A stretch of DNA of 64,000 nucleotides from Deltaproteobacteria bacterium (GTDB lineage Bacteria; Desulfobacterota; Binatia; UBA9968; JAJDTQ01), in the NCBI GenBank assembly GCA_028818775.1, contig JAPPNE010000039.1:8-64007 (forward strand), written 5' to 3'. A program made the position numbers and the translations under genes. The notes beneath the pieces are model-generated. The model ran no database searches. It saw only the letters and a list, made by a program, of their open reading frames with translations, and was not told the origin of the DNA. This document shows positions 1 to 64,000 of the stretch, in pieces (within the stretch, counting starts at the first letter, position 1; the number at the start of each line of letters is the position of its first letter).

Positions 1-384
1 GTCGGCGCCACCCAGGGCCGCGGACGCTACGACCGCCACACCAGGCGCGACCAGCCCATAAAGGACATCTGGCTCCGCCCCCTGCGGAAGGACTGGCACC
101 GAACTCTCAACCGGTGATACCATGCTCCTCCGTATCCCCTTGGTCCGTCATCACCCGCTGAACGAACGAAAACGGCGTGCCGAAAAGGCGAAAAACGAGC
201 CGTAAGCGCGCCGGAAGCGACTGAAGTCAAACTCAGGGGCAATTAAAGCGCACCGGTGGCGACGATGCAAGCGCTAGCGGAAGGAAAAATCGGGTGATAA
301 CTTTCAGTAATACAATGAGTTATGGTACTCCTGCGCACCTCTGTGTATCCCCGTGTACCTGAGACGTTCCGAGTAATATCAGTG

Positions 385-807
385 ATGCCCCTAATCGACA
401 CCAATGTGATCTCCGAACTTCGAAAGCGGCAGCGAGCCAATCCTCTCGTGCTCGATTGGTTCCGGAACCACGAGCCACGGGAAATCTTCCTTAGTGTCTT
501 GACGTTGGGCGAATTGCGGCACGGCATGGAACGCGTCCGCCGTCGAGATCCCAAGGCAGCCATTGCCCTGGGCCGCTGGATGGACGATATTCTTCGCAGT
601 TTCACGGACCGCATTCTGGATGTGGATCGAGCGATTGCGGATCGTTGGGGTCGTCTTGGCATCCCTGACCCGGTGCCGGATGTCGATGGACTGATCGCCG
701 CCACTGCTTTGGAGCACGATCTCATCGTAGTGACGCGCAACGTGAAGCACGTCGCCCCGACGGGTGCTCGATACTTTAACCCCTTCGAGGGGCACTCGAC
801 CCCTTGA
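385..807 (+). CDS. vapC: PIN-domain VapC-like toxin, apparently orphan (no upstream antitoxin ORF)
   Basis: Translation MPLIDTNVISELRK...GLIAATALEHDLIVVTRN is typical PIN/VapC. Start moved to the internal ATG at 385. The upstream 118-384 is full of stops in all frames and has lower GC. Confidence 0.75.
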   Translation: MPLIDTNVISELRKRQRANPLVLDWFRNHEPREIFLSVLTLGELRHGMERVRRRDPKAAIALGRWMDDILRSFTDRILDVDRAIADRWGRLGIPDPVPDVDGLIAATALEHDLIVVTRNVKHVAPTGARYFNPFEGHSTP

Positions 808-967
808 GCCGCGATGTCGTACGGCCCACCCGAGATTGCGTGGCTTGTGTCTGTTGACCACGCGAGAGCGCAAAAAGGTTCACTGGACGCTCGGAACTCG
901 ATTGTCTATATTGAGTCACTCACCACAAAGAGTCAGTTCATCACACACATTTCAGGGAGGCATTTCT

Positions 968-2164
968 ATGGCTGGCAACGGAAAAGAGAAGTGGCAGGAG
1001 CCCACGGGCGAGATGCAGAAGGCGGGCTACGGGAAGTTCCTGCGGCCCAACACGGCCTATGACACTTTCATGGAAGAGCAGGAGATCCCCATCTACCGGG
1101 ACATCGGGGTGGAGAAGGTCCAGAACCTGCCCAGGAAGATGTGGAAGCGGCTCGGAGGCAACGCCAGCTTCATCCAGCTCCTGGGGACCGAGGGCCTTTG
1201 GGGCTCATACGTGGTGGAGGTTCCGGGCGCCGGCGCGCTGAACGAGGAAAAGCATCTTTACGAAGAGCAGTACTTCGTGGTGGAGGGGCGCGGCACCACC
1301 GAGGTGTGGGCGGAGGGCAGCAGCAGGAAGCATACCTTCGAGTGGCAGCAGGGGTCGCTGTTCGCCATCCCGATGAACGCCAGCCACCGCATCGTCAATG
1401 CCACCTCCAGCCCGGCGCTGTTGCTGGCGGGCACCACGGCGCCCAACATCATGAACCTGTTCAACAATACGGACTTCATCTTCAACTGCCCGTACACCTT
1501 CACCGACCGCTACGAGGAGACCGAGGACTACTACAAGCCCAACGAGGAGATCGAACCCGACCCGGTGCGCGGGCTGGCCATGCGCCAGACCAACATCATC
1601 CCGGACATCGTCACCTGCGAGCTGCCGCTGGACAACCGCCGCTCGCCCGGCTACCGCCGCATCGAGCCGCACATGGTGGGCAACAGCTTCTACCTGTGGA
1701 TCGGCCAGCACGAGACCGGCCGCTACTCCAAGGCCCACGCCCACGGCTCCGCCGCCGTGCTCATCTGTGTCAAGGGCAAGGGCTACACCTACACCTGGCC
1801 CTCCACCCTGGGCCCCACGCCGTGGAAGGACGGCAAGGCGGAAGGGGTGCGGCGGCAGGACTACGAGCCCGTCGGCATGGTGAGCGCGGCTCCCATGGGC
1901 GGAAACTGGTTCCATGCCCACTTCGGCGTGAGCGCCGAGCCGTTGCGGCTGTCGGCGTGGTTCGGCCCCAACGCGCCCGGGCGCGAGCGCGGCCGGCCCG
2001 GCGAGAAGGCCATCGACTACGGCGCCATCGAGATCAAGGACGGCGGCACCGCCATCGCCTATCGTGACGAGGATCCGTTCCTGCGCAAGGAGTTCGAGGA
2101 GACCCTGGCCAAGGAGGGCATGAAGTCCAAGATGCCCGCCGAGATCTATCAGCCGGAAGCCTAG
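968..2164 (+). CDS. Bicupin-domain protein (possible dioxygenase)
   Basis: 398-aa ORF with two cupin-like halves and a GGAGG RBS (cagggagg) 8 nt before the ATG at 968. The 764 start in the track is an N-terminal extension with no RBS. Confidence 0.65.
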   Translation: MAGNGKEKWQEPTGEMQKAGYGKFLRPNTAYDTFMEEQEIPIYRDIGVEKVQNLPRKMWKRLGGNASFIQLLGTEGLWGSYVVEVPGAGALNEEKHLYEEQYFVVEGRGTTEVWAEGSSRKHTFEWQQGSLFAIPMNASHRIVNATSSPALLLAGTTAPNIMNLFNNTDFIFNCPYTFTDRYEETEDYYKPNEEIEPDPVRGLAMRQTNIIPDIVTCELPLDNRRSPGYRRIEPHMVGNSFYLWIGQHETGRYSKAHAHGSAAVLICVKGKGYTYTWPSTLGPTPWKDGKAEGVRRQDYEPVGMVSAAPMGGNWFHAHFGVSAEPLRLSAWFGPNAPGRERGRPGEKAIDYGAIEIKDGGTAIAYRDEDPFLRKEFEETLAKEGMKSKMPAEIYQPEA

Positions 2165-2168
2165 GGCC

Positions 2169-3665
2169 GTGGCCGACACAGGATCCCTCGGCTTCACCGG
2201 TTCCGGCCGGCACATCGTAGACGAAGACGAGATCAAGCTCACCAGCGTGGGCGTGGACATCGGTTCGTCCACGTCCCACCTGGTGTTCTCGCGTCTCGAG
2301 TTGAGCCAGGAAGGCACCCGCTACGTCGTCAAGAAGCGCATCGTGCTGAGCGAATCGGAGATTCTGCTCACGCCCTACACCGACGACCTGACCATCGACA
2401 TGGAGCGCCTGGAGCGCTTCATCAACGAGCAGTACGAGCGCGCCGAGCTCAAGCGCGAGGACGTCGACACCGGCGCCCTGATCCTTACCGGCGTGGCCGT
2501 GCGCCGGCGCAACTCTCGCGCCATCGCCGAGTTGTTCGCCGAGGAGGCGGGCCGGTTCGTGTCGGTCACCGCTGGCGACGGGCTCGAGACCACCATGGCC
2601 GCCCACGGCTCCGGCGCGGTGGCGCGCTCGGGCCGCGAGGAAGGGGTGGTGCTCAACATCGACGTGGGCGGCGGCACCAGCAAGATAGCGGTGTGCGCCG
2701 GCGGCAGGGTGCGCGAGGTGACCGCCATCGACGTGGGCGCCCGGCTGCTGGCCATGGACGGCGGCAACACCGTTGTCCGGATCGAGGAGGCAGGCAGGCG
2801 TCACGGCGGCAAGGTGGGCGTCGAGCTGGAGCTTGGCCAGTCCATGAACGAGCAGACCCTGGAGGCCATTGCCTCGGAGATGGCGGACCGCCTGTTCGAG
2901 GTGGTCAACCAGCAGGAGCTGACCGACGAAACCCGGGAGCTGCTCCGCCTTCCGCCGCTGTCGTACCGGGGCAAGGTCGACGCCGTGACTTTCTCGGGCG
3001 GCGTGTCCGAGTTCATCTACGGCCACGCCGAGAACGGCTACGGCGACATGGGCGCGATCCTGGGCAGGGAGATCCGCCGGCGGGTGGAGGGACTGGGCGT
3101 TCCCATCCTGGAGCCCGCGGCGCGCATCCGCGCCACCGTCATCGGCGCTTCCCAGTACACCATCCAGGTGAGCGGCAGCACCATCTTTATCTCACCCCCG
3201 GACGCGGTGCCGGTGCGGAACGTCCCCGTGGTGCGCATCGACTTCGAGTGGGGCGACGACATCGATCCCGCCGAGGTGATCGGCGCCATCGACAACGCGC
3301 TGCGGCGCCTGGACCTCCAGGACGGCCGCCAGCCGGTGGCGTTGGCGTTCCACTGGGAGGGATCCGCCACCTTCGCCCGCCTGCAGGGCTTCTGCGGCGC
3401 GGTGGCGGAGGGCCTCAAGCCCATTCTGGACAAGGGGCACCCGTTGCTCCTGGTCAACGACGGCGACATCGGCGGCATCCTGGGCTTGCACTTCAAGGAG
3501 GAGATGAAGCTCGACAAGCCCATCATCTCGGTGGACGGCATCGCGCTGCAGGAGTTCGACTACATCGACGTGGGCGCGCTGATCCCCTCCTCGGGGGCGG
3601 TGCCCGTGGTCATCAAGTCGCTCGTCTTCCCCAGCGCGGAGCAGAACGCGGCTATCCGGCAATAA
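2169..3665 (+). CDS. EutA-like protein (ethanolamine ammonia-lyase reactivase family)
   Basis: N-terminal VGVDIGSSTSHLVFSRLEL matches the EutA N-terminus (GIDLGTTTTQVIFSRLEL). GTG start overlaps the stop of the upstream gene; about 500 aa. Confidence 0.7.
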   Translation: MADTGSLGFTGSGRHIVDEDEIKLTSVGVDIGSSTSHLVFSRLELSQEGTRYVVKKRIVLSESEILLTPYTDDLTIDMERLERFINEQYERAELKREDVDTGALILTGVAVRRRNSRAIAELFAEEAGRFVSVTAGDGLETTMAAHGSGAVARSGREEGVVLNIDVGGGTSKIAVCAGGRVREVTAIDVGARLLAMDGGNTVVRIEEAGRRHGGKVGVELELGQSMNEQTLEAIASEMADRLFEVVNQQELTDETRELLRLPPLSYRGKVDAVTFSGGVSEFIYGHAENGYGDMGAILGREIRRRVEGLGVPILEPAARIRATVIGASQYTIQVSGSTIFISPPDAVPVRNVPVVRIDFEWGDDIDPAEVIGAIDNALRRLDLQDGRQPVALAFHWEGSATFARLQGFCGAVAEGLKPILDKGHPLLLVNDGDIGGILGLHFKEEMKLDKPIISVDGIALQEFDYIDVGALIPSSGAVPVVIKSLVFPSAEQNAAIRQ

Positions 3666-3692
3666 CGGACCGTCAGGGGCGTCGTACGATGT

Positions 3693-3723
3693 TGTAGGGC
3701 GGGTTTGAAACCCGCCCCTACAC
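3693..3723 (+). terminator. GC-rich stem-loop between the EutA-like gene and thrC (possible terminator or attenuator)
   Basis: Near-perfect inverted repeat gtagggcgggttt / aaacccgcccctac, extended by cgtcg...cgacg. No strong T-tract follows. Confidence 0.3.
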
Positions 3724-3752
3724 GACGTATCGTTGGCAGTAGAGGACGAGTC

Positions 3753-5123
<1,371 letters not shown>

Positions 5124-5212
5124 TTCAGTGATTCACGCCTCTTTCCGTCATTCCGGCGAAAGAGGCCGTGTCAAACTTCGCCTGGATACAAAATCGCGCC
5201 CACGCCCCTTAC

Positions 5213-5315
5213 CGTCATTCCCGCGGAAGCGGGAATCCAGGGGTGGTGGCGGGCCACTACAGCGGCGTTTCCCCGCCTCCCCCCTCCTGGATTCCCGCTT
5301 CCGCGGGAATGACGG
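5213..5315. repeat. Pair of inverted 29-30 bp REP/MITE-like palindromic elements (ccgtcattcccgcggaagcgggaatccagg), 44-bp spacer
   Basis: 5213-5241 is the exact reverse complement of 5286-5315. Each unit is itself palindromic (attcccgc/gcgggaat). A related degenerate copy lies at 5137-5155. Confidence 0.7.
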
Positions 5316-5322
5316 ATGTGGC

Positions 5323-7101
5323 TCAGGCTTCCGGCGCGAACTGCAGCGAGGCCAGTCGTGCGTAGAGGCCGCCGCCGCTCATGAGCTCCTCGTGGGTGCC
5401 GGTGGCGACGATGCGGCCCTGCTCCATGACCACGATGCGGTCGGCCTTGAGCACGGTGGCGAGGCGGTGGGCGATGATGAGGGTGGTGCGGCCGGCCATG
5501 AGGCGCTCCAGGGCCTCGTGCACCAGGCGCTCGCTCTCGGCGTCCAGGGAGCTGGTGGCCTCGTCCAGCAGCATGACGGCCGGGTCCCTGAGGATGGCCC
5601 GGGCGATGGCGATGCGCTGGCGCTGGCCGATGGAGAGGCGCAGGCCCTTCTCGCCCAGGAAGGTGTCGTAGCGCTCGGGCAGGCCATGGATGAAGTCGTC
5701 GGCGAACGCGGCGTGCGCGGCCGCGGCCACTTCCGCGTCGGTAGCGGAAGGCCTCCCGTAGCGGATGTTTTCCCTGGCGTTGGCGGAGAAGATGACCGTT
5801 TCCTGGGGCACCAAGCCGATGCGGCCGCGCACGGCTTGGGGGTCGGCCTCCCGCAGGTCCACGCCGTCCAGCCGGATGCATCCTCCGGCCGGGTCGTAGA
5901 ATCGCAGCAGCAGCTTGAACACGGTGCTCTTGCCGGCCCCGGAGGGGCCCACCAAAGCGACGGTTTCTCCCGGCTCCACCGCCAGGGAAAAACCGTCCAG
6001 CGCATGTTCGTCGGGGCGGGAGGGGTACCGGAAAGCCACCGCATCCAGCACGAGGCTGCCGCGAGGCGGCTCGGGCAGGGGCAGGGGAGCCGTCGGTGCG
6101 GTGATGACCGGCCGCGCCTCCAGCAGTTCGAGCAACCGCTCCGTGGCGCCAGCGGCGCGCTGCACCTCTCCCCACACCTGGCTCAGGCTCGCGGCGGAGC
6201 CGGCCACGAAGATGGCGTAGAACACGAACTGGATCAGCACGCCCGCGGACATGCGCCCGCTCAGCACCGCTTCTGCTCCCAGCCACAGCACGCCCACAAC
6301 GCCGCCGAACATGAGCGTGATGACCAGGAAGATCAGCAGCGCCCGGCTGCGGACGCGCACCAGCGCGGCTTCGTAGGCGGCTTCGGTGGCCGCGCCGAAC
6401 CGCTCCATCTCCGTCCGTTCCTGAGCGAAGGCCTGCACCGTCTCCACGGCGTCCAGGTTCTCGCCGGCCAGGGCGCTGGTGTCCGCTACCCGGTCCTGGC
6501 TGAGGCGCGATAGGCGCCGCACCCGGCGACCCAGCACGAGGATCGGCAGCAGCACCAGGGGAATGAGCAACAGTACCCAGCCCATGAGCTGCGGGCTGGT
6601 GACGATAAGCATCACGAAGCCGCCCGCGAAGATCAGCAGGTTGCGCAGCGCCATGGACGCACCTGAGCCGATCACCGTCTGGATGAGGGTCGTGTCCGTG
6701 GTCAGACGCGACAGGATCTCGCCCGTGCGGGTGACCTCGAAGAACGTGGGGTTCATGCGCAGGACGTGCGCGTGGATCTGCTTGCGTATGTCCGCCACCA
6801 CCCGTTCGCCGATCCGGGCGACGAAATAGAAGCGGCTCGCCGACGCCACCGCAAGCACAGCGATGACCGCGAGCAGCCACTGGAAGCGCTGGCTGATGAG
6901 TGCGCGATTCTCTTCGCTAAATCCGGTTTCCAGGATCTGCCGGGCGGCGATGGGCAGGACCAGCGTGGCTACCGCGGCCGCCAGCAGAGACCCGGCCGCC
7001 AGGGTCAGCAGGATCGGATAGGACTTCAGATACGCGGCGAGCCGCCGCAGGGGGCGCAAGTCCCGGCTGGATGGTCGGGAGAAGTTCGTGGGTGCTTGCA
7101 T
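5323..7101 (-). CDS. ABC transporter, fused permease/ATP-binding protein (MsbA-like exporter)
   Basis: Six N-terminal TM helices followed by an ABC ATPase with Walker [10 protein letters not shown], signature [14 protein letters not shown] and Walker B. Start ATG 7101 or GTG 7116. Confidence 0.85.
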
Positions 7102-7126
7102 CAACCCGCGCGGCACTTGATATGAA

Positions 7127-7210
7127 CGTCATTCCCGCTTTCGCGGGAATGACCTATTCGTACGTTCCGCGACTCCCGGGTCATCCTGGAACAGGAAGCG
7201 GGAATCCAGG
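7127..7210. repeat. REP/MITE-like palindromic elements, same family as 5213-5315
   Basis: cgtcattcccgctttcgcgggaatgacc at 7127-7152 and ggaagcgggaatccagg at 7194-7210. They translate as spurious IPAFAGMT / IPASAGMT peptides in the overlapping ORFs. Confidence 0.65.
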
Positions 7211-7265
7211 CGAAGAGGGGACGGCGCGGAGTTGCTTCACGCCGCGCCATTCTCCCGACCACCGC

Positions 7266-8723
7266 CTAGACGTTGACCACCACCACGCCCTTGGGCTCCA
7301 GGTAGTAGTCCAGCGCCTCGGGTCCGTGCTCGCGCCCTACGCCGCTGGACTTGACGCCGCCGAAGGGCAGCTCGTCGTAGCCGTAGTGGAGCGAGTTCAC
7401 CCACACGTTGCCGGCCTCGAGCCTGTCGATGGCCTTGTTGGCGTACACCATGTTGCTGGTCCAGATGGACGAGCCCAAGCCGAACTCGGAGGCGTTGGCG
7501 CGCTCGATGGCCTCGTCCAGGTCCTTGAACGTGAACACCGGCAGGGCCGGGCCGAAACACTCCTCGGTGGCGATGCGGGCGTCGTCCGGGACGTCGGTGA
7601 GCAGCGTCGGCAGGTAGAAGTGGCCGTTCTTGAACTCGTCGCCTTCCGGCCGGGCGCCGCCCGCCACCGCCTTGGCGCCGCGCGCCTTGGCGTCCTCCAC
7701 CTGCTCCTCCACCTCGGTGCGCTGGTAGTCGACGTGGAGCGGCCCCATGCGGCTCTCCTTCTTCATGCCGTCGCCCACCGCCTTCTTCTGGAGGCCCGCC
7801 GCCAGCTTGCTCACGAAGTCCTCGGCAACGGACTCGTGCACGAAGAGGCGCTTCACTCCGAGGCACATCTGCCCGCAGTTGAAGTAGCGTCCGATGTCGG
7901 CCATCTTCACCGCCATGTCGACGTTGGCGTCCTCCATGACGATCATGGGGTCGCTGCCGCCGAGCTCCAGCGTGACGCGCTTGATCTCCCGCCCCGCCAC
8001 CTCCATGACGTGACGGCCGATGGGGGTGGAGCCGGTGAAGGCGATGCGGCGGATGCGGGGGTTGCTCAACAACTCCTCGCCCACCGAGCCGCCCGGTCCG
8101 CTGACGAAGTTCACCGTGCCCGCGGGCAGCGATTTCTTGCCCCCGGCATAGGTGGCCTGGGCGATCAGCTCCATGCACAGCGCGGTGGCCAGCGGGGTGG
8201 TGGAGGCGGGCTTGACGATGATGGTGTTGCCGGCCGCCAGCGCCGGACCTACCTTGGTGCCCATGAGTGTCAGCGGGAAGTTCCAAGGCACGATGGCGCC
8301 GCACACGCCGATGGGCTGGCGCACCACCATGCCGTAGGCGTTCTTCTGCGGCAGGGGCACATGGGAGCCGCGCACCTTGGAGGCGAGGCCGGCGTAGAAC
8401 TCCAGGCCGTGGACCAGGTGATGGATCTCCAGTCCCGCCTCGAACAGGGTCTTGCCTTGCTCCTGGGTGAGGAGCTGCGCGATGTCCTTGCTGCGCTGCT
8501 GGATGAGCTCGCAGGCGCTCTCCAGCGCCTTGCCGCGGTCCTCGGGGGTGGTATCGGACCATTCCTTGAACGCCGTCTCGGCGGCGTCCACGGCTTGGCG
8601 GACATCCTCTTCGGAGCCCTTGGCCGCGTGGTCCACCAACTCGCCGGTGGCCGGGTTGCGTACTTCGTAGGTTTCCTTCTTCACGGCGTCGACGAGTTCG
8701 CCGCCGATCAACAGCTTGGACAT
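7266..8723 (-). CDS. NAD(P)-dependent aldehyde dehydrogenase
   Basis: ALDH motifs (ELGGSDP, FNCGQMC, EEPFGPALP-like) and a GGAGG RBS before the ATG at 8723. Confidence 0.9.
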   Translation of the reverse strand: MSKLLIGGELVDAVKKETYEVRNPATGELVDHAAKGSEEDVRQAVDAAETAFKEWSDTTPEDRGKALESACELIQQRSKDIAQLLTQEQGKTLFEAGLEIHHLVHGLEFYAGLASKVRGSHVPLPQKNAYGMVVRQPIGVCGAIVPWNFPLTLMGTKVGPALAAGNTIIVKPASTTPLATALCMELIAQATYAGGKKSLPAGTVNFVSGPGGSVGEELLSNPRIRRIAFTGSTPIGRHVMEVAGREIKRVTLELGGSDPMIVMEDANVDMAVKMADIGRYFNCGQMCLGVKRLFVHESVAEDFVSKLAAGLQKKAVGDGMKKESRMGPLHVDYQRTEVEEQVEDAKARGAKAVAGGARPEGDEFKNGHFYLPTLLTDVPDDARIATEECFGPALPVFTFKDLDEAIERANASEFGLGSSIWTSNMVYANKAIDRLEAGNVWVNSLHYGYDELPFGGVKSSGVGREHGPEALDYYLEPKGVVVVNV

Positions 8724-8819
8724 TCGATACCTCCGGGTGGTTGAGAGTTGGACCAATCGGCCAGCGGCGCCACGGCGGAGCCGCCGGGCGCGTGCCGCCG
8801 AGAGATGTGTCTTTGTCGT

Positions 8820-9608
8820 CTACAGGCCCTTGAACTTGGCCGTACGCTTCCCCAGGTACGCCGCGACTCCCTCGTTGCCGTCTTCGCTGGCAAAGGTCTG
8901 GGTGAGCACCTCGCGCTCGAACGCCAGCCCCTCGGGCAGGGAGAGGTCGATCCCCGCGTGCACCGCGCGCTTGATCTTGCCCACGGCCATGCTCGCCTTG
9001 TTGGGCGGCACGAACTGCTTGGCGTAGTCCATGACGTCCTGAAGGAAGGTGTCGCGCTCGTAGATGTAATGCACGAGACCCATTTCCAGGGCTTCCTCGA
9101 AGGCCACCTGCTTGCCCGTGGCGCACAGCTCCAGGGCCTTGGCCCGGCCCACCAGGCGCGGAAGGCGCTGGGTGCCGCCCATGCCCGGCATGACCCCGAG
9201 GTTCACCTCGGCCAGGCCCACCCGGCCGCCGTCCCTCTTGGCGATGCGAATGTCCGCGGCCATGGAGATTTCGAGTCCACCGCCGATGGCGTGGCCGTTC
9301 ATGGCCGCGATCACCAGCTTGGGCGTGTTCTCCATGCGCATCAGCACCTCGTGGCCGTGCAGCGCGAAGTTGGCCTTGTAGGACAGGGTCTGGTTGCCGA
9401 GCATGTTGATGTCGGCCCCGGCCGAGAAAAACTTCTCGCCCTTGCCGGTGAGGACGATGACGTGGGTGTCGTCGTCGAAGCGCGCCTTGATAAGGGCGTC
9501 GTCCAACTCGCGCAGCATCTCGTGGGTGTACGAGTTGACCGGCGGGTGGTTCAGCTCGATGAGGGAGATGCCGTTTTCGGTGGTCTGTTCGATCGTGCCG
9601 TCTGCCAT
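8820..9608 (-). CDS. Enoyl-CoA hydratase/isomerase (crotonase family)
   Basis: Crotonase motifs ([26 protein letters not shown]) and a GGAGG RBS before the ATG at 9608. The longer 321-aa ORF is an unsupported extension. Confidence 0.9.
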
Positions 9609-10041
9609 GAGTGCCTCCTGAAACCGCGTTGATGGTGTCTGCCCGAGACTGAGAGTTCGAGCCCCCCTTGCATCCTTCCACGGCCGGCGGGCTCGCCTGG
9701 AGCCAAACCGCTGGCGTCTCCCAATGCGTTGGAACCGAGCGGGAAGAATCGTGGCGTCGGTCGTGGCGCCGGGCGCGCTGCCCATGCCGCATCTCCGGCG
9801 AGCGCCGCGCTCGCTCGGCAGGCTCGCTCGGGAAGTACGGGAGCGCTAGAAGGATAAGGGGCTGCGTCGTGTCCGTTGCTCCATCTGAATTAGCCGGGAG
9901 GGCGGGGCAAGTCAATACTTGGCGGTGCCCGCACAGTGGCGGCCACGCGCTTTCGAGTCCTGTCGCCTGCCGCCGCTACATCAGGACGGGGTCGCGCGCG
10001 CCCTCGTTGGAAAACGCGCCCCCGTGTGGCAAGAGTACACG

Positions 10042-11208
10042 ATGGCCAAGCAGAATACGCGACAGAAACTCCTGCGCGACGGTATGAACGTGCTCCGGCG
10101 GGAAGGGCTGGAGACGGAGTCGCCGGACGTGACCGTGGTGGAAACCCTCGTGCAGCGGTTCGACGCCGAACCCGCGGTCTCCCTGGCCGTGGCCAACGTT
10201 CTCGGCCGCATCCGCGACGCCGCATCGGTGGAGGCGCTCAAGGGCCTGGAGCCGCGCGCCGGCCACAAGGAGGTCCGGCGCGAGATCCGCCGGTCGCTGT
10301 TCAAGCTGGCCCAGGCCGGACTCGGCGCGGCCGAGCCCGAGGGTTCGCGGGAGGAGGCGGCGGGCACGACCTTCAGTCTGGCCCCGGAGATCGAGGGTTA
10401 CCTGTCATCCGTTACCGGAGCCGGCTCGCGCATGGTGATCCTGGCGCGCCCCCAGCTCGGCGGGCTGATGGTGCTGCAGGCGGCCGTAAACGACCGCCGC
10501 GGACTCGAACGGCTGGGCGGCACCGTCATCCGGCGCAAGGAGCTGCGTCAGATGATGGAGGAGATGAAGGCCCAGGTGGGGGTCTCCGTCACGCCGGTGC
10601 CGTGGGAGTACGCCGATTGGCTGGTGCACGACGCCTACCAGAAAGTGAAGGACACGCCGGGCGAGGGGGTCGCCGACTATCCCGTCCTGCGCAGCCGCCT
10701 CGCCACGGCCAAGCCCGCGGAGCGCGCCCATCCGGTCTTCGATGCCATGAACGCGGAGGGCATCGAAGCGACCTCCCTGTCGGAAGTCTCCGACAAGCTC
10801 CTGGAGGAACCGGAGCTGCGCACGTGGTTCGTGGAAAAGGAGCTGATGGAGCCTTACCTCCAGCGCCTCGACGAAACCGAGCAGAGCCGCATCGTGCTCA
10901 ATCCCATGCAGAAGGAGGAGCGCTTCCGGGGCGTCCTGCGGGAAGCCGTCCAGGGCCTCTTCCTGGGCGACGAAACCGCGCCGGTGTTCGAGGCCCGCCT
11001 GGAAGACGCCGCCTACCATCTCCACGCCTCCGGCCGGGAGGACCAGGCCCGGCAGGTCCTGCGCATCGCCCTGGCCATCCGCGACCGCGACCTCGGAAGC
11101 CTGGGCGTGCCGCTGCTCGAAACCCTCGTGATGCGCAGCGTCGGCCTCTACAAGGAACAGGAGAAGCAGGAAGCGGCGGAAGAGCCGTCGCTGATCGTCA
11201 AGCCGTAG
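10042..11208 (+). CDS. Conserved hypothetical protein
   Basis: 388-aa ORF with protein-like composition and no recognisable motif. The start is uncertain. Confidence 0.45.
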   Translation: MAKQNTRQKLLRDGMNVLRREGLETESPDVTVVETLVQRFDAEPAVSLAVANVLGRIRDAASVEALKGLEPRAGHKEVRREIRRSLFKLAQAGLGAAEPEGSREEAAGTTFSLAPEIEGYLSSVTGAGSRMVILARPQLGGLMVLQAAVNDRRGLERLGGTVIRRKELRQMMEEMKAQVGVSVTPVPWEYADWLVHDAYQKVKDTPGEGVADYPVLRSRLATAKPAERAHPVFDAMNAEGIEATSLSEVSDKLLEEPELRTWFVEKELMEPYLQRLDETEQSRIVLNPMQKEERFRGVLREAVQGLFLGDETAPVFEARLEDAAYHLHASGREDQARQVLRIALAIRDRDLGSLGVPLLETLVMRSVGLYKEQEKQEAAEEPSLIVKP

Positions 11209-11261
11209 CCAATCCTTTCGGGCGCGCATCCCTGCGGGCGCGGCCGTCTGGGGGCTTCGGA

Positions 11262-11654
11262 TCAGTCCGGCAGCACGGCGATCGCCTCGATCTCCACCAA
11301 GTAGTCCGGGTCGGCCAGGCCACTGACCACCACGAGCGTGCTCGCGGGCGGATTGTCGCCGAAATACTTGAGCCGCGCCGGGTTCAGGCCGTCCCTGAAG
11401 CGCGGGTCGGTGATGTAGGTGGTGATCTTGACGATGTCGGCGAAGCTGGCTCCGGCCTCGTCGAGCACCGCTTTCATGTTCTTGAGGACCTGCTCGGTCT
11501 GGGCCGCGACGTCGCCCTTGCCGACGACGTTGTTGTCGGCGTCGACGCCGGTCTGGCCGGCGATGAAGAGCAGGCGCTTGCCTTCCGCCAGGATGCCCTG
11601 AGTGTAGCGCGGCCGGGGATCCGGAATGCTCTTGGGCGAAAGTTCTTTTCTCAT
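11262..11654 (-). CDS. RidA/YjgF family reactive-intermediate deaminase
   Basis: YjgF-like sequence (ITTYITD, AIAVLP) and a GGAGGA RBS before the ATG at 11654. Confidence 0.85.
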   Translation of the reverse strand: MRKELSPKSIPDPRPRYTQGILAEGKRLLFIAGQTGVDADNNVVGKGDVAAQTEQVLKNMKAVLDEAGASFADIVKITTYITDPRFRDGLNPARLKYFGDNPPASTLVVVSGLADPDYLVEIEAIAVLPD

Positions 11655-11744
11655 GATTTCCTCCTGCGGTTTGTGCCGAAATGGACCTTGCGTTTGCTCG
11701 GCCAAGCATAGGGAATATCCCTTGCCAATGCCAGATCAGCCGGT

Positions 11745-14228
11745 TTACCGGTACAGGTGGGCGTCGTCCACCGACGTCTCCGGCTTGCGGATCTGGGGGG
11801 TGAGGGAGGGGAGGCCGGGGCGGGCGCGGATCAGGAAGTCCACGGGGATGAAGTCCTTGAGCAGGGGGATGGGCAGGCGCACGCCGGCGTAGGGGCTGAC
11901 GGCATCGTTGCCTACCACCAACTCGTCGGCCAGGAAGGAATCGGGTGCGTCGGCGCGCACGCTGACGCCCGCGGCGGTGACGCTGCCGCGGACCGTGGGC
12001 AGGCCGTAGGCCCGCTGAGGGTCGGTTTCCTTGGTGCTCAAGATCTCGTGGTCGAGGATGGCGGAACGGTCGCGAGCGGCCCGGCCGGTCTCGCGGATGA
12101 ACTCCAGGTCGGAAGCGTCGGCGCCCAGGTCGCGGGGCTCGAACCGCATCAGGCGCGTAGGAAAGTCCTCGAGCCCGTCGGTTCCGACCGGTTCGCCGGC
12201 CCCGCGCGCGCCCAGCGCGTAGCGCTTCTCGCGCAGCAGCATCTCCAGGCCTTCGATGCGCGACCGTGCCACCGGGTAGGTGCGGGTCAACGCGCCCCAC
12301 GGGGTGTCGTAGTGCAAGAGGATCGCGTGGCGGCCCAGGAGGTTGAGCCCGGCTTCGGCCAGCTCCAGGTTGCGGACCCTGCCGTCGAACAGCGCCGGCT
12401 TGAGTCCGAGCCCCTCGGGGCCGTGGAGGCGCGGGTTGTCGGCGAGGTACTGCTTGCTGAGGCGGACGCCGCGGTTCTTTGGCGCCACCAGCCGTGCCAG
12501 CCGGCCCTTGGCCTCCTCGCCGGCGGGAGTGTCTGGGTAGTGTCCCAGCACCGCGGCGTAGAGTGCCCGTTGCCGGGTCTTGGACTCCGTCCCCTCGGCG
12601 GCGCGCAACAGCGTCCGTCCGGCCTTCTCCTCCAGTTCCCGCACCTCCTCCGCCGGCTTCTTCCCGGAAAGGCGGTAGTATTGGACCGCCTTGTGCGGAT
12701 GGCCCTGGCTCCTGTAGGCGTCGCCTAGCGCCTGGTAGATGTCCCCGGACTCCTGGGATTCCGGCCGGGCGCGGACGGCGCGGGCGGCCGCGTCGACCAC
12801 GGTCTGGTTCGACACCGGGTTGCCGCTGAGCATCTCCAATAGATTGCTGGTCACCATGAGGATGTTGGCGGCGCCCAGGGTGGCGGCTCCGGCGATTCCA
12901 TGGGTGATGATCGGCGCCGCCCCGATCATGGCGTTCTTTTCCAGGAAGTTCTCTCCCAGGAGCGCGAACCGCACCTGATCCAGGCGGTAGCGCGCGTGCT
13001 CCCGGTCCAGGGCTCCGCGAAGGTTGTATTCCGGGCTGTCGAGCAGGATGCGCGCGCGTTCGCGGGAGCGCTCGGAGGAGGCGTTGCGCCTGACGGCCGC
13101 AAGCGCGCGCTTGGCGTCCCCGTGCCGGCCGTCCATCTCCAGGGCGACGGCGGCGACGTCCCGGGCGAGAGGCTCCAGGCCTTCGCTGGCGTAGCGTTGT
13201 GCCATCTCCTCCGCCCGCTCCCGCGCCGCCGCGGCGTCCCTCAGAACCAGAGCGTGGAGCAGCGCGCGAATGTCCTTCCGTTGTTCGGCGTTAACCCCGG
13301 CAAGGTCGTCGGCGTCGGCCACGGAGTTGACTTGGCGCCGTCCCTCGTCCCGCTCCTTCCGCGCCGCTTCGATCTCCCGGAGCCGCTCCTTCACCGTTTC
13401 GGCCTCCGGCGCCACCGCGGCCGCCAGCCGGGCATGGAACTCCGCGTCGTCGATCCTGCCTTCCGACAGCGCGAGGCTCGCCTGGGTATCGTGCCCGTGG
13501 AGCCACACGACGGTCTTCTTGGCTTCGAGCGCGGCGACCGTTTGCTTTACCGCGTCTCCTTGCGGGTGGTTCGGGAAACGCGCGAGAAAACGCTTGTAAA
13601 GGACCAGGGCCTTGCGCTCGCCGGCGGGCATGCGCGGCTCGCGGCCCCGGAACAACTCGGCGAAGGCGGTGTCCACGGCGGCGGTGAGATACGAGCCCGA
13701 CACCCATCCGATCAGATCCACGGAGCCGAGCATGCGGTTCAGCAGTTCGTTCCAGCGGCCGATGTCGCTCTCGGCCACGAGCGCGTCCGCCTGTTCCAGC
13801 TCGTCCTCGGCCAGGCGGGCGCGGAGGAACCGGCGCCGCGCGTCGGTGGGAGCGGTCTCCAGGCTTTCTTGCAACGCTTTTCGGTAGGCGTCGCGGTCGG
13901 TGAGGGCTGCATGGTGCAGGTCCTGCAGGCCGTGGCTCAACCCGCTTGCCCGCTCGCCGCGGGCGTCGAGTTCGCGGTCCCTCTCCTCGACATGGCGCAC
14001 GTGGTCGCGCAGCCTCGACCCGTGTCCGCCCAAGGTGTCGCGCAGCGCCCGGCGCGCGCGCTGCTCGATTTCGTCGGGGAAGTAGCGCGCGTCGGTGACC
14101 GCGGGCGCGAAGGGATCGAAGCCGTGCAGCGGGTCCAGCATCCGCGGGTGGGCATCGCCGTGGACCTGAGCGGCGGCAACGACCGGCAGTGCCAGGAGCA
14201 GGCAGAGCAGCCCGGCGGCAGTCCTCAT
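11745..14228 (-). CDS. Large secreted helical protein (827 aa) with signal peptide, unknown function
   Basis: Signal peptide MRTAAGLLCLLLALPVVAAAQ. Highly charged Arg/Glu/Ala-rich helical-repeat body. Start ATG overlaps the stop of the upstream lipoprotein gene (ATGA). Confidence 0.6.
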   Translation of the reverse strand: MRTAAGLLCLLLALPVVAAAQVHGDAHPRMLDPLHGFDPFAPAVTDARYFPDEIEQRARRALRDTLGGHGSRLRDHVRHVEERDRELDARGERASGLSHGLQDLHHAALTDRDAYRKALQESLETAPTDARRRFLRARLAEDELEQADALVAESDIGRWNELLNRMLGSVDLIGWVSGSYLTAAVDTAFAELFRGREPRMPAGERKALVLYKRFLARFPNHPQGDAVKQTVAALEAKKTVVWLHGHDTQASLALSEGRIDDAEFHARLAAAVAPEAETVKERLREIEAARKERDEGRRQVNSVADADDLAGVNAEQRKDIRALLHALVLRDAAAARERAEEMAQRYASEGLEPLARDVAAVALEMDGRHGDAKRALAAVRRNASSERSRERARILLDSPEYNLRGALDREHARYRLDQVRFALLGENFLEKNAMIGAAPIITHGIAGAATLGAANILMVTSNLLEMLSGNPVSNQTVVDAAARAVRARPESQESGDIYQALGDAYRSQGHPHKAVQYYRLSGKKPAEEVRELEEKAGRTLLRAAEGTESKTRQRALYAAVLGHYPDTPAGEEAKGRLARLVAPKNRGVRLSKQYLADNPRLHGPEGLGLKPALFDGRVRNLELAEAGLNLLGRHAILLHYDTPWGALTRTYPVARSRIEGLEMLLREKRYALGARGAGEPVGTDGLEDFPTRLMRFEPRDLGADASDLEFIRETGRAARDRSAILDHEILSTKETDPQRAYGLPTVRGSVTAAGVSVRADAPDSFLADELVVGNDAVSPYAGVRLPIPLLKDFIPVDFLIRARPGLPSLTPQIRKPETSVDDAHLYR

Positions 14229-15166
14229 CGGCTGCGCCTCCGCATCTGTTCCATCATGCCTTTCAGGCCCTCGATCTTTCCGTTGGCTTCGAGTTTCTCC
14301 GGCGCGCCGTCCTGCTGTGCCACCTCGGTGTAGAGCTTCATAGCCGATTGGGCGAAGCCCTCGAAGGTCTTGATGTCGAAGGCGAGGCCCTCCGGCTCGT
14401 TCAACAGCGCATACTCCCGCGCCAAGCCGGTATAGTAGTCGCCGAAGTCCAGCACGTGGCGGTGATACTTCTTGCTTTCCTGGTGCCGCGACAGGAGCTC
14501 GCTGTAGGCCACGGCGACGAGCTCGTCGCCGTCGTTCAGGCCGCGGCGGTTGAGCTCCACGAAGGCGACCTTGGCGCGGTCGACGCGCTCCGCCTCCACC
14601 CGGGCCAGGGACTCCAAGGGCGTCCCCGCGTGACGCTCGATCAAAGCGTTCCATGCGCGCACGCGCTCGTCCAGCGCCTTGATGTAGTCGGACGCATCGT
14701 CGGCCGGCAAGGCGGTGGCGGCGATGCGCTGGAACGTCTCCAGGGCGTCGATTTGGCGGCGCGCCTGTTCCGCCAGTTCACCCCCGGCGCGCGCCACGCC
14801 GCGGTAGTGGCGGAGCGCGCGCCGGTAGTCCCTCAGGCGCTCGTAGGCGGTGGCGCGGGTGAACCCCACGATGTCGCGGTACCCGTTCCCGTGCTTGCGC
14901 TCGAAGTCCTCCAGCCGCAGCAGGGTGGCCTTGAGGATGCTGGTGCCGGTGACGTCCTTGGGCACGTCGAACCGGTACACGTCCTCGCGTCCGAGCCGTT
15001 GGAACTCGCTGACGATCTCCACCAGGTTCGCCGGCTGCGCGTAACGCGGCTCGTAACGCGGCTCCGGTTCGGGCGAGGGCGCGCCCGTGCGCGCGCACCC
15101 GGCCGCGAGCAGCAGCGCCAGCGCAAGCCCGGCGGCCGCCGTCCGTGTCGGGTCCGGCAAACTCAT
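14225..15166 (-). CDS. Lipoprotein (lipobox LLAAGC), unknown function
   Basis: MSLPDPTRTAAAGLALALLLAAGCARTG signal/lipobox. Only the last 313 codons of the 701-aa track ORF are protein-like. Confidence 0.6.
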   Translation of the reverse strand: MSLPDPTRTAAAGLALALLLAAGCARTGAPSPEPEPRYEPRYAQPANLVEIVSEFQRLGREDVYRFDVPKDVTGTSILKATLLRLEDFERKHGNGYRDIVGFTRATAYERLRDYRRALRHYRGVARAGGELAEQARRQIDALETFQRIAATALPADDASDYIKALDERVRAWNALIERHAGTPLESLARVEAERVDRAKVAFVELNRRGLNDGDELVAVAYSELLSRHQESKKYHRHVLDFGDYYTGLAREYALLNEPEGLAFDIKTFEGFAQSAMKLYTEVAQQDGAPEKLEANGKIEGLKGMMEQMRRRSR

Positions 15167-15189
15167 GCGGCAACTTGCGCGATACGACG

Positions 15190-15546
15190 CTAGGGTCTTG
15201 TGGTGATGAGCGAATAGCACAGCACCAGCTCGCCTTCTTCGGCCGCGAAGTCGTGGGGCACGCCCGCGGGAATGTGGCACAGCATGCCGGCCTGGAGCGG
15301 CGTCACCTCGCCGCCGGCCCGCAGCCGCCCCCGCCCCCGCAGCACGTGGCACACCACGTCCTTGTCGTCGTGGACGATCTGCCGCGGGTCCGCCGCCGTG
15401 GTGGCCGCGAACGAGACCAGTCCCACGTTGAAGCCGTCGCCTTCGATGCAGCCCGTGTGGCGGATCTCCGCGTTGACGGCCGCAAGCTCGGCAAGGGCCT
15501 CGTCGATACGCACGACCTTGGTGCTGCGGGCGGAAGGGTTGGACAC
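15190..15546 (-). CDS. Cupin-domain protein
   Basis: 118 aa with a cupin core (HxH...H-like: CHVLRGRG...HIPAGVPH). GTG start with an ACGGAG RBS. Confidence 0.55.
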   Translation of the reverse strand: MSNPSARSTKVVRIDEALAELAAVNAEIRHTGCIEGDGFNVGLVSFAATTAADPRQIVHDDKDVVCHVLRGRGRLRAGGEVTPLQAGMLCHIPAGVPHDFAAEEGELVLCYSLITTRP

Positions 15547-15558
15547 GTCGGACTCCGT

Positions 15559-16497
15559 CTACCCGGCCTCCGTGATGTGGCGCAGGATGGCGTCCATGGC
15601 GCGTTCCGCGTCCGTGTCCGGCACCCGGCAGGACCCCACCACCCGGTGGCCGCCGCCGCCGTAGTGGCTGAGAAGGTCGCCGACGTTGACCGTGGAGGTG
15701 GTGTTGAAGATGTTGTAGCCCACCGAGATGGCGGTGGTGCCGGCGCGCTGCGGATCGCGCGAGACCTTCATGGAGATGTTTCCCTCGGGAAACAGCGTGT
15801 AGAGCAGGAAGCGGTTGGCGTCGGTGAGGTCCTCGGCGCCGCGCAGGTCGAGATAGATGACGTTGCCGCGAAGCTCGGCGTGCTCCATGAGTTGCCGCCG
15901 CAACCGTTCCTGCAGGCCGAGGACCCGCTCGCAACGCCGGTGGACCTCGGGGTCGTCGAGCACCTGTTCCAAAGTGCGGTCCCGGATCAGGGCGATCAGC
16001 CGGCGCCAGTAGGGCTCCTCGTCGCCGTCCTTGCCGTAGATGGTCATGGAGACGAGCACGTACCCGGCGGGGCGCAGCACGTCCTCGCGCGTGAGATACC
16101 CGCCGTCGATCTTGTCCGTGTCTTCGAGCAGCGCCGTGAACCGGTCGGTGCGCATCAGTTCGAGGCCCGGGCGGTAGCGCGTCTCCGATGCGCTCGGCAC
16201 CTCCGAGTAGTACTCGAACACCACGCGCGCGGCGCTCGGCGCGAGCCGGAAGGCGCCGCGGCCCGGCACCACCGGACGGTCGAAGCCCGCGGCCCCGTTG
16301 GTGAAGTGATGGTCGAACCACAGGGTGCACGCCGGGTGGTAGGGCAGGTTGGCGATGACGTCGCCCGCGCGGACGTCGACGGCGCCGTCCTGCATGAACT
16401 TGGGCTCGACGAAGAGGTAGGAGTCGATGTCCTCGACCGCGGTGATGAGCGCGCCGCAGACGATGCCGTCGAAATCGGGACGGGTCACGAGCCTCAT
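15559..16497 (-). CDS. DHH-family phosphoesterase-like protein
   Basis: N-terminal RPDFDGIVCGALI and downstream DHH-like His/Asp motifs (FDHHF). Start overlaps the ald stop (ATGA). Confidence 0.45.
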   Translation of the reverse strand: MRLVTRPDFDGIVCGALITAVEDIDSYLFVEPKFMQDGAVDVRAGDVIANLPYHPACTLWFDHHFTNGAAGFDRPVVPGRGAFRLAPSAARVVFEYYSEVPSASETRYRPGLELMRTDRFTALLEDTDKIDGGYLTREDVLRPAGYVLVSMTIYGKDGDEEPYWRRLIALIRDRTLEQVLDDPEVHRRCERVLGLQERLRRQLMEHAELRGNVIYLDLRGAEDLTDANRFLLYTLFPEGNISMKVSRDPQRAGTTAISVGYNIFNTTSTVNVGDLLSHYGGGGHRVVGSCRVPDTDAERAMDAILRHITEAG

Positions 16498-17612
16498 GCG
16501 CTGAGCACCTCGGCCACCGGGGTCAGCGGCAGGTTCAGGGCGCCGGCGACGCCGCCGTGGGTCACCCGCCCGTCATGGACGTTGAGGCCCCGGGCCAGCG
16601 CGGCGCTTTCCCGCATCGCCCGCTGAAGCCCCTTGTCGGCGATGGCCAGGCCGTAGGACAGGGTGGCGTTGGTCAGCGCATAGGTGGAGGTGTGGGGCAC
16701 CAGCGCCGGCATGTTGGTGACGCAGTAGTGCACCACCCTCTCCTCGACGTAAATGGGGTCCCGGTGGGTCGTGGGCCGCGAGGTCTCGGCGAACCCTCCC
16801 TGGTCGATGGACACGTCCACGATGGCCGCGCCGCGCTTCATCTGCCGCACCCGGTCGCGCGGCAGGAGCATGGGCGTGCGGTCCCCGGTGATGAGCACCG
16901 AGCCGATGAGCAGGTCGGCGTCCACGATCTCCTCCTCCAGGTTGGCGCGGTTGGACATGAGGGTGGTGAGCCGCCCGCCCAGGATGTCGTGGATGTAGCG
17001 CAACCGCGCCGAATTCACGTCCAGCACGCTCACGTCGGCGCCCATGCCCGCGGCCACCTGGCACGCGGAAGCTCCCACGGTGCCGGCTCCGAGCACCACC
17101 ACCTTGCCCGGCCGCACCCCCGAGGCGCCGCCCAGGAGCACGCCGCGTCCGCCGTGCTCGGCCTGAAGGGCCCATGCCCCCACCTGGAGCGACAGGCGCC
17201 CGGCGATCTCGCTCATGGGCGTCAGCAAGGGCAGCGAGCCGTCCTCCAGCGCGATGGTCTCGTAGCCCAGGGCGGTGACGCCCCGGTCGCACAGGGCCCG
17301 GGTCAAATCGGGCTGCGCCGCCAGGTGGAGGTAGGTGAACAGCACCAGTCCCGGTCTCAGGGAGGCGAACTCCTCGCTCAGGGGCTCCTTGACCTTCATC
17401 ACGAGGTCGGACCGTTCCCACACTTCGCGCGCCCGCTCCACCACGGTGGCGCCGGTGGCGGTGTAGGCGCGGTTGGCGATGTGGCTGCCCCTGCCTGCGT
17501 TGCGTTCCACCACCACCTGGTGGCCGTGGGCGATGAAGGCCGCCGCCCCCGCGGGTGTCAGCGCCACTCGATTCTCTTCGGTTTTCAACTCCTTGGGGAC
17601 GCCGATGACCAT
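16494..17612 (-). CDS. ald: Alanine dehydrogenase
   Basis: MVIGVPKELKTEENRVALTPAG N-terminus and Rossmann GAGTVG; the full-length AlaDH fold is recognisable. Confidence 0.9.
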   Translation of the reverse strand: MVIGVPKELKTEENRVALTPAGAAAFIAHGHQVVVERNAGRGSHIANRAYTATGATVVERAREVWERSDLVMKVKEPLSEEFASLRPGLVLFTYLHLAAQPDLTRALCDRGVTALGYETIALEDGSLPLLTPMSEIAGRLSLQVGAWALQAEHGGRGVLLGGASGVRPGKVVVLGAGTVGASACQVAAGMGADVSVLDVNSARLRYIHDILGGRLTTLMSNRANLEEEIVDADLLIGSVLITGDRTPMLLPRDRVRQMKRGAAIVDVSIDQGGFAETSRPTTHRDPIYVEERVVHYCVTNMPALVPHTSTYALTNATLSYGLAIADKGLQRAMRESAALARGLNVHDGRVTHGGVAGALNLPLTPVAEVLSA

Positions 17613-17756
17613 GATTTCATTGGTACGTGAGCACCCTTGGGGTGTCAAGACGGGGGCTCCGGCCGCGGTTTCGCGTCAATTCATTGACCTCGTTTCAAGG
17701 GCGTGTTACCGGTTTCTTGATCCTTTGGTTGTAACTTGATCGAGGCGGCGGGACCC

Positions 17757-18602
17757 ATGATCATCGACGGCAAGGCGGTGGCGCAGCAGGTGCGCGACGA
17801 GGTGCGGGTAGCCGCCCAGCGGCTCAGGAACGACCACGGCGTCGTACCCGGTCTGGGCGTGGTGCTGGTCGGAGACGATCCGGCGTCGCGGGTGTACGTG
17901 CGCAACAAGGAGAAGGCGTGTGCGGAGGTGGGCATCCGCTCGGTGGAGCATCTGCTGCCGGCGTCGGTGTCGGAGCACGAGTTGCTGGACCTGATCGCCA
18001 GTCTCAACGAGGATCCGGCCATCCACGGCATCCTCGTGCAACTGCCGCTGCCGGAACAGATCGCCAGCGCGCGCATTCTCGAGGCCGTGTCGCCGGCCAA
18101 GGACGTGGACGGGTTTCACCCGGTGAACCAGGGATTGCTCCTTTCCGGCGGCGAGGGCTTCAGGCCGTGCACCCCGCTGGGGATCATGCGCATGCTGGAC
18201 TCGGTCGGTTGCCCGCTCAAGGGCAGGAACGCGGTGGTGGTGGGGCGCAGCAACATCGTCGGCAAGCCCGTGGCGCTGATGCTGCTGGAGCGGCACGCCA
18301 CGGTCACGCTCTGTCATTCGCGCACCGCGGATCTCGCGGGCGAAGTGGGCCGGGCGGACGTGGTGGTGGCGGCCGTGGGCAAGACCCACGCCATCCGCGG
18401 CGAGTGGATCAAACCCGGCGCCGTGGTCATCGACGTGGGCATCAACCGGTTGCCTGACGGGAAGCTCGCGGGCGACGTGGAGTTCGACGCCGCGCGGGAG
18501 CGCGCATCGTGGATCTCGCCCGTGCCCGGAGGCGTCGGCCCCATGACCATCTGCATGCTCTTGTCCAACACGCTGCTGTCGGCGCAGCGTTCCGTCGCGT
18601 AG
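17757..18602 (+). CDS. folD: Bifunctional methylene-THF dehydrogenase/methenyl-THF cyclohydrolase
   Basis: [13 protein letters not shown]...YVRNK...[15 protein letters not shown] are typical FolD. Confidence 0.9.
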
Positions 18603-18649
18603 GCGGTACCGCCGGCCGGCTGGTGTGCCGTACACGGGGGTCTCCGACC

Positions 18650-19738
18650 ATGGTGGAAGAGGCGCAGGGCAAACAACTCCGCAGGACGCCGTTGCATGAG
18701 CGGCACAAGGCGCTGGGCGCGCGCATGGTGGGGTTCGCCGGATGGGAGATGCCGGTCCAGTACCGGGGCATCCAGGCCGAGCACGCGGCAGTGCGCTCCG
18801 GGGCCGGGCTCTTCGACGTGAGCCACATGGGAGAGTTGGAGGTGACGGGCGCCGGCGCTTCGCGGTTCTGCCAGCGGGTCACCACCAACGACGTCACGCG
18901 CCTGCAGCCGTCACAGGCTCAGTACACGCTGTTGCTGAACGAGCGCGCGGGCGTGATCGACGACCTGGTGATCTTCCGTCTGGAGGAGGCACGTTACCTG
19001 CTGTGCGTGAACGCCTCCCGCGCGGACGTCGATTTCGAGTGGCTGGCGGATCACGCGGACGACGACGTGACCGTGGAAAACGTCAGCGACGCCTATGCGT
19101 TGCTGGCGCTTCAGGGGCCCGCCGCCGCGGGAATCCTGCAACCGTTGACCGCGGCGGAGCTGTCGACGCTCAAGCCGTTCCAATTCGTGAATGGGGACGT
19201 GAGCGGAATCCCCTGCATGATTTCACGCACCGGGTACACCGGGGAGGACGGGTTCGAGCTCTATTGCGCTGCGGGAGACGGCGCCGCGCTTTGGGACACC
19301 CTCACGGCGGCGGGCGACGTGGAGCCGGCCGGCCTGGGCGCGCGCGACACCCTCCGCCTGGAGAAGGGCTACTCGCTCTACGGCCATGAACTCGACGAGA
19401 CCACGACGCCGTTGGAGGCCCGGCTCGGCTGGGTCACCAAGCTCGACAAGGGGCCGTTCATCGGCTCCGAGGTGTTGGCGCGGAAGGAGCCGCTTGTGCG
19501 GCGCTTGGCCGGGCTGATGATGGAAGAGGCGGGCATTGCCCGCCAAGGCTACCCGATATGGCGCGAAGGGCGCGAAGTGGGGCGCATCACCAGCGGCACT
19601 CTGTCGCCGACCCTGGGCAAGGCCATCGCGCTGGGTTACGTCGCGCCGGAGTCCGCGGCGGCGGACACCGAGGTGGAGGTGGAAATCCGCCGCAGGCGGG
19701 TGCGCGCCCGCATCGTCCGCGTGCCGTTCGTCCGGTAG
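18650..19738 (+). CDS. gcvT: Glycine cleavage system T protein (aminomethyltransferase)
   Basis: [27 protein letters not shown]-terminus and GcvT fold throughout. Confidence 0.9.
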
Positions 19739-19767
19739 CGAACCGGCCGGCCGCGAAGGAGGAATCG

Positions 19768-20178
19768 ATGGAGTACCCCAAGGGTCTGCGGTATTCGAGG
19801 GAGCACGAGTGGGTGCTGGTGGAGGACGCGGACGGCGCCGTCATCGGCATATCCGATTTCGCCCAGAACGAACTGGGAGACGTGGTGTACGTGGAGGCCC
19901 CGGCGATGGGGGAGACCATCAGCAAGGACGATCCGTTCGGCGCGGTGGAGTCCGTGAAAGCGGTGTCGGACCTCTACGCGCCGGTGAGCGGCACCGTGGT
20001 CGAGGTCAACGATGCGCTGACGGACACCCCGGAGCTTGTCAACGAGGACCCCTACGGCGAGGGGTGGATCATCAAGGTGACCATGTCGGACGTCAGCGAG
20101 CTCGACGACCTCTTGACCCATGAGGAGTACAAGGAGCACTGCGAAGGGCAGCCGGATGACGACGACGGCGGCGCTTGA
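19768..20178 (+). CDS. gcvH: Glycine cleavage system H protein
   Basis: Lipoyl-lysine motif ESVKAVSD and EHEW motif, with an AGGAGGA RBS. Confidence 0.9.
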
Positions 20179-20209
20179 CGCAGCGTACTAGAACATAGAG
20201 GAGCCTGCC

Positions 20210-23086
<2,877 letters not shown>

Positions 23087-23130
23087 CGCGGCTGTCAATC
23101 AAGCCGTATTTCGGCTAGAGTGGGGACATC

Positions 23131-23325
23131 ATGTTTGGCTTGGGTATATGGGAACTGCTGATCATCCTGGTGATCATCCTGGTTCTCTTCAGCCGCAGGC
23201 TGCCGGAGCTGGGCCAGGGTCTCGGCAAGGGGATCAAGAGCTTCCGCAAGTCGCTCCACGAGCCGGACGAGATCGACGTCACCGCCGCCGAGAAGGGTGA
23301 GGGCGACGGTTCCAAGAAAGACTGA
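23131..23325 (+). CDS. tatA: Sec-independent translocase subunit TatA/E
   Basis: [28 protein letters not shown] followed by an amphipathic helix and an acidic tail. Confidence 0.85.
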
Positions 23326-23340
23326 GGGCGGGACGGGTCG

Positions 23341-24555
23341 CTAGGCGGCGCCGCCGCCGTCGGCCGCGAGCACCCGGCAACTGAAGGATGCCACCGCCGC
23401 CTCTGGCTTGGGAAAGACGATCGTGAAGTCCGCCGATCCGTTGGGCGGGATGTGGTAAGCGCTTTGAGGCTTGAGGCTCTGTAGCAGCGAGATCTCTCGC
23501 AGGCTCATGTCCTCGAGGATCTTGGGTGAAATGGCGTTACCCACGAAAGTCACCTGCCTTCCCACCTGTTTCCCTTCCGCATCGAAAAGCTGAGCCTCGA
23601 TCTGAATCTGACGCATGCTCTGGTCGTTCCGGTTGACCAGCTTGCCGGAGACCACGAAGACCTCCGTCTGGTTCAGGACCGGCCGGACGCCGGACACCAG
23701 CGATTCGAATACCAGCGTGCTTTGGTAGTGCTTGCTGTCGAATACGGCCGCGCCGTACCAGGGTATCCGCCGCAGCAGACCGTCCAGCGGCTGGGGGTTG
23801 ATCATGTGGATCAGCGTCACCAGGCCCGCGGCGAACAGGATGAGTCCGATGAGACTCACGAAAGGCACCACGGAGCCTTTGGTGTCGGGCAGGGGCGGCG
23901 GGGGTGCTTCCCGTTTGGGCGGGATCAGGAAATCGTCGTCGATCTCGAAGTCCGGTCGCGGGCGGTCGGGTCCCGCGTCCATGGCGTCGGAGCCGCCCTC
24001 CTGGTCGAACGTGAGAACCTGGGGTTCGTCCGGCGAAGAGGCCTCCTCGGGATCGACGTCGAACTCCGGGTAGGGGAGCTCGGGGTCGCGCGCCCCGGTG
24101 TCGTCCGTGTCGAATTCCTCGACGGCTTCCTCCTCAAGGGCCGGGGGCGGCGGGTCGCCGGCCGGCGCCAGCGCCGTAACGTCTGCGTTCTCCACGTCCT
24201 CGACACCTGCTTCCTCGATGGCATCGTCGTCCAGGGAGCCGGCGTCTTCGTCGGGTTCCTCCCGCAGGGCTCCGGGGGATGCGTCCTCTTCGGCGAGTTG
24301 GGGGCCGGCGGCGGTTTCATGCCCGGCCCCCGCCGTGTCGCCGGCCGGGTCCGGCGCGCTTGGGGTGGGATCCGTTTCCGGCGCGTCGCCGGCGGCTTCG
24401 GGCTCCGCGTCCGACCGCTCTTCGTCCAACTGCAGGCGCACGTGCACGCTGAAGACGTGCTTGCAGCGGGAACAGCGGAAACTCGGCTTGGGCGCGTCGA
24501 AGACGCTGCCGTCGACCTTGTACGTCGTGGAACAGTTCGGACAGCGAATGATCAT
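23341..24555 (-). CDS. MJ0042-type zinc-ribbon / DUF3426 family membrane protein
   Basis: N-terminal CPNCSTTY...CSRCKHVF zinc ribbon, a long acidic Pro/Glu/Asp linker, a single TM helix and a C-terminal beta-rich domain. Confidence 0.65.
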   Translation of the reverse strand: MIIRCPNCSTTYKVDGSVFDAPKPSFRCSRCKHVFSVHVRLQLDEERSDAEPEAAGDAPETDPTPSAPDPAGDTAGAGHETAAGPQLAEEDASPGALREEPDEDAGSLDDDAIEEAGVEDVENADVTALAPAGDPPPPALEEEAVEEFDTDDTGARDPELPYPEFDVDPEEASSPDEPQVLTFDQEGGSDAMDAGPDRPRPDFEIDDDFLIPPKREAPPPPLPDTKGSVVPFVSLIGLILFAAGLVTLIHMINPQPLDGLLRRIPWYGAAVFDSKHYQSTLVFESLVSGVRPVLNQTEVFVVSGKLVNRNDQSMRQIQIEAQLFDAEGKQVGRQVTFVGNAISPKILEDMSLREISLLQSLKPQSAYHIPPNGSADFTIVFPKPEAAVASFSCRVLAADGGGAA

Positions 24556-24628
24556 GGCCGTTCAGGTCGCGCGCGAACCGGGTCCCGTGACTCCATGCGG
24601 GCGCCGGGCGCGGTCCGGGGCGCGAGTG

Positions 24629-25624
24629 TCAGATGGAAAAGTCCACGTTGCCGACGTCAAGGCTTTCCTTCCACGTGGTCCAGAGGTTCGTCGTCATGTA
24701 ACGCGCGCCGAAGTCGGGAAACACCGCCACCACCGTGCCGTGGGTGAGGCGCCGGGCCACGGCCATGGCCGCCACCAGGGCGGCGCCGGATGATTGCCCC
24801 ACCAGCAGCCCCTCCTCCTGGCTCAGCCGGTAGACCATCTCGTAGGCGTCCTCGGTGGACACCGGGATCTTCAGGTCCAGCTCCTCCTCATGGTAGATGC
24901 CCGGAACGATGGAGCTGGCCATGTGCTTCAGCCCTTCGAGTCCGTGGATCTCGGAGTCGGGCTCGGCCGCGATCACGCGGATGCGCGGATCCCGCTCTTT
25001 CAGGAAGCGTCCCGCCCCCATCACGGTGCCGCCGGTGCCGATGCCGGCGACGAAGTGGGTGACGCCCCCCTCGGTCTGCCGGTAGATCTCGGGACCGGTG
25101 GCCTCGTAGTGGGCCTGACTGTTCATCGGGTTGAAGTACTGGTCGGGCTTGAAGTATCCGTCCGGGTCCTCCGCGACGATCTTGCGGCAGAGACGGATGG
25201 CTCCGTCGGAGCCTTCCAGCGGATCGCTGTAGACGATCTCCGCGCCGAACAACCGGATGATGTTCTTGCGTTCCTCGCTCACGTTGGCGGGCACCACCAG
25301 CCGTACGGGGTAGCCCAGCGCCGCGCCGATCATGGCGATGGCGATGCCGGTGTTGCCCGAGGTGGAGTCGATGATGGTGCGGCCCGGCGTGAGCCGCCCG
25401 GTGTCGATGGCATCCCGGATCATCCGGAGGGCGGGGCGGTCCTTCACCGAGCCGCCGGGATTGAACCCCTCGAGCTTGGCCAGCACCCGCACGCCCCGTG
25501 ACAACCCGCTGGTTATCCGCCGGACCTCCACCAGGGGCGTGTTGCCGACAAGCTCGACGATGCCGTCGACCTTGCGCGGCCGGCCAAGGGGCGAGGCGGC
25601 GTCCTGGTTCAGCGCGGTGAGCAT
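24629..25624 (-). CDS. CysM/CysK-family PLP enzyme (cysteine synthase / O-phosphoserine sulfhydrylase-like)
   Basis: PLP lysine motif PGGSVKDR, TSGNTG loop and GIGTGGT. Last gene of the riboswitch-controlled operon. Confidence 0.85.
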   Translation of the reverse strand: MLTALNQDAASPLGRPRKVDGIVELVGNTPLVEVRRITSGLSRGVRVLAKLEGFNPGGSVKDRPALRMIRDAIDTGRLTPGRTIIDSTSGNTGIAIAMIGAALGYPVRLVVPANVSEERKNIIRLFGAEIVYSDPLEGSDGAIRLCRKIVAEDPDGYFKPDQYFNPMNSQAHYEATGPEIYRQTEGGVTHFVAGIGTGGTVMGAGRFLKERDPRIRVIAAEPDSEIHGLEGLKHMASSIVPGIYHEEELDLKIPVSTEDAYEMVYRLSQEEGLLVGQSSGAALVAAMAVARRLTHGTVVAVFPDFGARYMTTNLWTTWKESLDVGNVDFSI

Positions 25625-25643
25625 GGAGCGTGCCGGGAACTCG

Positions 25644-25922
25644 CTAGAGGCCGCCGGCGATGGCCGGGACGATGGAGATGCTGTCGCCGTCCTTCAACGC
25701 GGTATCGACGTTCTGGAGAAAGCGGATGTCGTCGCCGTTGACGTAGACGTTCACGAACCGGCGCACCTTGCCGCTTTCGTCCATGATGCGCTCCTTGATG
25801 CCGGGGTGCTTCTGCTCCAGATCCTCCAGCATGGCCAGAACGGTGTCGCCGTTGACGTCGACCTCGTCCGATCCCTGGGTGAATTTTCTCAGCGGCGTAG
25901 GCACGCGTACACGAACACTCAT
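25644..25922 (-). CDS. MoaD/ThiS/CysO-like sulfur carrier protein (C-terminus ...AIAGGL)
   Basis: 92-aa beta-grasp-like protein with a GGGAGG RBS; ends Gly-Gly-Leu. Confidence 0.7.
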   Translation of the reverse strand: MSVRVRVPTPLRKFTQGSDEVDVNGDTVLAMLEDLEQKHPGIKERIMDESGKVRRFVNVYVNGDDIRFLQNVDTALKDGDSISIVPAIAGGL

Positions 25923-25980
25923 GAAACAACCTCCCTCTCCATCAGGATAAAACCCGGTTGCGACCTTTTCAATGGCGCCT

Positions 25981-27246
25981 TCAGCCCGCCTTCGCGTCCG
26001 GCCGCGTTGCGCGCGTCAGCCCGTCGTACAGTTCGTCGAAGTTGCCCAGGTCGGCGTCGATGCTGTACGGCCGGTCGACGATGTGCGCCACCGTCTCGAT
26101 GGTCTTGTAGCCGTTCCCGGTGATGGAGATGACGATGGACTCGTCCCGTGGAATCCGGCCCTGCTCGATGAGCTTCTTCGTCACCGCCACCTCGGTGCCC
26201 CCTGCGGGCTCGGTGAAGATGCCCTCGGTGGCGGCCAGCAAGCGGATGCCGTCGAGGATCTCCTCGTCGGTGACGTTCTCGCCCCATCCGCCGGTCTCCT
26301 TCAGCGTCTGGATGACGTAGTAGCCGTCGGCCGGGTTGCCGATGGCGATGGAGGTGGCGATGGTGTCGGGCTTCACCGGGTCGACGACGTCGGTGCCGCG
26401 CTTGAGCGCGTTGATGATGGGCGAGCAGCCAGCCGCCTGCGCGGAGTAGATGCTGCACGGCTCGTCCGGGTCCACCAGCCCCACCTTGCGCAGCTCCTTG
26501 AACCCCTTGCCCAGCTTGGGCAGGATGGTGCCTCCCGCCGAGCCCACCACGATGTGCCGCGGCAGCTTCCAGCCGAGCTGTTCGGCCACCTCGAAGGCGT
26601 GCGTCTTCGCGCCCTCGGAGTAGTAGGGCCTCAGGTTCACGTTGACGAACGCCCACTGGTACTTGTCGCCGATCTCGCTGCACAGCCGGTTGACGTCGTC
26701 GTAGGTCCCCTTGATGGCCACGGTGCGCGGGCCGTAGATGGCGGAGCCGACGATCTTCCCTTCCTCCAGCCCCTCGGGGATGAACACGTAACAGTTGAGC
26801 CCGGCGCTGGCGGCGTGGGCCGAAACCGAGTTGGCGAGGTTGCCGGTGGAGGCGCACGAGACGGTTTCGTAGCCGAACTCGATGGCCTTGGAGATGGCCA
26901 CCGACACCACCCGGTCCTTGTACGAGAAGGTCGGGTGGTTCACGGAGTCGTCCTTGAGGTACAACTCGTCGACGCCCAGCGCCTCGCCCAGGCGGCGCGC
27001 ACGGATGAGTGGGGTATAGCCCGAGTAGAGGCCCACGCGGGGCTCCTGGTCGATGGGCAGCAGCTCCCGGTAACGCCACAGGTTGCGGGCCCGCGAGGCG
27101 ATCTTCTCCCGGCTCACGCTATCGCGGATCGCGTCGTAGTCGTACTCCACCTCGAGGGGGCCGAAGCAGTCCTCGCACACGTGCAGGGGCGCCGTGGGAT
27201 ACTCCCGGCCGCACTCCCGGCATTTCAATCCTTTCACAAAGCTCAT
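25981..27246 (-). CDS. Threonine-synthase-like PLP enzyme with N-terminal zinc ribbon (second ThrC paralog)
   Basis: CRECG...CEDCFG zinc ribbon plus a ThrC fold (SFSYKDR, ASTGNLANS). ATG at 27246 overlaps the moeB-like stop (ATGA). Confidence 0.85.
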   Translation of the reverse strand: MSFVKGLKCRECGREYPTAPLHVCEDCFGPLEVEYDYDAIRDSVSREKIASRARNLWRYRELLPIDQEPRVGLYSGYTPLIRARRLGEALGVDELYLKDDSVNHPTFSYKDRVVSVAISKAIEFGYETVSCASTGNLANSVSAHAASAGLNCYVFIPEGLEEGKIVGSAIYGPRTVAIKGTYDDVNRLCSEIGDKYQWAFVNVNLRPYYSEGAKTHAFEVAEQLGWKLPRHIVVGSAGGTILPKLGKGFKELRKVGLVDPDEPCSIYSAQAAGCSPIINALKRGTDVVDPVKPDTIATSIAIGNPADGYYVIQTLKETGGWGENVTDEEILDGIRLLAATEGIFTEPAGGTEVAVTKKLIEQGRIPRDESIVISITGNGYKTIETVAHIVDRPYSIDADLGNFDELYDGLTRATRPDAKAG

Positions 27247-28031
27247 GCGTGACTCCTTTGGGACGCCGGCGGGCCCGCGGATGCGCCGCAAGCCTTGCAG
27301 CGCGGGTTCGGCGACACCGGCACCTTTCTTATTTCCATGGTCTTGGCGTCATAGGTGAGCAGGCTGTTCACCAGCAGGTGCTCCTCGAGGCCGACGATGT
27401 ACTTGACGGCCTCGGTGGCCTGGATGGATCCGATGGTCCCCGCCACCGCGCCCAGGATACCCGCCTGCTGGCACCCCAGGACCTCGCCGGGCGCCGGCGG
27501 CTCCTCGAAAAGGCAGCGATAGCAGGCGCTGTCCGGCGGCACCACCGTCATGGTCTGGCCCTGAAGGCGTACGATCCCCGCGTGGGAAAACGGCTTGCTC
27601 ATGGCCACGGCGACATCGTTGACCAGGAACTTGGTGTCGAAGTTGTCGCTTCCGTCGATGACGAAGTCGTACGGTTCCATGAGCCCGGCGGCGTTGTCTT
27701 CGGTCAGGCGCACGTCGTGGACCTCCACCTCCACCTCGGCGTTGAGCTCGCGCAGCCGCGACCTCGCCGATTCCACCTTGCGCTGACCCTGGTCGGCGGT
27801 GGTGTGGAGGATCTGCCGCTGCAGGTTGGAGAGGTCCACCGTATCGCCGTCCACGATGCCGAGCCGCCCGATGCCGGCGGCGGCCAGATAGAATGCCGCG
27901 GGGCTTCCCAGACCGCCGGCTCCCACCACCAGGGCACTCGCCTGGCGCAGGCGTATCTGGCCGGCGCCGCCGACGTCGGGGATCATGATCTGGCGGCTGT
28001 ATCGCTCGATTTGATCAGGGGTCAGACGCAT
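27243..28031 (-). CDS. MoeB/ThiF-family E1-like sulfur-carrier adenylyltransferase
   Basis: GAGGLGSPAAFYLAAAGIGRLGIVDGD Rossmann motif and zinc-site cysteines (CYRC...CKACG). No rhodanese domain. Confidence 0.85.
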   Translation of the reverse strand: MRLTPDQIERYSRQIMIPDVGGAGQIRLRQASALVVGAGGLGSPAAFYLAAAGIGRLGIVDGDTVDLSNLQRQILHTTADQGQRKVESARSRLRELNAEVEVEVHDVRLTEDNAAGLMEPYDFVIDGSDNFDTKFLVNDVAVAMSKPFSHAGIVRLQGQTMTVVPPDSACYRCLFEEPPAPGEVLGCQQAGILGAVAGTIGSIQATEAVKYIVGLEEHLLVNSLLTYDAKTMEIRKVPVSPNPRCKACGASAGPPASQRSHA

Positions 28032-28084
28032 CGAACGCGGGCTCCAGGCTAAGCTTCAACGACACTACTCAAGACACTACAAAC

Positions 28085-28118
28085 GAAAAAAAACCTCTTC
28101 CAAGATGAGAAGAGGTTT
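28085..28118 (-). terminator. Intrinsic terminator (expression platform of the SAM-I riboswitch)
   Basis: Minus-strand RNA aaccucuuc-ucaucuug-gaagagguu (9-bp stem) followed by U8. Confidence 0.65.
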
Positions 28119-28119
28119 T

Positions 28120-28232
28120 CTCCTCACCTTATCTGTCCCTTGCGGGCCGGAATTAGCACCTGCGTTCCCTTGGGATACGTGGTTGCTGTGGCTTCAACGG
28201 GCCTGTCCCTCCACCACTCTGGATAAGGTGTC
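28120..28232 (-). promoter_or_regulatory. SAM-I (S-box) riboswitch aptamer
   Basis: Minus-strand sequence ccuuAUCcAGAGuGGugGAGGGAcaGGCCCguuGAagCCacaGCAACC...GGUGCuAAuUCC...AGAUAAGg matches the S-box core; P1 is ccuuauc/gauaagg. Confidence 0.8.
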
Positions 28233-28281
28233 CAGTTGCTTTAAGCAGTTCCTGTACTTCTACCCGATTTCCTTTCGAAAG

Positions 28282-28365
28282 TCACGCCGCGCGCCGCGGT
28301 TCATGGACGGGCCGGTCGCCGAACTCGTGTCCACAACCCTTGCACTGGAACTCATAAAGAGGCAT
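28282..28365 (-). CDS. Small ORF resembling the N-terminus of an FmdB-family zinc-ribbon protein (27 aa, possibly a remnant)
   Basis: MPLYEFQCKGCGHEF with a strong AAGGAG RBS. It ends at a TGA; the same frame continues for 42 more codons and lacks a second CxxC. Confidence 0.2.
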   Translation of the reverse strand: MPLYEFQCKGCGHEFGDRPVHEPRRAA

Positions 28366-28494
28366 GAGGTGTTCTCCTTTCGGCGCGAAACCGTTCCGTA
28401 CCCGCGGTGGGAGGGCCGGCAAGGTAGAGCACTGCCAATATACTCCACCGCACGGCGGTGGCAAACCCCTGCGCCGGGAGACGGGGAGGTTGTC

Positions 28495-29595
28495 ATGCTG
28501 TTTCTCAACAACGACGATGTCGCTCGGGTCATCGACATGCCGCTTTGCCTGGACGCCCTGGAAAGCCTGTTCCGGGAACTGGCCAGGGGCGACGCCGTGG
28601 GCATGGGGCGCATGGACATGTACGTGCCCTCGGGGCAGGAGTCACCCTACCACCGTCTCGCCCTCATGGTCGGGGGCAGCCGCCAGGACGGCTACGCCTG
28701 CATCCGCATCATCTCGGACATGGTGAGCTGGCCCATGGAGCGGGGCCACCGGCGCGAGAACAAGTACGCCCGCGAGCCCGGCACCTGGTGCGGCCTGCTG
28801 CTGCTCTTCAGCACCCGCGACGGGACCCCGGTGGCCATGATGAACGACGGCCGCCTCCAGCACGACCGCGTGGGCGCTGGTGCCGGCCTGGGGGCCAAGT
28901 ACCTGGCGCGGGAGGACAGCCGCACGGTGGCGATGATCGGTTCCGGCGGCATGGCACGTAGCTACCTCGACGCGCTTGTGCGGGTGCGTCCCGTCACCAG
29001 GGTCAGGGCTTTCAGCTTGAACCCGGAGAATGTCCGGCAGTACGCGGAAGAGATGAGGGCGCGGCACGGGATCGAGGTGGAAGTCGCCGCGGACGCGCGC
29101 ACGGCGGTGCGGGGCGCGGACATCGTGTGCTGCTGCGCGTCCGCCATCGAGCCGGTGTTCTTCTCGGACTGGCTGGAGCCGGGCATGACCGTCATCGACG
29201 TCAACCGGAACTCCGTGGAGCCGGGCTTCCTTCACGCCGTGGACGTGGCGGTGCGCCCGGGAGACGCCACTCCCTACCTGGAGAACCCCCCGCCCGAAGC
29301 CTTCTACGCCCGCGGCGGCTACCTGGGTTACGTCGCCGGTCAGGAGGAGGAGCGGGCGCTGGTGCCGCGCGTGAACCTGACGCGCGAGATCGTGGACATC
29401 CCCAAGTTGCCCGACCTCATCAGCGGCCGGATCCCCGGGCGCACCAGCCCGGACCAGACCGCATGGTTCATGAACATCGGCGCCATCGGCCCACAGTTCA
29501 GCGCCGTCACCGGCGCCGTCTACGAACGCGCCCGCGACGCCGGCCTCGGCCGGGAGATTCCCACCGAGCTGTTCCTGGAAAACATCCGGGCGTGA
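28495..29595 (+). CDS. Ornithine cyclodeaminase / mu-crystallin family protein
   Basis: OCD_Mu_crystall-like sequence with a GGGGAGG RBS before the ATG at 28495. The 28105 start in the track would run through the riboswitch region. Confidence 0.8.
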   Translation: MLFLNNDDVARVIDMPLCLDALESLFRELARGDAVGMGRMDMYVPSGQESPYHRLALMVGGSRQDGYACIRIISDMVSWPMERGHRRENKYAREPGTWCGLLLLFSTRDGTPVAMMNDGRLQHDRVGAGAGLGAKYLAREDSRTVAMIGSGGMARSYLDALVRVRPVTRVRAFSLNPENVRQYAEEMRARHGIEVEVAADARTAVRGADIVCCCASAIEPVFFSDWLEPGMTVIDVNRNSVEPGFLHAVDVAVRPGDATPYLENPPPEAFYARGGYLGYVAGQEEERALVPRVNLTREIVDIPKLPDLISGRIPGRTSPDQTAWFMNIGAIGPQFSAVTGAVYERARDAGLGREIPTELFLENIRA

Positions 29596-29602
29596 GGCCC
29601 GG

Positions 29603-30472
29603 CTACGGCTTCGCAAGCCTGCGTTCAAGGTCCAGAAACTCGTCCATCCGCAGCACGTTGTGGTACTCGTCCAGGGACGCCATGTGCTCCCGGAGGCTTT
29701 GGGTGGTGCCTTCCTCGTGCAGCGCCGCGAAGACGCGGCCGACGGTTTTCACCAGCGTGTAGCGAACGGACCCGGGGAACAGCGCCAGCTTGAACCCTTC
29801 GGCGCCCGCGTCGCTCACGGTCAGGTTCGACGCCGGAAGGGTCTCGTCCATGTTGACCACCAGCGGACCGGGAACGCGGCGGCGGAGCTCACGCAATTCC
29901 TCGATGGCGCCCGGTACCTGTACGAATATCGCGTCGGCGCCGGCCTCGCGGTAGGCGCGCCCGCGCCGGATGGCCTCGTCGAGGCCGCCCGAGGAATATG
30001 CCAATGTGCGCGCGATGATCACGGTGTCGGGGTCTTTGCGCGCGGCGCACGCCGCGGCGACCTTCTCCACCATCTCCTCGGTCGAAACCAGCGGATGTCC
30101 CCCCGCCAGCAACCCACAGCGCTTGGCGGGCGTTTGATCCTCGATCTGAACCGCCGCCGCCCCCGCGTGCTCCAGCGCCGCGACGGCGCGGTGCACCTGA
30201 AGCGGTCCGCCGAAACCGGTGTCCGCGTCCACCAGTAGCGGAATGCGCAGCACTTGGCTCAGGTTGCGCACGTGCGCGACGAGGGCGTCGGCGGAGAGGA
30301 ACCCGAGGTCGGGGAGGCCCAGGAGACTGGCGGTGGTGGCGTTGCCGCCCAGCAGCGCCGCGCGAAAGCCGGCCCGTTCCGCGAGCAGCGCGGTCAGGGC
30401 GTCGTGAACGCCCGGGACGCTCAGGCAACCGTCCTCGGCAATCGCGTCCCTAAGGCGTGCGGCGGTGCTCAT
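29603..30472 (-). CDS. Isocitrate lyase / PEP mutase superfamily enzyme (methylisocitrate-lyase-like)
   Basis: VPGVHDALTA...LVDADTGFG motifs and a GAGGAGGA RBS before the ATG at 30472. Confidence 0.8.
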   Translation of the reverse strand: MSTAARLRDAIAEDGCLSVPGVHDALTALLAERAGFRAALLGGNATTASLLGLPDLGFLSADALVAHVRNLSQVLRIPLLVDADTGFGGPLQVHRAVAALEHAGAAAVQIEDQTPAKRCGLLAGGHPLVSTEEMVEKVAAACAARKDPDTVIIARTLAYSSGGLDEAIRRGRAYREAGADAIFVQVPGAIEELRELRRRVPGPLVVNMDETLPASNLTVSDAGAEGFKLALFPGSVRYTLVKTVGRVFAALHEEGTTQSLREHMASLDEYHNVLRMDEFLDLERRLAKP

Positions 30473-30576
30473 GTCGTGGTCCTCCTCGATCATTCGACCA
30501 ACCCGCTGGTTGCGGGTATGATTCAGGAACCCGCGCCCGCGCGCAAGCGAATCGGAGTTGCGCGGCATCCGGAGCC

Positions 30577-31680
30577 ATGAAGATCACCGCCGTCGACATC
30601 CACCCCCTGCGGGTTCCGCTGAAGGGCGTCTTTCGCAACGCCCACGACGTCAAGACCCACCAGGACAGCATCGTGGTGCGCGTATGCACCGACGAGGGTC
30701 CGGTCGGTCTGGGCAACGTCGATCCTGATCCCGGCCACTCCGCGGAGAGCTTCGCCGAGACCCTGAAGGCGGTGCGGATGCTGGCGCCGGGCCTTGTCGG
30801 GCGCGATCCCCTGAACATCTCCGCGGCATTGGACCTCATGGACCGCGCCCTGCCATGCCATCTGGATGCCAAGGCCGTGCTGGAAATGGCGCTTTTCGAC
30901 CTCAAGGGCAAGGCCCTGGACCAGCCGGTGCACTCGCTTCTGGGCGGACGGCTCCGGGACGGGCTGCGGCTCAACGGCTGGATCGGGATGCTGGAACCGG
31001 ACGAGGCCGCGCGGGAGGCGGCGGGCTGGCGTGATGCCGGTTTCCGTTCGGTGAAGATCAAGTTGGGCTCGGGCGTGGAGTTCGATGGCGACCGGGTGGC
31101 GGCGGTGCGCGGCACTGTCGGGCCTGCCATGCAGCTCCGGGTGGACGCCAACGAGGCTTACGGCGTGGACGAGGCCATCCGGCTGGGCAAGGCTTTGGCG
31201 CCAATGGACGTGGCGCTGCTGGAGCAGCCCGTAGCCCGGTCGGACTACGCGGGTCTGGCGCGGGTGCGGCGCGCCGTCGACATACCGGTCATGGCGGATG
31301 AAGCCATTGTCGGTCCCGAGACCCTGGTGGAGGTTATCCGGAAGGAAGCCGCCGACATCGTCAAGGTCAAGGTGATGAAGCAGGGCGGCATCACCCGCAC
31401 CGTGCGCATGGTGCACATGGCCGAGGCCGCGGGCATCCGCTGTGTCGTCGGTCACGGTTTCGGCCTGACCATCAACACGCTGTCGGAGTTGCACGTGGCC
31501 GCAAGCTGCGCCAACGTCATGGAGGGATGCGAATCGGTGGGTCCGCTCAAGATGGGCGGGGACGTGGTGACCCGGCCGATCGACGAGAGCGGGGGATGGG
31601 TCGCGGTCCCGGACGCGCCGGGGCTCGGCGCCGAGCTCGATCCGTCCGGGTTGGAGCGCTGGAGCGTATCCGCGCCCTAG
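30577..31680 (+). CDS. Mandelate racemase / muconate lactonizing enzyme (enolase superfamily)
   Basis: MR_MLE N- and C-domains (KIKLG, DANEAY, LEQP, DE...). Confidence 0.85.
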   Translation: MKITAVDIHPLRVPLKGVFRNAHDVKTHQDSIVVRVCTDEGPVGLGNVDPDPGHSAESFAETLKAVRMLAPGLVGRDPLNISAALDLMDRALPCHLDAKAVLEMALFDLKGKALDQPVHSLLGGRLRDGLRLNGWIGMLEPDEAAREAAGWRDAGFRSVKIKLGSGVEFDGDRVAAVRGTVGPAMQLRVDANEAYGVDEAIRLGKALAPMDVALLEQPVARSDYAGLARVRRAVDIPVMADEAIVGPETLVEVIRKEAADIVKVKVMKQGGITRTVRMVHMAEAAGIRCVVGHGFGLTINTLSELHVAASCANVMEGCESVGPLKMGGDVVTRPIDESGGWVAVPDAPGLGAELDPSGLERWSVSAP

Positions 31681-31788
31681 CGACGCGGAAGACGCGGACT
31701 TCGGGCTCCGCGGGCTACCCATCGATCTTTTCCTGGACGGGTGCAGACCGTCCGTAGTCGTTTCAACGATCATTCAAGGAGGTACATC

Positions 31789-32295
31789 ATGAACCAAACC
31801 GTCGGCGCGAAGTTCCCGGATCTGGCCCTCGAGGACCACAACGGCAAGGAGCTGAAGCTGTCCGAGATTACCGAGGGCAAGTTTCCGCTCATCGTGGCGT
31901 TCTACCGGGGCTATTGGTGAGGGAAGTGCGTGGTGCAGTTGCGCCACCTGGTGACCCTTCAGGAAGAGCTGCCCGTGAGCTACAGCAGGCTGGCCGTGGT
32001 CAGCGTCGATCCGCCCGAGGTGAACGGCGCCCTCAGGGTAGGCCTCGGCGCGACGTTCCCGTTTCTCAGCGACCGGGAGTTCAAGGCCATCGAGGCGCTG
32101 GACATCGTCGACACCACGGACAAGAAGCACGGGACCCTGGCGATCCCGTACGCATTCTCCCTGCTGCCGGACCTGTCGGTCCACCGCATCTACAACGGCT
32201 GGTACTACGTGGGCCGGCCCACCAACGAGGAACTGCGCGCGGACATGCGCGCCATGACCCAGCAGTGCCGGGCCGACTACGACCCGCAGGCGTAG
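31789..32295 (+). CDS. Candidate selenoprotein: AhpC/TSA (Prx/redoxin)-like thiol:disulfide oxidoreductase with in-frame UGA (W-U-G-K-C)
   Basis: An AAGGAGG RBS precedes the ATG at 31789. The protein-like reading frame continues uninterrupted through the TGA at 31918-31920, which sits at the redox-active Cys position of WCxxC. A hairpin starts 9 nt downstream of the TGA. Confidence 0.6.
31930..31947 (+). promoter_or_regulatory. SECIS-like stem-loop downstream of the in-frame UGA
   Basis: gtggtgc-agtt-gcgccac: a 7-bp stem with one G-U pair and a GU-containing apical loop. Confidence 0.35.
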
Positions 32296-32396
32296 GCCCG
32301 CAGTCGTCCGGGGCCGGCCGGGGCGCGGTAGTGTGCGTGAAACCGAATCCGGCCCGGGGCGACACGCCGGCACAGGGGATTTCGAGGGGGTAAGCC

Positions 32397-33443
32397 ATGG
32401 CCGTCATCGATGCCGATTGCCACGTCATCGAGTGCGAGGAGACCTGGGAGCACATGGAGGGCGAGGACCGGCGCTACCGGCCGCGCATCCTGGAAGCGGC
32501 GGACCAGTCGGACCCGTTGCGACGCAACGACTTCTGGCTCTTCGACAGCAACCTGGAGCCCAAGCGGGCGTTCCCGCCGGCATCGTCGGGCACCACCCCG
32601 GAGTCGTCGGAGCTGACGGACGTGGAGGCGCGCCTGCGCCACATGGACGTGCTGGGCACCGACGTCCAGGTGCTCTACCCCACGACGCTCTTGGGCTTGG
32701 CCACGCTGAGCCGTCCGCGCACCCAGGTCGCCATGTGCCGCGCCTACAACCGCTGGATGGCCAACGTCTGGAGCCAAGGCCGGGGACGTCTCCGCTGGGT
32801 GGCGACGCTGCCCCTGCTGACCATGGACGCGGCGGTGGAGGAGTTGCGCTTCAGCCGCGACAACGGCGCCTGCGGCTTCCTGCTGCAAGGGCTCATGGGC
32901 GAGCGCACGCCCATCGACGAGTACTACTTTCCGGTCTACGCCGAGGCCAGCCGTCTCGACATGCCGGTGTGCATCCATTCGGGGCTCGTCAACCATGCTC
33001 TCAGCGGGCTCTTCCACTCCCGCGCAACAGCCTTGTGGATGGCTAAGGTGCCCATCATCACCGCGTTCCACGCCCTGGTGTTGAGCCGCGTTCCGGACAG
33101 GTTTCCGGACCTGCGCTGGGGCTTCCTCGAAGCCGCCGCCTCCTGGGTCCCCTACGTCGTCACCGACCTCGGCGCCCGCCTCGACCGCACCGGCACCCGC
33201 AAGCTCGACGAGAACGTGCTGCGCCGAAACCGCTTCTACGTCGCCTGCCAGACCGAGGAGGACCTCCCCTACATCCTGCAACACGCCGGCGAGGACCACA
33301 TCGTCATCGGCTCCGACTACGGCCACGCCGACACCTCCAGCCAACTGGAGGCACTGAAGATCCTCCAGGCGAACGAAACGGTGACGCCGGACGCCCGTCG
33401 CAAGATCGTCGACGACAACGCCAGGGCGCTTTACGGGATCTAG
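32397..33443 (+). CDS. Amidohydrolase-2 family metal-dependent hydrolase/decarboxylase (paralog 1)
   Basis: N-terminal IDADCHVIE metal motif, TIM-barrel amidohydro_2 features and a GAGGGGG RBS. Confidence 0.8.
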   Translation: MAVIDADCHVIECEETWEHMEGEDRRYRPRILEAADQSDPLRRNDFWLFDSNLEPKRAFPPASSGTTPESSELTDVEARLRHMDVLGTDVQVLYPTTLLGLATLSRPRTQVAMCRAYNRWMANVWSQGRGRLRWVATLPLLTMDAAVEELRFSRDNGACGFLLQGLMGERTPIDEYYFPVYAEASRLDMPVCIHSGLVNHALSGLFHSRATALWMAKVPIITAFHALVLSRVPDRFPDLRWGFLEAAASWVPYVVTDLGARLDRTGTRKLDENVLRRNRFYVACQTEEDLPYILQHAGEDHIVIGSDYGHADTSSQLEALKILQANETVTPDARRKIVDDNARALYGI

Positions 33444-33483
33444 TTCGGTGGTCCGCCCATCCGTTTTGTGTTAATCCAGCGAT

Positions 33484-33741
33484 ATGATCCAGCCACAAGA
33501 GATCGAGGATACGCTGGGCCGGGTTTTCCCGGGCTGTGTCGTGCCGATGATCAAGGACCTGACCGGCGGGGGCGATCACTACCAGGTGGTGGTCGTGCAT
33601 GATTCGTTCGCCGGCAAGGGGCTCATCGACCAGCACAAGATGGTCTACGAGGCGCTCAAGGACGAGCTTGGCGACGAACGGATCCACGCCTTGTCGTTGA
33701 AGACCTTCACCCCCGAGCAGTGGGAGAAGTTCGGCTCCTAG
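33484..33741 (+). CDS. BolA family protein
   Basis: 85-aa BolA-like protein (GGGDHYQVVVVHDSFAG). Confidence 0.8.
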   Translation: MIQPQEIEDTLGRVFPGCVVPMIKDLTGGGDHYQVVVVHDSFAGKGLIDQHKMVYEALKDELGDERIHALSLKTFTPEQWEKFGS

Positions 33742-33796
33742 ACACGGCCTGACGGCACACCCACCTGCCCGGTCACTGCCGTTTCGGGAGGTTCCC

Positions 33797-34951
33797 ATGC
33801 TGACCATCGACTCGGACGGCCACCTGCACGAGCCCTTCGACCTGTTCGACCGCTACATCGAAAAGGAGTTCCACGCCATCCGTCCGCGCGTCGTCGACCT
33901 GCGCGATGAGCCCAGGGACCAGGGGCGCTGGGTGGCCGAGGGGCGGGTGGTGCCGCGCATTCCCTTCTCGCGGGGCGTGGGCGGCGGCGGGTTCAACTAC
34001 CCCACGCCGCGGCACAAGCAGATGAAGGCACGTGACAACTCGCTGGACGACATCCCCGGACGCCTCGAAGACCTCGACCTGATGGGCGTGGACTACCAGG
34101 TGGTGTTCCCGACGGCGCTGGTATGGGTGTTCGACCTGGAGAACACGGAACTGGCGGGCGCCGTGTGCCGCGCCTACAACAACTACGTGGCGGAGCAGTG
34201 TTCCAAGGCTCCCAAACGGCTCAACGCCATCGCCATGGTGCCGATCCAGGACCCGGCCGGGGCCGCCGAAGAGGCCAGGAGGGCAGTGCGGGAGCTGGGT
34301 CTCGCCGGCGTGCTGCTGCCCGGCATGGCCGGCAACCGGCCGCTGCATTCCTCGGAATACGAACCGTTCTTCGCCGCCTTGGACGAACTCGACACCCCCA
34401 TCGGCTTCCACGCGGTCACCGGCATGCACGACACGCCGTGGGCCGACTGCTTCACGGACTTCTTCTCCACCCACGTCACCGCCATGCCGTTCTCCATGAT
34501 GGTGGGCATGATGTCTGTGGTGCGCATGGGCATCCTGGCGCGCTACCCCAACCTGCGCTGCGCCTTCCTCGAGATCGGCGCCACCTGGTTCCCGTACTGG
34601 GCCTGGTGGGTAGGAAAGCACATCGAGCACGTCCGCGGACCCAGGGGCGACGGGCGGCACGAAGGCAACTGGGGCAGGGCGCCCTACACCCTGCCCGAAA
34701 CCATCCGGGAACCCATGGAGGACATCCTTTCCGGACGCATCCTCTCAGGCTTCGAAGACGACGAGAACCTGCGCGCCGTCATCGACCAGGTAGGCGCCGG
34801 CTCGCTCATGTACGCCAGCGACTACCCTCACAGCGACATGGACTGGGGCCGGGTGGACGCCATCAAGAACAACGATTCGATTACCCGGGAAGAGAGGGCG
34901 GCGCTGCTGGGCGGCAACGCGCGGCGGTTCTATAAACTGGACTTGGGATGA
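33797..34951 (+). CDS. Amidohydrolase-2 family metal-dependent hydrolase/decarboxylase (paralog 2)
   Basis: MLTIDSDGHLHEP metal motif and a GGGAGG RBS. Confidence 0.8.
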   Translation: MLTIDSDGHLHEPFDLFDRYIEKEFHAIRPRVVDLRDEPRDQGRWVAEGRVVPRIPFSRGVGGGGFNYPTPRHKQMKARDNSLDDIPGRLEDLDLMGVDYQVVFPTALVWVFDLENTELAGAVCRAYNNYVAEQCSKAPKRLNAIAMVPIQDPAGAAEEARRAVRELGLAGVLLPGMAGNRPLHSSEYEPFFAALDELDTPIGFHAVTGMHDTPWADCFTDFFSTHVTAMPFSMMVGMMSVVRMGILARYPNLRCAFLEIGATWFPYWAWWVGKHIEHVRGPRGDGRHEGNWGRAPYTLPETIREPMEDILSGRILSGFEDDENLRAVIDQVGAGSLMYASDYPHSDMDWGRVDAIKNNDSITREERAALLGGNARRFYKLDLG

Positions 34952-34957
34952 GCGCCG

Positions 34958-35926
34958 TCAAACCCCCTCCGCCACCTTCCCAAAAACCCGCATAAAGTTT
35001 CCGCCCAGGATCCCCGCCGCCTCGCTCTTGGAGAACCCCGCCGCGAGCAGCGCGGCCGCGAGGTTCGGCAGCTCGGCGTAGTCGTCGAAGACCGTGTTGC
35101 GCAGGCCGTCCATGTCGGTGCCCACGGCGAGATGCTCGGGGCCGACGAGGTCGGCGAGCTTCCGGAAACGCCGGGTCCACCGTTCCAGGCCGCCGCGTCC
35201 CGCGGGCCAGACGCCGATGACGCCGCCGGTGGAGGCGATGAGCCGCGCGTGGTCGGCGTAGATGAAGCGCGTGTACTTGCGCGGCGTACGGCGCAGCGCG
35301 GTGTGGCTCAGCATGATGGGCCGGGTGGTGATGTCCACCACGTTCCGCGTTACCTGCTCGGTGGCGTGGGCCACGTCCACGATCAGGCCCAGGCGGTTCA
35401 TCTCGCGGATCACCTGCGCGCCGAACGGGGTCAGGCCGTGATGGCGCGGCTCCTCGGTCTGGATGTCGGCGACGGCGTTGATGTTGTAGTGCACGAGCTG
35501 GATGGAGCGGATGCCGCGGTCGTGGGCCTCCTGGACGCGGTCGATGCGTTCCTCCAGGAAGTCGGCGCCCTCCGCGGCGAGGATGGCGCCGGGCCGGCGC
35601 GTCCGCTTGGCGCGCAGGACGTCGGCGGGACTCAGCACCCGCGGGAGATGGCCTTCGGCGAACCACGGGTCGAGCACGGCGAAGCGCGAGCAGGTGTCGC
35701 GGTACGATTCCCCGGGCTCGAACGCCCGGTGCGCCCGGATCCTGCCGACTTCCCGGTCCCGGCGGATGACGGCCCGGTCCGTGCTCACGCAGAAGAAACC
35801 GGCGCTCAGGCCGCCCCGGACCATTTGCCGGATACGCTGTTCCAGGCCGGTATTGTCCCGGTGGAAACGGCCGGGGTGGGCGTGGATGTCCACCGAGGGT
35901 TGCTGATCGAGCAGATCCGCGCTCAC
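34958..35926 (-). CDS. Membrane dipeptidase (peptidase M19 family)
   Basis: VDIHAHP...HYNIN...VDVAH motifs of renal-dipeptidase-like enzymes. GTG start overlaps the stop of the upstream gene. Confidence 0.8.
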   Translation of the reverse strand: MSADLLDQQPSVDIHAHPGRFHRDNTGLEQRIRQMVRGGLSAGFFCVSTDRAVIRRDREVGRIRAHRAFEPGESYRDTCSRFAVLDPWFAEGHLPRVLSPADVLRAKRTRRPGAILAAEGADFLEERIDRVQEAHDRGIRSIQLVHYNINAVADIQTEEPRHHGLTPFGAQVIREMNRLGLIVDVAHATEQVTRNVVDITTRPIMLSHTALRRTPRKYTRFIYADHARLIASTGGVIGVWPAGRGGLERWTRRFRKLADLVGPEHLAVGTDMDGLRNTVFDDYAELPNLAAALLAAGFSKSEAAGILGGNFMRVFGKVAEGV

Positions 35927-36648
35927 GCGGCCAGACTACCCATCAACCGGCCGTAGCCCGCCACGCTCTCCCGGATACGGATCAGCTTCAGCGCGTACCA
36001 GATGTAGGCCTGGCAACTGGTGACCACGGGCTTGCCGATCTCGTGCTCCAGGATCTCCACGTCCTCGATGGTGGGCCAGCGCGGGCACGGTATGAAAATG
36101 CCGTCCGCCTCGGGGGCCTTTTCATAGAGGCGCTTGGCGATCTTGTAGGAGGCGTGGACCGGCAGGTCCGAGATGGCCGAGTTCTTGCGCACGCCATAGC
36201 CCTCGATCTGAAGCACCTCGAAGCCGGAGGCCTCGAGAAAGGCTTTCATGCGCGCGTTCAGGTCGTCCTCGTGGGGGGTGGCGACCACGAGGCTGTGGAG
36301 CCCCATGGCCTTGAGGGCTTCCACCTCGCCGGTGATGCCGGCGGTGATTGGGACGCCGGTCTTCTCGCTCAGGCGCCGCCCCATCTCGGTGTCGCTGCCG
36401 TAGCCCAGCTTGGTGAAGAGCGGTGAGCCGCCGAGAATGATCACGTCGCAACCGTTGTCCACCAGGTCCAGGGCCGCTTCCTCGATGCGTTCGAGCTGTC
36501 GCTCGAAGTCGGCGTCCACCAGTTGCCGGATGGTGCCGGTGCTGTTGAGCAACTGGAACCCCGCGGGCAGCATTCGATAGAACTCGTACACCAGGGTGTC
36601 TCCGCGGGACGGAGCCACATGGCCTACACGCGCGCGCCAACCATACAT
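35923..36648 (-). CDS. Asp/Glu/hydantoin racemase superfamily protein (maleate isomerase/arylmalonate decarboxylase-like)
   Basis: RIGHVAPS-like N-terminus, Cys-containing motifs and an ACGGAGG RBS. Confidence 0.75.
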   Translation of the reverse strand: MYGWRARVGHVAPSRGDTLVYEFYRMLPAGFQLLNSTGTIRQLVDADFERQLERIEEAALDLVDNGCDVIILGGSPLFTKLGYGSDTEMGRRLSEKTGVPITAGITGEVEALKAMGLHSLVVATPHEDDLNARMKAFLEASGFEVLQIEGYGVRKNSAISDLPVHASYKIAKRLYEKAPEADGIFIPCPRWPTIEDVEILEHEIGKPVVTSCQAYIWYALKLIRIRESVAGYGRLMGSLAA

Positions 36649-36673
36649 GATGAGCCTCCGTTGCTGTCGTTCC

Positions 36674-37276
36674 TCAAACCGAGGTCGGAGCGGACAGGTC
36701 CAGGCAGCGCTCGATCTCGGTGAAGACCTGGTTGAAATGCATGATCCGCATCACGCCAGGATGCGAAAACGACCGGTTGTAGGGGTGGTGCGGCATCAGC
36801 ACCCGGGCGTTCGTGTTCTCGGCCACGTCCTGGCAGTTCTCGTAGTTGTCGTCGACGAACAGCATCACTCCGAGCTTGTCCACCACCGCCGACTTCTCTT
36901 TCTCCACCAGGTACACGTCGGGGTTGGTGATGCCGTGCCGCCGGAACCATTCCGACGTCACCGCGTGGATGTCCCAGCTCTCGTGGCCGGTCCTGTGCGT
37001 GATGAATGAAAGCAACCCGCGCCGGCTCAGTTGCTCCAACCGCAACCACTGCTGGGCGCTCAGGAGCGAGTCCAACCCGTCCCAGAACCCGGGGTCGCGC
37101 CGCACGGCGTCGGAGCAGTCCCTCACGGCTTCCTCGGTCAAGACCGGATGCGCCGAAAGACGCACGCTGCTTAGCGACTCGGCCGGGATCGGTCCCTTGC
37201 CGACGCGCTTTTCCAGACGGATAAGAAAAGGAGAGAGAAAATCGGCCACCACGCCGTCGATGTCCAGCCCCACCAT
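36674..37276 (-). CDS. HAD-superfamily 5'(3')-deoxyribonucleotidase-like
   Basis: MVGLDIDGVVADF HAD motif I, NT5C-like. Confidence 0.7.
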   Translation of the reverse strand: MVGLDIDGVVADFLSPFLIRLEKRVGKGPIPAESLSSVRLSAHPVLTEEAVRDCSDAVRRDPGFWDGLDSLLSAQQWLRLEQLSRRGLLSFITHRTGHESWDIHAVTSEWFRRHGITNPDVYLVEKEKSAVVDKLGVMLFVDDNYENCQDVAENTNARVLMPHHPYNRSFSHPGVMRIMHFNQVFTEIERCLDLSAPTSV

Positions 37277-37409
37277 CGTGATCAGAGCTTACGCAATCGA
37301 GGGGCGTGCCGCAATGCGCCAGTGCGCGGGGGTGCACGACAAATTGTAGCCACGGATCAGAGGGCGTTGGCGTGGCGTTCCCGGAAGTCATCGATGAGGT
37401 GGCCCCCGG

Positions 37410-37454
37410 TTGACAAATGTCGGTTATTTCGTTATTTTTACCGTCAAAATAACG
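37410..37454 (+). promoter_or_regulatory. Sigma70-like promoter (-35 TTGACA, -10 TATTTT) overlapped by a palindromic operator-like site
   Basis: TTGACA at 37410-37415, a 17-bp spacer, TATTTT at 37433-37438. Palindrome cgttatttt-N7-aaaataacg at 37430-37454 in an AT-rich block 12 nt before the ATPase ATG. Confidence 0.4.
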
Positions 37455-37465
37455 GGATCGCCGAC

Positions 37466-38635
37466 ATGTACTCCAGGATACTCGATCTGCCCGAAAAGAG
37501 TTTCTTCCTGTTCGGCCCGCGTGGCACCGGGAAATCCGTGTGGCTGCAGCAACGTCTCGGCCACGCAGACCTGAGCATCAATCTCCTCAAGTCCGGCGAG
37601 TATCTTCGATACAAGCGGGACCCCTCCCTTCTCGCTCAGGAAGCAGCCGCGTTGCCCGGCCGGCGGCCCTGGATCATTATCGACGAGGTGCAAAAGCTGC
37701 CGGAGTTGCTCGACGAGGTGCATGCGCTCCTGTTCGAGAGCGGACAGGACCATCGGTTTGCACTGTCCGGGTCCAGCGCCCGGAAGCTAAAGCGGTCCCA
37801 TGCCAACATGCTCGCGGGACGCGCCCTTTTGAAACGGATGTTTCCACTGAGCATGCTTGAAGTCGGTGAGGACTTCAGCCTGCCGGAGGCTCTGCGTTAC
37901 GGACAGTTGCCCTTGAGTGTGACATCGGTTTCCCGAACCGAGAAGGTCGAGTTCCTGGATGCCTACGTCGAGACCTATCTGAAGGAAGAGATTCAGCAGG
38001 AAGCTCTGGTCAGGAACCTTGACAGTTTCTACCGGTTCCTGTCAGTCGCCGGCATGATGAGCGGGCAGTTGCTGAACATCGCCAATATCGCCCGGGACGT
38101 GGGCGTCGCCAGGTCCACCGTCCAAGGCTATTTCGGCATCCTGGAAGACACCTTGCTGGGCTGGCACCTGCCCGCCTACCGCAACAAGGCCAAGGTCAAG
38201 GAGGTGGCTCACCCCAAGTTCTACCTGTTCGATTGCGGCGTGCAGCGTGCCCTGATGGGGAGGCACCGGGACGAACCCTCGGCGGTCGAGACGGGCGCTT
38301 TGTTCGAGGCCTTCGTTCTGAATGAGTTCAGGGCACTCAACGTGTGGCGGTCTCACGGCGCGCAGTTCTTCTACTGGCGCACGGAGGCGGGCAACGAAGT
38401 GGACCTGATCTGGAAGAGGGGAGAGCAGGCCGCGGGCTTTGAAATCAAGTCGTCCAATGTCTGGCAGGAGAAATTCAACAAGGGATTGAATGTCTTGTTG
38501 CAGACCGGTGACATCGGGCATGCTTTCGGCGTGTATCGCGGCGAACGGGCTCTGAAGGTCGGAAAGGTGACCGTGCTCCCTTACAAGATGGCCATCGAGA
38601 TGGCCCTGGAAGGGAGTTTCGTTCCAACACCTTGA
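37466..38635 (+). CDS. AAA+ ATPase with C-terminal DUF4143 domain
   Basis: Walker A GPRGTGKS, Walker B IIIDEV, DUF4143-like C-terminus. Locally lower GC. Confidence 0.85.
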   Translation: MYSRILDLPEKSFFLFGPRGTGKSVWLQQRLGHADLSINLLKSGEYLRYKRDPSLLAQEAAALPGRRPWIIIDEVQKLPELLDEVHALLFESGQDHRFALSGSSARKLKRSHANMLAGRALLKRMFPLSMLEVGEDFSLPEALRYGQLPLSVTSVSRTEKVEFLDAYVETYLKEEIQQEALVRNLDSFYRFLSVAGMMSGQLLNIANIARDVGVARSTVQGYFGILEDTLLGWHLPAYRNKAKVKEVAHPKFYLFDCGVQRALMGRHRDEPSAVETGALFEAFVLNEFRALNVWRSHGAQFFYWRTEAGNEVDLIWKRGEQAAGFEIKSSNVWQEKFNKGLNVLLQTGDIGHAFGVYRGERALKVGKVTVLPYKMAIEMALEGSFVPTP

Positions 38636-38884
38636 CCGGTCAATGCGAGATGCGTCGCAACGGGCGCCGGCCGATGCGGGCACGCGCGCGTTCCTTGACG
38701 AACCGCAACCGGTCGGATACAAAACCCTTTTCTTCAGGCACACCGCAACACCCGCCCGCTTTCCTCTGAATCGACCGGAGCTCGAAGCGCAGGACCATCG
38801 GGTCGTCGGCGGCGTATCGCACCGGCGTGCTCACCGTGCCGTCAACGATCGTGAGCGGTTGCATCTAACCAGTCAGGAGAGGTC

Positions 38885-39889
38885 ATGGCCAGAGTCGGAT
38901 TCGCACTGGGTTACGGGAAGTTCACCAACGTCCGGGAAATCGCCGATCTCATGCGGCGGGCGGAGGAACGGGGCTTCGAGATGGGCTTCTTTTCCGAGAC
39001 CATCGAACTGATGCGGGACTCGGTCTCGGCCCTGAGCGCCATGGGTCTGGCCACTTCCAAGGTGACCTTGGGAGCCACGCAGATCGTCCGTCTGCGCACG
39101 CCCATCTGCATGGCCCAGTCGCTGATGACCCTGGACGAGCTGACCGGCGGGCGCATCACGCTGGCGCCGGGCGCCTGTACCCGAAGCCACGCCCGGGTCC
39201 ACGCCATGGAGCACCAGGACCCCCCTCAGGTCCTCAAGGAATACATCGAGTCCATGCGGCTGCTCTTCACCGGCGAGAAGGTCGACTACGAAGGCCAGTT
39301 CGTCAAGTTCAAGAACGTCGGCATCGGCTGGAAGCCGCTGCGCACCAACATCCCGCTCTACATCCCGGCCACCGCGAGGCCCGGCCTCAAGCTGGCCGGC
39401 CAGATCGGCGACGGCGTGGTGCTGAACGCGGTCTGCTCGCCCGAGTACACCGCCAACGCCCTCAAGATCATCAAGGACGCCGCCGAGGAGGCGGGCCGCG
39501 ACTTCTCGAAGTTCGAGGTCGCCCAGTTGATCAACTGCTCCATTGCCGACGACCACCAAAAGGCCCTGGACGCCATCCGCTGGGAGGTGGCCACCAAGCT
39601 CGACCCCGTCCAGCTCCCGTTCATCGCCCGTCCGAAGATGAAAGTGGGCGAGCCATACATCCACGAGGAAGACATCCCGACGTTCGAGAAGGCCCATGCC
39701 GAGGGCGGCATGGAGGCCCTCATCAAGGCCATCCCGGATTCCTACGTGGAGGGCATGACGGCCAGTGGCACTCCGGACGAGGTCAAGGCCCGTGTCCAGC
39801 AGTACCGCGACGCGGGCGTCAAGATCCCGTTGCTGCGCCCGGCGGCGGCCGACCAGACCGACGCCCTTATGGACCTGTTCGCGCAATAG
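38885..39889 (+). CDS. Luciferase-like (LLM class) flavin/F420-dependent oxidoreductase
   Basis: LLM fold motifs and an AGGAGAGG RBS. Confidence 0.8.
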   Translation: MARVGFALGYGKFTNVREIADLMRRAEERGFEMGFFSETIELMRDSVSALSAMGLATSKVTLGATQIVRLRTPICMAQSLMTLDELTGGRITLAPGACTRSHARVHAMEHQDPPQVLKEYIESMRLLFTGEKVDYEGQFVKFKNVGIGWKPLRTNIPLYIPATARPGLKLAGQIGDGVVLNAVCSPEYTANALKIIKDAAEEAGRDFSKFEVAQLINCSIADDHQKALDAIRWEVATKLDPVQLPFIARPKMKVGEPYIHEEDIPTFEKAHAEGGMEALIKAIPDSYVEGMTASGTPDEVKARVQQYRDAGVKIPLLRPAAADQTDALMDLFAQ

Positions 39890-39908
39890 CGGCGGTTGTC
39901 CGGCCTCC

Positions 39909-41993
39909 ATGTACCGTGTCGGCGTTGACATAGGCGGAACCTTCACGGATCTGCTGCTGGTGGCGGATGACGGCACCTCCTTCATCGGCAAGACCCTGAC
40001 CACCCACGGCGACCCGAGCGTGGCGGTGGAAACCGCCATGCGCGAGGGGCTGGAGGCCGGCATCGTGGACCGCGTCCAGACGGGCACCGTGGTGCACGGC
40101 ACCACGCTGGTCACCAACGCCCTGATCGAGCGCAAGGGCGCCATGACCGCGCTTCTCACCACCGAAGGGTTCCGCGACGCCCTGGAGATCGGCCGCGAGC
40201 ACCGCTACGAGCTCTACGACCTGGATCTCGAGTTTCCCAAGCCCCTGGTGCCGCGCTACCTCCGTTTCGATGTGCCCGAACGCGTGGCCGCGGACGGCAA
40301 CGTGCTGACGCCGCTGGACGAGGACTTCGTGCGCGGCCTGGTGGCCGAGCTTTGGGACAAGGGGGTGCGGGCGGTGGCGGTGTGCTATCTCAACAGCTTC
40401 CGCAACCCAGCCCACGAGCGCCGCACCCAGGAGCTCATTGCCGAGGTGGCGCCGGACATCCGCGTGTCGGTCAGCGCCGACGTGGTGCCCGAGATCCGCG
40501 AGTTCCAGCGCACCAGCACCACCGCGGCCAACGTCTACGTGCAGGAGCGCGTGGCCGCCTACCTGCAGGAACTTCAGCAACGGCTGGACGGCCTGCGTTT
40601 CAGCGGCAGCTTCTTCGTGATGCTCTCCAGCGGCGGCATCGGCACGCCCGAGACGGCCGCCCGCTTCCCGGTGCGGATGCTGGAATCGGGGCCGGCGGCG
40701 GGAGCGCTGGCGGCAGCCGCGCTGGGGCAGCGCGCGGGCTATCCCGATCTCCTCTCCTTCGACATGGGCGGCACCACCGCCAAGCTCTGCGCGGTGGAGA
40801 ACGGCTATCCGCTGAAGGCGCGGGAGTTCGAGGTGGACCGGATCTACCGCTTCCGCAAGGGCAGCGGCCTGCCCATCAAGATCCCGGTCATCGACATGAT
40901 CGAGATCGGCGCCGGCGGCGGCAGCATCGCCCGGGTGGACGCCCTGGGCCTTCTCAAGGTGGGGCCCGACAGCGCCGGCGCCGAGCCGGGGCCGGCCTGC
41001 TACGGCCGCGGCGGCACCGGCGCCACGGTCACCGACGCCAACCTGATCCTGGGCTACTTCGACCCGGACTATTTTCTCGGCGGGGAGATGAAGCTCGACG
41101 TGGACGCGGCAAGGCAGGCCCTTGGCGCGGTGGCCGGCAAGCTCGACATGCGCGTGGAGGAAGTGGCCTGGGGCATCCACCAGATCGTCAACGAGAACAT
41201 GGCCAACGCCGCCCGTGCACACCTCGGGGAACGCGGCAAGGACCCGCGGGAGCTGCCCATGTACGCCTTCGGCGGCGCCGGGCCGGTGCACGGCGGTCAC
41301 GTCGCCGAGTTGCTGCGCCTGCCCACGCTGATCTCGCCCATGGGGGCAGGGGTGGGGTCGACCTTCGGGCTCCTGGCGGCGCCGCTGGCCTTCGACTTCG
41401 TGCGCAGCGCCTACAGCCTCCTGGACGAGCTGGACTGGTCCTTCGTCAACGGGATGTTCGACGAAATGTGCGCCGAGGGACGGGCCATCCTGGAACAGTC
41501 GGGGCTCGGCTCGGGCGAGATCGTCTACGAGCGCACCGCGGACATGCGCTACACCGGCCAGGGCCACGAGGTGTCGGTGCCCATCCCGGACGGGGTGCTG
41601 GACGCAGGCCATCTCGCCGCCATCACCGAGGCCTTCGAGCGCACCTATGAGCACATGTACGGCCGCACCGTCCCGGACGTGGTGGTGGAGGTGATCAACT
41701 GGCGCGTGGTGGCGCGGGGGCCGGAGCAGCCGCTCAATTTCTCCACCCAGGGCCGTAAGGTGGACGGAGCCAAGGCTCGGAAGGGTACGCGCCCGGTGTA
41801 TTCGGCGGGCCGGGGCAAGTTTGTCGAGACCGCGGTCTACGACCGCTACGCGCTGACGCCGGGCATGACCTTCCCGGGCCCCGCCATCGTGGAGGAGCGG
41901 GAGTCCACCCTGGTGGTGACCGCCCGCAGCCGCGCCCGGGTTGACGATTATCTGAACGTGATCGTAGAGTTCGAATACGGTCAGCACGCCTGA
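39909..41993 (+). CDS. hyuA: Hydantoinase/oxoprolinase family, A subunit
   Basis: MYRVGVDIGGTFTDLLLV N-terminus and HyuA domains. Confidence 0.9.
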   Translation: MYRVGVDIGGTFTDLLLVADDGTSFIGKTLTTHGDPSVAVETAMREGLEAGIVDRVQTGTVVHGTTLVTNALIERKGAMTALLTTEGFRDALEIGREHRYELYDLDLEFPKPLVPRYLRFDVPERVAADGNVLTPLDEDFVRGLVAELWDKGVRAVAVCYLNSFRNPAHERRTQELIAEVAPDIRVSVSADVVPEIREFQRTSTTAANVYVQERVAAYLQELQQRLDGLRFSGSFFVMLSSGGIGTPETAARFPVRMLESGPAAGALAAAALGQRAGYPDLLSFDMGGTTAKLCAVENGYPLKAREFEVDRIYRFRKGSGLPIKIPVIDMIEIGAGGGSIARVDALGLLKVGPDSAGAEPGPACYGRGGTGATVTDANLILGYFDPDYFLGGEMKLDVDAARQALGAVAGKLDMRVEEVAWGIHQIVNENMANAARAHLGERGKDPRELPMYAFGGAGPVHGGHVAELLRLPTLISPMGAGVGSTFGLLAAPLAFDFVRSAYSLLDELDWSFVNGMFDEMCAEGRAILEQSGLGSGEIVYERTADMRYTGQGHEVSVPIPDGVLDAGHLAAITEAFERTYEHMYGRTVPDVVVEVINWRVVARGPEQPLNFSTQGRKVDGAKARKGTRPVYSAGRGKFVETAVYDRYALTPGMTFPGPAIVEERESTLVVTARSRARVDDYLNVIVEFEYGQHA

Positions 41994-42024
41994 TTCGGCA
42001 CCCTCCGATGCACGGAGTTCTCTC

Positions 42025-43749
42025 ATGAGCAAAGACGTCATCGATCCCGTGACCCTCGAGGTCATCTGGAACCGGCTCCTGTCGGTGGCCAACGAGCAGC
42101 AGGACGCGCTCATGCGCACGGCCTTCAGCACCATCGTGCGGGAGAGCCAGGACCTGGCCTGCGGCCTCTTCGACACCAAGGGCCGCATGGTGGCCCAGTC
42201 GGTGAGCGGCACGCCGGGCCACATCAACGCCATGGCCACGTCCATGGGGCACTTCCTTCGGGAGTTCCCCGCGGAAACGCTGGTGCCGGGCGACGTGCTC
42301 ATCACCAACGACCCCTGGCAGACCGCGGGCCACGTCAACGACATCACCATCACCACGCCGATCTTCCGGGCCGGTCAACTCGTCGCCTTCTTCGCCAACA
42401 CTTGCCACGCCGCGGACATCGGCGGGCGCATCCTCTCGGCCGAGGCGCGGGAGGTCTACGAGGAGGGGCTGCGCATCCCCATCATGAAGCTGTTCCACGC
42501 GGGCGAGCCCGACCCGATTCTGCTCAAGATGATCCGCGCCAACGTGAGGCTTCCCCACGAGGTGGTGAGCGACTTCTACGCCCAGTCCGCGTGCAACGAC
42601 GCCGGCGGCCGGGCACTCATCGAGACCATGGACGAGTTCGGCCTCGACAGCTTCGACCCCGTCGCCGAGGAGATCATCAGCCGCTCGGAGAAGGCGGTGC
42701 GCGCGGCCATCGCCGAGCTCGATGACGGCGAGTGGGAAGGGGAGACCTGGAGCGACGGCTTCGAGGAGCCGATCTTCATCAAGACAAAGCTCGCGGTGCG
42801 CGGGGACGAGATCTTCATCGACTTCACCGGCTCGTCGCCGCAAAGCCACCGCGGCATCAACGTGGTGATGAACTATACCCACGCCTATGCCAGCTTCGCG
42901 GCCAAGGCGGCCATCTATCCGGACGTGCCTCACAACGAGGGCAGTTTCCGGCCGGTTCACGTGAGCGCGCCGGCGGGCTCCATCCTGAACGCCAACGAGC
43001 CGGCGCCGGTGGCGGCGCGCCAGACCGTGGGCCACTTCGTGCCCACCGCGGTGTTCACGGCGCTGGCCAAGGCGCTTCCGGGGAAGCTCATGGCGCCCAG
43101 CGCGGACCCCATCTGGCTCAGCGTGTGGCGCGGCCAGGACCCGGCGTTCAACCTCACGGTCTTCCAGGTGGGCGGCACCGGCGCCCGCCCCACCAAGGAC
43201 GGCCTCAGCGCGGTGGGTTTCCCCAGCGGCGTCGCGGGCGTGCCCGCCGAGGTCATCGAGAGCCTGTCGCCGCTGGTCATGCGCCGGCGCGAGCTGCGGG
43301 TGGACTCCGGCGGAGCCGGCACCTGGCGCGGCGGCCTCGGCCAGTTCACCGAGTTCGCCAACCGCGCCCGCGGCCAGTGGAGCGTCAACGGCATCCTCGA
43401 CCGCACCCGTTATGCCGCGCCCGGGATCATGGGGGGCGGCCCGGGCCTCCCCGGCGAGTTCATCCTCGACGGCGGCGAGCGTCCCAACCCCAAGGCCCAG
43501 ACCCACCTGGGCGGGGACCGCAGCGTGCAACTGAACCACCCCGGCGGCGGCGGCTACGGCGACCCCATGAAACGCGACCCCGAACGCGTGCGCGCGGACG
43601 TGGTGTACGGCTACATCACCCCCGAGGCCGCCGCCCGGGACTACGGCGTGGTGGTGCGCTTCACCGGCCGGGACGACGAAAGGGTGCGATTGCCGGAGCA
43701 GTGGGTCATCGACGAGGCGGCAACGCGGGAGTTGCGGGGGAACGCGTGA
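42025..43749 (+). CDS. hyuB: Hydantoinase/oxoprolinase family, B subunit
   Basis: MSKDVIDPVTLEVIWNRL...CGLFD hydantoinase B signature. Confidence 0.9.
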   Translation: MSKDVIDPVTLEVIWNRLLSVANEQQDALMRTAFSTIVRESQDLACGLFDTKGRMVAQSVSGTPGHINAMATSMGHFLREFPAETLVPGDVLITNDPWQTAGHVNDITITTPIFRAGQLVAFFANTCHAADIGGRILSAEAREVYEEGLRIPIMKLFHAGEPDPILLKMIRANVRLPHEVVSDFYAQSACNDAGGRALIETMDEFGLDSFDPVAEEIISRSEKAVRAAIAELDDGEWEGETWSDGFEEPIFIKTKLAVRGDEIFIDFTGSSPQSHRGINVVMNYTHAYASFAAKAAIYPDVPHNEGSFRPVHVSAPAGSILNANEPAPVAARQTVGHFVPTAVFTALAKALPGKLMAPSADPIWLSVWRGQDPAFNLTVFQVGGTGARPTKDGLSAVGFPSGVAGVPAEVIESLSPLVMRRRELRVDSGGAGTWRGGLGQFTEFANRARGQWSVNGILDRTRYAAPGIMGGGPGLPGEFILDGGERPNPKAQTHLGGDRSVQLNHPGGGGYGDPMKRDPERVRADVVYGYITPEAAARDYGVVVRFTGRDDERVRLPEQWVIDEAATRELRGNA

Positions 43750-44513
43750 AACTGTCTGAACGCATCGCGCTCGTTACGGGGGCGGCCACCGGCATCGGCC
43801 GGGCAACGGTCCTGGAACTGGCCCGCGCCGGCGCCGCCGGCGTGGCCATCAACTACCGCTCGGCCAAGGAGCAGGCGGAGAGCTTGGCCGAAGAGGTGCG
43901 GGCGCTGGGGGCCGAGGCGCTGTGCGTGCACGGCGATGTGCGCGACGACGGCCACGTCCGCGAAATGGTCCGTCAGACGGTGGAGCGGTTCGGGCGCCTG
44001 GACATTTTGGTGAACAACGCGGGCATCACCCGTTGGGTGCCGATCACGGACATGGAGGCGTTGACGGACGACATCTGGGACATGACCCTGGACGTCAACG
44101 TCAAGGGGGCGTACCGCTGCGCGCGGGCGGCGGCGCCGCACCTGAAGGCCACCGGGGGGATGATCGTCAACGTGTCCTCCATCTCCGGGGTCATCGCGCC
44201 TTCCACCATGTCGTCCCTCGCCTACGGCACGGCCAAGGCCGGGCTCATCTACCTTACCCGTGGGCTAGCCGTGGCCCTGGGGCCCGAGATCCGGGTCAAC
44301 GCCGTGGCGCCGGCGTTCACCGACACCCAGTGGATGCGCGACCACTACGGCGCGGATTACGACGCCATCATCGAGCGCGCCTCGGCCAACTATCCCCTCA
44401 GGCGCGTGGCCAAACCCGAAGAGGTGGCCGGCGCCGTCCTGGGCCTCATCACCGGCGGCGACTTCGTGACCGGCCAGACCCTGCTCGTTGACGGCGGCCT
44501 GAGCCTGAGCTAG
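43746..44513 (+). CDS. SDR family oxidoreductase
   Basis: TGAATGIGRA Rossmann motif, NNAG and YxxxK. GTG start overlaps the hyuB stop (GTGA). Confidence 0.8.
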   Translation: MKLSERIALVTGAATGIGRATVLELARAGAAGVAINYRSAKEQAESLAEEVRALGAEALCVHGDVRDDGHVREMVRQTVERFGRLDILVNNAGITRWVPITDMEALTDDIWDMTLDVNVKGAYRCARAAAPHLKATGGMIVNVSSISGVIAPSTMSSLAYGTAKAGLIYLTRGLAVALGPEIRVNAVAPAFTDTQWMRDHYGADYDAIIERASANYPLRRVAKPEEVAGAVLGLITGGDFVTGQTLLVDGGLSLS

Positions 44514-44554
44514 CCCGTCCGTCCATCGATTCGCGGACACGAAAGAGTGTCACC

Positions 44555-45181
44555 ATGACCAAGACCGAGTTGATGACCTCGATGCAGGCGCACCGGCTGG
44601 TGGCGGTGATTCGTTCGAGGAGCGCAGAGGAGGCGCTGGCCACGGCCCGGGCCGTGGGCGAGGCCGGGGTCCGGTTCGTGGAGGTGACCTTCACCGTCCC
44701 GGGGGCCGCGGAGGTGATCCGCACGCTGGCCGGAGAAGGGGAGGTGCACGTCGGCGCCGGCACGGTGCTCTCCGAGGAGCAGGCGCGCACCGGTATCGAG
44801 GCGGGCGCGCGCTTCATCGTCTCGCCGAGCCTGGAGCTGGACCTTGTGCCGCTTTGCCGCGAGGCCGGCGTGGCCTCCATCCCCGCCGGGGCGACCCCGA
44901 CGGAGGTCGTGCAGGCGTTGCGCGCAGGCGCCGACCTGGTGAAGATCTTCCCCGCGGACTGCGTGGGCGGGCCGCATTTCATCCGGCAGATGCTGGGCCC
45001 CTTCCCCGATGCCCGCTTCATGGTCTCGGGCGGCGTCAACAAGGACAACGTCGCCGAGTACGCCACCTTGGGGGTCACCGGCATCGTGCTCGGCAGCGCG
45101 TTCCTGGCGGACGTGTTGGCACGGGAGGGCCACGCGGGGCTCGTGGCCAAGGCACGGGAGTTCGTGGATCTGCTCAGTTGA
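44555..45181 (+). CDS. eda: KDPG / 4-hydroxy-2-oxoglutarate aldolase
   Basis: Eda-like motifs (LVAVIR, GAGTV, KIFPA). Confidence 0.85.
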   Translation: MTKTELMTSMQAHRLVAVIRSRSAEEALATARAVGEAGVRFVEVTFTVPGAAEVIRTLAGEGEVHVGAGTVLSEEQARTGIEAGARFIVSPSLELDLVPLCREAGVASIPAGATPTEVVQALRAGADLVKIFPADCVGGPHFIRQMLGPFPDARFMVSGGVNKDNVAEYATLGVTGIVLGSAFLADVLAREGHAGLVAKAREFVDLLS

Positions 45182-45860
45182 GAGTGCGCGACCCGGAGCC
45201 GGACGGCGGCGCCGGCGCGTCCCCCCCGAACTCCAGGAGGCTGACGAGCAAATCTTGCCGTTCCCTGAGGGACCCGGCTTCCAGGAGCGCCTGCTTCTCC
45301 GATGGGTGGAAAGGCATGGCGACGCCCAGAAAGTTCACGAAGTCGGCGTCGGGTATGGGGCGGAGCTGGCCCAGGTCGACGGAGAGGCCGCGGGCCTCGG
45401 CGTAGCGGCTCAAGGCCTGGGTCAGGCGCGGACGATCGACGGCTTCCGAGGCGGCGTCAGCGAGGTCGCCGAAACTCGTGTAGTCCGGGAGCACACGCCG
45501 GTAGCCGCGTTCCACGGACAACTCTTCCTTCACGCGGAAGCGGCTGATACCCCGAAGCTGCACCATGTAGCGGCCGTCCGGAGACTTTTCCCATCGTTCG
45601 ATGTGGCCGGCGCAGCCGACCTCGTAGAGATCCGGCATGGTGTGCTCGGCCCCCGGCGGGGGCCTGTTGTCTTTTTGGGGGGTGAAGGGTTGGATCATGC
45701 CGAAGACCCCCTCGGCCTCCAGCGCGTCCTGCACCATGTTGCGGTAACGGGGCTCGAAGATGTGCAACGGCAGGCGCGTCCCGGGCAGCAGCAGCACCCC
45801 CGTCAACGGGAAGACCGAGAGAATTTCGGGCAACGAGACGGACGCCGTTTTGTCTTCCAT
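45174..45860 (-). CDS. Lon N-terminal (LON substrate-binding, PUA-like) domain protein
   Basis: Stand-alone LON_N domain (about 228 aa) with an AGGAGGG RBS before the ATG at 45860. Confidence 0.7.
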   Translation of the reverse strand: MEDKTASVSLPEILSVFPLTGVLLLPGTRLPLHIFEPRYRNMVQDALEAEGVFGMIQPFTPQKDNRPPPGAEHTMPDLYEVGCAGHIERWEKSPDGRYMVQLRGISRFRVKEELSVERGYRRVLPDYTSFGDLADAASEAVDRPRLTQALSRYAEARGLSVDLGQLRPIPDADFVNFLGVAMPFHPSEKQALLEAGSLRERQDLLVSLLEFGGDAPAPPSGSGSRTLN

Positions 45861-45947
45861 GCGCAACCCTCCTGTTACCGTCGATTATAGGGCTTCGCTT
45901 TTCCCCGTCAACCGGGTCTCATCCAAATTGGGGAACTTGGTGTGGTG

Positions 45948-46616
45948 TCAGGCGTATTCGTCGTAGATCCCCTCGAACTTCGCCAGCTTGAAGCGCACCA
46001 TGTTGCGCGCCGCGTGGGTCACCACCTGGCGGTCGCGCTCGGTGGTGCAGAAGCGCGCGATGACCTGGGCCGCCAGCGCGGTGTGCTCCTGGTCCGCCAC
46101 CGCGTGCACGGTGAAGAATTCCCGGTCGTGGTCGTTGACGCCGTACTGCCGCGCAAGGCAGGCGTCGAACTCCGCCGCGTAACGGCCCACCATGCTCTCG
46201 TTCACCAGCGCGCTGGTGCGGGTCTCCGCCGGCGAGCCCAGGAACATGCCTCTGAGAATGGCCGCGGCGTGGGCCTGGCATTCGAAGATGGGCAGCGCCT
46301 CGGCGAAGTCCTCTTCGGCGAGGCCGATGGCGAGGCCGAAGCGCTTCATCAGGTCGGGATGGGTCTGTTCTTCCGTGAAGGCGTGCAGATAGAGGTCGAA
46401 GAGCTCTTGGTTGTGGGCGTTCTTGGCCATGCACAGGGTGAACCCCTTGTTGATGGCGATGTTGAGCAGGTAATGCTGCAGCGCGAAGCCCTGGAGCCGG
46501 CGGGTGGTCAAGGTGCCCTCGCGCAGGTCCGTGAAATAACGGCAGGCCATCAACCGCTCGACGCCCGGTTGAATGATCCCCTCCGTGACCGAGTCCACAA
46601 ATGCTTGAGAAGTCAT
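45948..46616 (-). CDS. TenA/PqqC-like (heme-oxygenase-like fold) protein
   Basis: All-helical 222-aa protein with TenA/PqqC-like conserved His/Glu positions. Confidence 0.55.
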   Translation of the reverse strand: MTSQAFVDSVTEGIIQPGVERLMACRYFTDLREGTLTTRRLQGFALQHYLLNIAINKGFTLCMAKNAHNQELFDLYLHAFTEEQTHPDLMKRFGLAIGLAEEDFAEALPIFECQAHAAAILRGMFLGSPAETRTSALVNESMVGRYAAEFDACLARQYGVNDHDREFFTVHAVADQEHTALAAQVIARFCTTERDRQVVTHAARNMVRFKLAKFEGIYDEYA

Positions 46617-46728
46617 GACGCCCGCGACCCTAATGAAACGGGCGCGGTGCTGTCAAGCGCCGCCGCCGGTTGAAGAGGGCGGCGAAACAGGGAATAGTAA
46701 CCGGACACCCGCCGAAAGGAGCGCCGCC

Positions 46729-47898
46729 ATGTGGAAGGGATTCAAGGTCATGGACGCGGACGCGCACATGCACGAGCCGCAGTATCTCTGGGAGCGCTAC
46801 GTCGAGCCCGCCTACCGCGACCAAGTGCCCAAGGTGGCGTTCATGGACGGCGCCTTCATGGTGTACGAGCCGGACGGGCGCATCATCCCCAAGACGGAGA
46901 AGCAGCCCAAGCTGCCGCGCACCGCGTGGGCGGACATGGAGGCAAAGTACGGAGAGCAGTACCGCACGTGGTGGTCGGCGGAAACGCGCCTGAAGGACAT
47001 GGACGCCCACGGCTGGGACGTGCAGGTGCTGCTGCCCACTGGCAACAACGGCAACTTCGCCTACCGCGTGGCGCTGAAAGACGCCGGGCTGGGCGCCGCC
47101 ATGTGCCGGGCCTACAACAACTGGTGTAGGGACTACTGCGACGCCGATCCCAAGCGGCTCAAGTTCGTGGCGGTGCTGCCGGGCGCGGACACCGGGGACA
47201 TGGTGGCGGAGGCGCGGCGCGCGGTGGAGGAGCTGGGCGCCGTATCGGTGCGCAACCCCTTCCTGCCCGAGGGCCGCTGGCTCCACGAGCCCGAGTACGA
47301 CGCGCTGTGGGGGCTGGCGTGCGAGCTGGACTTCCCCATCTCCGTGCACGGCGAGTACCGCCAGCGCCGCTTCCACCCCTTCGCCGGCGGCAACCGCGGC
47401 AACGTGGACGACCGCGACATGCAGCAGCTCGCCCTGCGCGGCCTCGACCACGCGCTGGGCTTCCCGTGCGACAACATGGCCACCATGGGGCACTTCATCT
47501 TCACCGGCATCCTCGACCGCTTCCCCAGGCTGCGCCTGGGCATCCTCGAGTCCAACGTCGGCTGGGTGCCTTTCTGGCTCGGGCGGATGGACGAGCACAC
47601 CCACGGGCGCAACAGCGTCATGGGCAACGCGGTGGAGCGCCTGCCCATGCTGCCGAGCGAGTACTTCAAGCGCCAGGTCACGGTGACCTGCGACAGCGAC
47701 GAGAGCGCGCTGTCCTACGCGGTGGACCACCTGGGCGGCGAGAACATCGCGTGGAACACCGACTATCCGCATCCGGACGCGCCGCGGCCGGAGAAGGCGC
47801 TGCCGGACTTCGACGCACAACCGATTTCGGACGAGGCCAAGGCCAGGATCCTGTGGGACAACGCGGTCACGCTTTTCGGTCCCCGCATCCTGGCATAG
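46729..47898 (+). CDS. Amidohydrolase-2 family metal-dependent hydrolase/decarboxylase (paralog 3)
   Basis: MDADAHMHEP metal motif and an AAAGGAG RBS. Confidence 0.8.
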   Translation: MWKGFKVMDADAHMHEPQYLWERYVEPAYRDQVPKVAFMDGAFMVYEPDGRIIPKTEKQPKLPRTAWADMEAKYGEQYRTWWSAETRLKDMDAHGWDVQVLLPTGNNGNFAYRVALKDAGLGAAMCRAYNNWCRDYCDADPKRLKFVAVLPGADTGDMVAEARRAVEELGAVSVRNPFLPEGRWLHEPEYDALWGLACELDFPISVHGEYRQRRFHPFAGGNRGNVDDRDMQQLALRGLDHALGFPCDNMATMGHFIFTGILDRFPRLRLGILESNVGWVPFWLGRMDEHTHGRNSVMGNAVERLPMLPSEYFKRQVTVTCDSDESALSYAVDHLGGENIAWNTDYPHPDAPRPEKALPDFDAQPISDEAKARILWDNAVTLFGPRILA

Positions 47899-47957
47899 CA
47901 GGACTCTGATCAAACGTGGCGGCGTCCGGTGCCGGCCGCCGCGCACGCGAGCGACAC

Positions 47958-49418
47958 ATGGACGAGATTCGATTCGTAGACACGACGTTGCGCGACGGCC
48001 ACCAGAGCCTCTGGGCCGAGCGCATGACCACGGGCATGATGCTGCCGGTGGCCCAGACCATGGACGAGGCCGGCTTCGACGCCATCGAGCTGATGTCCGC
48101 GTCCCACCTCAAGAAGTGCGTGCGCGAGCTCAAGGAGGACCCTTGGGACCGGGTGCGCATGGTGGCGGAGCGCGTCACGCGGACGCCGCTGCGGCTCATG
48201 GCCGGGCGGGTCAACGCCTTCGAGATCACGCCCGTCTCGGTGTACGAGCTGTTCATCGAGCGCATGGCGGCCAACGGCATCCGCCAGGCGCGCATCTCCG
48301 AGGAGTGGAACGAGCTGGAAGGGTGGCGGCGCAAGGTCGGCATCGCGCGCAAGAACGGCCTGGAGCCCATCGTCAACCTGATCTACTCGGTGTCGCCCAA
48401 GCACACCGACGCGTACTACGCGCGCAAGACACGCGAGGCCGCCTCCCTGGGGGTGCCGTTCCTGTGCCTCAAGGACCCCGGCGGCCTGCTCACCCCGGAG
48501 CGCACGCGCACCCTCGTGCCCATGATCTTCGAGAACGCCGGCGGCATCCCGGTGGAGCTGCACACCCACTGCACCACCGGCCTGGGTCCGCTGTGCTGCC
48601 TGGAGGCGGTGAAGCTCGGCGTGCGCACGGTGAACACGGCCGTGCCGCCGCTGGCCAACGCTTCGTCGAACCCGTCGGTGTTCAGTGTCGCCGCCAACCT
48701 GCGCGCCCTGGGCTACACGTGCGCCGTGGACACGGACGCGCTGGAGGAAGTGTCGGAGTTCTTCACCGCCGTGGCGCAACAGGAGGGCTTCCCCATCGGC
48801 GTGCCGGTGGAGTACGACTACGCCCAGTACCAGCACCAGGTCCCCGGCGGCATGATCTCGAACCTGCGCCACCAGCTCGCCAAGGTGGGGCTGGAGCACA
48901 AGGCGGAGGAGGCCCTCGACGAGGTGGTGCGGGTGCGGGCGGACCTGGGCTACCCCATCATGGTGACGCCGCTGTCGCAGTTCGTGGGCAGCCAGGCGGC
49001 CATCAACGTCATCGTCGGCGGGCGCTACGAGGAGGTCACCGACCAGATCATCCAGTACGCGCTGGGGCTCTGGGGCAGGGAAGGCGCCGACACCATGGAC
49101 CCGGACGTGAAGCACAAGATACTGGACCGCCCCCGCGGCAAGGAGATGGCCCGGTGGGTGCCGCCGGACCTCACCATCCAGGAAGTGCGGCGCAAGCTCG
49201 GCGGCCCGGGCGTCACCGACGAAGAGCTGCTCTTGCGATGGATGCTGAGCGAGGAGGAGATCGCCGTCATGCGTGCCGCCGGCCCGCCGCGGGAGTACCG
49301 GAACGCCCGCACGCCCATGGTGACGCTCATGGAACAATTGGCCCACCGCGGCCGCTACCACGACATCCACGTGCGCCGTCCGGGCCTGTCGCTGTCGCTG
49401 CAGCGGGGCGGGGCGTAG
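47958..49418 (+). CDS. Carboxyltransferase (pyruvate carboxylase subunit B / oxaloacetate decarboxylase alpha-like) lacking a biotinyl domain
   Basis: HMGL-like TIM barrel (FVDTTLRDGHQS) plus a conserved carboxylase domain. No AMKM biotin-attachment motif at the C-terminus. Confidence 0.75.
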   Translation: MDEIRFVDTTLRDGHQSLWAERMTTGMMLPVAQTMDEAGFDAIELMSASHLKKCVRELKEDPWDRVRMVAERVTRTPLRLMAGRVNAFEITPVSVYELFIERMAANGIRQARISEEWNELEGWRRKVGIARKNGLEPIVNLIYSVSPKHTDAYYARKTREAASLGVPFLCLKDPGGLLTPERTRTLVPMIFENAGGIPVELHTHCTTGLGPLCCLEAVKLGVRTVNTAVPPLANASSNPSVFSVAANLRALGYTCAVDTDALEEVSEFFTAVAQQEGFPIGVPVEYDYAQYQHQVPGGMISNLRHQLAKVGLEHKAEEALDEVVRVRADLGYPIMVTPLSQFVGSQAAINVIVGGRYEEVTDQIIQYALGLWGREGADTMDPDVKHKILDRPRGKEMARWVPPDLTIQEVRRKLGGPGVTDEELLLRWMLSEEEIAVMRAAGPPREYRNARTPMVTLMEQLAHRGRYHDIHVRRPGLSLSLQRGGA

Positions 49419-49440
49419 CCACAGACAGGAGGGGACACCC

Positions 49441-49923
49441 ATGCCGGACCTGACAACCCTCGGACGTACGGTGGGCGAGCTGCTCAAGGAGCGGAACGAG
49501 ACCGTGGCGGTGGCCGAATCGTCCACCGGCGGCCTGATTTCGGCGGCGCTGCTGTCATTGCCCGGAGCCTCCGCCTACTTCGTCGGCGGGGGCGTGATCT
49601 ATACCCGGCACGCGCGCGCGGGCCTGTTGATGATGCCCGAGAGCGAGGTGGCGGTGCGCGGCAGCACCGAATCCTACGCGTTGAACATGGCGCGCCTCAT
49701 CCAGGGACGGTTGAACACCACCTGGGGTCTTTCGGAAAGCGGCGCCACCGGACCCACCGGGAACCGCTACGGCGATGCCGCCGGCCATAGTTGCATGGCC
49801 ATCGTCGGTCCCGTGGAAAAGGCCATCACCATCGAGACAGGCCGGCCCGACCGGGAAGCCAACATGTGGGCCTTCACGGAGGCAGCGCTGGGACTGCTGG
49901 AGGAAGCGCTCCGCCAGGGCTAG
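49441..49923 (+). CDS. CinA C-terminal domain protein (PncC-like NMN deamidase)
   Basis: VAVAESSTGGLI motif and an AGGAGGGG RBS. Confidence 0.85.
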   Translation: MPDLTTLGRTVGELLKERNETVAVAESSTGGLISAALLSLPGASAYFVGGGVIYTRHARAGLLMMPESEVAVRGSTESYALNMARLIQGRLNTTWGLSESGATGPTGNRYGDAAGHSCMAIVGPVEKAITIETGRPDREANMWAFTEAALGLLEEALRQG

Positions 49924-49984
49924 CGCGGTGTGCCAGGTGAATCCCGGTGCGGCAACGACGAACGAGCGCCGTGGAAGCGAGGAC

Positions 49985-51310
49985 ATGAACCCCGTGGACG
50001 ACCTCAAGGCCGAGGCCTGCCGCGTCATCGACGCGCGCCGGGAGGAGATCATCGACCTCGGGGAAGCCATCCTGCGGCAGCCGGAGACGGGCTTCAACGA
50101 GGTCAAGACCGCCGAGTTCATCGCCGGCCGGCTCCGGTCTCTTGGTCTGGAGCCGCAACGGGGCCTCGCCGTCACCGGCGTCAAGGGCCGCAAGGACTGT
50201 GCCCGGCCCGGTCCGGCGCTGGCCATTCTCGGGGAGCTGGACGCGCTCAAGGTGTTCGACCATCCCCATGCCGACCCGGACACGGGTGCGGCTCACGCCT
50301 GCGGACACAACGCGCAGGTGGCGGGCATGGTGGGCGCGGCCATGGGGCTGCTGTCCGCCAAGGTGTTGCCGCGGCTTGCCGGCGCGCTGGTCTTCTTCGC
50401 GGTGCCGGCCGAGGAGATGATCGACGTGGACGAGCGCCTGGAGCGCAAGGCGCGGAACGAGATCGAGTTCCTCGCCGGCAAGGCGGAGCTCATCCGGCTG
50501 GGCCATTTCGACGACGTGGACCTGGCGATGATGTTCCACACCAAGACCGACACCCTCGCCTCCCACGTGGCCGGGTCGTCCAACGGCGCCCTCATCAAGA
50601 AGATCCGCTTCATCGGCAAGGCGGCCCACGCCGGCGGCAGCCCGCAGACCGGCATCAACGCCCTCAACGCCGCCTCCCTGGCCATGACCGCCATCGCCTA
50701 CCAGCGCGAGACCTTCTACGACGACGACACCATCCGCATCCACCCCATCATCACCAAGGGCGGCGAGGCGGTGAGCGCGGTGCCGGCGGAGGTTAAGATC
50801 GAGACCTTCATTCGCGGCAAGACCATCGAAGGCATCGTCGACGCCAACCGCAAGGTGGACAACGCGCTGCGGGGCGCGGCCATGGCCGTGGGGGCGTCGG
50901 TGGAGATCGTGACGGTGCCGGGCTACCTGCCCCAGACCAACAACGAGACCATGGCGCGGCTCTGGGGCGGCAATGCCGAGCGGTTGTTCGGTGCGGGCGG
51001 CTTCAAGCGCACGACGGAGCACCGCACCAGCAGCACCGACTTCGGCGACGTCGCCCACATCATGCCGGCCGTGCATCCCTACGTGGCCGGCGCCTCCGGG
51101 GGCGGCCACACCAACAACTACCTGCTGGCGGACAAGGACTCGGTCTACGTGAAGTCGGCGAAGCTCTTGGCCATGACCGCCGTCGATCTGCTGTGCGACG
51201 ACGCGGCGGCGGCGCGCCGGATCGTCGAGGAAGACAAGCCGCGCATGTCCAGGCAGGAATACCTGGAGTTCCAGCGCAAGCTCGACGCCACGGAGGTATT
51301 TCGGCCTTGA
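49985..51310 (+). CDS. M20 family amidohydrolase/peptidase
   Basis: M20 motifs (HACGHN, metal-ligand Glu/His) and dimerisation domain. Confidence 0.85.
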   Translation: MNPVDDLKAEACRVIDARREEIIDLGEAILRQPETGFNEVKTAEFIAGRLRSLGLEPQRGLAVTGVKGRKDCARPGPALAILGELDALKVFDHPHADPDTGAAHACGHNAQVAGMVGAAMGLLSAKVLPRLAGALVFFAVPAEEMIDVDERLERKARNEIEFLAGKAELIRLGHFDDVDLAMMFHTKTDTLASHVAGSSNGALIKKIRFIGKAAHAGGSPQTGINALNAASLAMTAIAYQRETFYDDDTIRIHPIITKGGEAVSAVPAEVKIETFIRGKTIEGIVDANRKVDNALRGAAMAVGASVEIVTVPGYLPQTNNETMARLWGGNAERLFGAGGFKRTTEHRTSSTDFGDVAHIMPAVHPYVAGASGGGHTNNYLLADKDSVYVKSAKLLAMTAVDLLCDDAAAARRIVEEDKPRMSRQEYLEFQRKLDATEVFRP

Positions 51311-51394
51311 CGAGACCGGGGTGTCCGAGGCATCAGGACCGAATGAAGGAGCCGATCATGCATAAGCCGCCGTACCTCGCAAGCCTCAGGGAAT

Positions 51395-52126
51395 ATGCTC
51401 TGTGTTCTCGCGCTGGCAGGACTGATCCCGTTGCTCGCTTCCCCTGCCGAAGCGCAGAGCGGACTCTACCTGGCGGCGGACGTCGGGCTGGCGCGCGGTT
51501 CGACATCGGGCTTCGGGTCGGAGGTCAGAGGCGGCGACATCGACTTGAAGTCAGGACTCGGGTACAGCCTGGCCCTGGGCTTGGGCTGGCAAGGGCTTCG
51601 TCTCGAGGGTGAGGCCACTTGGCGGCAGACGGACATAGACGCCATCGACTACGACAGCCTCACCGTCGGTGGTCATCCGATCGTGGGTGATGTCCTCGGC
51701 CGTGTCAACCGGCAACTCAACCTGAAGGGGACCCGCACCACACTCGGTTTCATGGCCAACGCTTGGTACGACCTCGACCTGGGCTTGGGCTTGGCGCCGT
51801 ATTTCGGCGGCGGCCTGGGCGTCAACTACGTGCGCTACGACATCGACTTGCCCGTGGAGTTGCCGTCCTCGGTCGACAGTCAGCTCGGTCTTCCGCCGGG
51901 GACCGCCGGTATCCTCAACAATCTCGCGGGTGATGGCGGGGACTGGGTGCTCGCCTATCAGGTCGGTCTTGGGCTCGGGTACCGGCTGCTGGACTCCCTG
52001 GTCCTGCACTTGGGCTACCGGTACATGGGCGCCGGGGACGCCAAGGTCAAGTGGGGATACGGCGGCGCGGCCAAGTCCGAAGTTCAGAACCACGTCTTCC
52101 GCGCCGGGATCCGTATCGGATTCTGA
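51395..52126 (+). CDS. Outer-membrane beta-barrel protein with signal peptide
   Basis: Signal peptide ending AEA|Q, alternating Gly/aromatic beta-strands and a C-terminal aromatic residue (F). Confidence 0.65.
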   Translation: MLCVLALAGLIPLLASPAEAQSGLYLAADVGLARGSTSGFGSEVRGGDIDLKSGLGYSLALGLGWQGLRLEGEATWRQTDIDAIDYDSLTVGGHPIVGDVLGRVNRQLNLKGTRTTLGFMANAWYDLDLGLGLAPYFGGGLGVNYVRYDIDLPVELPSSVDSQLGLPPGTAGILNNLAGDGGDWVLAYQVGLGLGYRLLDSLVLHLGYRYMGAGDAKVKWGYGGAAKSEVQNHVFRAGIRIGF

Positions 52127-52198
52127 CCCCCCCGGTCCGAGGCCCGGGACCTGTCCGGCGTCCAGGCTCCCAAAGGGCGTACCGAGCGGGTTCGGCGA

Positions 52199-53572
52199 CT
52201 ACTGGTCCGCGGTCTTGTCGAAGTACTCCCGCGTGACCTTGAAGACCATCGGCGCCAGCAGCAACAGGCCGATGAGGTTGGGCACCGCCATCAGGCCGTT
52301 GAGGGTGTCCGACAGGTTCCACACGAAAGCCACCTTCACGTTGGCGAACGTCAGCGCCGCCAGCACCCACAGCGCACGGTAGACCAGCAGGCTGTTCTCG
52401 CTGAACAGGTACTGCCAGCAGCGCTCGCCGTAGTAGGACCACCCGAGGATGGTGGTGAAGGCGAAGACCGCCAGCGCCACGGTGACGACGTAGCCACCGC
52501 CCGTCACGGTGCTCTCGAAGCCGGCGGAGGTGAGCACCACGCCGGTGAGGCCGCCGCCGTCCGCACCCGTCAACGTCCAAGCCCCGGACGTCAGGATCAC
52601 CAGGGCCGTCATGGTGCACACGACGATGGTGTCGATGAAGGTCCCGAGCATGGCGATGATGCCCTGGCGCACCGGGCTGTTGGTCTGCGCCGCCGCGTGG
52701 GCGATGGCCGCGGAACCCAGGCCGGATTCGTTGGAAAACACGCCGCGCGCCACGCCGAACCGGATCGCCGCGGCTACCGCCGCTCCGGCGAAGCCCCCGG
52801 CCGCCGCGGCAGGCGTGAAGGCGTGGGTGAAGATCAGCGCGAAGGCCGCCGGCACCCCGGCGATGTTGATTATGATGATCAGCAGCGCGGCGCCGATGTA
52901 GAGCACGATCATGGCCGGCACCAGCTTGCCGGCGACTTCGCCGATGCGCTGGATTCCGCCGATGATCACGATGCCTACCAGCACGGCCACGATCACGCCG
53001 GTGATCCAGGTGGGGACGCCGAAGCTGTCACCGAGCGCCGCGGCCATGGAGTTGACCTGCACGGCGTTGCCGATGCCGAAGGCTGCCACCGCGCCGAAAA
53101 TGGCGAAAATAAGGCCCAGCCACTTGCCCAGCTCCGGGGCGAAATCGCCCACGCCGTTGCGCAGGTAGTACATGGGGCCGCCGACGTACTTGCCGTTCCC
53201 GTCCACCTCCCGGTAGGTGACCGCGCACACCGCCTCGGCGTACTTGGTGGCCATGCCGAACAGCGCGATGAGCCACATGTAGAAGATCGCGCCCGGACCG
53301 CCCAGCGCGATGGCCGTGGCCACGCCGGCGATGTTGCCGGTACCCACCGTGGCGGAAAGCGCCGTCATGAGCGCGTTGAAGGGCTTGACCTCGCCCTCGC
53401 CCACACTCCCGCTCTTGTCGAAGAGCAGCCGGAAGCCGTAGCCGACCTTGCGCCACGGCATGAACACCAGCCCGAGGGTCAGGAGCACGCCGGTCACGCC
53501 GAGCATGCCCAGCATTGGCGGACCCCAGGCGAAAGCGTTGACCGAATCGATGAGTGCGTTCAAACGATCCAT
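52199..53572 (-). CDS. Alanine/glycine:cation (Na+) symporter, AGCS family
   Basis: AGCS motifs (ATVGTGNIAGVA), multiple TM helices and a GGGAGGG RBS. Confidence 0.9.
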   Translation of the reverse strand: MDRLNALIDSVNAFAWGPPMLGMLGVTGVLLTLGLVFMPWRKVGYGFRLLFDKSGSVGEGEVKPFNALMTALSATVGTGNIAGVATAIALGGPGAIFYMWLIALFGMATKYAEAVCAVTYREVDGNGKYVGGPMYYLRNGVGDFAPELGKWLGLIFAIFGAVAAFGIGNAVQVNSMAAALGDSFGVPTWITGVIVAVLVGIVIIGGIQRIGEVAGKLVPAMIVLYIGAALLIIIINIAGVPAAFALIFTHAFTPAAAAGGFAGAAVAAAIRFGVARGVFSNESGLGSAAIAHAAAQTNSPVRQGIIAMLGTFIDTIVVCTMTALVILTSGAWTLTGADGGGLTGVVLTSAGFESTVTGGGYVVTVALAVFAFTTILGWSYYGERCWQYLFSENSLLVYRALWVLAALTFANVKVAFVWNLSDTLNGLMAVPNLIGLLLLAPMVFKVTREYFDKTADQ

Positions 53573-53650
53573 GGCATTCCCTCCCGGCTCGATTGTGCGC
53601 CGTGGCGCAATTCAGACCAACCCGTGGCACGTCTCAACTTTGCATTATGT

Positions 53651-54934
53651 TCAACTCGATAGCGCTGTCAATATGGATCGACTGATTTCGAACAGTCGGT
53701 GATCCCGGCAACGATGCCCCACCAGTTGCAGCCCCACCGGCAGGCCGGAGGGTCCCTTGAAGAGCGGCAGCGTCACGCACGGGACGTGGGTCCAGGTCGC
53801 GAGGATGTTGAAGGCCGTGTCTCCGGTGTTGTCGAGACCCGCGGGCGCCTCGCCCGTGGCGCTGGGGGTGAGGAGCACGTCGAAGTCCTTGAGCGCCTCG
53901 TCCAGCCAGGCCCGGCACGCCGCCATGACCCGCTGCCCCTCCCGGTATTCCTCGTAGGAGACCACGGGCCAGTCCTTCATCTTCCCTTGCTGGAATTCGC
54001 TCAGCAGGTCGAAGTGGTGGGTGCGCTCCCACGTCAGCGCGCGTGAGATCTCGTAGTCGCTGACCCGGCGGCCCATGGGTTCGAACTCGGCGAAGGGTCC
54101 GCCCAGGTCGAGGTCCGACACCGCGGCGCCGGCCCTGGCGAGGTCGGCGGCGGCGCCTTCCACCAGCGCCTTGGTGTAGTCCAGCGCCTTGTCCCACAGG
54201 GGCGTGCGGCACAGGCCCACGCGCAGGTCCTTCACCGGGATCGGACTCAGCGGCAGCACCGGCTCGCCCGTCACCGCCGCCCGGAACAGCGGCAAGTCCT
54301 CCACCGCCCGGCCGAACAGCCCCACTGTGTCGAAGGAGCCCGTGTTCTCCTTGACCCCCTCGTTGCTGATCTCGCCGTAGCTGGGCTTGTAGGCCACGCA
54401 GCCGCAGAACGACGCCGGCCGGATCACCGACCCCAGGGTCTGGGTGCCGAAGGCCATGAAGGCCATGAAATCCCCCACAGCCGCGGCCGAGCCGCTGGAA
54501 GAGCCGCCCGGCGTATGCGTGGGGTCGTGGGGGTTCTTGGTCTTGCCCGGATGGCGGCTGGCGAACTCTGTGGTCACGGTCTTGCCCAGGAGTACGCCCC
54601 CGGCGGCGCGGGTGAGCGCCACGCACGCGGCGTCCGCCCTGGGCCGGAAGCCCTCCCAGATGGGCGAGCCGTAGCCCGTGGGCATGTCCGCGGTGTCCAT
54701 GATGTCCTTCACCGCGAACGGAAGGCCGTGCACCGCTCCGCGGCCGGGCGCACGGTCGCGCTCCCGCGCCTGCGCCAGCGAGTACTCCGGGTCCAGGCGC
54801 ATCCAGGCCTCCACCTCCGGTTCCCGTTCCTCGATGCGCTCCAGGCACGCCCGGGTCAACTCCTCGGAAGTGACCTCTCCCTTGGCGACGCGCGCCACTG
54901 CCTCGCTGGCCGAAAGTCTGCATAGATCGTTCAT
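53651..54934 (-). CDS. Amidase (amidase-signature family)
   Basis: GGSSSGSAAAV signature, Ser-cisSer-Lys triad and a GAGGA RBS before the ATG at 54934. Confidence 0.85.
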   Translation of the reverse strand: MNDLCRLSASEAVARVAKGEVTSEELTRACLERIEEREPEVEAWMRLDPEYSLAQARERDRAPGRGAVHGLPFAVKDIMDTADMPTGYGSPIWEGFRPRADAACVALTRAAGGVLLGKTVTTEFASRHPGKTKNPHDPTHTPGGSSSGSAAAVGDFMAFMAFGTQTLGSVIRPASFCGCVAYKPSYGEISNEGVKENTGSFDTVGLFGRAVEDLPLFRAAVTGEPVLPLSPIPVKDLRVGLCRTPLWDKALDYTKALVEGAAADLARAGAAVSDLDLGGPFAEFEPMGRRVSDYEISRALTWERTHHFDLLSEFQQGKMKDWPVVSYEEYREGQRVMAACRAWLDEALKDFDVLLTPSATGEAPAGLDNTGDTAFNILATWTHVPCVTLPLFKGPSGLPVGLQLVGHRCRDHRLFEISRSILTALSS

Positions 54935-55058
54935 CGGTGGTATCCTCTGGCTGTTGTCGTATGACGGTTGATGATGGAAACTCCCGCATAACACGTTTGC
55001 CGGCGCGTTTCGATTAACCAGACACCACACTAGGCCTTGCAGGAACAGGAGGCAGGAC

Positions 55059-55463
55059 ATGATCAAGACCAGGGGACTCTACCACAGCGGCATTCCCGTC
55101 AACGACATCGACCGGGCGGTGACCTTCTACCGCGACGTGCTGGGCATGGAGGTGGCCACCGTCGCCCGCGACGACCTCCGCGGACTCGGCCGCGCCGACA
55201 TGCGCTCCGGCAACAGCATCGTGGTGCTGTTCCAGCGCCCGAACCCCATCGACCGCGACGCCCTCGCCGAAGACGGCGTCACCCACCAGGCCTTCTACGT
55301 GGACAGCGACGACTTCGAGACCGCCGAGGAACGCATGCGCGAGGCCGGCGTCCGCATCCACGAGGTGCCGGTGGTGGAACGCCGCTCCGGCCGCGGCTTC
55401 TACTTCTTCGACCCCGACGGCAACCTGCTGCAGCTCTATGCGCCGCCGAAGAAGGCAGGATGA
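55059..55463 (+). CDS. VOC (glyoxalase/bleomycin-resistance/dioxygenase) family protein
   Basis: LYHSGIPVNDIDRAVTFYRDVLGM VOC N-terminus. Confidence 0.8.
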   Translation: MIKTRGLYHSGIPVNDIDRAVTFYRDVLGMEVATVARDDLRGLGRADMRSGNSIVVLFQRPNPIDRDALAEDGVTHQAFYVDSDDFETAEERMREAGVRIHEVPVVERRSGRGFYFFDPDGNLLQLYAPPKKAG

Positions 55464-55529
55464 GCCCACAGTGGACAAAAAAGTTGGCTGGTCATATAAT
55501 ATGTCCATTTCAGGAACTGGAGATCAACC

Positions 55530-55754
55530 ATGAAGACTATTGGGGCCGCAAAGTTCAAGGAGCAGTGTTTGGCACTGCTGGACAGCCTTGATGCCGACGG
55601 ATTGGTCGTTACCAAGCACGGTAAACCCGTGGCGCGGATAGTCCCCTACGATCATCAGTGCACCGACCTCATCGGCAGTCTCCGCCACAAGATCGCGATC
55701 AAGGGCGATATCTTCAGTACGGATGTTCGCTGGGACGCGGATGCTCAATCTTGA
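55530..55754 (+). CDS. Type II antitoxin, Phd/YefM family
   Basis: MKTIGAAKFKEQCLALLDSL...HGKPVARIVP; overlaps the downstream PIN gene by 14 nt. Confidence 0.75.
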   Translation: MKTIGAAKFKEQCLALLDSLDADGLVVTKHGKPVARIVPYDHQCTDLIGSLRHKIAIKGDIFSTDVRWDADAQS

Positions 55755-56103
55755 TACGCACATCCTGGTCCTGGCGATCAACGGTGAACTCCGGCCGTCC
55801 GAGCAGGCAGCGTTGTCCCGGAACCCGTGGTCTGTTTCCGCTATCGTGCTGTGGGAGTTGGCCAAGCTCGTTCAACTCGGCCGATTGGACATGGACCTCG
55901 ACGACCGTGAGGTGGTCCGGGTCCTCAACCGTCTGCGGGTGTGGCCCATCGATCTCGCGGTTGCCCGAACCTCGACCCGGCTTGACTTCAGAAGCGATCC
56001 CGCGGACGAGATCATAGCCGCCACCAGTGTCGTTCACCATGTACCGTTGGTGACACGCGACCGCGTCATGCGTCGTTCGAAGGTTGTCCCGCTTGCCGGG
56101 TAG
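55741..56103 (+). CDS. vapC: PIN-domain VapC toxin
   Basis: MLNLDTHILV...WELAKL...TRD PIN acidic residues; locally lower GC. Confidence 0.8.
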   Translation: MLNLDTHILVLAINGELRPSEQAALSRNPWSVSAIVLWELAKLVQLGRLDMDLDDREVVRVLNRLRVWPIDLAVARTSTRLDFRSDPADEIIAATSVVHHVPLVTRDRVMRRSKVVPLAG

Positions 56104-56107
56104 GCGT

Positions 56108-57787
56108 CTACCCCTCCCGCCGCGACACCAGCAGGTGCAGACCCAATGACAGGGCGAGCATGAGCACGCCGATGACGGCGCCGATGCCGAAGGAGCCTTC
56201 GTCGAAGGCGCGCTGGAAGAGCAGGGTGGAGAGTACCTCGTTGCCGTAGGTGAAGAGGATGATGGCGCCGGCGAACTCCCGCAGATAGATCTGGAAGAGC
56301 AGGATCCACACCGAGAAGAGGCCGCCGCGCAGGAACGGGATGACGATGCGTATGATGGTGCCCAGGGCGCTGGCGCCGGAGGTCCAGGACGCTTCCTCGA
56401 ATTCCTTGTGGAACTGGAACAGGAACGGGCTCAGGGTCCGGAGCGCGAACGGCAGGTAGTTGCCGATGAAGTAGAGCAGCAGGATCCACAGGGTGCCGTA
56501 GACGGGGGTCTTGATGTAGGCCCACACGAAGCCCACGGCCAGGATGGTGCCGGGGAAGGCCAGCGGCAGCATGGCGGCGGCCTCGATGGGTCCCTTGAGC
56601 TTGACCCCGCTGCGTACCAGCAGATAGCCGACGCCCAGCGCGATCAGCACCGTGGCGGTGGCCCCGGTCAAGCACAGGATCATGGTGTTGGTGAGCGCGC
56701 GCCAGAACACCGTGTCCTCCAGGGCGGATTCCCAGTGCCGGAGGGTGAGCTGGGTCAGCAGGTCGAGGCTCGGGGAGGCCACGAACTGCGAGAAGGAGAG
56801 CAGCACGATCACCAGCGCGGGCAGCAGGATGACCACGGCGAAGTAGAACGAGCAGCACACCAGGGCGACGTAGCGCCACCCGCCCAGGCGGTGGACGTTC
56901 TCGGGCCTGGCCTTGCCGGTGACCGTGACGAAGCTCTCGGCGCGCCGCACCAGGTGACGGTAGAGGAACAGCGACAGCAGGCTCAGGGGGATCACCATCA
57001 TGGCCAGCGCCGCGGCGGTGTTGTAGTAGATCAGCGACTGGTAGTCGGAGGCGATGAGGTTGAAGATGGCCGAGGTGAAGACGAAGATGCCGCCGGGCGC
57101 GCCGATGATGATGGGCACTTCCAGCGTGATGAGGCCGATGACGAAGACCAGCAGGAACGAGGACAGGATCAGCGGCCGCAGCACCGGCAGGGTCACGCGG
57201 CGCAGCGTTCCCATGACCGTGTTGCCGCAGGCGATGGACTGCTCTTCCAGCGATGGGTCCATGAGCCGGAACGCGTTCAGGGCGATGAGGAACACGATGG
57301 GCGACTCGTACAGCACCATGATGAAGATCATCCCCGGGAACGAGTAGATGTTGAACAGGTTGGCGCCGAAGGTCTCGCGGAAAAGCACGTTGATCACGCC
57401 GATGCGCGGACTCAGGAGCAGGATCCAGGCCAGGGCGGCGATGATCACCGGGAAGGCCCGGGGCACGATGCCGAGCTTGGCGAACACCCGGCCGTAGGGC
57501 ATGTCGGTGCGCTCCACCAGGAACGCCATGGTAACGCCCAGCAGGACGGAGATGGCGGCCGTCATGAAGGCGAACACCAGCGAGTTGAAGACCAGCGTGG
57601 GGATGTCCGCCGGGATGCTGATGGTGAGGGCGCGGATCCAGTTGGCCAGGGTGACGTGACCCGGAGCCACCGGCGAGGCCGACCAGAAGCTTCCGAACAC
57701 CAGCGCCGCCACGGGGACGAGGATGACGACGGCGATGACCACCATCAGGATGGCGTACACGGTCCGCATGGCGTTCTCGGTGTGCAT
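56108..57787 (-). CDS. ABC transporter permease with duplicated BPD_transp_1 domains (iron(III)/thiamine-type)
   Basis: About 12 TM helices and two EAA-like loops. No ATPase or binding-protein gene is adjacent in the window. Confidence 0.8.
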   Translation of the reverse strand: MHTENAMRTVYAILMVVIAVVILVPVAALVFGSFWSASPVAPGHVTLANWIRALTISIPADIPTLVFNSLVFAFMTAAISVLLGVTMAFLVERTDMPYGRVFAKLGIVPRAFPVIIAALAWILLLSPRIGVINVLFRETFGANLFNIYSFPGMIFIMVLYESPIVFLIALNAFRLMDPSLEEQSIACGNTVMGTLRRVTLPVLRPLILSSFLLVFVIGLITLEVPIIIGAPGGIFVFTSAIFNLIASDYQSLIYYNTAAALAMMVIPLSLLSLFLYRHLVRRAESFVTVTGKARPENVHRLGGWRYVALVCCSFYFAVVILLPALVIVLLSFSQFVASPSLDLLTQLTLRHWESALEDTVFWRALTNTMILCLTGATATVLIALGVGYLLVRSGVKLKGPIEAAAMLPLAFPGTILAVGFVWAYIKTPVYGTLWILLLYFIGNYLPFALRTLSPFLFQFHKEFEEASWTSGASALGTIIRIVIPFLRGGLFSVWILLFQIYLREFAGAIILFTYGNEVLSTLLFQRAFDEGSFGIGAVIGVLMLALSLGLHLLVSRREG

Positions 57788-57906
57788 GCGCCGGTCTCCG
57801 TTGTTCGTTGCCGTTCCCGGGGCGTTCCCCCTGGAATGTCACGTCACTTGGTCCGCTCCCGTGGACACTTCGTTCCCTTGCGCGGTCAACCCGCGCGCAT
57901 CCCCGG

Positions 57907-58635
57907 CTACGCGGTGCGCAAGAGGAATAGCTGGCCCGAGATGTAGCGCGCGGCGTCCGATATCAGGTAACGGATCAACCCCGTGATCTCGTCCTTCTGG
58001 GTAAAGCCTCCGAGGAGCGGAGACGTGGCCTGCTTCCGGGACCACTGCTCTTCGGACATGCCCGCCCGAGCCATGTCGGTCTCGGTGGCGCCGGGTCCGA
58101 TGGCGTTGGCGGTGACGTTGTAGGGCGCCAGCTCGATGGCCAGGGTCTTGGTGAAGGTGATGACCCCGCCCTTGGACGCCGCGTAGTGGGAGCCCATGGC
58201 CTGACCCGTGACCCCCCGGCCGGAGGCCACGTTGATGATGCGGCCCGATTTGCGCTCGGCCATGTGGCGCCCCGCCGCCTGGGAGCACAGGAAGAGCCCG
58301 GTCAGGTTGATGCGGATGACCCGTTCCCATTCCTCTGCCGGCATGTCGAGCACGGGGCAGCGCTTGATGACCCCGGCGGCGTTGAGCTGCACGTCGATGT
58401 GGCCGTACTTGTCGATGGCTGCCGCGATCATGCCGTCCACGCTGGTCTTGTCGCCCACGTCCACCGGCACGGCCAGGGCCTGGCCGCCGGCCTTTTCGAT
58501 GTCCGCGACCAGCGCCTGCGCGCCCTCGCCGTTGAAATCGGCCACGACCACGCTGTGTCCGTCCTCCGCCAGCGCCCGGCAGATGGCCGACCCGATGCCG
58601 CCCGCGCCCCCGGTTACCACCACGACTTGTGACAT
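57907..58635 (-). CDS. SDR family oxidoreductase (paralog A)
   Basis: TGGAGGIG, NAAG and YAASK motifs, with a GGGAGG RBS. Confidence 0.85.
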   Translation of the reverse strand: MSQVVVVTGGAGGIGSAICRALAEDGHSVVVADFNGEGAQALVADIEKAGGQALAVPVDVGDKTSVDGMIAAAIDKYGHIDVQLNAAGVIKRCPVLDMPAEEWERVIRINLTGLFLCSQAAGRHMAERKSGRIINVASGRGVTGQAMGSHYAASKGGVITFTKTLAIELAPYNVTANAIGPGATETDMARAGMSEEQWSRKQATSPLLGGFTQKDEITGLIRYLISDAARYISGQLFLLRTA

Positions 58636-58674
58636 GTCACCTCCCGGAAAAAGGACGCATTTCAAACCCAGCCG

Positions 58675-59403
58675 CTACGGCGTCCGCAGCAGGAACGTCT
58701 GGCCGGTGATGTACCGCGCCGCGTCGGACACGAGATAGCGCACCAGGCCCGTGATCTCGTCCTTCTGCGTCAGCCCGCCGTGCAGCGGGTCCAGGGCCAG
58801 GATGGCCTGCCACTGTTCCTCGGTGTAGCCGGCCCGGGCCATGGGCGTTTCGGCGCGTCCGGGGCAGATGTTGTTGACCAGGATGTTGTCCTCGGCGACC
58901 TCAACGGCCATGGTCTTGGTGAACGCGATGACGCCGGCCTTGGAGGCCGCGTAGTGCGCCGATCGAGGGGCGCCGGCGATGCCGCGCCCGGAGGCCACGT
59001 TGAGGATGCGCCCGCCCTGGCGCGCGCGCATGGCCGCGGCCGCGGCCTGGCTGCACAGGAACACGCCGCGCAGGTTCACCCGGATCACCCGGTCCCACTC
59101 CTCCTCGGTCATCTCGGCGATGGGAAAACGGCTCATGAGGCCCGCGAAGTTGATCTGCACGTCGAGCTGCCCGTAGGCGTCGACGGCGCTCTGCACCATG
59201 GCTTCGACGCTCTGCTTGTCGCCGACGTCCACGCCCACCGCCGTGGCCTCCTTGCCCTCGGACTTGAGTCGGGCGGCCAGCGCCTCCGCGTCGTCCTTCC
59301 TGAAATCGGCGACCACCACCCGAAGCCCGTCTTCCGCCAGCGCGGCGCAGACCTCGGATCCCAGGCCTCCGGCACCTCCGGTTACTATAGCGACATCGGC
59401 CAT
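58675..59403 (-). CDS. SDR family oxidoreductase (paralog B, tandem duplicate)
   Basis: TGGAGGLG and YAASK motifs; alignable over its whole length to 57907-58635. Confidence 0.85.
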   Translation of the reverse strand: MADVAIVTGGAGGLGSEVCAALAEDGLRVVVADFRKDDAEALAARLKSEGKEATAVGVDVGDKQSVEAMVQSAVDAYGQLDVQINFAGLMSRFPIAEMTEEEWDRVIRVNLRGVFLCSQAAAAAMRARQGGRILNVASGRGIAGAPRSAHYAASKAGVIAFTKTMAVEVAEDNILVNNICPGRAETPMARAGYTEEQWQAILALDPLHGGLTQKDEITGLVRYLVSDAARYITGQTFLLRTP

Positions 59404-59552
59404 GCGTTCACGTTCCTCCTTGTTTGCGGTTCAAGCCTGGCGCACGGTGCCGCGTACGATCGAACGGTGCCCGTCCAAGCCAGCCGATCCATATCCCGGC
59501 GTGGATCGAAAAGCAACCCGGAACCCAGGTTGTGTCGATCAATGCCGGTGGC

Positions 59553-60917
59553 TCACCCGCCGCGCCCGGCGTGGTACGCGGCGAACGCGCCCTCCCACCG
59601 GCGGCTGAAGAGGCGCCACAGGTTCGCGGCAACCCGCTGCACCATGAACAGGCTGAACCCCGCCCACACCCCGAACAGGCCCAGTTCCAGGTGATAGGCG
59701 AGGCCGGTGAGCGGCACGAACAGCAGGAGGCCGCCCGCCAGCATGGCCCACATGAGAAAGCGCGTGTCGTGGGCGCCCAGGATGAAGCCGTCCAGGGCGA
59801 ACGCGATGCCGTTCAGGGGCTGAAACACCGCCAGCAGCAGGAAGGCCTCGGTCCGGACCACCCCTTTCACCGCCTCCGAGGCGGTGAAGAGCGCCAGAAG
59901 CGGTTCCTGCAGCGTCAGGTAGGCGGCGCCGAACACGGCGCCGCCGGCGCAGCCCCAGACGAGCAGCATGCGGCCGAGGCGCCGCGCCCGGCCGACGTCG
60001 CCGGCTCCCAGGTGCCGTGCCACCAGCGTCTGACCGGCCACCGCGAGACCGTCGATGGTGTCGGAGCAGAAGATGAAGAGCTGGAAGACGATCTCGTAGG
60101 CGGCCAGATACACCGGCCCCATGCGCGCCACCATGGCGGTTGCGAACACCAGCGAGAGCCGGAGGCCGGCGGTGCGCACGGCCAGGTGTCCGGCGATCCG
60201 GGAGATGTTGCGGAACCGGCGCAGGTGAAGCTTCCGGCTCATCAGTTGGTAGAGGCCCGTGTAGTCCGAGAAGAACAGGAGCCGCATGTACAACAAGATG
60301 CCCAGGGCGTGCCCGGCCACCGCCGCCACCGCCGCGCCCCGCAGGCCCAGGGCCGGAAACCCGAAGCCGCCGTAGATCAGCGCATAGTCCAGCACGATGT
60401 TGACGCCGCTCATGAGGAACGCCACCAGCATGGGCGAGAACGTGTTCTGGATGCCCCGCAGGAAGCCCACCGCCGCGTAGATGGAGAAGAGCATCGGTAT
60501 GGTGGCGCAGCGGATGCGGAAGTAGGGTACTCCCTGGGCGGCCACTGCCGGGGTGGCCCCCATGAGGGCATAGAGCTCGGCGGCGAACAGGAACAGGAGG
60601 GAGGCTACCGCGAGCCCGCCGCCGACACCGAGCACCAGGGCGTGCCGGAAGATCTCGCCGCAGGCCGCGTAGTTGCGCGAGCCGTACTGGCTGGCCACGA
60701 GGCTCGTGGTGCCAAAGATGAGGAACGCGAATATCCAGACCACCGCGCCGATGAGGCTCGTGGCGATGGCCTTGGCGGCCAGCGGCTCCACCCCCAGGTG
60801 GCCGATCATGGCCGTGTCGGCGATGTTCAGGACCGGTTCGCTGGCAATGGCCAGGGAGGCCGGGACGGCCAGCCGCAGCAGCTCCCGTCCGTCCGGCGCC
60901 GGAGCCTCGGGCGCCAC
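59553..60917 (-). CDS. MATE family efflux transporter
   Basis: 12-TM MATE topology; GTG start. Confidence 0.8.
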   Translation of the reverse strand: MAPEAPAPDGRELLRLAVPASLAIASEPVLNIADTAMIGHLGVEPLAAKAIATSLIGAVVWIFAFLIFGTTSLVASQYGSRNYAACGEIFRHALVLGVGGGLAVASLLFLFAAELYALMGATPAVAAQGVPYFRIRCATIPMLFSIYAAVGFLRGIQNTFSPMLVAFLMSGVNIVLDYALIYGGFGFPALGLRGAAVAAVAGHALGILLYMRLLFFSDYTGLYQLMSRKLHLRRFRNISRIAGHLAVRTAGLRLSLVFATAMVARMGPVYLAAYEIVFQLFIFCSDTIDGLAVAGQTLVARHLGAGDVGRARRLGRMLLVWGCAGGAVFGAAYLTLQEPLLALFTASEAVKGVVRTEAFLLLAVFQPLNGIAFALDGFILGAHDTRFLMWAMLAGGLLLFVPLTGLAYHLELGLFGVWAGFSLFMVQRVAANLWRLFSRRWEGAFAAYHAGRGG

Positions 60918-60930
60918 GGCGCCATGCGGG

Positions 60931-61335
60931 CTAGAAATGACCCGGCCCGCCTTGCGTGTAGATGCGGACGCGCGCGCTCGCCCGGTCGAAACGCCGCCGC
61001 AGCCAGCGCTTGAACGCGTTCCGGGTGATCGGGATGAGCATAAGGAAGCCGAAGGCGTCGGTAAGGATCCCGGGAGTGATCAGCAGGAGGCCCGCCACCA
61101 GGATGATCACTCCGTCCAGCATCTCTTCCGCCGGGACGATGCCCTGGCTGAGGTTCCGCTGGATCTGCCCCAGGGTCCGCAGCCCTTCCAGCTTGGCGAG
61201 GAACGCCCCCACCACGCCTGTGCCCAGCACCAGGAGGATGGTGTTGAGGCCGCCGATGATCGAGCCCACCTCGATGAGGAGGTAAAGCTCCACCAGGGGG
61301 ACGACGGTGAACAGCAGCAGGAGTCGCGTGAACAT
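60931..61335 (-). CDS. fxsA: FxsA family membrane protein
   Basis: MFTRLLLLFTVVPLVELYLLIEVG followed by a basic C-terminal tail. Confidence 0.8.
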   Translation of the reverse strand: MFTRLLLLFTVVPLVELYLLIEVGSIIGGLNTILLVLGTGVVGAFLAKLEGLRTLGQIQRNLSQGIVPAEEMLDGVIILVAGLLLITPGILTDAFGFLMLIPITRNAFKRWLRRRFDRASARVRIYTQGGPGHF

Positions 61336-61502
61336 GAATTCCAGGCTACCGCAACGGGTCCACGACATCCAGGAAGAAAAGGGAAGACGTTGGGGTAACG
61401 TGGCAAAGGCTGCCAATGACATATCGTTTCCCCGCGCCCCTTGGGGCGTGACCCGGTCCTGACCACGCCACGACGCAGGTACAACAATAGTATGTCGGTT
61501 TC

Positions 61503-62393
61503 CTATTGGAACAGCGCCGGATGAATCAGCCGCGCCAGAATCTCCAGTCCGTCCACCAGGCGGGGTCCGGGACGGTTGAAGAACTTGGAGCCGTCGACCG
61601 CGAACACCTGTCCGTTGGCAACGGCCGGAACGGCTTGCCACGCGGGCAGGTCCTTCAGCGGTTCCCATTCCCTGAGTGTGCGGGATTCGTCGAAGCCGCA
61701 GGGCATCAGCACCATGACCTCCGGCGCCGCTTCCGACAGGGTCTCCATGGACACTCGGGCCGAAGGCTCGTGTTTTGCTGCCAGGACGTCCGTCCCGCCG
61801 GCAAGCTCCACCATCTCGGGCACCCAGTGGCCGGCGGCGTACAAGGGGTCCAGCCACTCAAGACAGGCCACCCGCGGCCTGACGGAGCCTTCCGGTACCT
61901 TGGCGGCGACGCGCTCCACCCGCTCCCGGAGGCCTCCGACCAGAGTTTCCGCTCGACCCGAGGTTCCGGTGGCGTTTCCAACCCGCGCGATGTCCGACAA
62001 CACCTCCCCAAGGGAACTCGGTGAAAGCGACAGCACCCTCGCCGGTGGCTTCAGCGTGCCGGCGGCGGCCATGACGTCGTCGTAGCCCACGGCGCAGACG
62101 TCGCAGAGGCCCTGGGTGACGATGAGGTCGGGGTTGAGGCGCCGCAGGAGCTCAAGGTCGAGGCCGTAAAGGCTCTCTCCACGGCTCAACGTGCGTTGCA
62201 CCCTGTCGTCGATCTGGCGGCTGGTGGAGCTGTCCGAGTCGATGCGACCGCGAACCACCACGGGCTTCTCCCGGGCCTCCGCGGGGTAGTCGCATTCATG
62301 GCTGACGGCCGTCACCGAGTCGCCCAGGCCCAGCGCGAAGGCGATCTCGGTCGCGCTCGGCAGGAGAGTGCAGATACGCATGTTTTCAGTCAT
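61503..62393 (-). CDS. Periplasmic-binding-protein-like (BtuF/siderophore-type) protein without signal peptide
   Basis: PBP-type II fold motifs, Cys-containing, no N-terminal signal. Start 62393 or 62381. Confidence 0.65.
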
Positions 62394-62552
62394 AGGAGAC
62401 CCGAAGGGAGTTTGCAACGGAACCACGCCGCCCCCCTGTCCGTCCGCGCGGGCTTGAAAGGCGCATCGCGGTGGTCTATCTTTACTGGCGGCTTGTATGT
62501 TACACGCCACCAGGATCGCGGTTTCGCCGACGGGTTCACCCAGGAGGTTTCG

Positions 62553-63053
62553 ATGCCGATAACCAACAGTCTTCCCGAGACGGTCTTCACCACCCGGGTC
62601 GACGATCTGTTGAACTGGGGCAGGGCGTCGTCCCAGTGGTACATGCTGTTCGGGCTGGCCTGTTGCGCCATCGAGCTCATGCAGACCGGCGGCCCCCGCG
62701 CGGACCTCGACCGGTTCGGTTGCGTGCCGCGGGCCACGCCGCGCCAGTCGGACCTGATGATCGTGGCCGGCACCTTGACCTACAAGATGGCCAAGCGCAC
62801 CCGGCTGCTCTACGACCAGATGCCCGATCCCAAGTACGTCATCTCCATGGGAAGCTGCTCCAACTGCGGCGGGCTGTTCCAGATGGCCTACTCGGTATGC
62901 AAGGGCGTCGACAAGATCGTGCCGGTGGACGTGTACGTCCCGGGTTGCCCGCCGCGCCCCGAGGCCCTGACCGAAGGGCTCTTGCGGATACAGGACAAGG
63001 TCATGCGCGAGCGCTGGCTGGTCAAGGGCTCCGCGGCGGCCGAGGCGCGCTGA
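62553..63053 (+). CDS. NuoB-like [4Fe-4S] subunit (NADH:quinone oxidoreductase 20-kDa / hydrogenase small-subunit family), stand-alone
   Basis: [19 protein letters not shown] and [11 protein letters not shown] cluster-N2 cysteines, with a CAGGAGG RBS. Confidence 0.8.
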
Positions 63054-63173
63054 GGCACGAGGCACCGCGGCGGCGTCCTCGCCGCGGTCCGTTCACTTCA
63101 AGTCAATCGGATACAGGCGGCGGCGGTCCGGCGCACCTTGCGGCCGATCGGAGGATCCGAAGGGAGGAAACGC

Positions 63174-63482
63174 ATGGCTGAGTATGTCAAGGTCGCGACC
63201 ACCGAGGAGGTGGAGCCCGGCAAGCCGAAGCTGGTGGAGGTCAACGGCCGTCGGGTCGCGCTGTTCAACGTGGAAGGGTCCTTCTACGCCATCGACGACA
63301 TCTGCACCCATCGCGGCGCGCCGTTGTCCGAGGGAGAGGTCATGGGCAAGGAAATCCAGTGCCCGTGGCACGGAGCCATGTTCGACGTCACCACGGGCGA
63401 GGCCTCGGGTCCCCCCGCCGACGTGGGTGTCGACAAGTTCAACGTGCGCGTTTCCGGGTCCGATATCGAGGTCGAGATCTGA
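63174..63482 (+). CDS. Rieske [2Fe-2S] ferredoxin-like protein
   Basis: CTHRG...CPWHG Rieske motif and an AGGGAGG RBS. Confidence 0.85.
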   Translation: MAEYVKVATTEEVEPGKPKLVEVNGRRVALFNVEGSFYAIDDICTHRGAPLSEGEVMGKEIQCPWHGAMFDVTTGEASGPPADVGVDKFNVRVSGSDIEVEI

Positions 63483-63540
63483 CGCGCCGCCCGTGCGCCG
63501 GCGGCCCGTTCCGGTGAGCAAGTCTCCACAAGGGAGGTAC

Positions 63541-63870
63541 ATGACGATGGCGGATGACGTTCGCAGCAGAATCGAAGAGCAGGTGAAGAACAACCGGGTG
63601 ATGGTCTTCATGAAGGGCACCCCGAACTTTCCCCAGTGCGGCTTCTCCGCCCACACGGTGGAGATCCTGCGCGCCCACAACGCGGAGTTCGAGAGCTTCG
63701 ACGTGCTGTCGGACCCGGCGGTCCGGGAGGGCGTCAAGCAGTACTCGAACTGGCCCACCATCCCGCAGGTCTACATCGACGGCCAGTTCGTGGGCGGCTG
63801 CGACATCGTCCACGAGCTGCACGAGCGGGGGGAGCTGGACGCGCTGCTCAGCCCGGCCGCCAAAGAGTAG
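63541..63870 (+). CDS. Monothiol glutaredoxin (Grx4 family, CGFS)
   Basis: CGFS active site, WPTIPQ and GGCD motifs, and an AGGGAGG RBS. Confidence 0.9.
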   Translation: MTMADDVRSRIEEQVKNNRVMVFMKGTPNFPQCGFSAHTVEILRAHNAEFESFDVLSDPAVREGVKQYSNWPTIPQVYIDGQFVGGCDIVHELHERGELDALLSPAAKE

Positions 63871-63897
63871 CCGAACGGGGAGAAATCCACGGCTTCC

Positions 63898-64000
63898 TTG
63901 TTCGACGAGATCGGCGCGGAGCGCCTGCGCGAGGTCATCGACGTCTTCGTGGACCGGATCTTCGATGACCTCATGATCGGGTTCTTCTTCCGCAACGCCG
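63898..64000 (+). CDS. Possible truncated hemoglobin (5' partial; runs off window end)
   Basis: LFDEIGAERLREVIDVFVDRIFDDLMIGFFF resembles a trHb N-terminus. TTG start guessed. Confidence 0.35.
   Translation, partial: MFDEIGAERLREVIDVFVDRIFDDLMIGFFFRNA

Follow-up and report, generated by a model that had tools for sequence, protein, structure and literature searches.

The five neighboring genes that encode an alanine dehydrogenase, a DHH-family phosphodiesterase, a cupin, a lipoprotein and an 827 amino acid exported protein form a real cluster that is conserved within the uncultured class Binatia, and the explanation that we favor, and consider somewhat better than an even bet, is that they are two modules lying side by side on one transcript, the second of which encodes a lipid-anchored periplasmic scaffold complex. 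The first module would be cytoplasmic and consist of ald translationally coupled to a PggH-type phosphodiesterase gene and followed by a small cupin gene; the second would consist of a ~300 aa TPR-helix lipoprotein and the translationally coupled 827 aa exported protein (together called the pair below, and the first three genes the trio). The cluster lies in a 64,000 nucleotide stretch of DNA from contig JAPPNE010000039.1 (the window). Pfam annotation covers the window genes from 10042 to 19738, and the rest of the window carries gene calls without annotation. Table 1 lists the features discussed here.

Table 1. Positions of the genes and sequence features of the cluster in the window
Feature	Position	Strand	Description
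Promoter-like element TTGACA-N17-TACCAA	17620..17648	minus	pattern match upstream of ald
ald	17612-16494	minus	372 aa, predicted NAD-dependent L-alanine dehydrogenase
DHH gene	16497-15559	minus	312 aa, PggH-like DHH/DHHA1 phosphodiesterase (predicted)
DHH motif of DHH gene	16306-16314	minus	
GGGGH motif of DHH gene	15646-15660	minus	
Cupin gene	15546-15190	minus	118 aa, GTG start, small, single-domain
Lipoprotein gene	15166-14225	minus	313 aa; first gene of the envelope pair
Lipobox Cys24 codon	15095-15097	minus	...LLAAGC
Large-protein gene	14228-11745	minus	827 aa; second gene of the envelope pair
Predicted signal peptide of large protein (MRTAAGLLCLLLALPVVAAAQ)	14166..14228	minus	from hydrophobicity and conservation
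Gly/Ala-rich hydrophobic block, residues 433-467 (AMIGAAPIITHGIAGAATLGAANILMVTSNLLEML)	12828..12932	minus	strongly conserved in Binatia
Motif DG-x3-N-x-E-x4-G, residues 615-627 (DGRVRNLELAEAG)	12348..12386	minus	family-wide
Extreme C-terminus ...D-x-x-L-Y-R and stop codon	11745..11777	minus	conserved
RidA-family gene	11654-11262	minus	130 aa; Ribonuc_L-PSP, 97 bits

As an earlier note on this DNA had described, the five genes are co-oriented on the minus strand, are packed as tightly as those of an operon and have ATGA overlaps at two of their junctions. The ald stop codon overlaps the DHH start (junction −4 nt), gaps of 12 and 23 nt separate DHH from cupin and cupin from the lipoprotein gene, and the lipoprotein stop codon overlaps the start of the large-protein gene (−4 nt), with a GGAGG sequence 8 nt before that start. 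One strand, these short junctions and one promoter-like site are what a single operon should have, and a scan of the cluster found no minus-strand terminator-like site within it. The promoter-like element is the sole match to the pattern TTGAC[AT]-N16-18-TAnnn[AT] on the minus strand between 11 and 18.2 kb, and a looser pattern, TTGACn-N16-18-TAnnnn, fits 38 of the 51 upstream regions compared in Binatia, where it mostly ends 6-8 nt before the ald start; a generic sigma-70 scan did not pick up the window element. With the end of the −10 hexamer 7 nt upstream of the ald ATG, the transcript is predicted to be leaderless or nearly so. The earlier note counted five genes, and these are indeed present, but a sixth gene on the same strand, of the RidA family, follows 90 nt 3' of the large-protein gene. 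In close Binatia relatives it is the neighboring gene at all 20 loci, in distant ones it is no more than 8 kb away at 13 of 19, and it is a possible sixth cistron. Judged from these signals, the five genes, and perhaps the RidA-family gene as a sixth, probably share one transcript that starts at a promoter abutting the ald start codon.

The ald product has AlaDh_PNT_N and AlaDh_PNT_C domains and matches the TIGR00518 alaDH equivalog over residues 1-370 (491.1 bits; cutoff 391.85). The second product had been called a DHH-like phosphoesterase; it does belong to the DHH family, but the data allow a more specific assignment, since it is a homologue of V. cholerae PggH (PDB 7d62, E = 2.3e-43, 35% identity), to which it aligns over its full length (query residues 2-309 on chain residues 21-321). 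PggH (VCA0593) is a pGpG-specific DHH/DHHA1 phosphodiesterase of Vibrio cholerae whose substrate is a breakdown product of c-di-GMP, whose functional residues are D13, D15, N55, D67, H68, H69, D121, R146, R228 and H282, and whose conservation was reported for Vibrio alone (PMC8861645). Nine of these ten residues are kept in the window protein: D13, D15, N55, D67, H68, H69 and D121 correspond to D8, D10, N50, D62, H63, H64 and D131, the GGGH histidine H282 corresponds to H284, and of the two guanine-recognising arginines R228 is kept (R229) and R146 is replaced by K156. Both proteins thus have the DHH and GGGH motifs and agree at every Mn-ligand position; a shared substrate specificity is putative. 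They differ at R146, which is lysine in the window protein, and in genetic context, the window gene being translationally coupled to ald whereas neither ald nor a cupin gene lies near the PggH gene at the Vibrio locus examined. The window protein is most likely a PggH-type Mn-dependent phosphodiesterase of a dinucleotide or another short 5'-phosphorylated nucleotide, and PggH homologues occur outside Vibrio, contrary to the restriction described. The cupin has a single Cupin_2 match (PF07883, E = 1.3e-10, 41.2 bits against a gathering score of 27.2) and weak PDB matches to the bicupin dioxygenase YxaG and to TTHA0104.

Both export signals that the earlier note had pointed out in the envelope pair are present. 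The lipoprotein signal peptide ends in the LLAAGC lipobox, whose Cys24 is invariant among 34 homologues, and the N-terminus of the large protein is signal-like (Kyte-Doolittle maximum 2.27 at residues 4-22), with positions that are near-invariant in the alignment; homologues of the large protein bear signal peptides or lipoboxes of their own. The AF2 model of the lipoprotein (pLDDT 85.7, pTM 0.72) has a signal helix and then eleven helices, and its structural neighbors in Foldseek are exclusively of the TPR type; as modeled, the lipoprotein is all-alpha and TPR-like. The large protein is rich in alanine (15.1%), leucine (12.3%), arginine (11.6%) and glutamate (8.0%), and its AF2 model is poor (pLDDT 60, pTM 0.26), with helical repeats from about residue 50 to 670 and then a low-confidence C-terminal region; the model is weakest in the C-terminal 155 residues and in the Gly/Ala-rich block at residues 433-467. 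The Kyte-Doolittle value of that block is ~1.3-1.4, which is under a clear transmembrane value. All Binatia sequences aligned have D615, N620, E622 and G627, and the matching positions show no variation among 40 distant relatives or in an alignment of 20 C-terminal sequences. A terminal [DE]xxL[YF][RKEQ] motif is present in most full-length relatives across lineages.

Do these two proteins belong to any described family? The lipoprotein has no match in Pfam or NCBIfam. Searches with the large protein gave sub-threshold TPR-type matches and a marginal TMV_coat match in Pfam and NCBIfam and TPR-type matches alone in the PDB, and the C-terminal region of its family (150-260 aa) has no match in Pfam or PDB. 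The large-protein family comprises 237 clusters among 1.84 billion representatives. Although both window proteins are sub-threshold for TPR in Pfam, their family profiles match consensus TPR structures (E = 2e-10 and 5e-7), and homologues match TPR Pfam families with E values down to 1e-10. By profile and model, both are helical TPR-like repeat proteins without a Pfam, NCBIfam or PDB family, and the earlier descriptions of a TPR-like helical nature and of proteins outside any described family hold for both.

The arrangement was found again in about 80 species-level Binatia genomes. The lipoprotein and large-protein genes are neighbors in 77/77 Binatia species loci, and ald, DHH and cupin are all upstream of them in 47 of 53, so that the gene order, whose loss in relatives the earlier note had named as grounds against its proposal, is conserved. 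The 4 nt ald/DHH overlap is kept in 53 of 56 loci, and the cupin gene is invariably 3' of the DHH gene. Are the five products parts of one functional system? Enzymes and pair might take part in a common process, such as a remodelling of the envelope that is coupled to alanine/ammonium or nucleotide metabolism. The dense packing, the single promoter-like site and the position of the trio 5' of the pair agree with this, as does the fact that linkage of DHH and cupin to the pair persists in 17 of 19 distant Binatia loci, where folD (3/19) and ech (1/19) have mostly been lost from the neighborhood; the difference from folD makes some regulatory or functional coupling within the class possible. We nevertheless consider one five-gene system unlikely. 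At least 1 kb of DNA is inserted between cupin and lipoprotein genes in 22 of the 65 Binatia loci that have a cupin match (in most of them one opposite-strand gene of ~400 aa, GH53-like in 5 of 7 inserts scanned), ald is absent from 4 Binatia species, 2 species have the pair with no gene of the trio beside it, the Vibrio PggH locus has no nearby ald or cupin gene (above), and none of the lineages examined outside Binatia has the trio with the pair.

The non-Binatia loci are as follows. The pair is present in two Myxococcota loci (L087 and L089), in one unassigned locus (L090) and in one whose cluster-mates are labelled Nitrospinota (L100), and in all four a lipoprotein homologue lies directly 5' of the large gene (hhalign E 1e-32 to 1e-58). 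A further pair was found by tblastn in L003 (lipoprotein 34% and large protein 28% identical), and in L101 and on the P0178 contig an upstream gene of 297 and 321 aa, respectively, that has no Pfam match is a candidate partner by position alone. By lineage, the pair is thus found outside Binatia in Myxococcota, at the Nitrospinota-labelled locus and in three lineages that are unassigned. No ald, DHH or cupin gene was found near the pair in any non-Binatia locus examined, and the neighbors there are unrelated. The comparison indicates that the lipoprotein/large-protein pair is a self-contained two-gene unit, independent of the trio, and that the ald/DHH/cupin neighborhood is a Binatia-specific arrangement outside the core function of the pair. 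Given the independence of the pair in other lineages, the split Binatia loci and the species without ald or without the whole trio, the proposal that the genes form one envelope module with a link to alanine/ammonium metabolism is not supported. In one clade, relatives of the large protein are encoded with no partner gene beside them; a neighboring lipoprotein gene is apparently dispensable for the large protein to work.

In the two-module explanation, the lipoprotein and large protein would be produced at a fixed ratio and bind one another, and the lipid anchor would tether to the periplasmic face of the membrane a large protein built of a long TPR-like solenoid, the Gly/Ala-rich block and a C-terminal domain with the DGxxxNxE and DxxLYR motifs. 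The anchored complex would scaffold other proteins or polymers of the envelope or act as their adaptor. This scaffold role is the most likely one on the generic grounds of TPR content, and the invariant D/N/E motif could instead mark an enzymatic or ligand-binding site.

How does the pair compare with known envelope systems? The window lipoprotein resembles BamD, NlpI, LbcA, LpoA and PilF/Tgl in being lipid-anchored, all-helical, TPR-like, ~300 aa long and encoded beside a larger exported partner, and LbcA is among the structural neighbors of the large protein. It nonetheless falls outside all of their sequence profiles, its structural similarity to such adaptors is generic (TM about 0.3), and its partner, rather than being a barrel, protease, PBP or secretin, is a predicted TPR solenoid whose C-terminal domain is novel. 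An adaptor-protease pair of the NlpI-Prc or LbcA-CtpA type was rejected because neither the large protein nor its relatives match an S41 peptidase or a PDZ domain. Residues 480-578 of the large protein weakly resemble CpoB/YbgF (PDB 6g5s, E = 1.1e-4; TIGR02795, E = 0.027), but the match scores 15 bits against a cutoff of 90 and covers ~100 of 827 residues, and no tol-pal genes are nearby. One large-protein homologue is labelled 'TolA-binding protein' by JGI.

Known secretin pilotins include TPR lipoproteins, PilF and Tgl among them, and with that precedent the pair might serve a surface-polymer machine: it could be the pilotin or scaffold of a secretin system resembling that of type IV pili, or of polysaccharide export. 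The PggH-like enzyme might link this role to the turnover of c-di-GMP, since PggH breaks down pGpG from c-di-GMP (PMC8861645). In two lineages the partner-less relatives, whose large proteins are 28% identical, are divergent from a cluster of genes for a pilM-like, a small and a TPR-rich protein; a Secretin_N domain was seen in the L095 protein only. Glycoside hydrolase genes lie beside the family (GH53-like in Binatia, GH172 in L102), and on the P0178 contig the pair is immediately preceded by a GAF-GGDEF gene. Each of these associations is, however, limited to one lineage, and GGDEF genes are common enough for chance adjacency. No pil, secretin or glycosyltransferase gene lies beside the pair among window genes 10042 to 19738 or adjoins it in the Myxococcota or Nitrospinota-labelled loci. 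A type IV pilus pilotin (PilF/PilW/Tgl) was rejected, as the lipoprotein has no NCBIfam match, PilW-type included, and the pilM/secretin linkage is confined to the partner-less clade. With AlgK, PelB, BcsC and PgaA the pair shares long periplasmic TPR arrays (predicted here), a lipoprotein partner in some EPS systems and glycoside hydrolase genes near some relatives; unlike PelB, BcsC and PgaA, the large protein has no C-terminal beta-barrel porin, its C-terminal region of just 150-260 aa being too small for one, and unlike all four the pair has no synthase or glycosyltransferase gene beside it (among the genes annotated) and matches none of their Pfam families. An EPS export TPR-porin was rejected on the missing porin and the missing adjoining synthase, and we think a surface-polymer role in general improbable.

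A little more doubtful is the idea that the pair belongs to an unrecognised envelope apparatus common to Binatota, Myxococcota, the Nitrospinota-labelled lineage and Sumerlaeota relatives, which in Binatia would be wired to an enzyme of pGpG/c-di-GMP turnover, the PggH-like DHH protein, and to ald through one leaderless promoter. If so, the assembly of the envelope or of surface polymers would be regulated together with nitrogen status and the decay of the second messenger. We think it very unlikely that the lipoprotein serves in outer-membrane biogenesis as a divergent BamD-type or similar factor, with the large protein as its lineage-specific partner: the best Foldseek match of the lipoprotein model is a BAM-complex chain of F. 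johnsoniae (9n2d_F, E = 3.3e-4), chains D of the E. coli BAM complex (5ayw_D, 8bvq_D and 8qp5_D, which we take to be BamD) are also among the matches and some distant large-protein homologues have weak YfiO (PF13525) matches, but the TM-scores are 0.24-0.36 (0.30-0.36 for the best match), unrelated TPR proteins, including LGN, EMC2 and LapB, score comparably, a PF13525 search of 34 lipoprotein homologues found no match at E ≤ 0.1, and there is no NCBIfam match.

For annotation, the two-module explanation carries a caution: dense operon packing and class-wide synteny may combine unrelated modules, and function assigned by association with ald would have misled here. Binatia ald itself now has a conserved promoter-like element that, from its position, is probably leaderless. 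Beyond Binatota, the two genes occur jointly in Myxococcota, so that at least one other named phylum has the pair, and in several further lineages. The pair defines two unmodelled protein families, and these offer a concrete starting point for finding out in what ways uncultured diderm lineages depart from the E. coli model in their envelopes.

The five-gene minus-strand layout described in the earlier note was borne out by ORF listing and by direct reading (table), and both of its ATGA overlaps, at the ald/DHH and lipoprotein/large-protein junctions, were found; the remaining junctions are gaps of 12 and 23 nt. Its LLAAGC lipobox is present in the lipoprotein, and the signal peptide it assigned to the large protein corresponds to a signal-like N-terminal segment in an Ala/Leu/Arg/Glu-rich protein. 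A RidA-family gene follows 90 nt past the large gene, and a folD-gcvT-gcvH-gcvP run diverges upstream of ald. The window is ~68% G+C, and ARAGORN found no tRNA across it. A protein in a "Deltaproteobacteria bacterium" MAG matches its lipoprotein at 100% identity, and the close relatives are all Candidatus Binatia, many of them with long-read, chromosome-level assemblies. The plus-strand 388-aa protein has a weak HEAT_2 match only and is kept as a neighbour downstream of RidA at many Binatia loci (42-90% identity). The Binatota genomics paper makes no mention of alanine dehydrogenase, pili, the outer membrane or the glycine cleavage system.

Features of the cluster, its surroundings and the homologous loci (L and P numbers are loci with homologues)
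Feature	Locus	Position	Strand	Remarks
ald	window	17612-16494	minus	372 aa
DHH-type gene	window	16497-15559	minus	312 aa
cupin	window	15546-15190	minus	118 aa, GTG start
lipoprotein	window	15166-14225	minus	313 aa, ...LLAAGC, Cys24
large protein	window	14228-11745	minus	827 aa
hydrophobic block, large protein	window	12828-12932	minus	residues 433-467
RidA-family gene	window	11654-11262	minus
388-aa protein	window	10042-11208	plus
folD-gcvT-gcvH-gcvP	window	17736-23086	plus
promoter-like element	window	17648-17620	minus	TTGACA-N17-TACCAA
ald-folD spacer	window	~17650-17735
GH53-like insert gene	L037	6596-7828	opposite
GH53-like insert gene	L079	6590-7804	opposite
GH53-like insert gene	L084	3590-4783	opposite
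GH53-like insert gene	L046	5557-6714	opposite
GH53-like insert gene	L053	3046-4401	opposite
pair	L087, L088, L089			Myxococcota MAG loci
pair	L090, L101, L003			no taxonomic label
pair	L100			cluster-mates of its protein labelled Nitrospinota
pair	P0178			306-kb JGI contig
partner-less large gene	L095	3-6717		divergent from pilM-like cluster
partner-less large gene	L096, L097, L099			divergent from pilM-like cluster
partner-less large gene	L102	1-4526		divergent from pilM-like cluster

Scanning one genome per species yielded 80 loci; almost all bear the label Binatia or the older "Deltaproteobacteria", and the window proteins were searched against them by tblastn. The gene order, which the earlier note had wished to see compared in relatives, is conserved: the large gene stands directly after the lipoprotein gene at all 77 loci with room for it, and ald, DHH and cupin (the trio) lie upstream at 47 of the 53 loci whose upstream sequence extends 4.5 kb or more (4 of these 53 have DHH and cupin without ald, and 2 lack the whole trio). 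The 4-nt ald/DHH overlap is kept at 53/56 loci. At 19 distant Binatia loci with full flanks and a lipoprotein ~50% identical to that of the window, DHH and cupin are within 8 kb in 17, compared with 3 for folD and 1 for the enoyl-CoA hydratase gene, so the linkage of DHH and cupin to the lipoprotein and large-protein genes (the pair) exceeds background synteny. This linkage speaks for a true five-gene system, a reading that we do not favour; against it stand inserts of 1-4.4 kb between cupin and lipoprotein at 22 of the 65 loci with a cupin match. Most inserts are a single opposite-strand gene of ~400 aa, GH53-like in five of the seven scanned (PF07745, E 1e-8 to 4e-11), and in Binatia genomes with such an opposite-strand insert the trio and the pair cannot share a transcript. 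The 22 insert-bearing loci are from soil and groundwater Binatia. The insert of one of the loci, L043, differs in being a same-strand CO-dehydrogenase flavoprotein-like gene.

A generic scan of 11-18 kb found no promoters and no terminator-like sites on the minus strand (plus-strand terminator-like sites occur at background frequency), and alignment of ald upstream regions revealed a promoter-like element whose -10 hexamer stops 7 nt short of the ald ATG. No second match of this kind lies on the cluster's minus strand, and we infer that in this genome the transcript would run, leaderless or near-leaderless, from ald through the downstream genes. Of 51 Binatia regions upstream of ald, 38 have the same architecture, which in most cases stops 6-8 nt short of the start codon, and this shared layout suggests that ald mRNAs may be leaderless across the class. 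Scanning 9-21 kb against Rfam at E<=0.1 gave no match, glycine riboswitch included, and therefore no riboswitch or leader. In the ald-folD spacer the close clade keeps CGGT(T)AACACGC and GAGGTCAATGAA, the window version of the latter extending to the palindrome TCAATGAATTGA; these elements could represent an operator or the promoter of folD.

TIGR00518 places the ald product with the alanine dehydrogenases as an equivalog (491 bits vs a cutoff of 392), and the cupin consists of a minimal Cupin_2 domain. The DHH protein aligns over its whole length with Vibrio cholerae PggH (7d62; E=2.3e-43, 35% identity), a pGpG-specific DHH/DHHA1 phosphodiesterase whose Mn ligands and essential residues have been named (PMC8861645). 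Each of PggH D13, D15, N55, D67, H68, H69, D121, R228 and H282 is conserved in the window protein; the sole change among the named residues is R146, which is replaced by Lys. No ald or cupin was found by tblastn within 4 kb of the Vibrio PggH locus. The simplest account of the trio is a cytoplasmic, Binatia-specific unit in which the ald/DHH coupling is strongly conserved.

Exhaustive phmmer found just 237 clusters of large-protein relatives among 1.84 billion representatives, many of them 690-830-aa proteins aligned across residues 50-640, and some with a lipobox of their own. Common to the family are a C-terminal motif, GL.L.P.LLDG...NGE...G (window residues D615, N620, E622 and G627), and a second, terminal motif, ...P....D..LY[RKE]. 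At all the non-Binatia pair loci (table) the large gene is directly preceded by a gene of ~284-321 aa that has no Pfam match and either overlaps it or lies at most 25 nt away. In all four loci tested (L087, L089, L090 and L100) its product is clearly homologous to the lipoprotein of the window (hhalign E=1e-32 to 1e-58), and that of L003 is 34% identical to this lipoprotein by tblastn; the upstream genes of L101 and the P0178 contig are candidate partners. The upstream proteins of L089, L003 and L100 have lipoboxes, and that of L090 a plain signal peptide instead. The neighbours vary: leuA-like, SDR and ECF sigma genes on one side and glcDEF on the other; a divergent fused SBP-permease amino-acid ABC transporter (L090 and L101); obg/proB/proA on one side and DegP on the other; and, in the P0178 lineage, FlgN and GAF-GGDEF on one side and TonB on the other. 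Neither ald, DHH nor cupin was found near the pair at any non-Binatia locus examined.

A metagenome scan with a narrow alignment gave only 9 loci. In one further clade the large protein has no adjoining lipoprotein gene, and a tblastn search for the lipoprotein near these relatives gave no match better than E=0.18. The label Sumerlaeota is carried by one protein cluster from this clade. The pilM-like cluster of the clade encodes a PilM-like fusion of 640-650 aa, a protein of 160-190 aa and a large protein rich in TPRs (in L095 this last is >1350 aa, and there alone a Secretin_N domain was seen); it could be a pilus or secretion locus of an unusual kind. Two lineages have this arrangement; their large proteins are just 28% identical, and in one of the lineages a GH172 gene stands between the large gene and the pilM-like cluster. 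A role for the pair as a c-di-GMP-linked accessory of pili or EPS could draw on these neighbours and on the GAF-GGDEF diguanylate cyclase gene directly upstream of the pair on the P0178 contig; we do not favour it, and membership of the lipoprotein or large protein in the NlpI, LpoA, PilF and EPS-porin families was rejected in each case.

The remote-homology searches and structure predictions proposed in the earlier note gave only TPR-type or generic solenoid matches for both envelope proteins. In Pfam and NCBIfam scans the lipoprotein had no match and the large protein sub-threshold TPR-type matches only, and Pfam scans of 34 lipoprotein and 40 large-protein homologues likewise gave only TPR-type matches. 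PDB profile searches with both full-length families found designed or consensus TPRs and, weakly, CpoB (E=1e-4); all other matches, including those with a C-terminal-domain alignment, were at chance level (E>0.1). The AF2 model of the lipoprotein is confident and all-helical (pLDDT 85.7), with generic TPR proteins as Foldseek neighbours; BAM-complex chains rank top at TM just 0.30-0.36. BamD membership was rejected, and the lipoprotein as a BamD-like factor is likewise not favoured. The large-protein model is inadequate for fold assignment (pLDDT 60, pTM 0.26; Foldseek generic solenoids, TM ~0.1) and has a helical solenoid up to ~residue 670 and a low-confidence C-terminal region. Its Gly/Ala-rich hydrophobic block, modelled with very low confidence, is among the best-conserved stretches of the Binatia protein. 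A transmembrane reading of this block was set aside: its hydropathy (~1.4) is sub-transmembrane, and on inspection the equivalent segment seems less hydrophobic in distant relatives.

The simplest account of the five-gene cluster is a composite operon, in which the pair would be an older, self-contained envelope module that in Binatia happens to be downstream of the trio; the earlier note's envelope module tied to alanine/ammonium metabolism is unsupported. Envelope devices that combine a TPR lipoprotein with an exported partner are already known, and we give about even weight to the pair being a lipid-anchored periplasmic TPR scaffold complex whose two proteins are made in a fixed ratio through translational coupling and whose functional end would be the conserved C-terminal domain with its DGxxxNxE motif. 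Alanine dehydrogenase, DHH phosphodiesterases and cupins are in themselves commonplace, and nothing in the cluster is categorically new; what is new is that PggH homologues extend beyond Vibrio, that the ald promoter architecture is conserved, and that two unmodelled protein families form a multi-lineage pair.

What the first reader, a model, noticed from the sequence alone, without database searches (positions are those of the whole stretch)
31789..32295. Candidate selenoprotein: Prx/redoxin-like oxidoreductase with UGA at the CxxC active-site position and a SECIS-like hairpin
A strong RBS and ATG at 31789 open a frame that is fully protein-like (FPLIVAFYRGYW) up to the TGA at 31918-31920, then continues in-frame as GKCVVQL for 125 more codons. 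Aligned to thioredoxin-fold Prx/redoxin proteins, the TGA falls exactly where the first Cys of WCxxC sits, giving W-U-G-K-C. Ten nucleotides downstream lies a 7-bp stem-loop (gtggtgc-agtt-gcgccac), compatible with a bacterial SECIS. The supplied ORF track reports only the post-UGA half (31930-32295). This implies the organism has Sec machinery elsewhere in the genome.
Basis: partly seen in the sequence, partly recalled or inferred. Interest (0 to 1): 0.8.

Follow-up and report, generated by a model that had tools for sequence, protein, structure and literature searches.

The report
Selenocysteine-containing Prx-like thiol oxidoreductase gene
This is almost certainly a real selenoprotein gene: a small thioredoxin-fold redox enzyme whose active-site cysteine is replaced by UGA-encoded selenocysteine, belonging to an already known class but to a branch that public annotation routinely splits into two fragments.

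Summary
ATG 31789 to TAG 32295 is one 168-codon gene interrupted only by TGA 31918-20. Pfam AhpC/TSA spans the TGA. Every full-length homolog has Cys at exactly that column. All 29 related loci that carry a stop there use TGA, never TAA or TAG, across about 10 phyla. A hairpin (31930-47, GUGGUGC-AGUU-GCGCCAC) places its loop exactly 16 nt after the UGA. The same hairpin occurs in 18/19 distinct U-x-x-C sequences but 6/56 Cys forms, with compensatory changes in 6 of 7 pairs. The protein models confidently as a Prx/Trx fold, with Sec at the N-cap of the active-site helix. The register is ResA/thioredoxin-type U-x-x-C, not a canonical peroxiredoxin. The class [quoted passage not shown] is already in the selenoprotein literature, so this is a new member of a known kind. 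This particular branch matches no curated NCBIfam model, and 87 of the 120 closest database clusters are post-UGA fragments. Relatives show C-x-x-D/E, U-x-x-D/E, U-x-x-C and U-x-x-U states, with the hairpin shifted downstream in the two-Sec forms. Untested: selA/B/C/D in the same genome; none lie in the window.

The parts
31776..31782 (+). Shine-Dalgarno sequence AAGGAGG, 6 nt upstream of the start codon
   Evidence: Read directly from the sequence.
31789..32295 (+). Full-length selenoprotein CDS (168 codons: 167 aa including Sec44, plus TAG stop 32293-5); AhpC/TSA-Redoxin (Prx/Trx) fold
   Evidence: Translation. Pfam PF00578 2.6e-14 over residues 5-123, spanning the TGA. GC3 0.88/0.94 either side of the TGA. 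AF2 model pLDDT 92, pTM 0.88. Foldseek best hits are BCP/PrxQ, AhpE, Prx6 and ResA.
31918..31920 (+). In-frame TGA read as selenocysteine (Sec44), the N-terminal nucleophile position of the U-G-K-C redox motif
   Evidence: Cys (TGC/TGT) at this column in all 56 Cys-form loci. TGA in 23 genome loci plus 5 metagenome loci plus L087. Aligned to the first Cys of ResA W-C-E-P-C.
31927..31929 (+). TGC, Cys47, the resolving partner of Sec44 (U-x-x-C)
   Evidence: Aligned to the second Cys of the ResA CxxC and to the peroxidatic Cys45 of AhpE. This position is D/E in Cys-form homologs and a second TGA in the UxxU clade.
31930..31947 (+). Bacterial-type SECIS hairpin inside the coding sequence: stem GUGGUGC/GCGCCAC (7 bp including one U-G), loop AGUU (31937-40) starting 16 nt after the UGA
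   Evidence: Present in the MFE and centroid folds; -10.8 kcal/mol as an isolated hairpin. Loop start +16 in 18/19 UxxC forms vs 6/56 Cys forms. 94.3% of cells paired, 6/7 pairs with changes on both sides, 0/500 shuffles reach this, slid controls 24-64%.
33484..33741 (+). BolA-family gene (85 aa), possible functional partner; context only, not an established part
   Evidence: Pfam BolA on the identical source scaffold. Immediately downstream of the Sec gene in L001, L081, L083, L087 and L012. In the window an Amidohydro_2 gene (32397-33443) is inserted between them.

Best explanation
31789-32295 is a single gene for a cytoplasmic, thioredoxin-fold selenoprotein of the 'Prx-like thiol:disulfide oxidoreductase' class.

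Inferred mechanism of decoding: during translation, the hairpin at 31930-47 is bound by the Sec-specific elongation factor SelB carrying Sec-tRNA(Sec). This recodes UGA 31918-20 as selenocysteine instead of stop. This step follows the established E. coli fdhF model and rests on conserved geometry and covariation here; it is not shown directly.

Inferred chemistry: Sec44 sits at the N-terminal cap of the active-site helix. It acts as the nucleophile of a U-G-K-C redox centre, and Cys47 resolves it by forming an intramolecular selenenylsulfide. The protein therefore works as a ResA/thioredoxin-type (seleno)thiol-disulfide oxidoreductase or reductant, rather than as a classical peroxiredoxin.

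Shown here: frame continuity, homology across the UGA, the Cys/Sec correspondence, UGA conservation, the conserved and covarying hairpin, and the fold.

Inferred only: actual Sec insertion, the selenenylsulfide chemistry, and the physiological substrate. A functional link to the adjacent BolA gene is speculative.
For: - **Continuous gene:** Pfam AhpC/TSA covers residues 5-123 across the TGA. Coding GC3 is present on both sides, and this is the only such TGA in 64 kb.
- **Cys/Sec correspondence:** all full-length homologs have Cys at this column.
- **Conserved UGA:** 29 other loci have TGA here, none TAA or TAG. They come from Thermodesulfobacteriota, Methylomirabilota/Rokubacteria, Binatia, Verrucomicrobiia, Anaerolineae, Poribacteria, KSB1, Bacillota and others. 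Four close relatives (79-92% nt identity, syntenic) keep the TGA and an identical hairpin.
- **SECIS, presence:** a stable hairpin with G in the first two loop positions occurs in 21/24 TGA forms vs 7/56 Cys forms, p = 2.6e-9.
- **SECIS, geometry:** the loop start is fixed at +16.
- **SECIS, covariation:** 6/7 pairs show compensatory changes, 94% of cells are paired, and 0/500 shuffles reach this. Amino acids change (VVQLRH vs VLQLEN) while pairing is kept.
- **Fold:** pLDDT 92, Sec44 immediately before helix 46-60; Prx/ResA structural neighbours.
- **Register:** U44/C47 align with the ResA CxxC, and Pro120 aligns with the ResA PLPTTF Pro.
- **Sec use in related hosts:** MAGs carrying family members also encode other known selenoprotein types with in-frame TGA, namely a TxxU Prx in L011 and a YeeE/YedE protein in L013.
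- **Known class:** PF00578 with UxxC/UxxU is listed in PMC13188914, PMC9312934, PMC2398784 and PMC1794560.
Against: - No selA, selB, selD or tRNA-Sec was found in the 64-kb window or in any fetched flank. Sec-decoding capacity of this organism is therefore unverified.
- The hairpin region's fold energy is not exceptional against shuffles.
- An SD-like GAGGG lies 6 nt before GTG 31930, so independent initiation of the 121-aa fragment cannot be formally excluded.
- There is no experimental evidence of selenium incorporation.
Confidence: 0.92

Rival explanations
1. Pseudogene or error: a TGC/TGT-to-TGA nonsense mutation, or a sequencing or assembly error, has inactivated an ordinary Cys-type redoxin gene.
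For: A single base change converts TGC/TGT to TGA. One relative (L019) is a decayed copy with an internal deletion.
Against: The TGA is present in 29 other loci from many phyla and in three independent assemblies carrying the identical window protein. Both halves keep coding GC3 and protein-level conservation. A position-specific covarying hairpin accompanies the TGA only.
Confidence: 0.01
2. True termination at TGA with a split gene: a 43-aa peptide plus a separate 121-aa protein initiated at GTG 31930, using the SD-like GAGGG at 31919-23. This is how public gene callers annotate it.
For: GAGGG lies 6 nt upstream of GTG 31930. Gene callers predict 43-aa and 121-aa ORFs.
Against: The fragment would lack strands beta1-beta3 and the active-site residue of a single compact domain. 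Most TGA-form clades have CCG-AAG after the TGA with no SD-like motif, and their fragment 'starts' fall at varying positions. Only TGA is ever used, although TAG is about equally common as a stop in this genome. Cys-form homologs are uninterrupted.
Confidence: 0.03
3. UGA read-through without selenium: the UGA is decoded as Cys or Trp by near-cognate or suppressor tRNA, for example in a lineage that lost Sec synthesis, giving a full-length sulfur-containing protein.
For: Sec machinery could not be demonstrated for this organism.
Against: A conserved SelB-type hairpin at a fixed distance is not needed for simple read-through, yet it covaries. Related MAGs carry other classical selenoprotein genes. 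TGA functions as a normal stop elsewhere in the window.
Confidence: 0.04

Closest known systems
Prx-like thiol:disulfide oxidoreductase selenoproteins (pfam00578, UxxC/UxxU; Kryukov & Gladyshev 2004; 'Prx-like 1' of the GOS and Sargasso surveys)
   Same: Same Pfam domain above threshold. Same U-x-x-C motif, with Sec at the N-terminal CxxC position. Coding-region bacterial SECIS. Many Cys homologs. Common in Deltaproteobacteria-type lineages.
   Different: Direct homology to the literature exemplar (WP_010940744.1) could not be tested. This branch has its own signatures: F-Y-R-G-Y-W-U, the invariant NGW[YW][YF]VGRPT..ELR C-terminal motif, and Cys homologs that are monothiol C-P-K-D/E rather than CxxC. 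It matches no curated NCBIfam selenoprotein model, and public annotation splits it.
ResA / TlpA extracytoplasmic thiol-disulfide oxidoreductases (e.g. B. subtilis ResA, PDB 1st9/2h1b)
   Same: Best sequence match among solved structures (E = 3e-5). The W-C-x-x-C register matches W-U-G-K-C, and the conserved Pro (PLPTTF vs AIPYAF) aligns. Structural match has TM (normalised to target) 0.82-0.86.
   Different: No signal peptide or membrane anchor: the conserved domain starts at residue ~5, so the protein is presumably cytoplasmic. NCBIfam ResA scores 20 bits against a cutoff of 170. It has a C-terminal helix and motif absent from ResA, and Sec instead of Cys.
Peroxiredoxins sensu stricto (BCP/PrxQ, AhpE, and the Sec-containing PrxU with T-x-x-U)
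   Same: Closest overall fold (Bcp4 3hjp TMq 0.81; AhpE, Prx6), and the Pfam AhpC/TSA family.
   Different: In Prx the catalytic residue occupies the second position (T-x-x-C/U). Here Sec occupies the first position (aligned to AhpE Thr42) and Cys47 aligns with the peroxidatic Cys. The Pro and Thr of PxxxTxxC are Arg40 and Sec44. Most family members have Asp/Glu at the peroxidatic position. An invariant Pro (P120) aligns with the ResA PLPTTF Pro; that this is where Prx carries its catalytic Arg is recalled from memory, because the AhpE alignment ends at residue 96.
SelL / SelL-related redox proteins (U-x-x-U diselenide motif; NCBIfam NF040769)
   Same: Prx-like fold. Sister clade members of this family carry U-P-K-U with one coding-region hairpin positioned to serve both UGAs. 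As I recall, this matches what was described for bacterial SelL.
   Different: The window protein has a single Sec (U-x-x-C). NF040769 scores only 20.8 bits (32.2 for a UxxU relative) against a cutoff of 120, so neither is a SelL-family member.

Membership tests
Bacterial selenoprotein gene (UGA-Sec recoding) | In-frame UGA inside one continuous, protein-like reading frame | tested here: met
   the Pfam domain spans the TGA, and GC3 is 0.88/0.94 on either side.
Bacterial selenoprotein gene (UGA-Sec recoding) | Homologs carry Cys at the UGA position | tested here: met
   TGC/TGT at that column in all 56 Cys-form loci.
Bacterial selenoprotein gene (UGA-Sec recoding) | UGA (not UAA/UAG) conserved among orthologs | tested here: met
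   29 other loci, all TGA. The second stop in the 7 UxxU loci is also always TGA.
Bacterial selenoprotein gene (UGA-Sec recoding) | bSECIS: stem-loop just downstream, apical loop about 16-37 nt from the UGA with G in the first loop positions (bSECISearch-type criteria, from my own knowledge) | tested here: met
   loop AGUU starts at +16, the hairpin covaries, and it is absent from Cys forms.
Bacterial selenoprotein gene (UGA-Sec recoding) | selA, selB, selC (tRNA-Sec) and selD present in the same genome | not testable with these tools
   None in the window or in fetched flanks.
Bacterial selenoprotein gene (UGA-Sec recoding) | Selenium actually incorporated into the protein | not testable with these tools
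   Needs 75Se labelling or mass spectrometry.
Prx-like thiol:disulfide oxidoreductase selenoprotein class (pfam00578, UxxC/UxxU) | PF00578 (AhpC-TSA) domain above the gathering score | tested here: met
   53.7 bits against a cutoff of 26.
Prx-like thiol:disulfide oxidoreductase selenoprotein class (pfam00578, UxxC/UxxU) | Sec in a U-x-x-C (or U-x-x-U) motif at the CxxC position | tested here: met
   U44-G-K-C47 aligns with the ResA C-E-P-C.
Prx-like thiol:disulfide oxidoreductase selenoprotein class (pfam00578, UxxC/UxxU) | Close homology to the literature exemplar WP_010940744.1 | not tested
   The exemplar sequence was not retrievable by accession with these tools.
Peroxiredoxin sensu stricto | PxxxTxxC active-site motif, with the catalytic Cys/Sec at the last position | tested here: not met
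   Arg40 occupies the Pro position and Sec44 the Thr position. Most family members have D/E at the peroxidatic position.
Peroxiredoxin sensu stricto | Conserved catalytic Arg on the strand facing the active site | tested here: inconclusive
   One search aligns invariant Pro120 with the ResA-type Pro (AIPYAF vs PLPTTF). The AhpE alignment itself stops at residue 96, so Arg-for-Pro equivalence rests on my recollection of AhpE Arg116.
SelL-related redox protein (NCBIfam NF040769) | Score at or above the curated cutoff (120 bits) | tested here: not met
   20.8 bits.
ResA/TlpA thiol-disulfide oxidoreductases | W-C-x-x-C motif and conserved (cis-)Pro | tested here: met
   (with Sec replacing the first Cys).
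ResA/TlpA thiol-disulfide oxidoreductases | Membrane anchor or signal peptide (extracytoplasmic location), and score above the curated family cutoff | tested here: not met
   The N-terminus MNQTVGAKFPDL runs straight into the domain. NCBIfam ResA scores 20.1 against 170, and TlpA 17 against 230.

The most novel reading that the evidence does not exclude
This may be an unrecognised, phylogenetically broad selenoprotein subfamily found in soil and groundwater phyla. It has no curated model, and 87 of the 120 nearest database clusters are split fragments. Its active site appears to have evolved stepwise, with Sec gained several times: monothiol C-x-x-D/E, then U-x-x-D/E, then U-x-x-C, then diselenide U-x-x-U. 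The SECIS moves from +16 to +29 when a second UGA appears. In the window's clade the protein may act with the adjacent BolA, as a selenium analogue of the monothiol-glutaredoxin/BolA pair.
Probability: 0.3. Interest if true: 0.55.

Novelty: new member of a known kind. Interest (0 to 1): 0.4.

Why it matters
**Annotation.** The gene should be annotated as one 167-residue selenoprotein. Public gene callers instead give a 43-aa plus a 121-aa ORF, and the same error affects at least 87 database clusters of relatives. A family-specific model would recover hundreds of selenoprotein genes in under-studied soil and groundwater phyla: Methylomirabilota, Binatia, Thermodesulfobacteriota, Latescibacterota and Tectomicrobia.

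**Biology.** The gene implies that this organism decodes Sec. The family is also a compact natural series (Cys/Asp, Sec/Asp, Sec/Cys, Sec/Sec) with matching SECIS repositioning. That makes it useful for studying how Sec sites and their RNA signals co-evolve.

It does not reveal a new mechanism.

Tried and rejected
- **Whole-segment folding energy** as evidence for a SECIS is uninformative in this 67% GC background. The window z-score is -0.6, and Sec and Cys forms do not differ in MFE. I replaced it with position-specific hairpin and covariation tests.
- **Sec machinery search.** ARAGORN found no tRNA in the window or in 32 related loci. Rfam found only a SAM riboswitch. Pfam on about 40 window ORFs found no SelA, SelB or SelD.
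- **Reassigned genetic code (TGA = sense):** rejected, because TGA ends about half of the ordinary genes.
- **Conserved operon partner across the family:** neighbourhoods differ between clades. Only BolA is linked, and only in the window's clade.
- **Profile search of PDB with alignment A2** was swamped by the cold-shock domain fused to some Cys forms, so I used hhalign against AhpE and ResA instead. ResA residues 3-102 agree with the PDB alignment.
- **Metagenome scan** with the single protein returned only 6 loci.
- **Promoter and terminator scan** around the gene found nothing useful.

Full report
**1. The observation**

- AAGGAGG (31776-82) lies 6 nt before ATG 31789.
- The frame reads MNQTVGAKFPDLALEDHNGKELKLSEITEGKFPLIVAFYRGYW, then TGA (31918-20), then GKCVVQL..., and stays open to TAG 32293-5.
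- The mechanical ORF list holds only the post-TGA piece (31930-32295, GTG start).
- The stem GTGGTGC/GCGCCAC (31930-36/31941-47) with loop AGTT follows 9 nt after the TGA.

The window is 67% GC, and TGA terminates about half of its ordinary genes, so the code is standard. Third-position GC is 0.88 in the 43 upstream codons and 0.94 downstream, against 0.58 and 0.35 in the other two frames. A systematic scan found no other TGA in the 64 kb with coding-like sequence on both sides.

**2. One gene, with Cys in homologs at the UGA**

Pfam AhpC/TSA (2.6e-14) and Redoxin match residues 5-123, straight across the TGA.

A search of 5.8 billion proteins gave 436 hits. Of the best 120 clusters, 87 are 113-132 aa and cover only about 65-72% of the query. 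All of them begin 4-12 residues after the Sec column (MVQLRH..., MQLRLL...). The full-length hits (~50% identity) all show F-x-R-G-x-x-C-P-K/R-D/E, with Cys exactly at the TGA column.

Public gene calls on three contigs, including the window's own source scaffold (ENA ERZ23495468 scaffold_522, 102 kb), split the gene into 43-44 aa and 121-124 aa ORFs.

**3. Conservation of the UGA**

Eighty loci from GTDB species genomes and six from metagenomes were fetched and classified by the codon at the Sec column.
- 56 loci have TGC/TGT.
- 28 have TGA; L087 is a further one.
- None has TAA or TAG.

The active site occurs in four states:

| State | Loci | Taxa |
|---|---|---|
| C-P-K/R-D/E | most loci | many phyla |
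| U-P-K-D/E | L067, L073, L075 | Bacillota, Poribacteria, KSB1 |
| U-x-K-C | window, L001-L013, L021, L081-L084 | Thermodesulfobacteriota, Methylomirabilota/Rokubacteria, Binatia, Verrucomicrobiia, Anaerolineae |
| U-P-K-U (two TGAs three codons apart) | L014-L018, L020, L085 | Thermoanaerobaculia, Latescibacterota, Tectomicrobia, Acidimicrobiales and others |

The N-terminal 43 codons are conserved as protein in all of them.

The window is collinear over 20 kb, at 79-92% nucleotide identity, with a complete Thermodesulfobacteriota MAG chromosome (L001, OZ220712.1) and with metagenome contigs. All keep the TGA.

A neighbour-joining tree places the window in a U-[G/A]-K-C subclade of one large Sec clade, which also contains the UxxU clade. 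At least three further Sec occurrences are nested inside Cys clades. This agrees with the general Cys-to-Sec trend reported in PMC1794560.

**4. The SECIS**

Whole-segment MFE is uninformative here. Position-specific tests are decisive.

- *Hairpin scan.* I searched for hairpins with a perfect stem of at least 4 bp, a 3-8 nt loop with G in its first two positions, and a loop start 13-40 nt after the codon. A hairpin of -6 kcal/mol or better occurs in 21/24 TGA forms against 7/56 Cys forms (Mann-Whitney p = 2.6e-9).
- *Fixed geometry.* In U-x-x-C forms the loop starts exactly 16 nt after the UGA. The 5' arm is fixed and the loop is 4, 6 or 7 nt long (AGUU, AGUUGC, AGGUCC, AGGUCAG). The five inner pairs are formed in 69/70 cells over 14 distinct hairpins, with 2-3 pair types each.
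- *Matched control.* A stem of at least 5 bp with loop start +16 occurs in 18/19 distinct UxxC sequences against 6/56 Cys forms. In the UxxU clade the hairpin instead sits at +28/29 (7/7, against 2-6/56), which is 20-21 nt after the second UGA.
- *Dedicated tool, AGUU-loop group (10 sequences).* 94.3% of cells are paired, against 68.5 +/- 4.1 in shuffles (0/500 reach it). Six of 7 pairs change on both sides. Slid-partner controls give 24-64%.
- *Dedicated tool, UxxU group.* 95.9% of cells are paired, with two compensatory pairs. Slid controls give 14-63%.

The encoded amino acids change (VVQLRH, VLQLEN, QVQLRL, RRQLTN) while pairing is preserved. The constraint is therefore on the RNA.

The apex (G-C-closed stem, loop A-G-[G/U]-U) resembles the E. 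coli fdhF SECIS apex. That comparison rests on my own knowledge and was not tested here.

**5. What the protein is**

AlphaFold2 on a 55-sequence alignment gives pLDDT 92.1 and pTM 0.88. Sec44 lies immediately before helix 46-60. Foldseek against the PDB finds BCP/PrxQ (3hjp, TMq 0.81), AhpE, Prx6 and ResA. By sequence, the nearest solved structure is B. subtilis ResA (E = 3e-5), with U44 and C47 on its C-E-P-C.

Profile alignment gives the register:
- U44 aligns with Thr42 of AhpE, and C47 with the peroxidatic Cys45 of AhpE.
- The invariant Pro120 (AIPYAF) aligns with the ResA PLPTTF Pro.

The protein therefore has the thioredoxin/ResA-type architecture (nucleophile first, resolving residue at +3, conserved Pro). 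It lacks the Pro/Thr signature of true peroxiredoxins. The catalytic-Arg position could not be aligned directly, because the AhpE alignment ends at residue 96. In most relatives the 'peroxidatic' position is Asp or Glu.

There is no signal peptide or membrane anchor. The most likely chemistry is a Sec44-Cys47 selenenylsulfide redox couple in a cytoplasmic oxidoreductase. This is inference.

**6. Comparison with what is known**

[quoted passage not shown] It is common in Deltaproteobacteria, and 'Prx-like 1' (pfam00578, UxxC) is among the most abundant families in the GOS data (PMC13188914, PMC9312934, PMC2398784, PMC1794560). By those reviews' own criteria (domain plus motif), the window gene belongs to this class.

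It is not captured by any curated NCBIfam model:

| NCBIfam model | Score (bits) | Cutoff (bits) |
|---|---|---|
| SelL-related (NF040769) | 20.8 | 120 |
| ResA | 20.1 | 170 |
| WAxxUGC | 19 | 300 |

This explains the systematic mis-annotation. Whether earlier surveys already counted this branch could not be tested.

**7. Sec machinery**

No tRNA-Sec, SelA, SelB or SelD was found in the window or in any flank. This is the main untested point.

Indirect support exists. Two Rokubacteria/Methylomirabilota MAG contigs that carry family members also carry other classical selenoprotein genes with in-frame TGA and downstream hairpins: a secreted T-x-x-U peroxiredoxin (L011; AhpC-TSA 5e-31 across the TGA) and a YeeE/YedE protein (L013; Sulf_transp 6e-13). 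Deltaproteobacteria-type lineages are the richest known Sec users (PMC1794560).

**8. Context**

The gene lies between an MR/MLE enolase-superfamily gene and an amidohydrolase, in an amino-acid and organic-acid catabolism region. No neighbour is conserved family-wide.

A BolA gene is immediately downstream throughout the U-[G/A]-K-C clade, including L012 at 58% BolA identity. In the window an inserted amidohydrolase separates the two.

**9. Verdict**

The gene is a genuine selenoprotein gene with confidence of about 0.92. It is a new member of a known kind, of moderate interest. The main value is correcting annotation, together with the family-level series of active-site and SECIS states.

Noticed in passing
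L014:10115-10126, L015:10115-10126, L016:10127-10138, L017:10112-10123, L018:10115-10126, L020:10127-10138, L085:858-869: A sister clade of the family has two in-frame TGAs three codons apart (W-U-P-K-U, a putative diselenide motif) in MAGs of at least six phyla. Its conserved hairpin (GGAACUGGUCCAGUUCC, with compensatory variants) is shifted to +28/29 from the first UGA, which is +20/21 from the second. The proteins score far below the NCBIfam SelL-related cutoff (32 bits against 120).
   Followed up: partly
L067:4077, L073:2467, L075:10115: Three loci have Sec with Asp/Glu at +3 (U-P-K-D/E) and are nested in Cys clades. This suggests independent Cys-to-Sec switches and an intermediate state before the +3 Cys is gained. 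L073 (UPKD) and L021 (UPKC) share an identical hairpin.
   Followed up: partly
window 33484-33741 (+); L001:10556-10810; L087:10473-10724; L012:10565-10816: A BolA-family gene sits directly downstream of the Sec gene throughout the U-[G/A]-K-C clade. In the window an Amidohydro_2 gene (32397-33443) is inserted between them. It may be a redox partnership analogous to monothiol glutaredoxin-BolA; this is speculative.
   Followed up: partly
L011:13749 (TGA) and L013:7786 (TGA): Two other unannotated selenoprotein candidates lie on contigs that carry family members. One is a secreted peroxiredoxin with GAFTPT-U-T (the T-x-x-U motif). The other is a YeeE/YedE sulphur-transport protein with GF-U-PGT. 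Both have hairpins just after the TGA, and Pfam matches span the TGA in both.
   Followed up: yes
P0037, P0040, P0053, P0055, P0058, P0104 and others; alignment A2: Many Cys-form homologs (~275 aa) are fused at the C-terminus to a cold-shock domain (PF00313, strong matches to CspB structures). This is an unusual redoxin-CSD architecture of unknown meaning.
   Followed up: no
window 28126-28229 (-): A SAM riboswitch (Rfam RF00162, 82.8 bits) lies upstream of a minus-strand ThiF - NinF/PALP - ThiS - PALP gene set (about 24629-28055). This looks like SAM-regulated, sulfur-carrier-protein-dependent Cys/Met-type biosynthesis. The long + strand ORF call 28105-29595 overlaps the riboswitch, but its OCD/mu-crystallin domain starts only at residue 227, so the true start is probably much later.
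   Followed up: no
window 11745-14654 (-): A 969-aa ORF (GC3 0.81; Ala/Arg/Leu-rich; internal signal-peptide-like MRTAAGLLCLLLALPVVAAAQ) has no Pfam match at 1e-5. Likewise 9889-11208 (+) and 15559-16572 (-) have no Pfam match.
   Followed up: no
L019:~9950-10366: A Rokubacteria MAG copy has an in-frame internal deletion that joins MRADLVVGSRLPDLE directly to CAVQVRHL, removing about 30 residues including the Sec codon. It is probably a decayed copy or an assembly artefact.
   Followed up: partly
window 31919-31923: In the window's clade the codons after the UGA are GGG-AAG (Gly-Lys) instead of CCG-AAG (Pro-Lys). This creates an SD-like GAGGG 6 nt before GTG 31930, and it is why gene callers readily start the 121-aa fragment there. 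Whether it affects ribosome pausing or Sec insertion is unknown.
   Followed up: no
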